Assembly (NCBI GenBank): GCA_951406725.2
Contig: OX597833.1
Coordinates: 46,996,001 to 47,060,000 of the forward strand
Length of the DNA stretch: 64,000 bases
From: Octopus vulgaris
Taxonomy: Eukaryota
Direction of reading: 5' to 3'
The position numbers were made by a program, and so were the translations under genes. Positions 1-64,000 of the stretch are shown piece by piece. The notes below the pieces were generated by a model. That model was given only the letters and a program-made list of their open reading frames with translations, did not search any database and was not told where the DNA came from. The stretch's first letter is position 1. Every line of letters begins with the position of its first letter.

Positions 1-128
1 ATAGAGTTTTCTCCCCTGTAGCTGCAGGTACATTGGCACATTGAGAAGGGAGAAAACTCAAATGGTGACATGATGCTCCTCCAGCATGCTAAAGGTTAAC
101 AACAACAATGCTAATTGTTTTTGTTTAA

Positions 129-348
129 CCCTTTCATTACCAACCCGGCTGAAACCGGCTCTGGCTCTGAGTACAAATGCCTTGTTTTCAAAAGTTCTGA
201 ATTGAAATCCTCCACCAAACCTTAGTCACAATTTATGTTCCTAACACAAGCTTAATGATAACTAAGCTATTTTTTAAAATTCTTTGTTATATTTAAAATT
301 AATTGAAAGAAACACAGAGCATCTCAAAATAAATAAGTAATGAAAGGG
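129..348. mobile_element. piggyBac-type MITE
   Basis: 12-bp TIRs CCCTTTCATTAC/GTAATGAAAGGG, each flanked by TTAA (125-128, 349-352). Confidence 0.8.
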
Positions 349-500
349 TTAAATGCTAATCTGTACTACAGAATATATCTATAGATTTTAGCCAACACCC
401 TGTGTACAGACATCGATGGCAGTAATTCATTTATATGAGCTCTACATATGCCTATTTATATTACAAGAAGTGGCTATGTCCAGGTTGATCATTTAAATTA

Positions 501-578
501 TGCCTGAAGATGATGGAATGCATATGATGTAATCTTTTATGGCTACATTGAATAAAGTTCTACCGGAAGAGCTGTCAC
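501..578 (+). ncRNA. degenerate type I hammerhead-like motif
   Basis: CTGAAGA 504-510, imperfect long stem II (GATGGAA..TTCTACC), GGAA instead of GAAA, then GAGCTGTC; stem I poor. Confidence 0.3.
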
Positions 579-755
579 AAATTTAAATGTTATTCATGTT
601 TTACAGTTTTATTCTTATGCCACACCAAGAATCCACCAGTGTGTGTCAGATCATTCATTATTAATTGGATTTGGTGTTCATATAATTACTGTATCCTATC
701 AGAATTTGATGTCTACGATGTTGTATTATTTCACTGTCAGTTCTGTATGATTATA

Positions 756-1122
756 CTCAGTGGTTAGGGCAGCGGACTCGCGGTCATAGGATCGCGGTTT
801 CGATTCCCAGACCGGGCGTTGTGAGTGTTTATTGAGCGAAAACACCTAAAGCTCCACGAGGCTCCGGCAGGGGATGGTGGTGATCCCTGCTGTACTCTTT
901 CACCACAACTTTCTCTCACTCTTACTTCCTGTTTCTGTTGTACCTGTATTTCAAAGGGCCGGCCTTGTCACTCTCTGTGTCACGCTGAATATCCCCGAGA
1001 ACTACGTTAAGGGTACACGTGTCTGTGGAGTGCTCAGCCACTTACATGTTAATTTCACGAGCAGGCTGTTCCGTTGATTCGGATCAACAGGAACCCTCGT
1101 TGTCATAACCGATGGAGTGCTT
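756..1122 (+). mobile_element. tRNA-derived SINE family A, tail type 1
   Basis: Pol III A-box remnant CTCAGTGG and B box GTTTCGATTCC; near-identical to 27246-27633. Confidence 0.9.
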
Positions 1123-1147
1123 AGAAGAAGAGTATGATTATACCTAT

Positions 1148-1350
1148 TGCCATTCACCTCAGGCCCCCATAATCTCTTCTGTGAAGCTCAACCTCTTGAG
1201 TGCAGTCTGCACCACTTTATTCCATGTCTTCCTAGGCCTTCCACATTTAGCGAATGACACTTCTTTATACAAACCTCCTCATCCATCCACATCACATGAC
1301 CATACTAGTGCAATCTTCTCTCTTGCACCACATCTGATGCCTCTAATGGG
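1148..1350 (-). pseudogene. RTE-like LINE 3' remnant
   Basis: Minus strand decodes ERRLH*YGHVMWMDEE and GRPRKTWNKVV, the conserved post-RT motifs; similar to 14600-14968. Confidence 0.6.
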
Positions 1351-1576
1351 CATGTGTCTTTGAGTTTGTGTTTGTCTCTCACCACCACTTGACAACAGGC
1401 ATTGGTTTGTTTATGTCCCCATAGCTTAACAGTCCAACAAAAAGAGATTGATAGAATAAGTACCAGGATTGAAAATAAGAACTAGGGTTGGTTTGTTTGA
1501 CTAGACCCTTCAAGGCAATGCCCCAGCATGGCCACAATCCCAAACCTGAAACAAATAAACGATATAAGATGCATAT

Positions 1577-2043
1577 AGGCGCAGGAGTGGCTGTGTGGTA
1601 AGTAGCTTGCTTACCAACCACATGGTTCCGGGTTCAGTCCCATTGCGTGGCACCTTAGACAAGTGTCTTTTACTATAGCCTCGGGCCGATCAAAGCCTTG
1701 TGAGTGGATTTGGTAGATGGAAACTGAAAGAAGCCCGTTGTATATATGTATATATATGTGTGCGTGTGTGTATATGTTTGTGTGTCTGTGTTTGTCCCCC
1801 AACATCGCTTGACAACCGATGCTTGTGTGTTTATGTCCCAGTAACTTAGCGGTTGGGCAAAAGAGACCGATAGAATAAGTACTAGGTTTATATGTCCCCG
1901 TAACTTAGCAGTTCGGCAAAGGAGACCGATAGAATAAGTACTAGGCTTACAAAGAATAAGTCCTGGGGTCGATTTGCTCGACTAAAGGCGGTGCTCCTGC
2001 ATGGCTACAGTCAAGACTGAAACAAGTAGAAGTGTAAAAGAGT
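1577..2043 (+). mobile_element. tRNA-derived SINE family B
   Basis: A box TGGCTGTGTGG, B box GGTTCAGTCCC, central TA/TG microsatellite, 3' GACTGAAACAAGTA..AAAGAG; about 55-bp internal duplication; about 20 copies in window. Confidence 0.9.
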
Positions 2044-2348
2044 ACTTATACACGCACACACACACACGCATACCTCCAAAGTTTCAGACTGATCATAATA
2101 AGTCAATAATCAACTTCCAGGTACTCTATTCACCTACATATCGCTTTACTATTGCCACTACTATTATCAGCAACTGCTGTTTCCTTAGTGACAATATTTC
2201 AACATTCATTTACAATAACAACTGTGTAGAAGCTCAATGAATATGCAGTGGATATAAACGAAGGTACCAAAGTGGCTTTTAATTGGATTGCAGTAAGATA
2301 TTGATTTAAGCTTTTGCTTTTATTACTGTTATTATTATTATCATTATT

Positions 2349-2745
2349 AAGGCGGCGAGCTGGCAGAAATGTTAACACGCCGGGCGAAATGCTGAGTGGT
2401 ATTTCATCTGCCGTTACGTTCTGAGTTCAAATTCCGCCTAGGTCAACTTTGCCTTTCATCCTTTCAAGGTCAATTAAATAAGTACCAGTTACGCACTGAG
2501 GTTGATATTATTGATTTAATCCGTTTGTCTGTCCTTGTCATCTCTGTGTTTAGCACCTTGTGGGTAGTAAAGAAATAGGTATTTTACCAGTCAGTACGTT
2601 CTGAGTTCAGATTCTGCCAAGGTCGACTTTGCCTTTCATCCTTTCAGGGTTGATAAATTAAGTATCAGTAGAACACTAGAGGTTGATGTAATCAAGACAA
2701 CCCCTCTCCCAAAACAGCTGCCCTTGTGGCAAAATATGAAACCAT
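2349..2745 (+). mobile_element. SINE family C (head plus repeated body)
   Basis: Head AAGGCGGCGAGCTGGCAGAA, B-box-like GAGTTCAAATTC, core GTCGACTTTGCCTTTCATCCTTTC; body repeated. Confidence 0.8.
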
Positions 2746-2770
2746 TATTATTATCATTATCATTCTTCTT

Positions 2771-2838
<68 letters not shown>
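2744..2838. repeat. (ATT)n/(CTT)n microsatellite
   Basis: direct reading. Confidence 0.95.
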
Positions 2839-2839
<1 letters not shown>

Positions 2840-3570
2840 GAGTGAGTGAGAGAGCAGTGCATGCCATCAAAGTGACACTGGGGTAAAATATACAAAGCCC
2901 AGTATACCCATCATGACGACCCGTCTGATAAGGGTACACCAGGCACATGCATCACAACCATATGTGCGTGACATAGTGATCTCATATCGAGATAAACAGC
3001 ACATGACCTTGCAGGTGGAGGCCCAGTTAGAATTTTCTTCTGGTCGAGTAACCCATCCTGCTCAAAAGGGCCCTGAATAAGGTTTGTTTAAGGATGATGA
3101 ACGAAACACCCATGTTTCCAAAGGTGAATTATTCAAATCCTAAAGAATCCCTCTCAACACATGGCTATGATGCTCCCTCACTACTTCTGCTCGTGATCAG
3201 AGATGCACATTGTCAGCCACTAAGGGACATGCTCAACTGGTTAAGTCAAACAACTGACAAGCAAATCTGTGTTATTGAGCAGAATATTTGCTGTAGCCCA
3301 TCTTTTATACCAAGACAAAACAATGTACATGATAACACTTCGAATCAGTTAATATCAGAAGCCATGAGAGCCACTGCCTGGTACTGCACTGTTTCTTGAT
3401 ACAAAAAATATATTTATTCATAAAATCCCTTATAAGTTTCCTTCCACTCTTTTCCAGATTTTACATAACATCACCATTCAAATTACAGGTTTGTAATGTT
3501 CTCCTTTGCTCTGGTCTTTTTCCTTGAGTATAAACATAAACCCTTGTGTTTCTCAACCTTGGGTAAATAG

Positions 3571-4163
3571 AAACTTTTATATTTCAAGCACAAAGGCCCA
3601 TCTTCAGAAGAAAAACATCCATGAAATGTCCAGTTATGCAGGTTCCCTTAACAAAATCTGCATAACTGGGAGTGCAGGAGTGGCTGTGTGGTAAGTAGCT
3701 TGCTTACCAACCACATGGTTCTAGGTTCAGTCCCACTGCATGGCACCTTGGGCAAGTGTCTTCTACTATAGCCTCTGGCCAACCAAAGCCTTGTGAGTGG
3801 ATTTAGTAGACGGAAACTGAAAGAAGCCCGTCATATCTATGTGTGTGTGTATATGTTTGTGTGTCTGTGTTTGTCCCTCCAACATTGCTTCACAACCGAT
3901 GCTGGTGTGTTTACATCCCCGTAACTTAGCGGATCAGCATAAGAGACTGATAGAATAAGTACTAGGCTTACAAAGAATAAGTCTTGGGGTCGATTTGCTC
4001 GACTAAGGCAGTGCTCCAGCATGGCCACAGTCAAATGACTGAAACAAGTAAAAGTGTAACTGGATTAATGGGTTGACAGAACCTGCATAACTGGAAATTT
4101 CCCAGAATGTTTTTTTTTTTTTTCCTGAAGATGGGCCTTTGCGCCTGAAATATAAAGGTTTTA
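3571..4163. mobile_element. fold-back Penelope-type element with an HHR in each arm, interrupted by SINE B
   Basis: Arms 3571-3653 and 4079-4163 are inverted; each reads CTGAAGA-T-GGGC-loop-GCYT-GAAA-TATA in its own orientation. Confidence 0.7.
3669..4055 (+). mobile_element. SINE family B
   Basis: full-length match to other copies; TAACTGG on both sides. Confidence 0.9.
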
Positions 4164-4759
4164 TAAAACTCTCCGCATTGTCAGAAGCTTTCCTGCTTTC
4201 TCTCTTTTTACCTTCTTCGATATTACCATTCTTCAAGTCAACTACAACGCTCTTATTGGGTAATTGTTCTAATTGTAGAAATTATTGATAAATTATTGTT
4301 CATGACTTTGCAATATTCTCTGCTATTTCTTTAAGAAATCCAAGATGCACATCATCAATGGTGATTTGTCTGTCTTTAAGTAATTTCCTAATTTCCATTT
4401 CTCTAATACTAAAGCACTCCAACAGAATTACTTAGCCTCTTTATTATCAAGGAAAGGATATTATCATGTCTTCTTTCACTTGTTTCAGTCATTTTGACTG
4501 TGGCCTTGCTGGAGCACTGCCTGGAAGGGTTTTTAGTCAAACAAACCGACCCCAAGACTTATTTCTTAAGCCTAGTGCGTATTCTATCGGTCTCCAACTG
4601 GTACCTGTCTTATCTACCTTGAAAGGATGAAAGGCAAAGTTGACTCAGCAGAATTTGAACTTAGAACTTCAAGACAGGTGAAATGCTGCTAAGAATTTTA
4701 CCTAGCATGCTAATGATTCTGCCAGCTCGCTACCTTAGAGAGTATGTAAAAAATTTCTT

Positions 4760-5154
4760 GTCTACTCTAGGCATAAGGCTCGAGATTTTGGGGCAGGGGG
4801 CCAGTCGATTAGATCGACCCCAGTAAGCAACTGGTACTTAATTTATCGACTCCGAAAGGATGAAAGGCAAAGTCGACCACAGCGGAATTTGAACTCAGAA
4901 CATAAAGACAGACAAAATACCTATTTCTGTACTACCCACAAGGGGCTAAACACAGAGAGGACAAACAAGGACAGACATAGGTATTAAGTCGATTACATCG
5001 ACCCCAGTGTGTAACTGGTACTTAATTTATCGACCCCGAAAGGATGAAAGGTAAAGTCGACCTCGGCGGAATTTGAACTCAGAACATAAAGACAGACAAA
5101 ATACCGCCAAGCATTTTGCCCGGTGTGCTAACGTTTCTACCAGCTCGCCGCCTT
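4760..5154 (-). mobile_element. SINE family C dimer
   Basis: two body units and one head; junction GAAATAGGTATTT. Confidence 0.85.
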
Positions 5155-5387
5155 GGTATGTACAAATATTGACACAAGAAGGCAATCTCTTAAATAAAAG
5201 AAAAGACAGAATGGAAGAAAGAAGGAAATAGAAAAGAAATTGAAGAAAAAGAATGAAGAAAAAGAAGGGAAAAAGAGAAAAGAAAGAACTCAGACTGTAT
5301 ATTATAAGAAGTAGAAGAAATCTTTATTAGCCTAAATGTAAAGACACATACAAATGAAACTGTCTAACGAAGAAGAAAATATTATTC

Positions 5388-5795
5388 GTAGGAGTGGCTG
5401 TGTGGTAAGTAGCTTGCCTACCAACCACATGGTTCTGGGTTCAGTCCCACTGCGTGGCATCTTGGGCAAGTGTCTTCTGCTATAGCCTCGGGCCGACCAA
5501 AGCCTTGTGAGTGGATTTGGTAGACGGAAACTGAAAGAAGCCTGTCGTATATATGTATATATATGTGTATGTATGTGTGTGTATATGTTTGTGTGTCTGT
5601 GTTTGTCCCTCTAGCATTGCTTGACAACCGATGCTGGTGTGTTTACGTCCCTGTCACTTAGCGGTTCGGCAAAGAGAGACCGATAGAATAAGTACTGGGC
5701 TTACAAAGAATAAGTCCCGGGGTCGATTTGCTCGACTAAAGGCGGTGCTCCAGCATGGCCGCAGTCAAATGACTGAAACAACTAAAAGAGAAAAA
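5388..5795 (+). mobile_element. SINE family B
   Basis: full-length match. Confidence 0.9.
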
Positions 5796-6212
5796 AAAAA
5801 GAGAGTAGTAGTATCAAGCAAAAAGTAAAAAATCAGTAAAATAACAGCCATAATGCATTCCATTACAGGATGGAGAGACTGCCTTGCCAGTGTTTAAATT
5901 AATCAATAATGAGAAGGCACGTTAGCTAAGTCGTTAAAGCAATTACTGTTTGCGCTCTTTACTCTTTTACTTGTTTCAGTCATTTGACTGTGGCCATGCT
6001 GGAGCACCGCCTTTAGTCGAGCAAATCGACCCCAGGACTTATTCTTTGGAAGCCTAGTACTTATATTTTATCAGTCTCTTTTGCTGAACCGCTAAGTTAC
6101 GGGGACGTAAACACACAAGCACTGGTTGTCAAGCGATGTTGGGTGGGACAAACACAGACTCACAAACATACACACACACACAGATATATATATACATACA
6201 TATGACTGGCTT

Positions 6213-6404
6213 TCGTACTGGTGGCACATAAAAAGCACCCACTACACTCATGGTGTGGTTGGTGTTAGGAAGGGCATCCAGCTGTAGAAACACTGCCAGA
6301 TCAGACTGGAGCCTGGTACAGCCTCCTGGCTTCCCAAACCCCAGTCAAACTGTCCAACCCATGCTAGCATGGAAAACCGACGTTAAACGATGATGATGTT
6401 GATG

Positions 6405-6407
<3 letters not shown>
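6213..6407 (+). mobile_element. family D SINE-like element with (GAT)n tail
   Basis: AGGAAGGGCATCCAGC motif and CCCATGCTAGCATGGAAA..GTTAAACGATGATGAT tail; other copies 14105-14580(-), 58190-58455, 60685-60850(-), 62520-62775. Confidence 0.75.
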
Positions 6408-6450
<43 letters not shown>

Positions 6451-6451
<1 letters not shown>

Positions 6452-6645
6452 CTTAGTTTTTCTAATGCTCGTAGCTTAGTTTTTCCTTGGGGCTGGCCGG
6501 ATTGGAGCGATCTCAAGATTAATCAGCCGAAATTGCTACGATGATCCTGTTCTTGACTGAAGATTGAGGGCTTCGAATGTCCCGTCCGTTTTTTGTATCG
6601 TCTTCTAAGTGTTTTGCGTTCTTGTCCCAGTTTGTAATTTTCTAC
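6451..6645 (+). mobile_element. (TA)n-embedded non-autonomous element, permuted-HHR family 1
   Basis: flanked by TA tracts; homologous to 9826-10224, 27965-28256 and 34873-35027(-). Confidence 0.75.
6506..6572 (+). ncRNA. candidate non-circularly permuted hammerhead ribozyme
   Basis: AGCGAT-C-TCAAGA .. AGCC-GAA-ATTGCT .. TCTTGA-CTGAAGA-TTGAG-GGCT: all three stems and all core nucleotides present, strands in reversed order. Confidence 0.65.
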
Positions 6646-7896
6646 ATATAATAATAATATATATATATATATATACATATATACGACGAGCTTCTTTCAG
6701 TTTCCGCCTACCAAATCCACTCACACGGTTTTGGTCAGCCCAAGGCTATAGTAGAAGACACTTGCCCAAGGTGCCACACAGTGGGACTGAACCTGGAACC
6801 ATGTGGTTGGTAAGCAGGCTACTTACCACACAGCCACTCCTACACCATTGGATAGAATTTCTTGTAGAATTTGTTCTGGTTTTCGATGCTTCTGAGTTCC
6901 ACATAGTCAATTTTGTCATTCATCTTTTTGAGGTCAATAAATGAAATCCCATCAGGCAGCAAGCTGGCAGAATCGTTTGCATGCTGGGTGAAATGCTTGG
7001 TGGCATTTCATCTGTCTTTATGTTCTGAGTTCAAATTCCACTGGAGTTGTCTTTGCCTTTCATCCTTTTGGAGTTGATAAAATAAGTACCAGTTGAACAC
7101 TGGGGATTTAATCGACTTAGCACACCCACCCACCCACCAAACCTCCTAGCCTTCTGCCAGAATTTGAAGTCAATAAATAAAATGCTGTGAGGGCATATGG
7201 TCTGGAGGTTAAGATTGTTGCACTTACAATCATAGGGTTATGGTTTCAATTCCCAGAAAGGGTGGTGTGTAGTGTTCTTGAGCAAAATATTTTATTTTAT
7301 GTTGTTTCGGTCCATTCAGCTATAAATGAGTTCCAGCAATAGCTAAGAGGTGGATGTGTATGTGTGTGTGTGTGTGTGTAGTTCCATGCTACAGCTTGAC
7401 AACCAGTGTTGGTTTGTTTACGTCCTCGTAGCTGTGCGGTTAGGCAAAAGGAAAGTATAGAATAAGTCACGCGATCACGTGACCGACCAGACTATCAAAT
7501 GCTGTTACACATCGCTGGTCACAATGCGCTTTGCGTCGTTTTTTCGCCTTCGAATGACGCCACCCCACTGGCTAAGCAAGCAGGCCAACATGCTCCATTG
7601 GTCGAAAGAGGAACTGGAGCAACATGAAATGGAACTCAAGAACATAACGCACCACCCAGTCTGGGAATCGAACCCACGATCTAGCGATTGTGAATGCAAC
7701 AGCCTAACTACTCAGATTTTAAAATAAATAAGGACTAGGGTTGATTTGTTTGACTCAACCCTTCAAGGTGGTGCCCTAGTATGACCACAGTTCACTGATC
7801 GAAATAGCTAAGAGATAGATTAATCATCGACAATTATTGTAAAATCTGATTTTGTGTAAAATGTATTTGATTTCATTTCTTACTTTTTTTTTTAAA

Positions 7897-8288
7897 CAAG
7901 CAGTATAGCTCGGCATTGCTTGGGCTTGTTTTCTGTTCTACCCTTTAGAATTGGAATTTTTGAAAAGTAAAAATTTTGCATTATGTAGCTTGTTATTGCC
8001 TTTAAGTGAACATTTTTCTGGTTGAAATACACCAAAAAATGGCGACATAGTAGTCAAAAAATCGTAAAAAAATAGGGATTTTTATAGAAAAAAGCACCTT
8101 TTTGATGTAAATAATTTTTGGTCTTAACATGGTCCGATTTGAATTTTTCTTCTATGGAATGAAGAACAAGCCTTCTTCTATCATACTCTCAATTTTGGTC
8201 AACTTGCGCCGCAGGGTCTCGGAGGAGATAGTGTTAGTTGAAGGCTACCAAACCTGCCACACACAGACAACTTCAGCTTTATATATGA
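7897..8288 (-). mobile_element. non-autonomous Helitron, copy 1 of tandem dimer
   Basis: minus strand starts TC and ends with a degenerate hairpin plus CTTG; same family as 8289-8685 and 63392-63790. Confidence 0.75.
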
Positions 8289-8685
8289 CTAGCAGTATTG
8301 CCCAGCGTTGCTCGGGTTTGTTTTCTTTTCCTCCCTTTAGAATTGGAATTTTTGAAAGGTAAAAATTTGGCATTATGTAGCTTGTTATTCTCTTAAAGTG
8401 AACATTTTACTGGTTGAAATACACCGAAAAATGGTGACACAGCAGTAAAAAAATCGTAAAAAATAGGGATTTTCATAGAAAAAAGCACCTTTTTGATGTA
8501 AATAAGTTTTGGTCTTAACATGGTCCAATTTGAATTTTATCTCCTACGGAATGAAGAGCAAGCCTTCTTCTATCATACTCTCAATTTTGGTCAACTTGCG
8601 CCGCAGGGTCTCGGAGGAGATAGTGTTAGTTGAAGGCTACCAAACCTGCCATACACAGACAACTTCAGCTTTATATAGAGAGAGA
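8289..8685 (-). mobile_element. non-autonomous Helitron, copy 2 of tandem dimer
   Basis: minus strand 5' A|TC, subterminal hairpin CCCGAGCAACGCTGGG, 3' CTAG. Confidence 0.8.
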
Positions 8686-9368
8686 TTTGGAAACTGAAAT
8701 ACAATAATTAATCAGGATAGTAATGCGACGTATTTGATGAATGGCGTGAGAACATTGTGTGATGAACACCAGGTAATTAACTTTTGCCTTTATTGCCGAT
8801 TTTTAACGATTTACTGTTTGCGTTTCACTTTTAATTTGTTGCAGTTTGTTGCGACATGCCAGCCATTTTAACTGTGCAACGTTCGAAAGATCGCCAAATA
8901 GACAAAGGATAAAGGTAAAGATGGAAGAGGAAAAGTAAAGTAACAAAAAGAAAGAAAAAAAACCATTGAAAATTTAAAAAAAACGGAGAAATGAAAAATT
9001 CGGAAATAAAGTAGAGCGAACGAGACTGAAAAATACAACAAAAAAATTTTTTTTATAAGCTGTCACTCTAACAATAAAATTTACACAAAAGAGATTTAAA
9101 ATAAATAATTACTTTATTTAGATAGAAATTGGTCAAATGAATTGTAAAAGTAATTATGTTACGAACATAAATAAGTAATAAAGGTTTTTATTGTGTGTGT
9201 TTGTTAAAAACGTTTATTCAATAGAAAAAAGACACAGAACAAATGCATACATACACGCTAGTGTAGCACTCAAAGCTTCGTTCAGGTAATCAACATAGAA
9301 TAAACAAACGATTGGGTTTTTAAATATACTAAACATGTTAGCAGAGGGAAAGCAAAAGAATCTATGTT

Positions 9369-9807
<439 letters not shown>

Positions 9808-9825
9808 ATATATATATATATATAT

Positions 9826-10224
9826 GTATTCGATATTCATTTCCACACGCGCCAGCTTAATTCAATTCGTCCTTAGTCGAAAGACACCTGTTGTTATGTC
9901 CTGTTATTATTTTTACTGTATTTATTATTGTATTTATATTTGGTAACTTTGTCCGTTTTTTTCGTCCTTGTTTTTGTATACAGTTGCTACTTTCTTCCAA
10001 GGAATCTAATGCTCTTAGCTTAGTTTTTCCTTGTGGCTGGCCAGATTGGAGCAACCTCAAGAATAATCAGCCAAAATTGCGAGGATAATCTGGTACTTGA
10101 CTGATGATAGAGGGCTTCGAATGACCCATCCTTGTTTTCTTTGTATCGTCTATCTGGATGTTTTGTTGTCCCTTTTTGTATCACCTAGCTGTCTGGATGT
10201 TTTGCATTCTTGTCCCATTTTGTA
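9826..10224 (+). mobile_element. permuted-HHR family 1 element, longer copy with decayed core
   Basis: GCAAC-C-TCAAG..CAGCC-AAA-ATTGC..CTTGA-CTGATGA-TAGAG-GGCT at 10051-10116; U16.1 and G12 equivalents mutated. Confidence 0.7.
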
Positions 10225-10241
10225 TTATATACATATATATA

Positions 10242-10596
10242 CAAGCAAAACGCCCCCCGTCTCATGGACAATGCTGAGTTGTCAAACATTTAAACCAATT
10301 TTTCTCAAAACAACTTGTCCGACCATCCCATTGGCCTCCCCTTTGAGAAACACTGATTTAACCCAAATTTGAGACACCAGCAAAGGAAGAAATAAAGATA
10401 AACTTTTTTTCTATTCCAAAGAAAAACGATTTCCCACGGCTTTATCGATCGCATTCTCACCTGGAATCGATTTTTGTAATTTTTTCAAGACTTATACATG
10501 CCCTGATACCGTCGGTATCTACATATCAAATTTGAGCGCAATCGGATGGAGGATGCCCAAGATCATAGAAGCCACACAGACAGACAGAACGGATTT

Positions 10597-10605
<9 letters not shown>
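10242..10605 (-). mobile_element. probable non-autonomous Helitron
   Basis: same terminal layout as the other Helitrons (CAAGCA.. at one end; CAGACAGACAG..TTTATATA at the other). Confidence 0.45.
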
Positions 10606-10675
<70 letters not shown>

Positions 10676-10994
10676 CAAAGGACATACAATGTCTACCAGC
10701 TGGAAATAACAGCCAAAACTCTTATTTAAACACTGACAATAACTACCGAAATCAACCGTCTGCGAACATACGGGTTTAGAAAATCATTCAACATACCAAT
10801 ATAACATCCAGCTATATATTTTTAAGTATTTGGACAAGTGAGATTCGGGTGAAAAAAAAAAAATTGAAGAATGCTGTACAAAGTTCATCCAGTTATTGGC
10901 TACCATGTGTCATCATACAGTAGAAATGCACATGCTACTGGATATACCTCAGAAATTCCATAGTTTCCTTAGAGTTTATATAAATAGATTAAAG

Positions 10995-11352
10995 AAAGAA
11001 AATGGAATGAACGAGATTCTTTATTAAAAACTACCGCAATTGTTTCGATGCATTCTTGAACCTGTAATACACAGGTGAGATGTTGTGCAGTCAATTATCT
11101 ACAGTACAGGTGAAGAATGTACCTCCTCGGGCGGCTGTTTAAACAAGTCCCTCGCTATGATATAAACATGTTTCTCGCTATGGATATAGCGAGGAATTTG
11201 TTCAAACAGTCAACTGAGGAGGTGCGTTCTACACCTGTACTATAAGATAACTGACTGCACAACATCTCACCTGTGTATTACAGATGCAAGAATGCCCCAC
11301 AATAATTGTAGCGTTTTTGGGATTTAAAAAAATCCCATTAGTTCCATTTTCT
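10995..11352. mobile_element. diverged fold-back element with decayed long-stem-II HHR in both arms
   Basis: about 165-bp inverted arms; consensus CTGAGGA-GGTGCATTCTT..AAGAATGCATC-GAAA-CAATTG-TA. Confidence 0.6.
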
Positions 11353-11363
11353 GTCTTTGAGAA

Positions 11364-12176
<813 letters not shown>

Positions 12177-12222
<46 letters not shown>

Positions 12223-12299
12223 GTAGGTGGATGGATGGATGGATGGATGGATGGATGGATGGATGGATGGATGGATGGATAGGTAGGTAGGTATGTAGG

Positions 12300-12339
<40 letters not shown>

Positions 12340-12467
12340 CACACTCACACACATACACAAAGAAGAAGAAGAAGAAGAAGAAGAAGAAGAAGAAGAAGAA
12401 GAAGAAGAAGAAGAAGAAGAAGAATTAGAAGAAGAAGAAGAAGAAGAAGAAGAAGAAGAAGAAGAAG
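12177..12467. repeat. compound (GATA)n/(GGAT)n/(GAA)n microsatellite
   Basis: direct reading. Confidence 0.95.
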
Positions 12468-12639
12468 ATTGGGATACTAGAATTTCACTATAAATATTGT
12501 TGCGTTCGAGGTGTACCATAAATTATTCTTGAAAGTTTCACCAGGCGTGAGTTATATTCCGTAGAGCAGGCTTGGAATTGAGTATCACAACTATCGCTAT
12601 GATCGTCTATGGAATAGGAAGAGCAGAGTTTGATGTCAA

Positions 12640-13325
12640 GTAGCTTAAATTTTGGATTTAATTCCTTCCACCACAAAGCTTAGGTAAGTGTGTTGTGTTA
12701 CGATCAGCAGAATTGGTAGATATTTTAGGACAACCTTTATAGTTTGCCTAAGTTTCTCGAAATAAATGTTCCTGAAATAAATTTTGTGCAACCCAAGTAG
12801 GTAAGACATAGTCAAAGTAAGGGGAAGAATGTTGTTGCTTTTATATATTTGTGGAAACATAGCTTCATCAAACAGGTAATATAATAAGTCTACGAAGTAG
12901 AAATAGGTGAGATGAAACCATTTTGTATACATGATGAATTTGGCGGTTAAATTTGCCAACAGCAGTACGCCAAAATCCCTGATATTTATGTACGCTTGTA
13001 AAAATAATGTGTGTGTTGTGGTTGATAGCATTCCATGTGATTCAAAAAAGAATAAACCAGCATTTTTCCCTTTATTTTTGTTTTATTTCTCTTGCTAAAG
13101 TACATGTCCCACTTACATGTCCTATCTATAGTGGGATGTAAGTCATGTTTTCTGATTTTGTACGATAGCATCAATATAGTAAAGAACGTGCGTAGGGTTG
13201 TTTGGCATAGATAAACATGTTTCCATGGTTGTTAGAAACCAACGTAATTACGGCCCAAATAAGTATCAGCAATGTCATTAATAGATAAAAAAAAGAAATG
13301 AGATTGGAGCTATCATGCTTCCATC
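12640..13325 (-). pseudogene. possible highly decayed Penelope-like RT/GIY-YIG remnant
   Basis: scattered motifs in the expected order across frames: SMIAPIS..IADTYL, YYIDAI (YIDD-like), FQEH, ALWWKELNPKF. Confidence 0.3.
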
Positions 13326-13472
13326 ACAGAATGGATCACAAACTCTTAACCATTTGAATTCTTCAATGAAGAACGTGACTTCACTATTTATCTAAAAAAA
13401 ACATTATGTATTCCGTAAACAGAGGAAGCATTTGCACGCTAGCTTCGTGGGGTATAAATATTAAAAGCTACA

Positions 13473-13692
13473 AAGGCGGCGAGCTGGCAGAAACGTTAGC
13501 ACGCCGGGCGAAATGCGCAGCTGTATTTCGTCTGACGCTACGTTCTGAGTTCAAATTCCGCCGAGGTCGACTTTGCCTTTCATCCTTTCGGGGTCGATTT
13601 AAATAAGTACCGGTTACGCACTGGCGTCGATGTAATCGACTTAATCCTTTTGTCTGTCCTTGTTTAGCCCCTTGTGGGTAGTAAAGAAAGAA
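13473..13692 (+). mobile_element. SINE family C monomer
   Basis: flanked by TSD AATATTAAAAGCTACA. Confidence 0.9.
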
Positions 13693-14183
13693 ATATTAAA
13701 AGCTACAGCTAAACCAAGAAAAAAATTGCAGGAGTAATTTTTTTTAATTTTCAAGGTCAGACTAAGTTTCGTAAATAATTTAGCTGAAGCAGTCTGTAGC
13801 TGAGTAGACGAAATCATAATATTAGAGAGTAAGAAATCCCAAATTTTGTAATCGACTGAACGCGCTAAACAATTTACCACCGTTTTAGATAATTGAGATA
13901 GGTCAGAAGGCTATCAGAGTTACTAGTGTAGCAGTACTCAGCATTCGAAACCCCGTCGTTTCAGGAACGAGAAAAGGCCACAGTTCTTATATTTGGCAGC
14001 GACGGTCCTTATCAGAGGATGTTGACCCATATTTCAACTAAAAGTTGTTCCGGTACATTTTTGTGATGTTAAGATTAATGGAAAATTCCATACAGTTTTG
14101 CTTCAGATCATTATCATCACCAATTAACGTCCGTTTTTCATGCTGGTATGGGTTGGACGGTTTGATAGGAGCTGACGGTTTGA

Positions 14184-14420
14184 AAGGCGGCGAGCTGGCA
14201 GAAACGTTAGCACGCCGGGCGAAATGCTTAGCGGTATTTCGTCTGCCGTTACGTTGTGAGTTCAAATTCCGCCGAGGTCGACTTTGCCTTTCATCCCTTT
14301 CGGGGTCGATAAATTAAGTACCAGTTACGCATTGGGGTCGATGTAATCGACTTAATACCTATGTCTGTCTTTGTTTGTCCCCTCTGTGTTTAGCCCCTTG
14401 TGGGTAATAAAGAAATAGGT
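14184..14420 (+). mobile_element. SINE family C monomer inserted in a family D element
   Basis: TSD GGTTTGATAGGAGCTGAC. Confidence 0.9.
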
Positions 14421-14659
14421 TTGATAGGAGCTGACTAGCGAGGGGCTGTTCAGGATCCATGTCTGTTTTGGCATGGTTTCTACGGCTGGATGCCCTTCCT
14501 AACACCAACCAATTTACAGAGTGTACTGGGTACTTTTATACAGCACTTGCATGGGTGCATTTTTTTATGTGGCACTAGGATCTATGAGCTTGCAAGATAA
14601 AGGATGCCCTGCTGAAGAAGGTTGCAGAGGTCACGCCTCTATGCAAAGGTAACCACGCT

Positions 14660-15415
14660 TCTACTTAGCTTGACGTGTCCTTTCAAGCACAGCAAACCGC
14701 CAGAAGTCTCGGTCCCTTGTCATCCCCTCTGTGAGTCCCAACGTCTGAAGATCCTTCCTCACCACTTCGTCCCACGTCTTCCTGGGTCTACTCCTTCAAC
14801 GTTTCCTTTACAATTAGAGATCGCACCTCTTGATGCAACTACCTTCATTCATACGCATTACATAGCCATACCAGCGAAGTCTTCTCTCTTGCATGCTACA
14901 TCTGATGCTACGTATACCCAGTTGTTTTCTCAAATCACTTACTCTCTGTCGTATATAGACACTGACATCCTATTTCTTTATTGCCCACAAGGGGCTAAAC
15001 ACAGAGGGGACAAACAAGGACAGACAAACGGATTAAGTCGATTACATCGGCCCCAGTGCATAACTGGTACTTAATTTATCAACTCCGAAAGGATGAAAGG
15101 CAAACTCTACCTTGGCGGAATTTGAACTCAGAACGTAACGGCAGACGAAATACCTATTTCTTTATTACCCACGAGGGGTTAAACACAGAGGGGACAAACA
15201 AGGAAAGACATAGGTATTAAGTCGATTACATCGACCACAGTGCGTAACTGGTACTTAATTTATCGACCTCGAAAGGATGAAAGGCAAACTCTACCTCGGC
15301 GGAATTTGAACTCAGAACGTAACGGCAGACGAAATACCGCTAAGCATTTCGCCCGGAGTGCTAACGTTTCTGCCAGCTCCCCGCCTTGACACATCCAGCG
15401 ACTCATACTGACTCC
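14660..15415 (-). pseudogene. RTE-like LINE 3' remnant interrupted by SINE C
   Basis: minus strand: MSRWMC..LRKQLGIRSIRCSMQERRLRWYGYVMRM..SRPRKTWDEVVRKDL..RDRDFWR. Confidence 0.75.
14969..15387 (-). mobile_element. SINE family C dimer
   Basis: two body units plus head. Confidence 0.9.
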
Positions 15416-15758
15416 TAAAATCAGGCATAACTTGGCGATCGGTCGATTTACAACAAGGTCAACGTGAGCTCTGATTGGCTGTGTACAAATGAGTTCATTA
15501 CTGGGGGTTCGGAACTCTTGTGGGAAAAAAAATTTCGCCTCCTGGCCAGCAACCAAATCTCTATTGCAGTAGCTTTATTTTTATTTTCAGGAATTGGTGG
15601 TTCAGCAGCGGCAGAATTCCATTCTACTGAATCCATTCTTTCCCAGACTTCATTGAATTATTTATTATGTGAAACTAAGTCAGGTATTTCGTTAATTAAT
15701 CAATTGTAGTGTACATAGATTGATTGGTTGCTGCTCAGGGTTTTTTTTTTATATTTCA

Positions 15759-16181
15759 CTAGCAGCATAGCCCGGCGTTGCCCGGGTATGTAAGAGCCCC
15801 TAGTAGGCAACGACTAATCCCAATCTAGTCCTTTCCCTCTAGGGAACGAAGGTGCATGTGTAGGTTGCAATGTCTTCTCTTCACTCGAATACTTCTGTGT
15901 ATACGATGTTCCTAGCTGTCCCTGGCTGTCGAGTTGTGTCTCCTAGACAGAAAATGTGTTGCATATAAAAAGCTTAGATTCTCGACCCCATGTCGAATTT
16001 ATCGAGTTTTTTTTCAGAACTGGGGGAACTTTTCAAAATTTTCGCTGCGTAAGTTTTGAATTATGAAATTGGGCTATGTGTGTGTCAAGTTTCATCAGAA
16101 TCGGTTGAAAGCCGTGGTCAGGGTGAGGGTACAACCTGACAGACACACAGACAGACAAACTGCCGTTTATATAGAGAGAGA
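15759..16181 (-). mobile_element. non-autonomous Helitron (different internal sequence)
   Basis: minus strand A|TC start, hairpin CCCGGGCAACGCCGGG, CTAG|T end. Confidence 0.8.
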
Positions 16182-16403
16182 TAACACCCATTGAGATAAG
16201 TTGTTTCACAGAATAATTTAAAAAGTAAAAAGAAAAAAGCAAAGGGCGACAGCGACCACGTAAAATAGAATTTTATATTCCGTTTGACCCAAAGGGCTTG
16301 GAACAGTGAGACAAACGTAATATTTCTTAAACATCCTGAACAAATAAAAAAAAACATTCGACAAACGTTTATCAATAAGACAAAGAAGACCAGGGAATGA
16401 TGC

Positions 16404-16839
16404 GGATCTTTTCGGTTTGAACGGCAGTTTTTTCTAGCGGTGTCATATGAAATTGTCACCCATAATTATGACCCTAGTATCGATCTATTGCATTTCAGTC
16501 TGTTTTAGGGTAAGGGTTAGAGTTAGGGTTAGGGTTAGGGGTGGAGGGAAGGGTATCCTTTTTTCTTCAGAAATGTAAATAAACCCAATCTGTTTCTTAA
16601 ACGAGGGACATATTCATACGGCACAGAATGTTTTCACCTCAATAGACGTCATTGATTGGTTGAAATTGCAGAAATTGAAGAAAAAAACAACAACAAATAT
16701 CTTACAAACTATAGAATTTTCTCAATAGAGCCAAGAGAAAAAGATGTTTTGTAAACACATTCTACCAGTATACAAAGTTTAAAAGTGTTTAGTTACGTGG
16801 AAATTATTTTTAAAAACTGCCTTCAAACCGAAAAGATCC
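16404..16839. mobile_element. MITE with 8-bp TSD, probably Merlin-type, containing TTAGGG repeats
   Basis: TIR GGATCTTTTCGGTTTGAA(C)GGCAGTTTTT; TSD AATGATGC at 16396-16403 and 16840-16847; second copy 44130-44545. Confidence 0.8.
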
Positions 16840-17705
16840 AATGATGCAGATCGGGGAAAGCCCATAGAAGTAAAGTAATCCATTAAGTAGTTAGGCCTTG
16901 GGATGTGACGTTGTGGCAGTAATGTTGTTTATAAACTAACGAATATATATGTACAGAAACTTTTGCACAAAAAACTCCTCGACTAATCCTTACAGACAAA
17001 CCCTTGTCACTCACATCAGAAATTCAGTGAATTCGTCATTGATCTGTAGGAAACCTGCAGTAACCCAGGACGATATGGTTCAATTACGATATTAAAAACA
17101 ATCAAATCAGTTATACAGTATGAAGGATGTTTGTTTTTTTTTGTTTGTTTTGTTTTTATCCAAGCTTAAAACCTGTCGTTTATCTAAATCCATTCTTATC
17201 CAGGTTTTATTGAAGGATTATGTTCAATTGAGTCTGATATAGCGTTAATTAATCAGGTGCAGCACAAAAAAGAATTATTATTTATTTAGTCAGTTGTTCG
17301 GTTTCTGTTACGAAATACCTAATGAAAGGCGGAAAAAGAAAGGATCAAAACACACAGGCCCTATACAAACACACACACACAGAAGAGGGAAAAAGAATAA
17401 ACAATAATATACGACCGTGAAGTTTTGTTTTTATCAATTAGGAAACGGCAGCGTGTTGCTGTTGTATAACCACAGGTCATCTGTGATCCAACATTTCAAT
17501 CGTAACTATTCCGTCTTATTAAAAGTTTTAGGACAACACTATTTAAATGTGTTCGTTTATTTTCTTTCTAAGACAGTGTAGAGACCGTGATATGCAAGAT
17601 GTTTGATTAACAGCTTGAGCTGTCCACACAGACTTTCTCGTTGTGAATGGAATGTATGATTAAAGCCCATCAACTGTTTGCAATTAAGTAAAACATAATG
17701 AGAAG

Positions 17706-18014
17706 TGGAGGCGCAATAGCCCAGTGGTTAGGGGCAGCGGACTCGCTGTCGGAGGATCGCGGTTTCGATTCCCAGACCGGGTGTTGTGTGTGTTTATTGA
17801 GCGAAAACACCTAAAGCTCCATGAGGCTCTGGCAGGGGGGTGATGGCGACCCCTGTTGTACTCTTTCGCCCCGACTTTTTCTCACTCTCTCTTCCTGTTT
17901 CTTGAGTAACGCTGCGATGGACTGGCGTCCCGTCCAACTGGGGGGGGGGACACATACGCCATAGAAACCGGAAATCCGGGCCCATGAGCCTGGCTAGGCT
18001 TGAAAAGGGCGCAT
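17706..18014 (+). mobile_element. SINE family A, tail type 2
   Basis: same tRNA head as 756-1122; tail contains GCTGCGATGGACTGGCGTCCCGTCCA, resembling the V-SINE central domain. Confidence 0.85.
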
Positions 18015-18703
18015 AAGAATGAGAAATAAATGAAGATAATCAAAGATAAAGAATTCAAAACAACAATAACAAAGATAAAGGAAGAAAAACTGATGATAAG
18101 TTTTTGGGTTTTTTGTTTCTTTTTGTGGATGTTTCCAGAGGAGACGTGTATTATTTCATCTTAAGTCGACCCTGACCGAGAAAACTCATCACTCCAGCCG
18201 CGATAAGCATGTCTTTTGTTTATCAGAGATTACGTTGTTCAATGTGTCCTTCCTTTTTCAAAGACAATAAGTTGTAACTTGGGAGATTCGTTGGCTGTTC
18301 TAAGAGGCTGAGTTACCCACTTAGAGACTTCTTCGTTGGCTCGTATAAGAGGTATGTGTGTGCATGCGCACTCGCGTTATTGCTGCGGAGCTCCAGATCA
18401 AATCTGGTAAACGAGACCAACGTAATGTAAACATGTAGGCATTCTTCCAAGTGGCGAGGTTCGACCCACAGGTCGGTTCTGTATGCGTCTGTCGAGGTGT
18501 GGGACTATACAAGCATTCTGACGTGAAGCGATCGTATGACATTCTGTGTTTGAGAGTATATGTATATGCGAATTTAAGCAGAAATGAATTCCGGAACACT
18601 AAGTCATATGCACAGGATGCATCTGAAGCAAGTATATGTCCACAGTTTGCTTGTTTAAGCTTAAATAAACTCATAATAGCTTGTACGCTTGTTTTCTGCA
18701 AGT

Positions 18704-18852
18704 GGTCACATGACCTGATCATACATCGATCTAGCCCTTCTGGCGCTCATCCCATCACGTGACAAATCAGCCGAGCGCGAGAAATTTATGTCTGTCCGCT
18801 GGGAGCCTACCCTCAGCTATATAAGGAAGCCTTTCCCGCTATTTCCCCAGTG
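18704..18852 (+). promoter_or_regulatory. candidate Pol II core promoter
   Basis: GGTCACATGACC 18704-18715, ATCACGTGAC 18754-18763, TATATAAG 18818-18825, Inr-like CAGT about 30 bp downstream; unique, CpG-rich context. Confidence 0.4.
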
Positions 18853-19625
18853 AGGTGGATTTTACACAATCAGGTTCGGATCTAGGCGGAGAGCAAGTTT
18901 CGCAGGCAGCCTCCGGTAGCCTTTGACGCATACGTCTGTTCCTGTCCTCCAGCAGAAGTTTTGTATCGTATTTGTTTTCCTGTTCTATCCAGCATACATC
19001 ATCATTATGTACCATTGTACATTTGGTGGCAGTATATTTCAAAGTGTATCTCAACAGCTTTGTCGCGTTAATGCTCTTTAAGGGTTAATTAAATCGTCGC
19101 TTTTTATCCTCCTGGTTTTCTTCCTTTATCTTCACGCACACGTATATTGGAACTCAAACCAGCTTTATCCATCAATGCAACTTCAACCGTTAAACCTTAT
19201 AAGATTTAATGATCGACTAAGAGGGATCATCTTCCATGAATATATCAATGGATGAAAGATCCGGACTTTTTCTGGCGTTTATCTGTACGTCTGTCCTCGT
19301 TTATTTCAGGGGTGGAGTGGAGTTAAAATACAATGATAGATGAATCAGTGATAAACGAATGATCTCCACACTCTTTATAAACGGAGCAAATGGAAGATTC
19401 ATTGACACCAAACACCAAGCCCACAACAACGAAATTTCCACCGTCACATATTTTACTGAGTGCCTCTACCTTTTTTTTTTTGCTTTACTGAACACAATCG
19501 TTTGTTAGGATTTGATGCCTTCCTACTTTTCTGTTCACAGGTTCCATGTTGATGGGTACGGCTACATAAATCGTTATAAAAAAATATACGCAGCTTCGCA
19601 ACACGGTTATGTAAACACAAGAGAT

Positions 19626-20040
19626 AGTGGCTGTTTGGTAAGTAGCTTGCTAACCAACCACATGGTTCCGGGTTCAGTCCCACTGCGTGGCATCTTGGGC
19701 AAGTGTCTTCTGCTATAGCCCCGGGCCGACCAATGCCTTGTGAGTGGATTTGGTAGACGGAAACTGAAAGAAGCCTGTCGTATATATGTATATATATATA
19801 AGTGTGTGTGAATATGTTTGTGTGTCTGTGTTTGTTCCCCTAGCATTGCTTGACAACCGATGCTGGTGTGTTTACGTCCCCGTTACTTAGCGGTTCGGCA
19901 AAAGAGACCGATAGAATAAGTACTGGGCTTACAAAGAATAAGTCTTGGGGTCGATTTGCTCGACTAAAGGCGGTGCTCCAGCATGGCCGCAGTCAAATGA
20001 CTGAAACAAGTAAAAAGAGTAAAAAGAGAGAAAAAGAGTA
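19626..20040 (+). mobile_element. SINE family B
   Basis: full-length match. Confidence 0.9.
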
Positions 20041-20668
20041 AAAATACATTCGAGGTTGCTGAGCATTGTGTGTGATTGCTGGGACGCGTATTTCGTGGTA
20101 CAAACAGAACCTTTGACTGATCACCGATCCGTGTTATCACAGATCAATCTGTAATAAGCGTTCACAATTAGCATACCGTGATATCCTGGACCAGTGATGA
20201 ACGAATCCGTGATAAACGAAGCTATATGCATTATATAATGTCTAATGATTAAACATTGGAGAAGGATCAATGGTAAAGAAAATGAAAACAAAAATACACA
20301 CAAACACAAAACAACTTCTCCACCCCCCTCACTCTTTCTCTCCCCTCCCCCTTCCCTCTTCAATTAAAAGTAATGAGAGGTGTGAAATTTGGGTAGCAAT
20401 TAAAAGTAATAGGATAGATATGTAGACTGAAGGAAACAAACAACAGGAATTTGAATTTTTGAAATTAATTTTAAGTAATTTCTGCTTTGAAATCTAAAAC
20501 AAGTAATTTTGAGATGTTTCTGTAAAGATGGGAAAGAGGAAAAAGTAATAAAAAAAAAGAATAAAAAAAAAACAATAAATCAAGAATAAATTAAAGTAAT
20601 TAATTGTACTTAAAAATCAGAACTTGCCTAAAGTTAAATTGAAAATATCCTATCTGTTGTGGCAAAAC

Positions 20669-20762
20669 TGTGCGTGCGTGTGTGTGTGTGTGTGTATGTG
20701 TGAATGTACGCGTGTGCGTATGAATGTGCGCGTATGTATGTATGTGTATGTATGTATGTGTA

Positions 20763-20802
<40 letters not shown>

Positions 20803-20806
20803 TACA

Positions 20807-20870
<64 letters not shown>

Positions 20871-20955
20871 TATACATATACATATATATACATATACATA
20901 CATATATATATACATATACATATATATACATATACATACATATATATACATATAC

Positions 20956-21018
<63 letters not shown>
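20669..21018. repeat. compound (TG)n/(TA)n/(TACA)n microsatellite
   Basis: direct reading; source of several spurious ORFs. Confidence 0.95.
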
Positions 21019-21020
<2 letters not shown>

Positions 21021-21577
21021 GGGTGCGGCAGAGAGGACGGACGTTTTTGAAAAATTCACGAAATCATTAATTTTAGCCGCAAACAAATTTTATAAACATC
21101 AATGTGTTCGTATAGCATTAGCATTTGTCAAAACCAAGTGTGGAAAAACAACATCCATCATGTGATGTCCATTTTCATTGATGCATTTCTGAAAGCTAGT
21201 CTGAGGCGTTCCACATTTTCCGGGGTCCATACCGTTCGTGGCGCCTCCCACCGGTCTCTTATTCATTAGTGTACCTTGTGTACGAAGTGCATTCACCAAA
21301 ACATAAGATTGTGTTACAATTGGGAACAGCCTGATATCGGCGAAAGTTGAAGTGGCGCCGAAACTCACGCTGAACTGCTGTGGCAAACTCATTGTACTTC
21401 ATGTAACTGTCGCAGGCAAACACGCGATGCTCTATCATCCACAGTGCCATGGCTTCGCCTGATAAGAAAAAATGCTAAGACACCGTAGACCGAATGGTAC
21501 CTGTCGGATATATGTCGCTCCCACTGGAGCTGAGTAATAGCCATTTGAAAAACGTCCGTCGCCTCTGCCCCACCCTG
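21019..21577 (-). mobile_element. internally deleted Tc1/mariner element (DUF4817-type N-terminus)
   Basis: about 30-bp TIRs CAGGGTG.GGCAGAG..GACGGACGTTTTT; MALWMIEHRVFA..TAVQREFRRHF..VP HTH-like N-terminus and C-terminal [15 protein letters not shown]; catalytic region absent. Confidence 0.8.
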
Positions 21578-21663
21578 TGTGTGTTTGTGTGTGTGTATGT
21601 ATGTATGTATGTATGTATGTATGTATGTATGTATGTATGTATGTATGTATGTATGTATATGTA

Positions 21664-21706
<43 letters not shown>

Positions 21707-21707
<1 letters not shown>

Positions 21708-22858
21708 TGGGCCCCAACTATGCGAACCTGTTCGTTGGCTATGTTGAGGCCCAAATATTCTCTAATTTCACTGGTCCCACTCCTGAACTATATGGTCGTT
21801 ATATTGACGACATTATCGGTGCCACCTCACTCTCCCGCGAACATCTAGATTCCTTCCTCTCTTTCGTCCAATCTTTCCATCCAGCCCTCCACTTCACTTC
21901 CACTATCTCCAACACCTCTGTCTCCTTCCTCGACATTTCGGTTAGCATTCTTCACTCCACTCTTACCACCTCCATTCACTACAAACACACAGACTCACAC
22001 TCATACCTCAACTTCTCTTCCTCCCACCCAGAACACACCAAGCTTTCCATCCCCTATTCCCAATTCCTCCGTCTACGTAGGCTCTGTAGTGACGACCATG
22101 ACTTTGAGACTCAGTCTCAACGTATGGCTCACCACTTCACCCTACGTGGATACCCCCTCACCACTATCCACACCGCCCTTGCCAGAGCACGGTCCGTGGA
22201 CCGTGTATCTGCTCTCTCTCCCCGAACCCGCCCTGTAGTCTCCCGCCTCCCTTTTCCCCTCACTTACCACCCCACGACCCTACGTCTCCAACGCACCATT
22301 CTTCGAGCTTTCCGTCATCTCCAGTCCGACCCGTCCACTTCACACCTCTTCCCTAACCGACCCCTCCCCTCTTTCAAACGAGCCCACAACCTTCGAGACC
22401 TTTTGGTCCATAGCTCCTTCCCTGACCCTACCTCCCAACCCGGCTCGTTCCCCTGCTCCCGCCCACGTTGCCGCACTTGCCCTTACCTCTCCAACACCAC
22501 CCGCCTCACTAGCACCCACCATCGACCCTATCCCATCATCCACTCCTTCACCTGCACCTCCAGCAATATTATCTATTGCATCTCTTGCTCTCTCTGCAAT
22601 TCCTTGTACATCGGACAAACGGGACGCCGCTTGGCTGACCGGTTCGCGGAACACCTTCGTGACATCCACCTTGCGAACGACACACCGGTCTCACGCCATT
22701 TCCGCTCCACCGGTCACTCCTTGCAACACCTATCTGTGTTCGGTTTGTCCTTACACAGAGGCCATCCGGATTCCCGTTTGCGCCGTGAACAGGAATTAAT
22801 CTTCTCTCTTCGCTCTTATACGCCATTTGGTCTCAACTCTGCCCCCCTCCTCATCTAA
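21707..22858 (+). CDS. 5'-truncated Penelope-like element ORF: RT C-terminal half and thumb plus GIY-YIG endonuclease
   Basis: MGPNYANLF (internal RT motif), RYIDDI catalytic motif, FLDI, IHYKHTD..YLNFSSSHP, Cys linker CSRPRCRTC, NIIYCISC..YIGQT..RFAEH..H; 383 aa without stops. Confidence 0.95.
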
Positions 22859-23656
22859 CCCCCTCTCCCCCCTCCTCACCTATCCTTTCTCCCCCGACCC
22901 CTACTTCTTCAGTCCTTCATCCTTTCACCCCTACTCCCCTTCCCTTCTTCCCTCTTTCTCCCTCCCTCTTCCCCTTCCCTCTGCTCCCTCACTCCCTCTC
23001 TCCCCTTCTCCCTCTTTCCTCCTTCATCCCCCTCATCCCCTTCCTTCTCCCCCATCCTCTCCTCATTCCCCTCCCCTTCTCTCCCCCTCTTCTCCCCCTC
23101 CCCCTCTTCTCCTCACTACACCACATGACTTTACACATCACATATGATGTGCCATACTAATACACACACCAACTAATACATACTAATACGTACTAATACA
23201 TACTAGTACATACTAATACTTACACCAACCCTATACATACACACGTCCAGACCCCGCATACGCACTTATACTCTCTCACACACACACACACACACCTATA
23301 CATACCAATACGTACTAATACATACTAATACATACTAATACATACACCAACCCCATACATACGCACGTCCAGACCAATCCTACGCACTAATACTCTCTCA
23401 TACACACACACACACACACCCTTATACATACTAATACATACACCAACCCTATACATACACACATCCAGACCCCTCCCACGCACTTTTAGCTGGTCCCTCA
23501 ACCCCTTTATCAACCCTATTATCTCCCCTTATTTCGCTCTCGCGTCTCATGTTTGATCTTTGACCTCTCGCCGAAATCAGATCGCCATGTTGATTCGTTA
23601 GCTACTGCACGCATTTTTTTTCTCTCCTTCTTTCTGTGTTTTTCTCTCTCTGTGTA

Positions 23657-23694
23657 TCTTTCTGTTGAAGAGCGTAGGCTCGAAACGTTAAAGA
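23657..23694 (+). ncRNA. minimal type I hammerhead (core variant CTGTTGA)
   Basis: TCTTT-CTGTTGA-A-GAGC-GTAG-GCTC-GAAA-CG-TT-AAAGA. Confidence 0.7.
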
Positions 23695-23791
23695 CTTGTT
23701 TTATTTATATTTCCTGAGCGCCATACTAATACAATTGTTCGTTTGTTTTCCACCTGCCTTCGTCTTTTGTTTATTTTCATAAAGCTTCCCG

Positions 23792-23837
<46 letters not shown>

Positions 23838-23842
<5 letters not shown>

Positions 23843-23963
23843 TAATCCAAACATGAAAACACAAAGAGGAAACAACGCGAGGACGTGGAACAAGTATAGT
23901 ATTATTGGACGCTCAGGAAAGAAATAGGGTTTAATGTTTCGAGCGGAGCTCTTCGTCAGAAAC
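23838..23963 (-). mobile_element. solo Penelope pLTR-like fragment beginning with a minimal HHR
   Basis: minus strand GTTT-CTGACGA-A-GAGC-TCC-GCTC-GAAA-CA-TT-AAAC (23929-23963); downstream TTCCTGAGCG.. resembles the adjacent element's 3' region. Confidence 0.75.
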
Positions 23964-24094
23964 ATATATATATAAAACTGAGATTCAGTTGAATTAGGTA
24001 CTTAAGTTGAAGCACCAAGTTAGTCCGGTATTATCCCCACTGCTTGAAGTAAAATGAATAAACTCAAAATAATCAACAGGATGTCAGGTAGTTA

Positions 24095-24180
24095 TGCAGT
24101 ACGACCGTTTCAAGCGGGTCCATTTAATTGACCAATGCAATCATTACATCAATTTAAATGCAGTGTCATCTTCAGCTGCA
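24095..24180 (-). ncRNA. type I hammerhead with long stem II in TA-flanked element 23975-24340
   Basis: TGCAG-CTGAAGA-..-GAAA-C-GGTC-GT-A-CTGCA; base of stem II imperfect. Confidence 0.6.
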
Positions 24181-24363
24181 CAAATAAATAGAATTTTAAC
24201 AAGTGGGACACATTAATATAATTTTTCTCAAATATTTTTAACAGAGCAAGATGATGGGAGAAATTCATATTGTCGCTATGGTAGCTAAGAATAGACTACA
24301 CCTTCAAGAATCCTTGATATCCTGTGCTTATTTTGATTTTATATATATATATATATATATATA

Positions 24364-24418
24364 TCGCCTTTACCTTCGAAACACGGAGTAGACGAAACGT
24401 AGGCGGCTGAAGAAGGGG
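24364..24418 (+). ncRNA. candidate permuted hammerhead family 2 (3' cleavage-product portion)
   Basis: TCGCCT..CTTC-GAAA-CACGG..AGGCGG-CTGAAGA-A-GGGG at the start of TA-flanked element 24364-24628. Confidence 0.5.
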
Positions 24419-24626
24419 AATTTTCCTTGTGTTGTGTGTCTTGTACCCTGTTTTTTCGTTGTTTTAAAAGAATGTCCGTTTCCATGGTTCTGTTTTTATG
24501 TTTTCGTTTCTCATTGTGTTCGACGTTTGGGTGTCCTGTAGCTATATATGCATGTGTATATACATATAGATGTAGGTACCGTACATATATGTATGTATAT
24601 ATGCATATGTTTTAATTATTATTTTG

Positions 24627-24724
<98 letters not shown>

Positions 24725-24901
24725 CAACCGAAACTAAATTTAGTACATGGGTAAATATTTATTTCGTATATTTTTCACTTGTCTATTGCTTTGGTTTTGT
24801 GTTGAGTTTGATCTGAGAACATAGACTTTTTGTGGAGAATGGCGATTTGACGTCTATATCTAGCATGTTGACTGTCCACTTTTCGTGTTCAGTCCTTAAT
24901 T

Positions 24902-24946
<45 letters not shown>

Positions 24947-25007
24947 GTTCTTGACCCCCAGACAAAAGATAAACTGTTTTTACTTCAAATTTTTATAAAT
25001 TTTACTT

Positions 25008-25048
25008 ATATTTAATAAGATGAGATTCATCATCGAAACCGGTAATAT
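25008..25048 (+). ncRNA. decayed type I hammerhead (U3-A8 type)
   Basis: ATAT-TTAATAA-GATGA-GATTCA-TCATC-GAAA-CCGG-TA-ATAT; G5 mutated. Confidence 0.45.
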
Positions 25049-25744
25049 TTTCTTTATATAATTTTAAAAATCATTTTTATTAAAATTCTTTCTTAAATGT
25101 CTTAGACTTACTTCTGTGCTATTTCCACATCTTTTATATATAAAAAATTGATTTGTATAGATCTCTAATCTTTTTTCAACCTATATATATATATGTGTGT
25201 GCGCGCGCGTGTATGTATGTATGTATGTGTGTATGTATGTGTGTATGTGTGTATGTATGTATGTATGTATGTATGTATGTATGTATGTATGTTCACATAT
25301 ATATATTCTTTTATACGTTTCAGCGCTTAGGCTGCGGCCGTGTTACGTATGAATATATTATAAATGTATTTATATATTAAATGCTTGTTATTATGTGAAG
25401 TTATACACAAAAACAATTTAACATTACATATAAGAATTGTTCAGTACTTTTTAGTAGAGTACACATTTATTAAATTTTAGGTTGACTGACGGCTTGGAAA
25501 CCGAAAATTCGAAGTCACTGTTAATATTTTCGACAGACAGACAGACGGACGGACCGACAGATAGATAGGCATACTGGCTTACTTACACAAGTGTCTCCCC
25601 ACCGACTTTGTTTCCTCAGAACTTTCAGAAAAAATGGATATTTTTTAATGAGATTTTCTACAATTACCTTTCAGATGATGTAGATTCCAATTATATCGGA
25701 ATTCAATGCAAAAATATATTGGTATGGATTCACACGTACATATC

Positions 25745-25974
25745 TTCTTTTCTACCCACAAGGGGCTAAACACAGAAGGGACAAACAAGGACAGACAAAC
25801 GGATTAAGTCGATTATATCGACCCCAGTGCGTAACTGGTACTTATTTAATCGACCCCGAAAGGATGAAAGGCAAAGTCGACCTCGGCGGAATTTGAACTC
25901 AGAACTTGGCGGCAGACGAAATACCGCTAAGCATTTCGTCCGGCGTGCTAACGTTTCTGCCAGCTCGCCGCCTT
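25745..25974 (-). mobile_element. SINE family C monomer
   Basis: match to family; TSD-like TTCACRCGTACATA. Confidence 0.9.
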
Positions 25975-26420
25975 CACGCGTACATACCGACGTACGCTCT
26001 CCCTTTTGTGGACGTCCGGCAACCCCAAAACAAATGAGGCGCCGTCCAGTATAGCATGATTTTGGACGGGCTGGTGCGCCGACTGACATGTTTCCGCTTA
26101 GCCATCCAGCAGAGGCGTAGCCAAGTTCTAAAGTTGGTTGTAGTGAGCACATGAAAAAATAGGTGTGGTGACGCATACCAAACAATTTTGAATTCATTTG
26201 TCTTATGTTACGCAAAATATTTCATCAGTAATAATATACGTTATTGTGTTCTACATTCATTAATTTCAATGTTTCATGTTTTAGTAAAAATGCCGTTATG
26301 TATGTAACTTATAACTTCTGATGTAGGTAACCATAGTTATAAAAATGTTGGAAAAGGCACCAATTTTGAAAAATGTGTTCGAGGTGAGGATGGTCGCTCC
26401 CTTTGCTTCCTTATTAGATA

Positions 26421-27017
26421 TACCTATTTCTTTATTACCCACAAGGGGCTAAACATAGAGGGGACAAACAAGGACAGACATAGGTATTAAGTCGATTACA
26501 TCGACCCTAGTGCGTAACTGGTACTTAATTTATCGACCCCGAAAGGATGAAAGGCAAAGTCGACCTCGGCGGAATTTGAACTCAGAACGTAGCGGCAGAC
26601 GAAATACCTATTTCTTTATTTCCCACAAGGGGCTAAACACAGAGGGGACAAACAAGGACAGACATAGGTATTAAGTCGATTACATCGACCCTAGTGCGTA
26701 ACTGGTACTTAATTTATCGACCCCCAAAGGATGAAAGGCAAAGTCGACCTCGGCGGAATTTGAACTCAGAACGTAGCGGCAGACGAAATACCTTTTTCTT
26801 TATTTCCCACAAGGGGCTAAACACAGAGGGGACAAACAAGGACAGACATGGGTATTAAGTCGATTACATCGACCCCAGTGCGTAACTGATACTTTATTTA
26901 TCGACCCCGAAAGGATGAAAGGCAAAGTCGACCTCGGCGGAATTCGAACTCACAACGTAACGCAGACGAAATACCGCCAAGCATTTCGCCCGGCGTGCTA
27001 ACGTTTCAGCCAGCTCG
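26421..27017 (-). mobile_element. SINE family C trimer
   Basis: three 184-bp body units plus head; TSD TTAGATATACC at 26414-26424 and 27022-27032. Confidence 0.9.
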
Positions 27018-27245
27018 TATGTTAGATATACCACTGCCTCCCAACCCCACACAGCAAAGAATAAATAAGTCCTGGGGTCGATTTGCTCGACTAAAGGCGG
27101 TGCTCCAGCATGGCCGCAGTCAAATGACTGAAACAAGTAAAAGAGTAAATATTAACAGGAGGGCTGTTTTGTTTTTGTTTTTGTTTATTTCCTTTGTTTT
27201 GTTTTTTTCCATTTGGAAGGTTTGTATAAGTGAATGTACAATAAG

Positions 27246-27633
27246 TGGAGGTGCAATGGCTCAGTGGTTAGGGCAGCGGACTCGCGGTCATAGGATCGCG
27301 GTTTCGATTCCCAGACCGGGCGTTGTGAGTGTTTATTGAGCGAAAACACCTAAAGCTCTACGAGGCTCCGGCAGGGGATGGTGGTGATCCCTGCTGTACT
27401 CTTTCACCACAACTTTCTCTCACTCTTACTTCCTGTTTCTGTTGTACCTGTATTTCAAAGGGCCGGCCTTGTCACTCTCTGTGTCACGCTGAATATTCCC
27501 GAGAACTACGTTAAGGGTACACGTGTCTGTGGAGTGCTCAGCCACTTACACGTTAATTTCACGAGCAGGCTGTTCCGTTGATTCGGATCAACCGGAACCC
27601 TCGTCGTCGTAACCGACGGAGTGCTTCCACCAC
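27246..27633 (+). mobile_element. SINE family A, tail type 1
   Basis: complete tRNA head TGGAGGTGCAATGGCTCAGTGG..GTTTCGATTCC. Confidence 0.9.
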
Positions 27634-28136
27634 AATGATAAATAAAACAAGTCAGATACAACAGGCAAACGTTAAGCATGTAATCAAGCTGAAACTAATG
27701 TCAGGAAGGAAGGCTAAAAAGTGGAAACGATGTTACAACATTTAGTAACTAATTAGTAATTAAATAAATTAAATATCTTCACTGATATAGAAATTCGACA
27801 TTAATAGAAGAAATTGCTGGAAGCCAAGTACACAAATGTGTATTCGCGTACTTCGTCGTTACTTAAACATATACACACGTGTATGTAAATCTCTCTATAT
27901 ATAAGCTTTTATCCCTTCTTGCCTTCCTATTTCTCTCTCTCTCTCCCTCTCTGTCTCTGCTTGCTGATCAATTGTTTTTGTCCCATTTTGTCTCATTCCT
28001 GTTTTTATTCGTTACTGTTTCCAATTTTATCTTCGTCTCTTGTTTTCCTATTCGTCTCTGTTGTCACATTCTTTCCTTCTACCAAGCAAATCTAATGCCC
28101 ATAGCTTAGCTTTTCCTTGGGGCTGGCCGTTTTGGA

Positions 28137-28204
28137 GCAAATCTCAGAATTAAACAGCCGAAATTTGCCATGATGAATCGGTTTCTGACTGAAGAATGAA
28201 GGCT
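28137..28204 (+). ncRNA. candidate non-circularly permuted hammerhead (family 1, in element 27965-28256)
   Basis: GCAAAT-C-TCAGAA..AGCC-GAA-ATTTGC..TTCTGA-CTGAAGA-ATGAA-GGCT; perfect 6-bp stems I and III. Confidence 0.7.
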
Positions 28205-28266
28205 CTGAATGACTGTCTGTGTTCCGTGTTCGTCAATTCGTGAATTTCACGTTCTTTATATATAAA

Positions 28267-28345
<79 letters not shown>

Positions 28346-28656
28346 GTGAGTAGGTGGAATTTTAAGAGTTTAATTTAGAAGTGAAGTTACCAGGAAATAC
28401 TGAAATAAGAAAATATAAACATAATATTCGCTTAACAATTAAGTTATTCTCTAGAGAAAAATTTTGTGGATTTAAGAGCTGTACAGGTACGAGCATGTTC
28501 ATACCTTACATACACACACACGCACACACACACACATAGAGGCAATGTTTCGGTATTAGTATATGACGTCAGTCTCGTGGGTGAGTGTTTATGTTTGACA
28601 GTTCAGACACTTAACACTTACTCATGATGTCCCATACTTTTACCGAAAGATATATA

Positions 28657-29075
28657 TACTCTTTTACTTGTTTCAGCCATTTGACTGTGGCCATACTGGA
28701 GCTCCGCCTTTAGTCGAGCAAATCGACACCAGGACTTATTCTTTGTAAGCCTATTACTTATTCTATCGGTGTCTTTTGTCGAACCGCTAAGTTACGGACA
28801 TGTAAACTTACCAGCATCGGTTGTCAAGCGATGTTGGAGGGACAAACACAGACACACAAATGTACACACACACACACACACACATACATATATATATGTA
28901 TATATACATACATATATACGACGGGCTTCTTTCAATTTCCGTCTACCAAATACACTCACAAGGCTTTAGTCGGCCCAAAGCTATAGTAGAAGACACTTGC
29001 CCAAGGTGCCACGCAGTGGGACTGAACCCGGAATCATGTGGTTCGTAAGCAAGCTACTTACCACAAAGCCACTCC
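28657..29075 (-). mobile_element. SINE family B
   Basis: full-length match. Confidence 0.9.
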
Positions 29076-29090
29076 GACATATATATATAT

Positions 29091-29439
29091 ATGCGTCGTC
29101 CTTTTCAAGTCTAGCTAGACTCATGGGCCCGGTTTCCCGGTTTCTGTGACGTATGTGTCACCCCCACCACCATTTGACTGTGGCCATGCTGGAGCTCCGC
29201 CTTTAGTCGAGCAAATCGACCCCAGTCCATCGCAGCGTTACTCAAGAAACAGGAAGAAAATGTGAAAGAGAGTTGGGGCGAAAGAGTACAACAGGAGTCA
29301 CCACCATCCCCTTTGCCGGAGCCTCGTGGAGCTTTAAGTGTTTTTTGCCCAATAAACACACACAGTGCCCGGTCTGGGAATCGAAACCGCGATCCTCCGA
29401 CCGCGAGTCCGCTGCCCTAACCACAGGGCCATTGCGCCT
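29091..29439 (-). mobile_element. SINE family A, tail type 2, with a 55-bp insert
   Basis: match to 17706-18014; foreign segment 29171-29225. Confidence 0.85.
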
Positions 29440-29913
29440 ACACACACACACACACACACAAAGATATAGAAATGGGTATTAGGTACTAGGGCAAGCCAAT
29501 GTCAAAGAGGTTGAGATCGGTAAGCTATGACTTTCCAGCAGTTGCAAAGTAGGAAATAAGAAAACGTCGCCCTATTTACTCCTTCCCCACATTTCTATCA
29601 CTGACACACGCATATATCTACAAAAATACACGCACGCAACGAAACAGCTGTTACGTAATCGCATTCATTGCCTTACAACTGTTTCTGCTTTATTTTGAAC
29701 AGTATATCCAGAGATGAATGCCACATTGAGATATCTACTTTCATCAGAACCTTAACATGAAATGTTCCTTCATTGAGGAAATCATTTAAATATATATCAC
29801 TATATTTCCTCACACATACATGTATATCTGAGTATATTACATATCTATGTACATACATACAAACACACATAACAAATATGTATGTGTAAATATATGTACA
29901 TATATATATTGCA

Positions 29914-30367
29914 TAGGCGTAGGAGTGGCTGTGTGGTAAGTAGCTTGCTTACGAACCACATGGTTCCGGGTTCAGTCCCACTGCGTGGCACCTTGGGCAA
30001 GTGTCGACCAAAGCCTTGTGAGTTGATTTGGAAGACGGAAACTGAAAGAAGCCCGTCGTATATGTGTATATATATGTGTGTGTGTGTGTTTGCCCCCCCC
30101 CCCAACATCGCTTGACAACCGATGCTGGTGTGTTTACGTCCCCGTAACTTAGCGGTTCGGCAAAAGAGAATCGATAGAATAAGTACTAGGCTTACTAGGT
30201 CGATTTGCAAATCCATTCATTATTACACGTGACACCTAAGTTGTTAGTACCTGCCACTTTCATATCCTATTATCTTTATAAACATATACACATGCATATA
30301 AAAATAGGCGGTGCTCCAGCATGGCCACAGTCAAATGACTGAAACAAGTAAAAGAGAGAGTGAGAGT
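29914..30367 (+). mobile_element. SINE family B with a 97-bp insert
   Basis: match to family; foreign segment 30207-30303. Confidence 0.85.
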
Positions 30368-30532
30368 ATACGCGCATTTGGTATTGTTGTTCGACTTCGG
30401 TGAGACATTTGCTGCTGTTGGGAATTCTATGCATTCAGAGTCGATTTTATTGATAATATTGGATTGACTGGGTTTTCAAGTTTCGATATTAACACTTTAT
30501 TCAACTATGCGTGTGTATGTGTGTATACGCAC

Positions 30533-30573
<41 letters not shown>

Positions 30574-30584
30574 TACACAAATGC

Positions 30585-30615
<31 letters not shown>

Positions 30616-30752
30616 TGTATGTACATTATACTTATACGTCTGTGTTTCCCTCTCCCTCCGCCCTCTCTCTCTGTATATATATATATATATACACACACAC
30701 ACATGTATATATAGTCCTACCTATGCCGGCATAGAAGACGGACATTAAACGA

Positions 30753-31181
<429 letters not shown>

Positions 31182-32641
31182 TTGCTAAATAGACAGAGAT
31201 AACTAATTATTCTACAAAGAAAGACGTAAGTAAATAATTACCTTATAATTAAATAAATGCACCGATAATTAATTTAGAGATAAATGTTTTCTCAAGTCAA
31301 ATCGTGCAAAAAAAGAAACAGCCTACACTTTGTACACAAATATCCGAATATATTCTATTGTGCTTTGGCACAAAGCCACTCATTTTAAAACTAAAAGTAC
31401 AATCAATAAAAATAATAACAAACAAGAAAAGTGTTTTCTAAGTTGTCAAGCAAATCCATTCATTATTACACGTGACACCTAAGTTGTTAGTACCTGCCAC
31501 TTTCATATCCTATTATCTTTATAAACATATACACATGCATATAAATATATATGGGATAATCAACTGTTCTTACCTGTGGAAAACGACGCTGTAAATCCAA
31601 ATTAAAACGTTTCTGGTATATATATATGCATATATATAAATGTATATAATTATATGTTTTTATTCACAAGATTTTTAATTTCTTTCGAAAAATTTTACGA
31701 TTTAAAATTTTAAGATCTTATTTGATACTGCGTATTTCCGGATTTTTTTTGTTCTTTTCGATAATTTGTTTTTATTGTTACCGTTTTGATGATAACTAAA
31801 CATAATACACATTAAAAGTTGTCAAAATTTAGTCTCCTCGATGTAGTAGTCATCAGCAGAAGTTCAAGCTATCCCTTCAAGTATATAATGTGCCTTTAAA
31901 ACCACCTGTGGATAAATGTTACCTTAGTAGGTGACTATTTCAAATATTTTAGATATGTCCTTATACTGCTCGGTCAATATCCTTTCTCTTTACTATATCG
32001 TAATGTTCATATTTCCTGCTCCTACTATAGTGTAATGTTCATTAATGAAATAAATAAAATAACATATTTTCCCGGTCGTTTATCGTCGCAGAAACAGAGA
32101 GAGGGAAAATTATAAGGAAACAAAATTCGATCAAACATCCTATAATATCGTCGTTCTTTACAACACAACTAGCGAGCTAGCTTACAAAACTAAACTAAAC
32201 TAACCTGTCTGTATACTACCGCCACTTTAACTTCTCATGCTATCACCTGACCTAATAACTTCAGTTATTTCTTTTTATCTTTACAGGTGAGAGACATATT
32301 TACGCTATGTCGCTCGGGATAACATTTTTTTTTATATATATATAAATTTTCGACATGTTTCTTTCTATATTTGCTAGTAGTAGTGGCTACTTGATCCATT
32401 GTGCTACACACACACACATAACAGTTAAGTAGACAAGCAGGTTTTTAGTGTATGTTTGTTAAAAAAGAAAATAAGGAAAAAAAAAAATGAAAAACAAAAC
32501 AAATAAAGCTCCGATTGGTAAGTGAAGAAGATAAAATAACACATCTAGAGCTGGTAGCAGCACAGTATCTATGTATACATCATACATCTGTACGCTCACT
32601 CAGACTTGCATGCGCCTAAAAATACTAAATCATACATGCGC

Positions 32642-32747
<106 letters not shown>

Positions 32748-32769
32748 ATATATATATATATATATATAT

Positions 32770-32838
<69 letters not shown>

Positions 32839-33149
32839 CAGATAGATAACCTTCTTTATTAGCCACACAGGGCCGGACACTGAGGGGACAAAATACAATC
32901 TAGAGCTTTTCTTTTATATATATATATATATATGCATGTACGTATGTATACAGAGAGGGAGAGAGAGAGACAGACAGACAGACAGCTGTATATAAATACG
33001 TGTGTGCTCATGTGTATATCAAATCACATCGGACGAAACATTGGCAAGTGTCTTCTATAGTCCCGGGTCGATCGAAGCTTTTTTACAGCGATTTTATAGA
33101 CGGATACTGAAAGAAGTTCGTCGTGTATACGCGCGTGTGTGTGTGTGTG

Positions 33150-33237
<88 letters not shown>

Positions 33238-33238
<1 letters not shown>

Positions 33239-33610
33239 GAGTAGGAGTGGCTGTGTGGTAAGTAGCTTGCTTACGAACCACATGGTACCGAGTTCAGTCC
33301 CACTGCGTGACATCTTGGGCAAGTGTCTTCTACTATAGCCTCGGGCCGACCAGACGGAAACTAAAAGAAGCCCGCCGTATATATATGTATGTGTGTGTGT
33401 GTGTATGTTTGTGTGTCTGTGTTTGTCCCCCAACATCGCTTAACAACCGATGCTGGTGTATTTACGACCCCGTAACTTAGCGGTTCGGTAAAAAGAGACC
33501 GATAGAATAAGTACTAGGCTTACAAAGAATAAGTCCTGGGGTTGATTTATTCGACTAAAGGCATTGCTCCAGCATGGCCACAGTCAAATGACTGAAACAA
33601 GTAAAAGAGT
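33238..33610 (+). mobile_element. SINE family B
   Basis: match with a small internal deletion. Confidence 0.9.
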
Positions 33611-33619
33611 ATATATATA

Positions 33620-34129
33620 TATTGTTGTATTTAGGAATGGCCAGTTTAGCCAATAAAAACATACGCACTATATTATTTGGTGTTACTTTGCTTCAGCGTT
33701 TATTCTTTCTTTACATTAATCTTAATCTTATTTCCCCCAGAGTTATTTTGTCACACTTCTGTGACCTCATCAGTGGTCCTTTGCTTTCTTCTTTCTTTTT
33801 GTGTGTCTCTCCTTACTAACGGTCAGCCATTTTGTAATTTGTATTCCTATTGTATGTGTCTTCATTTGCGCATGCGTATACCTCTATATGTGTCTATGTT
33901 AGTGTGTGTGTGTGTGTGTGACGAGGTCACAGGAGTGTGACGAAAGAACTCTGGCCGAAATAAGATTAAGATTAATGTAAAGAAGGAATAGCGCTGAAGC
34001 AAAGTAACACCAAATATATAGTGCGTGTGTTTTTATTGCCTAAACTGGCAAAATGACCATTCCAAAATACCATATCTGTTTCAACACACGATTTCACATC
34101 AAAAATCTTGCAAAACAAATATATAAACG

Positions 34130-34130
<1 letters not shown>
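33620..34130. mobile_element. fold-back Penelope-type element with an HHR in both arms
   Basis: arms 33620-33772/33919-34078; HHR consensus CCA-CTGAYGA-G-GTCACA-GRAG-TGTGAC-GAAA-GAAC-TC-TGG at 33735-33779(-) and 33918-33956(+). Confidence 0.7.
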
Positions 34131-34196
<66 letters not shown>

Positions 34197-34404
34197 TATA
34201 TGTATGTGCGTGTGTCCCACACCGTTTGACAACCGTTGTTGGTTTGTTTACGTCCCCTGTCACTTAGCAGTTCGACAAATAGATACTGATATAAGTACAA
34301 ACACTGTGATCGATTTGCTCGACTAAATCCTTCAGGTCAGTACCTCAGCATGGTCGAAGTATGACTGAAACAAAAGATAAACTATAAAGAAAAATATGAT
34401 AATA

Positions 34405-34704
34405 ATAATCCTTTCTACTACAGACATAAGGCCTGAAATTTGAGGGGAGGGGACGAGTCGATTACATCGACTCTAGTGCGTATCTGGTACATAATTCATC
34501 GATCCCGAAAGGATGAAAGGCAAAGTTGACCTCACCAGAATTTGAACTCAGAACATAAAGACAGACGAAATACCTATTTCTTTACTACCCACAAGGGGCT
34601 AAACACGGAGGGGACAAACGGATTAAGTCGATTACATCCACCCCAATGCGTAATTGGTACTTAATTTATCGATCCCGAAAGTATGAAAGGCAAAGTTGTA
34701 CTTC
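34405..34704 (-). mobile_element. SINE family C, partial dimer
   Basis: match to family. Confidence 0.8.
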
Positions 34705-35252
34705 GGTAAGTAGCTTGCTTATGAACCACATGGTTCTGGGTTCAGTCCCATTGTGTGACACCTTGGGCAAGTGTCTCCTACTATAGCCTCGGGCCGACCA
34801 AACCCTTGTGAGTGAATTTGGTTGAAGGAAACTGAAAGAAGCCCGTCGTATATATGCATATATATATATATATAAAATGGGACAAGAACGCAAAACATCC
34901 GGACAACTAGATGATACAAAAAGGGGACAATAAAACATCCAGAAAGACGATACAAAGAAAACAAGGACGGGTCATTCGAAGTTTTCTATCTTCAGTCAAG
35001 AACCAGATTACCCTCGCAATTTCGGCTCTGTGTGTGTGTGCGTGTGTATGTGTGTGTGTGTCTGTGTTTGTCTCCCCCATCATCGCTTGACAACCGATGC
35101 TGGTGTGTTTACGTCCCCCGTAACTTAACGGTTCGGCAAAAGAGACCGTTTAGCATAAGTACTAGGCTTACAAAGAATAAGTCCTGGGATAGATTTGCTC
35201 GACTAAAGGCGGTGCTCCAGCATGGCCACAGTCAAACGACTGAAACAAGTAA
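34705..35252 (+). mobile_element. SINE family B carrying a permuted-HHR family 1 fragment (34873-35027, minus) in its central microsatellite
   Basis: SINE halves 34705-34850 and 35030-35252; insert reads AGCCGAAATTGC..TTCTTGACTGAAGA on the minus strand. Confidence 0.8.
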
Positions 35253-35748
35253 AAAAAAAACCCAAAAAACATACAAAGATAGCACTCTGAGCTAACCTAG
35301 GATTAAATGTTCAACATCTCTTTGCACGAGTGCAAAAACACTGAAAAAAAAGATAACTAATTAATTAAAATAATGTCCAGGCAGTCTCTTTTTTTACTCT
35401 TCATTAATTAATTAGTGAAGTAATTGCTTAAAAGGTCACATTTATTTCACCTCATTATCATGAACCTGCATTGTCTCCGAGTCAACTTGGGACTAATCTC
35501 TCTTGAAGATCTTCAAAACTATTGTCTTATATACATAATCTCATCAACGGCTGTTATTTAACCCCAGGTAAGCTTTGATCGGGCAGACATGTTGAAAGGC
35601 ATTCGGACATCCCAGTTGTAATCATCGTGTCTCTTTTTCTACTTTTTTTCAGGCTTGGTTTAACCTGGTTTATGCTGACCAAAAATGCCTTCCTCATTTT
35701 GATTGTTTTTTATTTTTTATCTTTATTTCTTATTTTTAAAGATGGTAT

Positions 35749-36163
35749 ACTCTCTTTTACTCTTTTACTTGTTTCAGTCATTTGACTGCGGCCATGCTGG
35801 AGCACCGCCTTTAGTCGAGCAAATCGACCCCGGGACTTATTTTTTGTAAGCCCAGTACTTATTCAATCGGTCTCTTTTGCCGAACCGCGAAGTGACGGGG
35901 ACGTAAACACACCAGCATCGGTTGTCAAGCAATGCTAGGGGGACAAACACTGACACACAAACACACACATACATATATATACATATATATACATATATAC
36001 GACAGGCTTCTTTCAGTTTCCGTCTATCAAATCCACTCACAAGGCATTGGTCGACCCGGGGCTATAACAGAAGACACTTGCCCAAGATGCCACGCAGTGG
36101 GACTGAACCCGGAACCATGTGGTTGGTTAGCAAGCTACTTACCACACAGCCACTCCTGCGCCT
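35749..36163 (-). mobile_element. SINE family B
   Basis: full-length match. Confidence 0.9.
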
Positions 36164-36870
36164 ATATATGATGTGAGTTCAGAGAGATTTCGCTGCCAGA
36201 TTTAGCAAGTCAAGTGACCATGTAGAGCTAAGGGGGGAGGAGAGAGAGAACTTTTTGAATACGGTGTAACTACATGTCGGCGTACAGTCTCGTCGTCTGT
36301 GACTAGAAAAAAGTCGCAGGAAAAGTCAGTTTTAGCCAAGAGAAAAATCACCAGCGAAGTTTCGGAATAGTTTACCCACATAACTTGGAGTTTCTCCGAT
36401 TTCGCAGGAATTTTTCAAGCATTTTTTTTATACCACGCACTTCAAAATAACCGGAGGAAGCCTTTTATGAAAAAAAAAAAAATCATTTTTTAAACATCCC
36501 CCCCCCCATCCCGTAACTTCACGATAGCCATCACCATTAAAAACATGTTTTCCCCTCTCATTAGATTTCATATTCTAAAAAACATGTAATGCCAAAAAAG
36601 CCACATTTTATTTAAATACCATGAACACTTAAAGAACGAAAACTAAAATATATGTACAAAATTACGTTACAAAATATGTCTTAAGAAAGTTATGAAGAAC
36701 CAAAATCGGTTGGGTCACCAAATTGTAGAACAGAAGATAAATTTGAAATACGTAAGATGTGGAAACAAATAAAAAAGAAGGGGAAATCTTTAATTTTATC
36801 TGTTCCTAGGTTTGCTTCTTATAATAAATCATTGGTTTGGTTTTATTGTCATATAAGTTTTTATAAACTT

Positions 36871-37286
36871 AAGGCGGCGAGCTGGCAGAAACGTTAGCAC
36901 GCCGGGCGAAATGCTTAGCGGTATTTCGTCTGCCGTTACGTTCTGAGTTCAAATTCCGCCGAGGTCGACTTTGCCTTTCATCCTTTCGGGGTCGATAAAT
37001 TAAGTACCAGTTACGCACTGGAGTCGATGGAATCGACTTAATACCTATGTCTGTCCTTGTTTGTCCCATCTGTGTTTAGCCCCTTGTGGGTAATAAAGAA
37101 ATAGGTATTTCGTCTGCCGTTACGTTCTGGGTTCAAATTCCGCCGAGGTCGACTTTGCCTTTCATCCTTTCGGAGTCGATAAATTAAGTACCAGTTACGC
37201 ACTAGGGTCGATGTGATCGACTTAATCCGTTTGTCTGTCCTTGTTTGTCCCCTCTGTGTTTAGCCCCTTGTGGGTTATAAAGAAAC
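36871..37286 (+). mobile_element. SINE family C dimer
   Basis: head plus two body units; junction GAAATAGGTATTTC. Confidence 0.9.
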
Positions 37287-37892
37287 ATATAGGTTTTTAA
37301 ACTTCGTGAGCAGACTGTTTCTTATTTCTTTATTACCCACAAGGAGCTAAACATAGAGGGGACAAACAAGGACAGACAAAGGGATTAAGTCGATTACACC
37401 GACCCCAGTGCAAAACTGGTTCTCTTGATGACAATGCTTCATCATTGCTTGCACTGAAGAAAAAAAAAAATTGAAGAAAAATTGTCTGGATGTTTTATAA
37501 CGTGCTGTGTTAAGTGGTCGCGAGACATGTAGAAATAGCAGCCAAATCTTTCTCAAATTACATTATGCCGTCTAAAAAGAGAAAAGAAAAGGAAGGACAT
37601 ATTAGACAGTGTCTTAGATCAAACACAAGCAATTATTTTCGAGGAGCGGCCTGCAGTTGACATTGTTTACCATCAAGCAGGTCACATTACTAAAAAATTC
37701 AAGGTAATTTTTAAAAATTTTTATTAGGCGTGCCATTTAGAAAGCTTCGCGGGCCGCAGTTTGCCAGTGATTTTCCTAGATCTACGAAGAACACAAAACA
37801 GCAATGGTTGGGATGTCTTTGATTAAACTTGGGAATAATTGACTTTTGTACCATTTTTGCGTGCTGTAGCCATTTACCTTTCACCGTGCAGT

Positions 37893-38135
37893 CTGACCCT
37901 AACCCTAATGCTAAACCTAATCATGAACCTTAACCCTAACCCTAATCCCTAATCTTAACCTCAACTATGAAGCCTATAATCTTAACCCTAAGCCCTAACT
38001 CTAATCCGAACCAAGATCAGACTGCGGATGTTACATGCTAAAGTAGCCATTTACACTTCAGCGTGTATCTGACTCTTTAAATCTAACCTTAATCCTAAAC
38101 GTTAACCCTAAACCCAAACTCTGATCCGAACCCGA
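37893..38135. repeat. degenerate telomere-like (CCCTAA)n within a short duplicated unit
   Basis: CCCTAA runs; TAGCCATTTAC..TCTGAC repeated twice. Confidence 0.7.
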
Positions 38136-38269
38136 GTCAGATCATTTCATAGCATAGATTGCGGATACTGCGGTTGATCGCATGCTACAATAACGCCATA
38201 GCTTTTGCATTCATATCTTCATGACCTAACCTTCTCGACTACGTCAAGAAACATAATTTCAGTTATGGT

Positions 38270-38445
38270 GTAGGAGTGGCTGTGTGGTAAGTAACTTGCT
38301 TACCAACCACATGGTTCCGGGTTCAGTCCCACTGCGTGACACCTTGGGCAAGTGTCTTTTACTATAGCCTCGGGCCGACCAAAGCCTTGTGAGTGGATTT
38401 GGTAGACGGAAACTGGGAAACTGAAAGAAGCCCGTCGTATATATG

Positions 38446-38506
<61 letters not shown>

Positions 38507-38694
38507 GTGTGTATGTCTGTGTCTGTGTTTGTCCCCCAACATCGCTTGACAACCGATGCTGGTGTGTTTACGTCCCCGTAACTTAGCGGTTCGGCAAAAG
38601 TTACTGATAGAATAAGTACTAGGCTTACAAAGAATAAATCCTGGGATCGATTCCAGCATGGCCACAGTCAAATGACTGAAACAAGTAAAAGAGT
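38270..38694 (+). mobile_element. SINE family B
   Basis: full-length match. Confidence 0.9.
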
Positions 38695-39199
38695 TATCTA
38701 TATCCTTCTGTTATAACCATTTCCATCCAGAGAGGTGGGATTTTTTTTCTGTTCGGCCGATTATAAACTAGAAATATTTCATGTAAAAAGCACATTCCTA
38801 TGGATAAATAAATAAATAGATAAATAAATACGCGCTACGTTACCTAACACCTGTGTCCTCTAACAAGGATAAGGCATAATATATATACATGTTTATATAT
38901 ATTTATATATATATATATAACCTGGTTTGTTGTAATCTGATAATTATGAACGAGAAGATACTGCATATATATGTGTGTGCCTGTGTATGAGTGCACACGT
39001 ACGTGCGGGCCTCTGTGTGTGTGTGTGTGTGTGTGTGGTCAAAATAACATCTGAACAGTGTTTTTCAAAGTTACACTACACTTCACAGCTGCTGTCTCAA
39101 CAGAGTTTATACATTATCATGGGGAAAGAAGAAGTGGAAAAAGTTCGTATCGCGTATCGTACGTAGCACAGCAGCAAGATTATCTCCATAATGAATAGA

Positions 39200-39230
<31 letters not shown>

Positions 39231-39420
39231 ATAGATAAATAAAACACTTTCAATTTGTTAGCTTTTACAACTTTGCTACTGTACTGCAAAGATACAGAGT
39301 TTTGCATTTGGTTTGTGAGATTGTTGATGTGAACTCGTGTGTTGGAACAGACTTTGCTGTATCTCAGGAGTGGGGGGATCACTATGCCAACAACAAACAC
39401 ATGCACGGGTTCTATTTCAC

Positions 39421-39462
<42 letters not shown>

Positions 39463-39465
<3 letters not shown>

Positions 39466-39745
39466 TAGAATATATTTTTTATATCGTGCTTTCACTTCAC
39501 TACCGAGCGCAGCTCTGTGTGCCTTGGGTGTGTGCTGTGATTTGTTGTGATGCTCTGATGGTTATTGTATGGAAAGTGTTCTGCGTAGGATGTGTGCAGT
39601 GCCTAGTAGTGCAATTTTCTGTATGTTATATGTGTTTGTAAGTCCTGGTGTTTTTGTTATGTATTTGTCTGAATATTTTTTTATCATGCCTAATGCACCT
39701 ATTATGATAGGAATTGTTTCTGCTTTTAGATTCCACATTCTGGTT
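39463..39745 (-). pseudogene. R4/Dong-like LINE, short 3' fragment
   Basis: MWNLKAETIPIIIGALGMIKK..IQKIALLGTAHILRRTL plus 3' UTR; (TAA)n on both sides. Confidence 0.8.
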
Positions 39746-39762
39746 TATCATTATTATTATTA

Positions 39763-39829
<67 letters not shown>

Positions 39830-39833
<4 letters not shown>

Positions 39834-40635
39834 TAGCCTTATTATTATCACTTGCTTTCACTGCACTACCGAACGCAGCTCTGTGTTGCTTGGGTATGTG
39901 CTTTGGTTTATTGTGATGCCCTTATTTTCACTGTATTTAAAGTGTTTTACGTAGGATGTGTGCAGTGTCTCGTAGTGCTATTTTCTGTCTGTTATACATA
40001 CTTGTTAGTCCTGGTGTTTTGTTATGTACTTGTCTGAAATTTTCTTTTTATCATACCTAATGCACCTACCATGATAGGAATTGTTTCTGTTTTTAGGCAC
40101 CACATTCGAGTTACCTCTATTTCCAGATCTTTGTATTTTGAAAGTTTCTCCATTTCTTTTAGAGAAACATTGTCAACTGATACATCGATTAGAAAGAATT
40201 TTTCTCTTGATAATCTCTGACAACTATATCCGGCATTTTGGCCTTAATTTCTCTATCTGTGTGTATTGGCATATCACAAAGTATGGTTGCTTTCTCATTT
40301 TCTGTGACCTTTTCTGGCGTGTGCTTATATCATCTTTTTTCAGTTGTTATTCCATAGTGTTGACATAGCTTCTAGTGTATATAGGTCCCAGCTCTGTCGT
40401 GTCTGTGAATATATTCCTTCTTAGCCAGGACTAGACAGCCAGAGACAATAAGATTTATGGTTTCTTCTCCATCACCACATATTCTGCAGTTTCTTGTATT
40501 TCTTTACATTATGCATTTTTTATGATTTCTGGTGGGAATGCTTTGATCTTGTGCTGCAGTTAAAAATCCTTCAGTCTCTGCTTTGAGTCCTGAGCTTCTT
40601 AGCCTTTGTTGGGGTTTTGCTTTGTCTATTTCTGG
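39830..40635 (-). pseudogene. R4/Dong-like RLE LINE 3' portion (zinc knuckle plus restriction-like endonuclease)
   Basis: LKAETEGFLTAAQDQ, CRICGDGEETINLIVSGC, HRHD, PDIVV..LIDVS, KYKDLEIEV; stops and frameshifts; 3' end abuts (TAA)n. Confidence 0.85.
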
Positions 40636-41944
40636 CACATTGGGAAAGTAGTGCCTTCTACCACAGCTTTGCGTTTGATCCATACCTATGAATGAAACTT
40701 GGTATGCGGAAACTGTAATGAAGCCTTGTATGTGTATTTCTGTAGTGTATATATCAGTCAATTTATGGAGCGTTATGCGACGGGTTGCTTCCTTTCAATG
40801 CGAATTTCTCTTACAGGCAGACCGCTGGAGCCCTCTGACAATTGTAAAAGCCGAGAGTTTTCACTGATAACTAAAATGTAACTCAGCCTTTATATATATT
40901 TTTATAATTGTTAGAGGGCTAACAATTATAATATAATATATATTATATATATATATATACGACTCTATGCCTTTCAGAAATGACGTGCTCTCATAGACAC
41001 ATTAAAAAAACTCACCTTCTTTATTATGCTTATTTAGACACATTATGACAAACAGGCAAATCATTTTATGCTCGCATCAATTGCTGTTTGAAATTATTGT
41101 CTGGAACTTTTCTTTCTTTTTGTCGGTTATTTTATATCAATTTTCTCATGAATATTTTTTTCTAAGTATAATGAACTAATTCTAGTGAATACGAACTCTA
41201 ATTCAGACATTATTTAATTGAATATTTTGTTACGAGCTGCAATGATTTTCTGGTTACGTTATCATGCATAATAAACAGAATTTTTTATGTATTTTCACGA
41301 CTCAGTAAGACAGTAATTTCAGTATTACATTCGTTTTGGTTACACATTATGTGTTACACTCAGTGTTGTAATTTTCATACTGTTAGAGTCTTTGAATTTC
41401 TTCTGCTGTTTGGACCCTTTGTGTTCAACACATTTTTTTAATAGCTGAAATACACTAAATGTGTTATATGAACTACTCTTCGTTATCTCCCTTACATCCT
41501 CTCACCCTAACAAGAAACCATCTTCCTTTATTTACGTTACATGACCTAGTTTAAGATTTACATCCCAAGGGTCATATAGACCCCAAGAGTCATATGGACT
41601 CCGGTTGAAAAACCAGTGTTTTAGACACTGCACCAACTCACCCAGGGAACTTAAATGCGCATTTTGATAATGTGTCCATATGACCCTAAGTGAGTCCAAA
41701 TCCAGGTAAAAAAAAGTCACGGAAATAAAGTCACCTGGGTTTTATCCAGCGGGATTTTGTCCGAAGGGGGTTTTGTTTCGGGGGAGGGGTTCCGGATCCC
41801 ATAAATTAATTGTGACTTTTTTCCTAACCAAAATTGTGACTTTATTCCTGTGGCTTTATTACCGGTTACCGTGAGTCCGTGTAAGATTTTGTTGTTAAAA
41901 TTTATGTACAATAAATTGGTTTTATTTCTACAGTACACAAAATA

Positions 41945-42345
41945 TTCGGCTGCCAGACATATGGCCTTCCAGAAGATACCCTCTCCAGCCAGAGTTTGAC
42001 CACTCTCGCCAGCGGCGGCACATAGCAGTCTCAATTGAGCCTTTGGCCCTGTTGAAAAGTGTGGGCGGCATGATGTCACTTTCACTGGAGACACATTCAA
42101 AGATCATCACAGTTTGGGCCAACCTGGTTTTCATAATGTCAATGTCACATCTTACAGTGTTTACAGAGCATTGAGCAACAATCATGATGCCGGCATTTTG
42201 ATACCCGGCGTGAATCATCATGATATCAAGATGACTTTCAGTCCTCCAGGTCAGATAACTTTTTTCTCAGCTATAATTTTAATCTTTAGGCCCTCCAACA
42301 CCGTTGACTATTCACCAATACATCATGTTGTTCCAGAAAAATAAA
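41945..42345 (-). pseudogene. Tc1/mariner transposase remnant related to 58688-59170
   Basis: VMIFECVSSESDIMPP and WLERVSSGRPYVWQ align with IMVFGVITSDGDIMPS and WVKKVAAGRPYVWQ. Confidence 0.65.
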
Positions 42346-42395
42346 CGGATCATTAAAAAATCGTCAAACTTAGCCCAAACAACTTGGTAGTCCGT

Positions 42396-42735
42396 TGGTC
42401 ACGACGACGAGGGTTCCTGTTGGTTCGATCAAAGGAACAGCCTGCTCGTGAAATTAACGTTCAAGTGGCTGAGCACTCCACAGACATGTGTACCCTTAAC
42501 GTAGTTCTGGGGGAGATTCAGTGTGACAAGGTTGGCCCCCTTTGAAATATAGGTACAAGAGAGAAAGTTGTAGTGGAAGAGTACAGGACGGTCCGTCACA
42601 ACCCCTTGCCGGAGCCTCATGGAGCTTTAGATGTTTTCGCTCAATAAACACTCACAACACCCGGTCTGGGAATCAAAACCACGATCCTACAACCGCGAGT
42701 TCGCTGCCCTAACCACTGGGCCATTGGGCCTCCAC
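42396..42735 (-). mobile_element. SINE family A, tail type 1 (diverged)
   Basis: match to 27246-27633. Confidence 0.85.
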
Positions 42736-42787
42736 CAGTCCAAACAACCATATATGTGTGTGTATGTGTGTATATATATATATATAT

Positions 42788-43178
42788 AAAATAGTAAAAA
42801 GTGAAAAAACTACAGAAGGCTTGTTTTAAAAGGTTAAAAAATATATATTTGAGTCATTATGTCTGAAGAATGTTATAAATTTTTTTCATATAATGACATA
42901 ATTTTTGAAGAAATGACCGGTTTCGCGTTCAGCTTTTCAAATTTCTTACATCGTTATGTAAGAAATTTGACGATGTAAGAAATTTTGAAAAGCTGAACGC
43001 GAAACCGGTCATTTCTTCAAAAACTATGTCATTGTATGGAAAAAATTTATAACATTCTTCAGACATAATGACTCAAATATATATTTTTTAACCTTTTAAA
43101 ACAAGCCTTCTGTAGTTTTTTCACTTTTTACTATTTTCTATATATTCAACCACGTGCTTTCACACACCAACTTTCTCA

Positions 43179-43180
<2 letters not shown>
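42788..43180. mobile_element. (TA)n-embedded fold-back element with U3-A8 hammerheads in both arms
   Basis: about 165-bp arms 42788-42953/42970-43137; HHRs at 42908-42947(-) and 42977-43017(+). Confidence 0.8.
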
Positions 43181-43244
<64 letters not shown>

Positions 43245-44129
43245 CAGGCAAAATCAAAATCATCAATGTCCCCATTGCAACTTCATAGCAAAATCCATAC
43301 CTAGGCTCAAATCACATTCATGCATCCATCGTATTATGCTGTTTCTGTTCTTTTCTTTTTGAAAATTGTTTCTCTTTTTTCCCCCTTTTTTTTTTCTTTA
43401 AATCCTCTCTTTCAAACACTCATATGTCGAAATCGACGAGAGAGACCATCATATGTGTGCGTGTGCGTGTGTGTGAAACCATAGCAACAAGTTCACTTTA
43501 CAATTCTTAGATAATGACGGAAAAGAAATAAGTCAAATGAATTCAGAGCTTCAGTCCGTTTTAATAAGTTGTCCAATATAATTTTTTTTTTCCGGTATGT
43601 ATAAACAATAGACTGAGGGCATTTACACAGTGAATTTAAGTCAACAAAATACATGACTTCTTCATCTGAAATAACGAAGTAAAACTTGATATGAAAAAAT
43701 TGCAATGAATATGTATGAAGTAAATTATTCATGAAAACAATTAGAAGTGGGAAAACAATTAGAGAGAGAGAAAGAGAGAGTGTGTGGGTGGGTGTGGGGT
43801 GTATGTGTGTTTGTGTGTGTGTTTGTGCGTGGGTGTGTGTGAGAGAGAGAGAGTGTTGCAAATGAAAACGAAAAATTTCGCCTGAACATATTAATATTGT
43901 TTATCAAATGTTAAAATCTACTGTGAACGTAAAGCTTGACAACGAATATTTAAATTTGTGATATTAAATAATAACAGACTCTTCGAAACTGCCTTTTATC
44001 AATATATATTAACAGAGGAATTTATAAAAATTTTCCAGAGAGTCAAACCTATAAAAGCTTATTCAAAATTATCTTGTACCTAGTATTTAAATTTGTAAAC
44101 TTGAAATATTCAATAATAAAAGGAAGTTG

Positions 44130-44545
44130 GGATATTTTCGGTTTGAACGGCAGTTTTTAACATAATTTCTAGGTAACTAAAAAATGTTAAACTTCGTATA
44201 CTGGTAGAATGTGTTTATAAAACATCTTTTTCTCTTGGCTTTATTGAGAAAATTCTATGATTTGTAAGATATTTGTTGTTTTTTGTCTTCAATTTCTGCA
44301 ATTTCAACCAATCAATGACCGTCTATTGAGGTGAAAACATTCTGTGCCGTATGAATATGTCCCTCGTTTAAGAAACAGATTGGGTTTATTTACATTTGTG
44401 AAAAAAAAAAGATACCCTTCCCCCACCCCTAACCCTAACCCTAAATTAGATTGAAATGCAATAGATTGATACTAGGGTCAAAATTATGGGTGACAATTTC
44501 ATATGATACCGCTAGAAAAAACTGCCGTTCAAACCGAAAAGATCT
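44130..44545. mobile_element. Merlin-type MITE, second copy in opposite orientation
   Basis: same TIRs as 16404-16839; TSD GGAAGTTG/GGAAGTTC. Confidence 0.8.
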
Positions 44546-44813
44546 GGAAGTTCAGAAAGTAGATTTTTCTGAAAACTTCAATTTATAAAAAACTTCACTT
44601 GCTTAGTAAATATTTCTTTCATATCGTAGTTGTAATATATCTAATTTAAACAAGCTTCAAAGTAACCCAACTCTGTTTAGCGTGCTACAAGTAGCAGCGA
44701 TCACATAGTTATTATTGTAAGGCTTATAGCGTTCCAAACAGCCATACCAACAAAATCACTTAATTTTTTTTTAATTATACCGGTATACTAGAAATTTTTC
44801 ATTTTATCAAAAA

Positions 44814-45121
44814 CTAGCAGTATCGCCCGGCGTTGCTCGGGTTTGTAAGGGAAAATAACTATATTAGCATTTTTAGAGAGTTACTTCCCTTATATAAGCC
44901 GAGCAAAAATCATTAAAAATGCGGAAAAATGATGGTAAATTTTTTTTTAAATCGTAGACTCATCATAGACGCGCGCTAATACCCAGAAAGGCTCGATATG
45001 AATGACGACTATAAAATACCCGCTTTTGGTTAAACTGCACCGCAAAATGTGGGAGTAGTTAGGAATCTAAATCGGAGGAGACAGAGTCTCACACACACAA
45101 CTTCAATTTTATATATAAAGA
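44814..45121 (-). mobile_element. non-autonomous Helitron
   Basis: minus strand A|TC start, CCCGAGCAACGCCGGG hairpin, CTAG|T end. Confidence 0.8.
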
Positions 45122-45843
45122 TATTCATTTAACAAACTCCGGAAACTGATGTTCTTGAAATTGTGCCTCGTATCTAAGCCTCAAAGTTATACAGCTATTT
45201 TGTCTAATAGCATTCATTCATTCAATAAATAATGTATATAGAATAAACTGTGGGTTTTGCAAATAGCGAATTAAAACTTGAAATGAAAACATTAAAATGA
45301 ATATATATTAAATTATCATTAATTAAAATAGAGGTGAGAAAGAGCGAGAGACTGTTGCAAATGGGAAACATTGTTTATTAATCATAAAAATCTACTCCGC
45401 AGTGAATGAAACGAATATTTAAATTTGTAAAAAAAAACTTGTTCAAATATTCAATAAACTTCAGAAATCGAAATTACAGGAAATTTCTTGGAACATGAAT
45501 TCATATAAAAAATTTCCAGACGCTCAAGCCTTTAATAATTGCTTTATTTAGTGACTGTTACATACCTAATTAATAAGCAGCTTTCTCCATTATAATATAG
45601 ATGTAGTATACTGCCCCTTAACACTTTCTTCAGTGACATGACTTAGGTTTGGATATCAAACGCTATATTCTTTTGCCCCTGGCATTTGAAGTATATAAAC
45701 TATGTGACACAATTAGAACGATGTAGAACGACATTGAATATTATAAACTATTCATCTATTATTATCTCTTTTTAAGTCTATTTAACCAAAACAGAGATAA
45801 TGTAATAAATACGCTTCTCAACAAGAAACAACTAGCATTGTCA

Positions 45844-45925
<82 letters not shown>

Positions 45926-45929
<4 letters not shown>

Positions 45930-46222
45930 CGTGACCGACCAGGCTATCAGATGTTGCTACACATCGCTGGTCACAATGCGCTTCGCAAATGCTTTAGCCT
46001 TCAAATGCCGCCACCCCGCTGGCTAAGCGAGCAGGCCAACAAGAGTAAGAGAAAGTTGTGGTGAAAGAGTACAGCAGGAATCGCCACCACCACCTGCCGG
46101 AGCTTCGTGGAACTTTGGGTCTTTTCGCTCAATAAACACTCACAACGCCCGGTCTGGGAATCGAAACCGTGATCCTACAACCGCGAGTTCGCTGCCCTAA
46201 CCACTGGGCCATTGCGCCTCCA
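45926..46222 (-). mobile_element. SINE family A, tail type 3
   Basis: family A head; different tail, also seen at 7474-7590. Confidence 0.85.
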
Positions 46223-46231
46223 CACACACAT

Positions 46232-46266
<35 letters not shown>

Positions 46267-46507
46267 AACCTTCCCGTTATATATATATATATATATATAT
46301 ATAGTTTGAGAATGCTAGTTGTTTCTTGTTGAGAAGCGTATTTATTACATTATCTCTGTTTTGGTAAAATAGACTTAAAAAGAGATAATAATAGATGAAT
46401 AGTTTATAATATTCAATGTCGTTCTACATCGTTCTAATTGTGTCACATAGTTTACATATTTCCCGTTATATATATATATAAACCTTATATATATATAAAC
46501 CTTCCCG

Positions 46508-46540
<33 letters not shown>

Positions 46541-46545
<5 letters not shown>

Positions 46546-46945
46546 TCAATATAGGGTGGCAAAAAAATTTTGTAGAATCTTATTGCCACCAGCGGCCTAG
46601 TGGGAAAAAATTAAATAGTCATAAACCATTTTTAAGTTCAACATCACAATCAAGGAACGGCCATAATAGGCCATTCACCCACTAGAAATAACAGCCAAAA
46701 GCTTCAACCGCAAAATAACATCAATTCCGTAAACCAGGAGAAAATTAAAAAAACATTTACCCTGTAATTTCTTATACGACGCACCGTTTCGTCTACGTTT
46801 CGTAGACGAAACGGTGCATCGTATAAGAAATTACAGGGTAAATGTTTTTTTAATTTTCTCCTGGTTTACGGAATTGATGTTATTTTGCGGTTGAAGCTTT
46901 TGGCTGTTATTTCTAGTGGGTGAATGGCCTATTATGGCCGTTGTG
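46541..46945. mobile_element. (TA)n-embedded fold-back element, same family as 9465-9807
   Basis: 142-bp arms 46656-46797/46801-46942; centre holds the 3' half of an HHR (GAAA-CGGTGCATCG-TA). Confidence 0.8.
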
Positions 46946-46954
46946 ATATATATA

Positions 46955-47018
<64 letters not shown>

Positions 47019-47400
47019 GTAACGTCTGGGCAGTTTTAACCTCACTAAGGAAGTGTGCCTTAAAAAACATTTCACTAACCAAAAGATAATATCTTATTTT
47101 TCCTTTCCTATCTTTCTGTCTGTCTTTTCTTACTTGTAAATTTTATGCAACGGTCACGTCTTAAATCAATGTGACCCAATTTAATTATCTGATAAACAAT
47201 TAAATGCCAGCGATGAGCATAAAATGTCTGAGACTACCATACATTTCCTCTTTTTATCTTCCTTTCCGTCTCTCGTCCAGTGTACATAACGTGTTACCGA
47301 TATTTTGACATCCGCCCAGATTTTATGCAATAGCCTGAGCGTTAATCAATCTGACCCAATGTAATTAATTATTTGATAAGTTTTTCAACTACTGCTTTCT

Positions 47401-47454
<54 letters not shown>

Positions 47455-49060
47455 TTCTCTCATATTCCTTCAATAAGAGTACACCGGAAGGCCGATTCGA
47501 TAGGGTTCTTGAATACTAAGAGATAAGCGGGGAATATCGTATCAACGCCATGGCATTCGTGTTCTTAACCAAAGCGTGTCACTTGCAAATGATCGATTCT
47601 TCATGGCTTTAAATAGGTATCACAAGGCAAGGAAAATTTGTACTGCTCTTTCCACTTCGGAGAAAGAAGGGTTCCACTAATATGAATTGTTCTTTACAAA
47701 TAGACAGATAAAAGATAATTGATAATTAGGCTGATTTTTTTTCACATTGCTGCAATTACGTATGGCCGCGTTGATTCTTCATCCAATATAAGTTATGACA
47801 ATTTTATTAACAATGAAGAGAGGATAGAAAATGAGGAGTTAGGGACGTTTGTGTGCATGGATGTGAGGGGGAACTAATCCACATAGTATACATACAGTCT
47901 TATTAAGTGAGAATCCTCGGACAACAGGGATAGAAATTGTCCAAATAAATGTATATAGTTTTTGAGAAAACCAATACTTTGTAGAAAGCTCACGCTGTTT
48001 CAAACTACAAAACCTTTCAATATCGGTCCATATCGTTAATATTATTACAGGTGAGCGTGTACATAAATGTTTTCAAAATTCCATATAGATCAATGTGTAT
48101 AGACAAAGTGAAGGGGAAATAGGCCACATTTTTTAGTGTATGGATATACTAGGTTTTTTTTTTTTCACTGGTTGAGATAACACTAATTTGATTGATAAAA
48201 AACGACTCCAGCCAGGTTCTTATTCTGAATCCACGCAAGCGATATATATTTCACAAAATATTTAAAAATTGAAATAATATAAATAAAATTTGTTAATAAA
48301 ATTGAGCCGGTAGAGGACTGTACTTTGTCGCGGACTGAGTACGACTCATTTTGTCTTACGCTTTATTAATTTGTTTTAATTAAAAGTAACTGAATAACGA
48401 CGTTTTTCAGATTCGATATTTCCCTGTCTGTAGACATGTTATTAGATATTTGCAGAATACTTCTGGCAGATATGTGGCGTGATTATGACAAAGACTTCCT
48501 GACAGTTTATATATATCATTTATTGCTCGGTTATTACAAAGTTTCACGCAATTCAGACAGAGTCGATCTTATATGAACATCGTGTTTTACAGGTAGCAGG
48601 GATCTTCAAAAGATAATTGATAATTAGACTGATTTTTTTCACATTGCTGCAATTACATATGGCCGCGTTGATTCTTCATCCACCTCCGGGTTGAGTGTAG
48701 AGCTGCAAAAAACAGCTATATGGCGAATCGCTCTGGTTTGAGTATGGAGCTGTGAAAACAGCTATGAAAGAGAAGGAGTCTCCCAGATCCATAAGCAATG
48801 GGCTCCTAATTCCTACTGCTTCTTCGCGCTGAAAGCCCCTGTATTTAAGGCCTTCGTTGATAGAAGGTGTTAGTTATTATCAAGTTGGAATGGGATCTGC
48901 ACGCATGATAAAATCGCGATTCACATTTGATCGAAACTGGAGTTCAAGACAACTGTAAAAAATATTTTATGATGACCGTATTTGATATAGATACACACAC
49001 ACTCACACACACACACACACACATACACACACACACACACATATACATATATATATATAT

Positions 49061-49123
<63 letters not shown>

Positions 49124-49738
49124 CAGTAAGAATTAAATACAAAAGGAGATTAATATGGTTTGCAACATAAATGTTCTTCACAATGCGTTGTCTATTCAAA
49201 CTTAATCCGAAAGAAAGAAAATAATTCTTCTCAATCGAAAAAGTAAATTTTATCGCCTGTATTGAAATTTGTTTTCGCTAATTTATACGCCCATTGAAAC
49301 CTTACTTATCCGTCTCCATTTTCCATACGACTGAATAAGGCTTCTATATCGCATTAATTTATATATATATATGCTAAAAGATGGAAACATCTATGGAGGC
49401 GATTCGATATACTTTATATGAAAACGATTTTCTCAAGTGCATTTGTCTCGTAAAAACTTTATTATGTATAATCCCATTCACATCTAGAATCTTTACAGAA
49501 GGAATATATTTGGCTTATATTTATATATTTATATATTTATTTCATATCGCAATTTGTAAAATATAGAGTCGTTGGTTATAAGTTTCCAACGAATTCGTCA
49601 CTGGTTCATTATCTTTCTGGCGACGATAGTTAAAAGGAGCGTCTAACACGATGGAGAGCAAATACCTTAAGGGTTCTTCTTCATAAAGCATCGGCTTTTA
49701 TTTATTTATTTTTTACACATACACGCTTCTGCCTACTC

Positions 49739-50259
49739 CGGTGGTTCTGAACCATTTTTTTTACCTATGGATTCCTTTTATTACTAGTTTACTGTGGTGA
49801 ACCCACACAGCCTTCAATGTTTAAAAACTAGATACCGTAAATCCTCGAGTATAGTCCGCCCTTGTGTATAATACGCAGGGGATTTTTAGGGGGCTGTACC
49901 TCTGAAAAACCTAAACCTTGTGTATAATATGCACCCCTTCTCTAACTGAAAATGAACTTTCTTATCTTCCATTTTAAAGGGTTACAGAATTACCACAGGT
50001 TATAGGAACATAAACCTTTTCCCACGAAAAGATAGCTTAAACTGTACTCTAAATGGAGACGTAGTCAAATCCTATTTTATAGACTCAACCGTGTTCTAAA
50101 ATAAGTCGAAAGGTAAGCTACTATAAATCGGCACGAACTTTCCGGACAACCCAATACAATACACAAAATATTTTTTAAACATCGGATGACTATGGATGTC
50201 TACCAGAGTAAAATAGGAATCAAAGGGGTCCATAGGTAAAAAATGGTTGGGAACCATTG
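49739..50259. mobile_element. hAT-like MITE with nested Tc1/mariner end fragments
   Basis: imperfect TIRs C.GTGGTTC..AACCATTTTTT.ACCTATGGA; internal mariner-like TIR (AAATCGGCACGAACTTTCCGGACAACCCAATA, about 50125-50156); TSD not clean. Confidence 0.55.
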
Positions 50260-50564
50260 CTCTAACCCCTATCCCAAAGATAGTTTCGGTTGATTGTTAG
50301 GGGAACATTTACAAATAATATCGTCTACTGGATGGGTGTAAAAAACTGGATAAATCTGATTGGTTAAAATTATAAAACATTAAAATTGTTAAAGGATTAT
50401 TACTTTTTTTAAAATTATTAATGTCTTCAAAAGTGGTGGGGATTTTCATAATTCGCATGAAAAATTACATCCGTGTTGAAATATTCAGCAGAATCGGAAG
50501 AGATGTGTCAAATGTAAAGATACTAGTTTTCTGCAAGCTCGCTGATTTTTTTGAGAATATAAAT

Positions 50565-51327
50565 AATGGTTTCAAATTTTGACTTAAGGCCAACAATTTC
50601 ATGGGAAGAGGGTTAGGCGATTATATAGATCCCACTGCTCTACTGGTATTTATTTTATCAACCTTGAAAGGACGAAAGGTAAAGTCGACCTCAACGGAAT
50701 TTGAACTCAAAAAAGATGGATGAAATACCTATTTCTTTACTACCCACAGAGGGGACAAACAAGGACAGACAAACGGATTAAGTCGATTACATCGACCCAG
50801 TGCATAACTGGTACTTAATTTATCGACCCCGAAAGGATGAAAGGCAAAGTCGACCTCAACGGAATTTGAACTCAAAAAAGATGGATGAAATACCTATTTC
50901 TTTACTACCCACAGAGGGGACAAACAAGGACAGACAAACGGATTAAGTCGATTACATCGACTCCAGTGCGTAACTGGTACTTATTTAATCGACCCCAAAA
51001 GGATGAAAGGCAAAGTCGACCTCGGCGGAATTTGAACTCAGGACGTAAGGGCAGACGAAATATGGCTACGCATTTCGCCCGGCGTGCTAACGTTTCTTAT
51101 TTCTTTATTGCCCACAAAGGGCTAAACACAGAGGAGACAAACAAAAGCAGACAAACGGATTAAGTCGATTATATCGGCCCCAGTGCGTAACTGGTACTTA
51201 ATTTATCGATCCCGAAAGGATGAAAGGCAAAGTCGACCTCGGCGGAATTTGAACTGAGCGTAGTGGCAGACGAAATACTGCTAAGCATTTCGCCCGGCGT
51301 GCTAACGTTTCTGCCGACTCGCCGCCT
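50565..51327 (-). mobile_element. SINE family C multimer cluster
   Basis: four body units, two head segments. Confidence 0.85.
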
Positions 51328-51954
51328 TTGAGACTATGAATTGGTTTGTTTATTGAATGGGGGGTGGGGAGGGTTCAAAAATAAAACCCAACCACTGGGG
51401 AATTTGAACATGGAACATAGAAGGTAAGTAGATACAGTGAAGCATTGGTTCTAACGAATTACTAGCATACGAGCTCGATAAATTTAAATAATTGAGACAA
51501 CACTCGTTTCAAGGCGAAATATATGATGATAAACAACGCTTGGCTAAACCGAAGAAAAGCAAGGTCAACGCCTCGAAATCAATAAAGAAATAATGTTTAT
51601 CCTTTTGAAATGGATTGGTGAATCAGAGTAATATATATGTTTCGGTCTAATTAGACTTCTCCAGTGAGTGAAGTGCCGTATAATCATTCACACGTCTGTT
51701 AGATCAAGGAAATCAAAAGAATATTTATAACGCTCTGCTTTTACTGTTAACCTAGCACCTTCATTAATGTAAAAGCAGACGAGTCAACGAGAGAGTTCGA
51801 ATGAGTTTTTACGTAACCATTTGGTTTGCTAGAAAGAGGAGCCAAATTTCCTTCAAATCATACCCTACCACAGTGATTTCCCACCCTTTTTACTTTTGAA
51901 GAACTATCGAAATACATCCCGTGACCTAGGGAACACCTACATAAAAACATATAT

Positions 51955-52189
51955 CTTATTTCTTTATTGCCCGCGAGGGGCTAAACATAGAGAGGACAAA
52001 CAAGGAGAGACAAACGGATTAAGTCGATTATATCGACACCAGTGCGTAACTGGTACTTATTTAATCGACCCCCAAAGGATGAAAGGCAAAGTCGACCTCG
52101 GCGGAATTTGAACTCAGAACGTAGAGACAAGCGAAATACTGCTCAGCATTTCGCCCGGCGTGCTAACGTTTCTGCCAGCTCGCCGCCTT
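51955..52189 (-). mobile_element. SINE family C monomer
   Basis: TSD-like AACATATATCTT. Confidence 0.9.
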
Positions 52190-52980
52190 AAGAACATATA
52201 TCTTTATCTTTCTCGTTCATAAATAAATGCATCATACGACTGTCTCTGAAAAGTTTGACAAAAGGATAAAATTTTGGGAACAGATTCCCTTTTTTAGTTT
52301 ATGGCAGATATTTGAGACGCAAGAATACTAATACACTTAGGCCAAATGATCACGGGGTCAGCTGAAGTTAGAGGCAAAGAGCGAGAAAAAAAAGAGGGAG
52401 TGAGAAGTGTTAACGACGTACGGTGGGGTGGAGAAGGAATAATTATTACGTGATTAAAACGTTAGCTGAAGGGAAAGGTAAAGAGAGATGGACAGGGGAG
52501 GCATTTGTATTGAGAGAGAGAGAGAGAGAGCGGAGAGAGGCAGATAGTGGTGATGGTGGTGGTGGTGTGGTGATAGGGAAAAGTATTTTTTTATTGAACT
52601 AATTTTTTTTTATAGCTACCATTGCATAAAGCATGCGCAGGAGTACAATTATTTATCGTCTGCTCGCTTAAAAATTTGATACTTGTTCATAAGGGTTAAT
52701 TTAGCCTAAACTTTAAATTCACAAGACGGTTGCAATCTACCCAAGAATGGATGCGCAGATATAGAGCACAGATCAGAAAGAAACAGCGAGAAAATATAAT
52801 AAAAAGAGGAAAAAGATAACATCGACAGAGAGGTGAGGAAATGAATGTAGACGAACGTCAACAATATGTACCGAAAGCTAAACTATGAATCCGATAAAAA
52901 TGCAAGTCATCATTTCTTTCTTAAATAGATCTTAATTTTTTCCATTCCGTGAAATTTCTACGAGTCCCACAGCAACAGCA

Positions 52981-53575
52981 TGGAGGCGCAATGGCCTAGT
53001 GGTTAGGGCAGCGGACTTGCGGTCGGAGGATTGCGGTTTCGATTCCCAGACCGGGCGTTGTGTGTGTTTATCGAGCAAAAACACCTAAAAGCTCCACGAT
53101 GCTCCGGCAGGGGGTGGTGGCGACCCCTGTTGTACTCTTTCGCCCCATCTTTCTCTCACTCTTTCTTCCTGTTTCTTGAGTAATGCTGCGATGGACTGGG
53201 AAAGGGAACACATACGCCATAGAAACCGAGAAACCGGGCTCTTGAGCCCAGCTAGGCTTGAAAAGGGCGCAGGAACTATGTACACGTAGAGGCACATGGT
53301 TTAGTGGTTAGGGTGTTGGACTCACGATCGTAAGATTGTGGTTTCGATTCTTGGGCCAGGCGATGCGTTGCGTTCTTGAGCAAAACACTTCACTTCACGT
53401 TGCTCCAGTCCACTCAAATGTAGAAATGAGTACCACTAGTGGAGGCACGTCGCTTAGTGGGTAGAGTGTTGGATTCACGACCGTAAGATTGTGGTTTCGA
53501 TCCCTGGACCGGGAAATCTATTGTATACATGAGCACTTCATTTTATATTGCTCCAGTCTACTCAGCTGTGGAAAT
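52981..53575 (+). mobile_element. SINE family A tail type 2 followed by two older tRNA-head SINE fragments
   Basis: 52981-53271 complete; heads at 53288 and 53440. Confidence 0.8.
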
Positions 53576-54820
53576 AAGTTTAGCCTGGATAGGGATGGAC
53601 TCCGCCAGGCTCTTTCGCTTAAGATACGATGCATAGCTGCAGTACCCCAACGACTCTCAAGGGGTTAATAGACTTGTCAGCTAGGTACACATTCATGAAT
53701 ACGACGCCTCGTTTGATCAGAGATAGTGTAAATACTCAGTCTAAAGATGAAGTCTGATGGTCCGAAAATTGTTTTTAGTCTTAATACTTATCGCTATTCT
53801 TACATTTTTCTCTTCATCTTTGAAGTGAAGACTAAAGTGGTCCAGCTACTCAGTTGTGGAAATAAGTTTAGCTTGGAGAGGGATGGACTCCACCAGGCTC
53901 TCTCGCTTAAGATACGCTGCATAGCCGCAGTACCCCAACGGTTCTCAAGGGGTTAAGAGACTTGTCAACTAGGTACACATTCATGAATACGACGCCTCGT
54001 TTGATCAGAGATAGTGTAAATACTCAGTCTAAAGATGAAGTTTAATGGTCCGAAAATTGTTTTTAGTCTTAATACTTATCGTTATTCTTACATTTTTCTC
54101 TTCATCTTTGAAGTGAAGACTAAAGTGGTCCAGCTACTCAGTTGTGGAAATAAGTTTAGCTTGGAGAGGGATGGACTCCGCCAGGCTCTCTCTCGCTTAA
54201 GATACGCTGCAGGCGCAGGAGTGGCTGTGTGGTAAGTAGCTTGCTAACCAACCACATGGTTCCGGGTTCAGTCCCACTGCGTGGCATCTTGGGCAAGTGT
54301 CTTCTGCTATAGCCCCGGGCCGACCAATGCCTTGTGAGTGGATTTGGAAGACGGAAACTGAAAGAAGCCTGTCGTATATATGTATATATATGTATATATG
54401 TGTATGTGTGTCTGTTTGTCCCCCTAGCATTGCTTGACAACCGATGCTGGTGTGTTTACGTCCCCGTTACTTAGCGGTTCGGCAAAAGAGACCGATAGAA
54501 TAAGTACTGGGCTTACAAAGAATAAGTCCCGGGGTCGATTTGCTCGACTAAAGGCGGTGCTCCAGCATGACCGCAGTCAAATGACTGAAACAAGTAAAAG
54601 AGTAAAGAGTATAGCCGCAGTACCCCAACGACTCTCAAGGGGTTAAGAGACTTGTCAACTAGGTACACATTCATGAATACGACGCCTCGTTTGATCAGAG
54701 ATAGCGTAAATACTCAGTCTAAAGATGAAGTCTGATGGTCCGAAAATTGTTTTTAGTCTTAATACTTACTTATCGTTATTCTTACATTTTTGTCTTCATC
54801 TTTGAAGTGAAGACTAAAAG
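53552..54820 (+). repeat. 288-bp tandem triplication, third unit interrupted by SINE B
   Basis: ATGAAGT..GGTCCGAAA at 53747, 54035 and 54725. Confidence 0.9.
54211..54610 (+). mobile_element. SINE family B (young)
   Basis: full-length; absent from the two sister tandem units. Confidence 0.9.
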
Positions 54821-55447
54821 TGTAGAATGAAATGTTAAGTTAAATACTTATCAGGGGGAAAAAATTAGTTTGATTTGGTGTTAATGGAAGAGCATGGAAG
54901 CCGCGTTTAGTCAGTCTTTTCCTTTCGTTCTCTTCACGAATTCATTCGGCACGCGGAAATACTTGAAACACTTTATATATAAAGAAAAATGAAAAAAAAC
55001 ATGTTCAAAGCATCCACCCGCTCTAGCAAAATATACGATGGTGATGGATATACAAAACAGCTTTTCCAAAAACTGATGTTTGACAGTTTGATGCCAAAAC
55101 ATTTGTAGTCCCGTCGAATACGTCTGGTAAATAACTCTAAATGCCATACAAATCCAACCACTTACTCAACAACGTATGAAAAAAAGCTGTCAGTCGAATA
55201 AAACAAGGAATATTCAGTCCCCCCCCCAACCTCTTCTCGTTCACCTCTCTTTCTTTCTTTCTTTCTTTCTTTCGTTCTTTCTTTCTTTCTTTCTTTCTTT
55301 TTATGTTTATTTAATTCCATCTTATTTACTTCCATCTCAGAAAGTGATAAATCTCTTCACTGAATGTCCTCGTTTTTTCTGGGGGTTTTTGTCTGTTTTT
55401 TTAATTTTGTTTTTGTTTTTATAAAGCAATCCCATTCTTTCTTTCTT

Positions 55448-55502
<55 letters not shown>

Positions 55503-55665
55503 CTCTTTCCCTCTCTTTCTCTCCCTCTCTCCCCCTCTCTCTCTTTCTCTCTTTCCCCACATTTTCTCTCCCCACACTCTTTTGATCTCTCTTTCTTCCT
55601 TTTTCTCATTCCCCCATCTCCTCTCATCCTCAACACACACACACACACACACGCATACACACGCA

Positions 55666-55734
<69 letters not shown>

Positions 55735-55886
55735 GTGTAGCTAGAGTGTGCAGCCGTTGAGTTTTGTCGAAATCCCGCCCCATGCTTTATAACAGCCAAC
55801 CCAGAAGTGCCTTCGCATTAAATGCATCGTCCGCGATCGACCGCCTCCACATCACCATTCCCCCAACACCTACCTCAACTACGCTT

Positions 55887-55918
<32 letters not shown>

Positions 55919-56226
55919 CAGGAATGTGGCAGTAAGAGCGAGCAGAATGGACGTAGGTATAAACTACCCAAACTAAAACAATAAATATTAATTAATTGAT
56001 TATTAAATGTAAATATATATAAATCATTTTAAATTCGTAAAAAGAAAACAGAAAATACTGATTTAATGTATGGGAATTTTGCGTATATTTCACTAAACGG
56101 CTTCTCTTTTGATGTTGAACAACATTTTCCCGTGTATTTCAAACTGAAGGTTTATATTAAGTGTAAAACTATTAAACTTATGGTCTGCTATTTCAACTCT
56201 CTATAATTAATAAATCATTGTGTTTA

Positions 56227-56412
56227 TAGGCGCCGGATTGGCTGTGTGGTAAGTAGCTTGCTTACCAACCACATGGTTCCAGGTTCAGTCTCACTGCGTG
56301 GCACCTTGGGGAAAGTGTCTTCTACTATAGTCTCAGGCCGACCAAAGCCTTGTGAGTGAATTTGGTAGACGGAAACTGAAAGAAGGCCGTCATATATATG
56401 TATATGTATGTA

Positions 56413-56448
<36 letters not shown>

Positions 56449-56665
56449 TGTGTGTCTGTGTTTGTCTCTCCAATATCGCTTGACAACCGATGCTGGTGCG
56501 TTTGCATCCATGTAACTTAGTTGTTCGGCAAAAGGGACCAATAGAATAAGTACTAGGCTTACAAAGAATAAGTCCTGGGGTCGATTTGTTCGACTAAAGG
56601 CAGTGCTCCAACATGGCCGCAGTCAAATGACTGAAACAAGTAAAGGAGTAAAATAGTAAAAGAGT
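56227..56665 (+). mobile_element. SINE family B
   Basis: full-length match. Confidence 0.9.
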
Positions 56666-57145
56666 ATAAAATAAGTGCAAATGTCATCTCTCTCTCCCCC
56701 TCTCTCTCTTACTGTGTCATTTAATTGCATAAAATTTGCACGTGTCTTTTTGCCTCTCATGATTGAACTTGTAGCGTTGGTGGAATGCATTCACGCTCTC
56801 TGAGATATGCAGTGCAAATAATGTTTTAGCAGTTAACTTTTGGCCGCTATGGACCCTGTTGTGCCCACTACTCTGATTGGTTGGCATTGGCGCATTTTGT
56901 CTCTTGACATATTTCGCACCAATGTGTAAACCAACCAATCAGAACCTTCCAATAAGATCATGTGAGACAGCTTGTTCACAATCCAATTTGAGCCTTCCTT
57001 CTGCTTTAAAAGGCGTAAGCAATTCACTATATCTCGTCTTTGGTCTTCGGCCATTGACCACACCACAACCAAACAGCCAGTCCCAGCGACCCAGTCAGAA
57101 TTTTTAAAATCCATATCTTTTAAGTGTTGGTATCTCTACCCCCAC

Positions 57146-57176
<31 letters not shown>

Positions 57177-58687
57177 CTCACACACACACACACAGACACA
57201 CATACACATCATGCCTTTGGATCAGCAACAACCACAAAAAGTTTTCTTTTTTTCATAATTTCCTATCATTTTATCTTACCCTACATTCTGAAACATATGT
57301 AACTCACATAAAATCAAAAAAAAAAATCTTACCCCACTCTTCCCTCCTTCATTGTACTTTTCACAATGAAGGAAAAGTCAAACACCGCAAGTGGATGCGA
57401 GAAAAACAATATTTGAATTTTGAAAAAGTGTATCTATAAAGCGACGTTTTCAGTTCATTTATTTAAACTTCCTCTACTAATTCATCAACTGTGTTTTGAG
57501 ATCTAATTTTGGTAATTTTCTAAGATTTTAATTCTTGTGTATAAAGGTCCCACCGAACTTGAAGTGCCCCGGGCTCCCTGTGGTTTAAATCTGGTCTTAC
57601 TGACATTGCTGAAAAAAAAAAAAATAATTGTTCAGAGTTTCTTGACACAATATTCATTACTCAATTACAAAAAGTATGAAATTTCAAGTGTTCAACAATG
57701 ACAAAAAGAGACAATAGAAAGGTCATAAGGATAGAGGTCATGACACCAACTTATCTATGGAAATATAATATTATTGTGATATACGAGAAATAGAACACAT
57801 ACATAGCAAAGAAGACCTGCTCAGCAAAGTAAAATCTGTGTCAATGACCCTCTCCTCCATTTCCCACAACCCACCCATGCCCACTACTGCTGTTTCACCC
57901 CCTACTTCCGTTCTCCCTTACATATCCACCTACCTGCCTGCACACTATATGCACCTGTTAAATCCCTTCCCTGCCACTCACCTCTAGCTCCCACTCCCCT
58001 TTAAAAATCTTATAAACTCATCCACCCTACTCACACTCTTGAATCTCCTGTCCTCTCCACTATATACATCACCCTTGTAACTTGGGTGTTCGGGGCCCCA
58101 GTCTGTCACATCTTCACCAACGTTTCTTTTTCTCTCTTCTCCACCTGCAGAAGCCATGTCTCTCTTCTAATCCAAGACACCTTTCTGTCCTTCAATACTA
58201 CTCCCTCCAGTTGAGGGGGTCTTGTCCTGCAACTTACTCGGTAATCTTACTGGTGCTGGCACAACATAAAAAGCACCTAGCACACTCTGTAAAGTGGTTG
58301 GTGTTAGGAAGGGCATCCAGCCATAGAAGCCATACCAAAACAGACAGCAGAGCTTGGTGTAGTCTTCTGACTTGCCTATTCCCATCAAGCTGTCTAACTC
58401 ATGCCAGCATAAAAAAAATGGACATTAAATGATGATGATGATGATGATGATGATGAGGAGGAGGAGGAGGAGGAGGATATATGCATATGTGCACATATTG
58501 TCCACAGACGAAATCCAGAGATTTTCAGTATAGAGACATTTAGTAGTGCTCAGAAATATTCAAATTTAGACTCCAAAGTCTTTACAGGGGATCAATTCCA
58601 CAGGCTAGAGAGGCTATTAAAGGGATCCACTTGAGTGGATATAAAGGCAGTTATGCAGGATAAATAAATTAGGAAGAGGTACTGAGA

Positions 58688-59170
58688 GTGATAAAAATCA
58701 AACATCCAGTCAACATCATGGTGTTTGGAGTGATCACTAGTGATGGTGACATTATGCCTTCAGTCATCTTCCCACACGGCCTCAGACTCAACATGGAATC
58801 CTACATCAAGTGCTTGGAGAAGGTAATGCAGCCCTGGGTCAAGAAGGTGGCTGCTGGAAGACCCTATGTCTGGCAACAGGACTCTGCACCATCCCACACA
58901 AGCAGGAGAACCCAGTCATGGCTGTCAGACAATTTCTGTGACCATATCACCCCTAACATCTGACCACCTAACTCCCCAGACTGCAACCCCGTTGATTATT
59001 ATGTGGGCTGTAGTTGAGTGAGAGACCAACAAAACTCCTCGTAACACCAAAGATGAGCTGAAGGCAAGGATTATAACAGTATTCACAAGGAGACTGTCCA
59101 GAAGAGTTGCAGGAGATTCTGAAGTCGTTTGGAGGCTGTGGTAGAGACCAATGGTGATTTTATTGAATAA
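58688..59170 (+). pseudogene. DD37D (maT-type) Tc1/mariner transposase C-terminal remnant
   Basis: WQQDSAPSH..(W>stop)PPNSPDCNPVDY with 37 residues between the 2nd and 3rd Asp; ends RLEAVVETNGDFIE*. Confidence 0.85.
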
Positions 59171-59394
59171 ATTTATTCTTTAGTATTTCAAGATATCAAT
59201 TTATTTTGCAATATTCATGATGTGAAATCGTGTTTTGAAATTGATATTGTTGTATTTTGGGATGGTCATTTTTTTTTTTTTACCAAATAAATACACACAC
59301 TATATATTTTTTTCTTCATTCATTTATTACTGTTCTTATTTTATTATTTTAACTCATGTCCATTGTCCAGAAATCCTTCATCACACATCTCTCT

Positions 59395-59801
59395 CTTTTA
59401 CTCTCTTTTACTTGTTTCAGTCATTTGACTGCAGCCATGCTGGAGCACCACCTTTAGTCGAGAACATCGACCCCAGAACTTATTCTTTGTAAGCCTAGTA
59501 CTTATTCTATCGGTCTCTTTTTACCGAACCGCTAAGTTACGGGGATGTAAACACACCAGCATCGGTTATCAAGCGATGTTAGGGGGACAAACACAGACAC
59601 AAACACACACACACACACATATATATATACATATATATGACAGGCTTCTTTCAGTTTCCGTCTACCAAATCCACTCACAAGGCTTTGGTCGGCCCGAGGC
59701 TATAGTAGAAGACACTTACACAAGGTACCATGCAGTGGGACTGAACCCGGAACCATGTGGTTGGTAAGCAAGCTACTTACTACACAGCCACTCCTGCGCC
59801 T
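59395..59801 (-). mobile_element. SINE family B
   Basis: full-length match. Confidence 0.9.
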
Positions 59802-59910
59802 GAGGAGTGACCTCTTCAGTGACACTTTCCATTTTCGTGTGTGTTCTTGCTCCACTTACTCCATTCTGTTCTTCTAAGATGTGTATCCTTATGTGTGCAT
59901 GTGTTTGTGA

Positions 59911-59957
<47 letters not shown>

Positions 59958-60275
59958 TGCATATGTATGCTTGTGTGTGTTATAGTTTTTTAGCAGCAGT
60001 GTGGCCTTCCCCTCAGCCCCATCTTCTCACTCCATTGTCCTGCTGCTGTCCTAAGACCCTGAAAAAAGAAAAAACATGGTACAGTTCCTGTATTCCTCAG
60101 TGTATGTGTGTTCACCCATGGTGTTGCCATCATGGTAGTTGTTGTTATTGTAGTTATTGCCATCATTGGCAAGATGTCTTTATGTAATTTTGGTAAATAT
60201 ATCTGTTAAAATGAATTATCAATATTATTTTCATTTTTGTGTAATTTAGATGACAGTTTATTCACCACACCTTGT

Positions 60276-60467
60276 ATGTATACATGAAAAACAAGAGAAA
60301 AAAAAATGAGACTTTCAGATGATGAATATTTAAGTACAAATATATAGATATTTATATTAATAGATCCAAGTAAGTTGGATCTATTAATATAAATATCTAT
60401 ATATTTGTACTTAGATATTCATTGTCTGAAAGTCTCTATCTTTTGCTTTCTCTCATTTTTCATGTAT
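60276..60467. repeat. AT-rich palindrome/fold-back
   Basis: about 90-bp arms around GATCCAA-GTAAG-TTGGATC. Confidence 0.85.
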
Positions 60468-60677
60468 TGTTGTGTGGACACCCCCAGATGATGAAGTAGG
60501 CTAGCCCAATACGAAGATATAGAGGGAGAAGCCTAGACATCAGGAGCACAGTCGAGTCAAATAGCAGTCGGAGTAGAGAACAGTTGGGTAGAAGGCATCC
60601 GAACGTGTGGCATAACAGTGGTAGAGTAGCAGGCAGAGTTGAGAGTCGAGTAGAGGATCCGAATGTGTGACATAACA
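60468..60677. mobile_element. solo LTR
   Basis: TGTTGTG..CATAACA termini; 5-bp TSD TGTAT at 60463-60467 and 60678-60682. Confidence 0.7.
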
Positions 60678-61703
60678 TGTATACATCATCATCATCATCA
60701 TCATCATTTAGCGTTCGCTTTCCATGTTAGCATGGGTTGGACGGATCAACTGGGGTCTGGGAAGCCAGAAGGCTGCACCAGGCCCAGTCTGATCTGGCAA
60801 TGTTTCTACGGCTGGATGCCCTTCCTAACGCTAACCACTCCAAGAGTGTATGGGTGCTATGTATATATATTTTTCTTTACTACCCACAAGGGGACAAACA
60901 AGGACAAACAAAGGGATTAAGTCGATTACATCCACCGAAGTACCAGTTACGCACTGGGGTCAATGTAATCGACTTAATCCCTTTGTCTGTCCTTGTTTGT
61001 CCCCTCTGTGTTTAGCCCCTTGTGGGTAATAAAGAAAAATAAATATACATATTCTGTATTTCATATCCAAACTATTATATTATATTTCCCTCTCTCTCTT
61101 TCTCTCTCTTTCGGAGAGGCACATATACATACACATATACATACATATACACGCACATATACATACACGGCAGTAACTTCTGCCTGCCGAATTCAATCAC
61201 AAAGCTTCAGTCAGCTCAGGGCTATAGCAGAAGACACCTGCCCAAAGTGCCACACAGTGGGTCTGAACCCGAAACCATATAGCTAAGAAGCAAGCTCCCT
61301 AACCACACAGCCATGCCTGTATGTCTAATTTGTTTATCCACATAATTGCCTTTGTGTGCATATATGTATGTGTGGAGGCACATGGCCTAGTGGTTAGAGC
61401 AGCGAACTCACCAAAGCAATTTCTGAAGCTGAAGGTTTTGGTAACTTTTGGTGCTTGATAAGTGGAATAAACTACTTTGCCAACTTGGCAAAGCCATATC
61501 AGTAGTGAAATATTGCCAGGAAATCCTCAAATTGTACCAAGTTCTGCAATGGTCAATAATTGCATTCAAGAAGGAATCAATGAAAACGGACTGATTTTTT
61601 TCTTTTTTTTCCATGACAACATCTAATCACGTTTCACAAATTACACTGCAAAAATTAAACAATCTGAGATGTGACAGACACTCTACCTCATCACACTTAC
61701 ATT

Positions 61704-61748
<45 letters not shown>

Positions 61749-61909
61749 CTCTCTCCTCCCTTCTCCCTCTCTCTGAACAACTGCTACTGTTTCAATCATC
61801 TCAATAAAGTTCTGTTAAAGAAGGTCTTCAAAAGGGAAGGAGCAACTCAAAACATTTTTGATGAATTCGTTGGCTCTGGAAATTCAGGTTTCTACATACT
61901 CTTACTCTC

Positions 61910-62141
61910 TCTCTTTACTCTTTTACTTGTTTCAGTCATTTGACTGTGGCCATGCTGGAACACTGCCTTTTTAGTCGAGCAAATCAAACCCAGGACTTAT
62001 TCTTTGTAAGCCTAGTACTTATTTTATCGGTCTCTTTTGCCGAACTATCGGTCACTTATGCTGAACCGCTAAGTTACGGGGATGTAAACACACCAGCGTC
62101 GGTTGTCAAGCAATGTTGAGGGGACAAACACAGACACACAA

Positions 62142-62190
<49 letters not shown>

Positions 62191-62360
62191 TACATACGAC
62201 GGGCTTCTTTCAGTTTCCGTCTACCAAATTCACTCACAAGGCTTTGGTCAGCTTGAGGCTATAGTAGAAGACACTTGCCAAGGTGCCACGCAGTGGGACT
62301 GAACCCGGAACCATGTGGTTGGTAAGCAAGCTACTTACCACACATCCACTCCTACACCTA
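61910..62360 (-). mobile_element. SINE family B
   Basis: full-length match with a small duplication. Confidence 0.9.
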
Positions 62361-62721
62361 TGAGTAAAATATATAAACTTCTTTCTTGTCGATAAAGGTA
62401 TGGTCATTCTAAAGGTTACCATTTCAATTAATAAAATCTATTCCAAGCTGAAAAGCATTGCTTATTGCAGTGAAGTTTATGGTACTGGTACCACATAAAA
62501 CCATGCCAGTGCCACACAAGAAGCTGGTGCCATGTATAAGGCACCCATGCCAGTGCCTTGTAGGAGGTACCCAGTACACTCTGTAAAATGGGTGATGTTA
62601 GGAAGGGCATCCAGCCATAGAAACCATGCCAAAACAGAAAATTGGAGGCAAGTGCAGCTCTCTAGCTGGCCAGCTCCTGTTAAACCATCCAACACATGCC
62701 AGCATGAAAAACAGGCGTTAA

Positions 62722-62757
<36 letters not shown>

Positions 62758-62926
62758 GTGATGGTGGTGATGATGGTTAAAAACCTGCATTTATTATGCA
62801 TCAAAATACTTGTGTATTTTAATAATAAAAAGTTACTGTATGTAGATATAATAAAAAGTTACTGTTTGTAATTACAAACAGCTCTCTCTCTGTCTGTCTG
62901 TCTCTCTCTGTCTCTCTGTCTGTCTG

Positions 62927-62975
<49 letters not shown>

Positions 62976-63391
62976 TTGATTGCTAAACTTCTAACACTCT
63001 ATGATGAAAAAGGTAAAAGGACACACATTCGATGAATTCTTTCCAGATTATAATTCTCTTCTGTCTATAAGAAATGTTTCACTTCATAAAACATTTAATT
63101 AATATATTTCAGGTTATGATACACTGGTAATTTCTAAAATGAATGAAATACTGTTACACATGATTATCTCTGGCTAGAAGATTTAAGAACTTTGTAACAA
63201 GTAAAGAACAAAAAAAAAGAAATAAATATTTGCATTCCATACATCTTTTCCTTTATTCTTTAATTTCAAATTCAAACTTCTAATCTTGCCAAATAAGAAG
63301 AAATTATTATCTCCCTTGTATTAACTGTCCACTAGAGTACACCACATGTTACAGTATAATATTATACAGTAAATTAGTAAGTTCATGTCAA

Positions 63392-63790
63392 TCTATATAC
63401 ATATATATATAAAGCTGAAGTTGTCTGTGTGTGGCAGGTTTGGTAGCCTTCAACTAACACTATCTCCTCCGAGACCCTTGCTGCGCAAATTGACCAAAAT
63501 TGAGAGTATGATGGAAGAAGGCTTGCTCTTCATTCTGTAGAAGAAAAAATTCAAATCGGACCATGTTAAGATCAAAAATTATTTACATCAAAAAGGTGCT
63601 TTTTTTCTATGAAAATCCCTATGTTTTACGATCTTTTGACTGCTGTGTCGCCATTTTTCGGTGTACTTCAAACAGAAAAATGTTCATTTGAAGAGAATAA
63701 CAAGCTACATAATGCAAAATTTTTACTTTTCAAAAATTCCAATTCTAAAGGGTCGAAACAAACCCGAGCAACGCCAGGCGATAGTGCTAG
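63392..63790 (+). mobile_element. non-autonomous Helitron, same family as 7897-8685
   Basis: A|TC start, CCCGAGCAACGCCAGG hairpin, CTAG|T end. Confidence 0.85.
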
Positions 63791-64000
63791 TAAATGATAA
63801 AAACATACTCAAAATTATGTAAGTTCCTGTAAAATAATTGACACCTGAGTGACATCCCTTGGATTTATGCTACACTTGAGCACATTTAATGCATATTATG
63901 GCATGCAATGTTTTGTCATTAGTTGAAATAAATCAACTTAAATTCTAATAATCAAGATTGCATTGCATACCAGTGTATTTAACAATGTGATACCACTGGT

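Follow-up and report, generated by a model that had tools for sequence, protein, structure and literature searches.

The window analysed here, a stretch of 64,000 nucleotides from Octopus vulgaris, belongs to a genome of 2.8 Gb and contains, between two TA tracts, an insert that carries blocks of a putative hammerhead ribozyme core. The following features were assigned to the insert and its flanks.

24340-24364, no strand: (TA)n microsatellite, 5' flank and likely insertion target; most family A copies adjoin TA tracts
24364..24636, plus strand: copy of family A, a non-coding Penelope-like tandem repeat, truncated at its 5' end; unit positions 1-274 counted from the predicted cleavage site
24364..24368, plus strand: stem I 3' strand TCGCC, with which the predicted 3' cleavage product begins; partner at 24402-24406
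24373..24377, plus strand: stem II 3' strand CCTTC, last base C11.1; the likely partner GAAGG, 27-29 nt upstream of the site, is missing here
24378..24381, plus strand: conserved GAAA (G12-A15.1), from the sequence and alignment A1
24381..24386, plus strand: stem III 5' strand ACACGG; its partner and the NUH triplet, 5' of the site, are missing here
24394..24399, plus strand: 3' strand of Eckert's helix 'I', by which the distal ends of stems I and II are joined; partner absent from this copy, paired variants across subfamilies
24402..24413, plus strand: stem I 5' strand GGCGG and CTGAAGA core (C3-A9), from sequence and pairing
24415..24418, plus strand: GGGG, formerly proposed as stem II partner and likely not the true one; four pairs, two of them G-U, a weaker duplex than with the upstream strand
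24628..24723, no strand: (TA)n tract, 3' flank; overlaps the fixed 3' end of family A, which is the same in other copies

A preliminary description of this DNA had reported TCGCCT (24364-69), CTTC-GAAA (24374-81), ACACGG (24381-86), AGGCGG (24401-06), CTGAAGA (24407-13) and GGGG (24415-18), and all of these bases and their pairings were confirmed in the window sequence. It had also let the insert begin exactly at the predicted cleavage site. The boundary is compatible with that position, but the first T of the insert may belong to the TA tract, so that the boundary is either the predicted site or +1. Alignment of the insert with the 770-bp unit of locus L022 gave 91.7% identity over 276 bp and placed its end near 24636. 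The folding energy of the window stretch alone was not unusual (z 0.68), and Rfam gave no match at gathering threshold in the window; on four loci it returned 98 weak matches, none to a ribozyme family and none over the motif. Nested folding programs, whose model does not include pseudoknots, preferred other hairpins over the fold proposed below. Elsewhere in the window, a truncated ORF of a Penelope-like element (PLE) with a weak GIY-YIG match (E 0.0017) occupies 21707-22855 on the plus strand and is followed by a minimal hammerhead-like motif of ordinary order (about 23645-23695, plus strand). Another ordinary-order core was seen at 23959 on the minus strand.

The insert had been taken for a single copy, which proved wrong. 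Family A is a multi-thousand-copy repeat with at least 2075 copies, as a 28-nt pattern found 2075 exact matches and a 25-nt pattern 1683 matches with at most one mismatch, the reversed control being 0 for each. A first look had yielded 2712 candidates, of which 40 were scored. The tandem unit measures 770 bp in L022, and other tandem pairs have a period of about 790-850 bp. The copies have one common 3' end, a short tail, TA-tract neighbours and inverted partners. Tandem or partial-tandem units, tails, inverted 5'-truncated copies and microsatellite targets are thus all present in family A, and tandem units, tails, inverted copies and TA targets are given as hallmarks of PLEs in the available text of two studies (PMC8557442, PMC11167929). 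No RT or endonuclease ORF, that is no ORF with RT and GIY-YIG, was detected in the 770-bp unit; family A is therefore at most a non-autonomous member of the PLEs and, by analogy, would be a passenger of an autonomous one. An ORF survey combined with BLAST of the flanks revealed no linked autonomous partner, and a search with the middle of the unit retrieved further units only and no autonomous element. PLE ORFs near copies (L184, L180, L102 and L104, with Pfam RVT_1 or GIY-YIG) were considered and rejected, being inverted or discontinuous with the unit. A MAFFT majority sequence over long flanks was noisy and was left out. Two copies, L022 and L199, are longer than the unit, which would fit circular RNA intermediates.

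The stem III partner and NUH triplet missing from the window copy had been expected in longer copies as CCGTGT-H. Longer copies do carry both, in the form TCGTGT-C or covarying versions of it. The block pattern fitted 75 intact family A copies, of which 66 were parsed and nine dropped as the site pattern failed. In the parsed copies the triplet was GUC in 53, GUA in nine, AUC in three and GUU in one. Their alignment comprises 990 cells, 94.1% of them paired (96.4% in stem I). Two pairs of stem III were altered on both sides, in 17/66 and 21/66 copies, a third occurred in U-A, U-G and C-G forms, and one pair of stem I changed from C-G to U-A in five of 66 copies. Taken together, stems I and III held 45 cells altered on both sides against 16.5 in shuffles, a value that none of 500 shuffles reached and that compares with at most 10 in slid controls, although such cell counts overstate the independent events because the copies share ancestry. 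Two measures that count pairs or pair types were unexceptional, the observed value being reached by 45 and 43 of 500 shuffles. The core bases CUGANGA, GAAA and NUH are present (alignment A1 and the triplet counts); their conservation is not independent since copies were selected partly on the core. The leader also pairs with the segment directly preceding stem I, and this pairing is kept across subfamilies.

The preliminary description had suggested that this topology may recur in independent families, and three further families of the same genome (B, C and D) indeed display the same layout. Families A and B have only short low-complexity matches in common. Family B forms a 706-bp tandem unit in L211, gave 2021 exact pattern matches and is represented four times in the window.

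6491-6645, plus strand: family B copy with a complete motif at 6491..6563 (upstream stem II strand, AUC site, GAAA, CTGAAGA)
9889-10181, plus strand: family B copy; the copy at 10101 has a mutated triplet and GAAA
28076-28260, plus strand: diverged family B copy with a complete motif at 28121..28195, stems I and III altered yet paired
about 34930-35025, minus strand: family B copy starting 12 nt after the predicted site

Family C corresponds to the 3' end of two published octopus consensus sequences of Naiads (PMC8557442, available portion), and the 17-nt motif of the octopus Naiad 3' end has 523 exact matches in the genome. Family D has 1925 matches (loci L321-L350, L080 and L185); it lies behind a different kind of ORF and is mostly devoid of the upstream strand. 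The motif was seen about 350 nt behind the ORFs and about 115 nt from the 3' end, with a G run mostly in place of the upstream stem II strand. These ORFs presumably resemble the C-terminus of a HERO-like non-LTR retrotransposon with restriction-like endonuclease; Pfam gave no match for any of three. The central part of family D is nearly identical to the motif in the consensus Naiad_Plae.

Several side observations concern these repeats. At L052, near 1640 on the plus strand, the 3' part of family A is directly joined to family B just before its stem I, a chimera which suggests template switching by a machinery common to both, as far as the sequence allows. A GTGACCAG motif stands behind a pyrimidine-rich tract in both families (about 470-485 in the L022 unit, about 340-348 in the L211 unit) and is possibly a promoter element. 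In addition, 14 type I hammerhead-like motifs with a long loop II and a mostly palindromic stem III were noticed in several further repeat families (L025, L034, L065, L077, L078, L082, L108, L123, L125, L126 and L146).

If the RNA is cut before it is copied into the genome, the 5' ends of copies are expected at the predicted site. Copies were therefore sampled with patterns lying 3' of the site, leaving the 5' side unselected, and their ends were mapped by anchored extension, also in family C, where TA tracts had disturbed the ends obtained by BLAST. In a few cases, among them L222, L031 and L293, the extension runs too far by chance, and these ends were kept uncorrected. The sample of family A consisted of 117 copies, namely 35 of 36 places of one set and the exact places among the matches listed, and includes a few local duplicates. 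The interval -3..+21 was chosen after viewing these 117 ends and then held fixed. It contained 53 of the 117 ends, an 8.6-fold excess, with 27.6 ends per 1000 nucleotides at risk against 3.2 in -200..-4 and 2.9 in +22..+40; the six ends in the latter interval correspond to the background rate. A second sample of family A, taken at +133, comprised 55 rows for 50 loci, including some chosen as tandem pairs; here 14 of 55 ends fell into the interval, at a rate of 14.7 versus 2.3 in -200..-4 and 1.7 in +22..+131. For family B, of whose 2021 places the first 70 were used, 73 copies gave 22 ends in the interval, a 4.4-fold excess (15.0 versus 3.4 in -200..-4 and 3.8 downstream), and four ends at background rate in +22..+36. 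No pile-up was detected in family C (3/30 ends, ratio 1.1) or in family D (1/30 ends, from 30 of 1925 places, ratio 0.9).

The expectation that 5' ends would accumulate at the site was thus correct in that they are non-random and extend from the site over the next ~21 nt in families A and B; it was not correct for C and D, nor for the exact position. Only one of the 117 family A ends, none of the 55 sampled at +133 and one of the 73 family B ends lay within 1 nt of the site, so that the exact start of the window copy is unusual. Exact starts were also found in L019 and L021, among 29 other loci.

These ends could alternatively mark an internal transcription start or stalling of the RT on a structure that is real and whose ribozyme is inactive, slow or a protein-binding fold. 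Such an explanation would suit the scatter of family A ends from +3 to +21, including a cluster within the stem III strand (+16..+21), the 56 of 117 family A copies (about half) which read through the site, the lack of a pile-up in C and D, and the reported start of PLE transcription inside the pseudo-LTR (PMC8557442, available text). Stalling, however, predicts a peak at +28..+41, where the RT first meets stem I and helix I, and the rate there is that of the background. Moreover, of the 22 ends in the family B peak, 14 are no further downstream than +9, in front of the 3' strand of every helix, and a start site would need to coincide with the predicted cut in two families of little common sequence. 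The step at the site, the low rates at the first helices and the ends located 5' of the helix strands are better explained by run-off from a cut RNA than by stalling, and the explanation by transcription start or stalling is considered unlikely. Since copies start far more often just after the predicted cut than elsewhere, the RNA likely cleaved itself before being copied into the genome. These DNA ends suggest that cleavage may occur in vivo.

Regarding the architecture of the core, the 3-2-1 order initially proposed was borne out: the site block (S) is followed by the GAAA block (G) and the CUGANGA block (C), as in type SGC. With this order, the motif is distinct from the cyclic C, G, S order with nested stems of types I, II and III. 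A descriptor of the S-G-C arrangement gave 105 distinct hits in 1,261,462 fetched bases, which are enriched for these families and partly redundant, and none in 3,784,384 shuffled bases. The upstream stem II and the extra helix described below accompany 72 of the 105 hits.

In the original reading, stem II was formed by CTTC and the downstream GGGG. This pairing is disfavoured, and the likely partner is GAAGG, located in family A 22-29 nt 5' of the predicted cut site, forming five Watson-Crick pairs and lost from the window copy. The four families have different upstream partners, GAAGG/CCTTC in A, GGCTG/CAGCC in B, GACACC/GGTGTC in C and GGCCCC/GGGGCC in D. The strand immediately precedes the extra helix, its first pair is always G10.1-C11.1, and its offset is fixed within each family (range -22 to -31). 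When copies were selected by core, stem I and stem III only, 39/51 copies of A, 26/37 of B, 4/7 of C and 4/16 of D had an upstream partner with a score of at least 5, support in D being weak because 12 of its 16 copies have no full upstream partner. An equal downstream window reached that score once among the 51 copies of A, never in B and C and twice in D, and shuffled leaders had an upstream partner of this score in 3-12% of cases. Both strands are invariant in family A and exhibit no covariation, so the support for stem II lies between families.

A plain type-SGC hammerhead, in which block C is intact and stem II is formed by GGGG after one bulged A, has to be weighed against this. The GGGG helix is 95.5% paired in family A, PLE hammerheads often have a bulged base there according to the accessible part of PMC4209133, and in most copies of family B a GGCT complementary to AGCC occurs 5 nt after the core. 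On the other hand, of the four pairs of the family A helix two are G-U and the fourth is broken in 7/66 copies, no two-sided change was observed, and the helix is absent from other families. No stem II strand was found within 0-2 nt after CUGANGA, where an intact block C would have it, other than the weak G-U version in family A. A downstream helix scoring at least 4 occurred in 2/56 hits of A, 0/32 of B, 0/9 of C and 0/8 other hits (2/105), and it is lost in the family B variant L273 and in C and D, where the upstream partner is kept. The plain type-SGC structure is therefore regarded as quite improbable. A descriptor requiring the downstream stem II was tried and discarded; among SGC hits it retrieved only family A and missed B, C and D.

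With the upstream partner, the extra helix takes the exact place of helix 'I' of Eckert. This helix scored at least 4 in 52/56 hits of family A, 25/32 of B, 4/9 of C and 6/8 other hits. If stem II pairs upstream, A9 and G10.1 would not be joined by the backbone, and we infer that the motif is a circular permutation of type SGC opened at this junction. As it follows type SGC in its order and departs from it in the intact block C, it is best named a variant of type SGC. A viroid hammerhead reportedly tolerates an extra base at the 9/10.1 junction. In PLE hammerheads, the presence of one more nucleotide at this junction is common and conserved (PMC4209133, available text), indicating that the junction tolerates change. 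In family A, the core G8-A9-A-G-G is as complementary to CCUUC as the upstream strand is, and within +12..+50 it forms a perfect complement of the stem II 3' strand. Once the upstream fragment has been lost, this pairing could lock the 3' product in an inactive state.

The Naiads, a group of PLEs, were reported to be without canonical hammerheads, some of them being flagged with a core or half core (Craig 2021, PMC8557442, available portion). Inspection by eye of the accessible supplement of that study revealed the layout in the 3' part of 10 of 54 Naiad consensi, namely Bfor, Naiad-3_Chem, Amil, Aacu, Anas, Naiad-2_Movir, Plae, Naiad-4_Dst, Obim and Ovul, the names having been assigned from the following header and the order of the metadata. 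The places viewed were 60/62 of CTGATGA, 30/43 of CTGAAGA, 23/23 of CTGACGA and 25/25 of CTGAGGA, and line breaks hide motifs in this source. In Bfor stem I has only two pairs, and in Aacu stems I and II contain mismatches. The ten motifs represent seven different sequence types, and the metadata assign them to five phyla; each has its own stem sequences and G10.1-C11.1. The cores of the nematode Naiads listed there are in ordinary order. In one further consensus of S, G, C order, stem I and GAAA are separated by a long hairpin. Family A has only the ribozyme layout and the target in common with the Naiad sequences available, and no sequence link to them was found.

It could also be argued that the blocks act in trans only, between two RNAs or tandem units, as in dimeric PLE hammerheads. 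Family A is tandem and PLE hammerheads often need dimers (PMC4209133, in the part available), but stem III is non-palindromic and 5-6 bp long, all partner strands lie within ~75 nt and the linker from stem I to stem II (1-4 nt) fits that of type SGC, which is typically about 3 nt and monomeric in the available text of PMC10085705; action in trans only is thus very improbable. A chance arrangement of short motifs in a repeat, with which the missing folding-energy signal and Rfam match would agree, is hardly credible given the empty shuffled sequence (3.78 Mb), the compensatory changes and the layout in unrelated sequences of five phyla.

Taken together, the insert probably represents the 3' part of a Penelope-like repeat without coding capacity. 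The RNA of this repeat likely folds into a hammerhead of type-SGC order with a predicted opening between A9 and G10.1, and its 3' cleavage product was likely the template from which the insert was reverse-transcribed. Of the original reading, the order, the missing partner and NUH, the recurrence and the non-random ends were retained; the GGGG stem II and the pile-up at the exact position were given up, and two of the four families gave no pile-up. From 5' to 3', the strands are arranged as stem II 5', helix I, stem III 3' with NUH, cut, stem I 3', stem II 3' with GAAA and stem III 5', helix I, and stem I 5' with CUGANGA. Helix I and stem III would form a hairpin, the loop of which would form stem II with the upstream flank and stem I with the downstream one, and this double pseudoknot would rebuild the normal hammerhead core. 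In transcripts that span several tandem units, each unit would be cut once. The enzyme nicking (TA)n would be a Penelope-type RT-endonuclease supplied in trans, likely by a Naiad, and reverse transcription would start inside the RNA about 275 nt past the site, by analogy to the system in the available text of PMC11167929. Running off the cut 5' end, the RT would give rise to short copies like the window insert, usually 3-21 nt short, these nucleotides being lost during joining. Uncut or re-ligated (circular) RNA may account for the read-through copies and those longer than the unit.

The comparison with known systems follows the available portions of the sources. Five examples of type SGC were cleaved in vitro (Eckert, Friedrich, Weinberg, Weinberg 2023, PMC10085705); they (HRIMA-1 and variants) came from metatranscriptomes only, and none was found in genomes of known organisms despite a RefSeq search. 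The octopus motifs resemble them in block order, short linker, a helix joining the other sides of stems I and II and a pseudoknotted core. They differ in that the site block is preceded by the 5' strand of stem II together with a strand of the extra helix, which places the ends between A9 and G10.1; block C was assumed unbreakable in that study. Type SGC has been shown to cleave and its organisms are not known, whereas cleavage of the octopus motifs is predicted and they belong to animal retroelements with thousands of copies.

With the hammerheads of PLE pseudo-LTRs (Cervera and de la Pena 2014, PMC4209133; PMC11167929), the octopus motifs have in common the core near the 3' end, G10.1-C11.1, tandem copies, tails, AT-rich targets, an internal RT start and the proposal of cleavage and circular templates. 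Pseudo-LTR hammerheads are of type I order and often have a minimal palindromic stem III needing dimers; here, in contrast, the order is non-circular, stem III is full and genomic 5' ends track the site. In an anole PLE, cleavage needed protein and was dispensable for insertion in vitro, and no reads started at the site (Frangieh 2024, PMC11167929). As in Naiads (PMC8557442), (TA)n is targeted. Non-LTR retrozymes are non-coding tandem units with one hammerhead each, for which an origin as non-autonomous derivatives of PLEs has been proposed (Li, Clavereau, Pollet, bioRxiv 10.64898/2026.07.22.740005), and the octopus units are likewise non-coding and tandem with one motif each. Those retrozymes are, however, defined by type I hammerheads, the only type considered in the available text of that preprint on animal retrozymes, while the units described here (706 and 770-850 bp) are permuted and occur mostly as truncated single copies. 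Searches of the accessible literature listed no report of a hammerhead of SGC order or with a split core in animal retroelements.

The wider reading, towards which we lean, is that this topology falls outside the six block orders thought possible, as the chain would run from G10.1 to A9 with the CUGANGA strand unjoined to stem II. It would be the hidden ribozyme of Naiads in at least five animal phyla and of non-coding passengers, cutting in the germline, setting the 5' ends of hundreds of copies and holding the ends of the unit RNA for circularisation. If this is true, a permutation excluded by the three-block model would be added, and a 75-nt RNA with its 3' end at A9, which is easy to assay, could serve engineering. 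Non-circularly permuted ribozymes would then extend from anonymous metatranscriptome contigs to animal genomes, and the scoring of Naiads as devoid of hammerheads would be explained. The 5' ends of thousands of genomic copies would allow a direct and cheap test of what hammerheads do in PLEs, where cleavage proved dispensable in one in vitro study.
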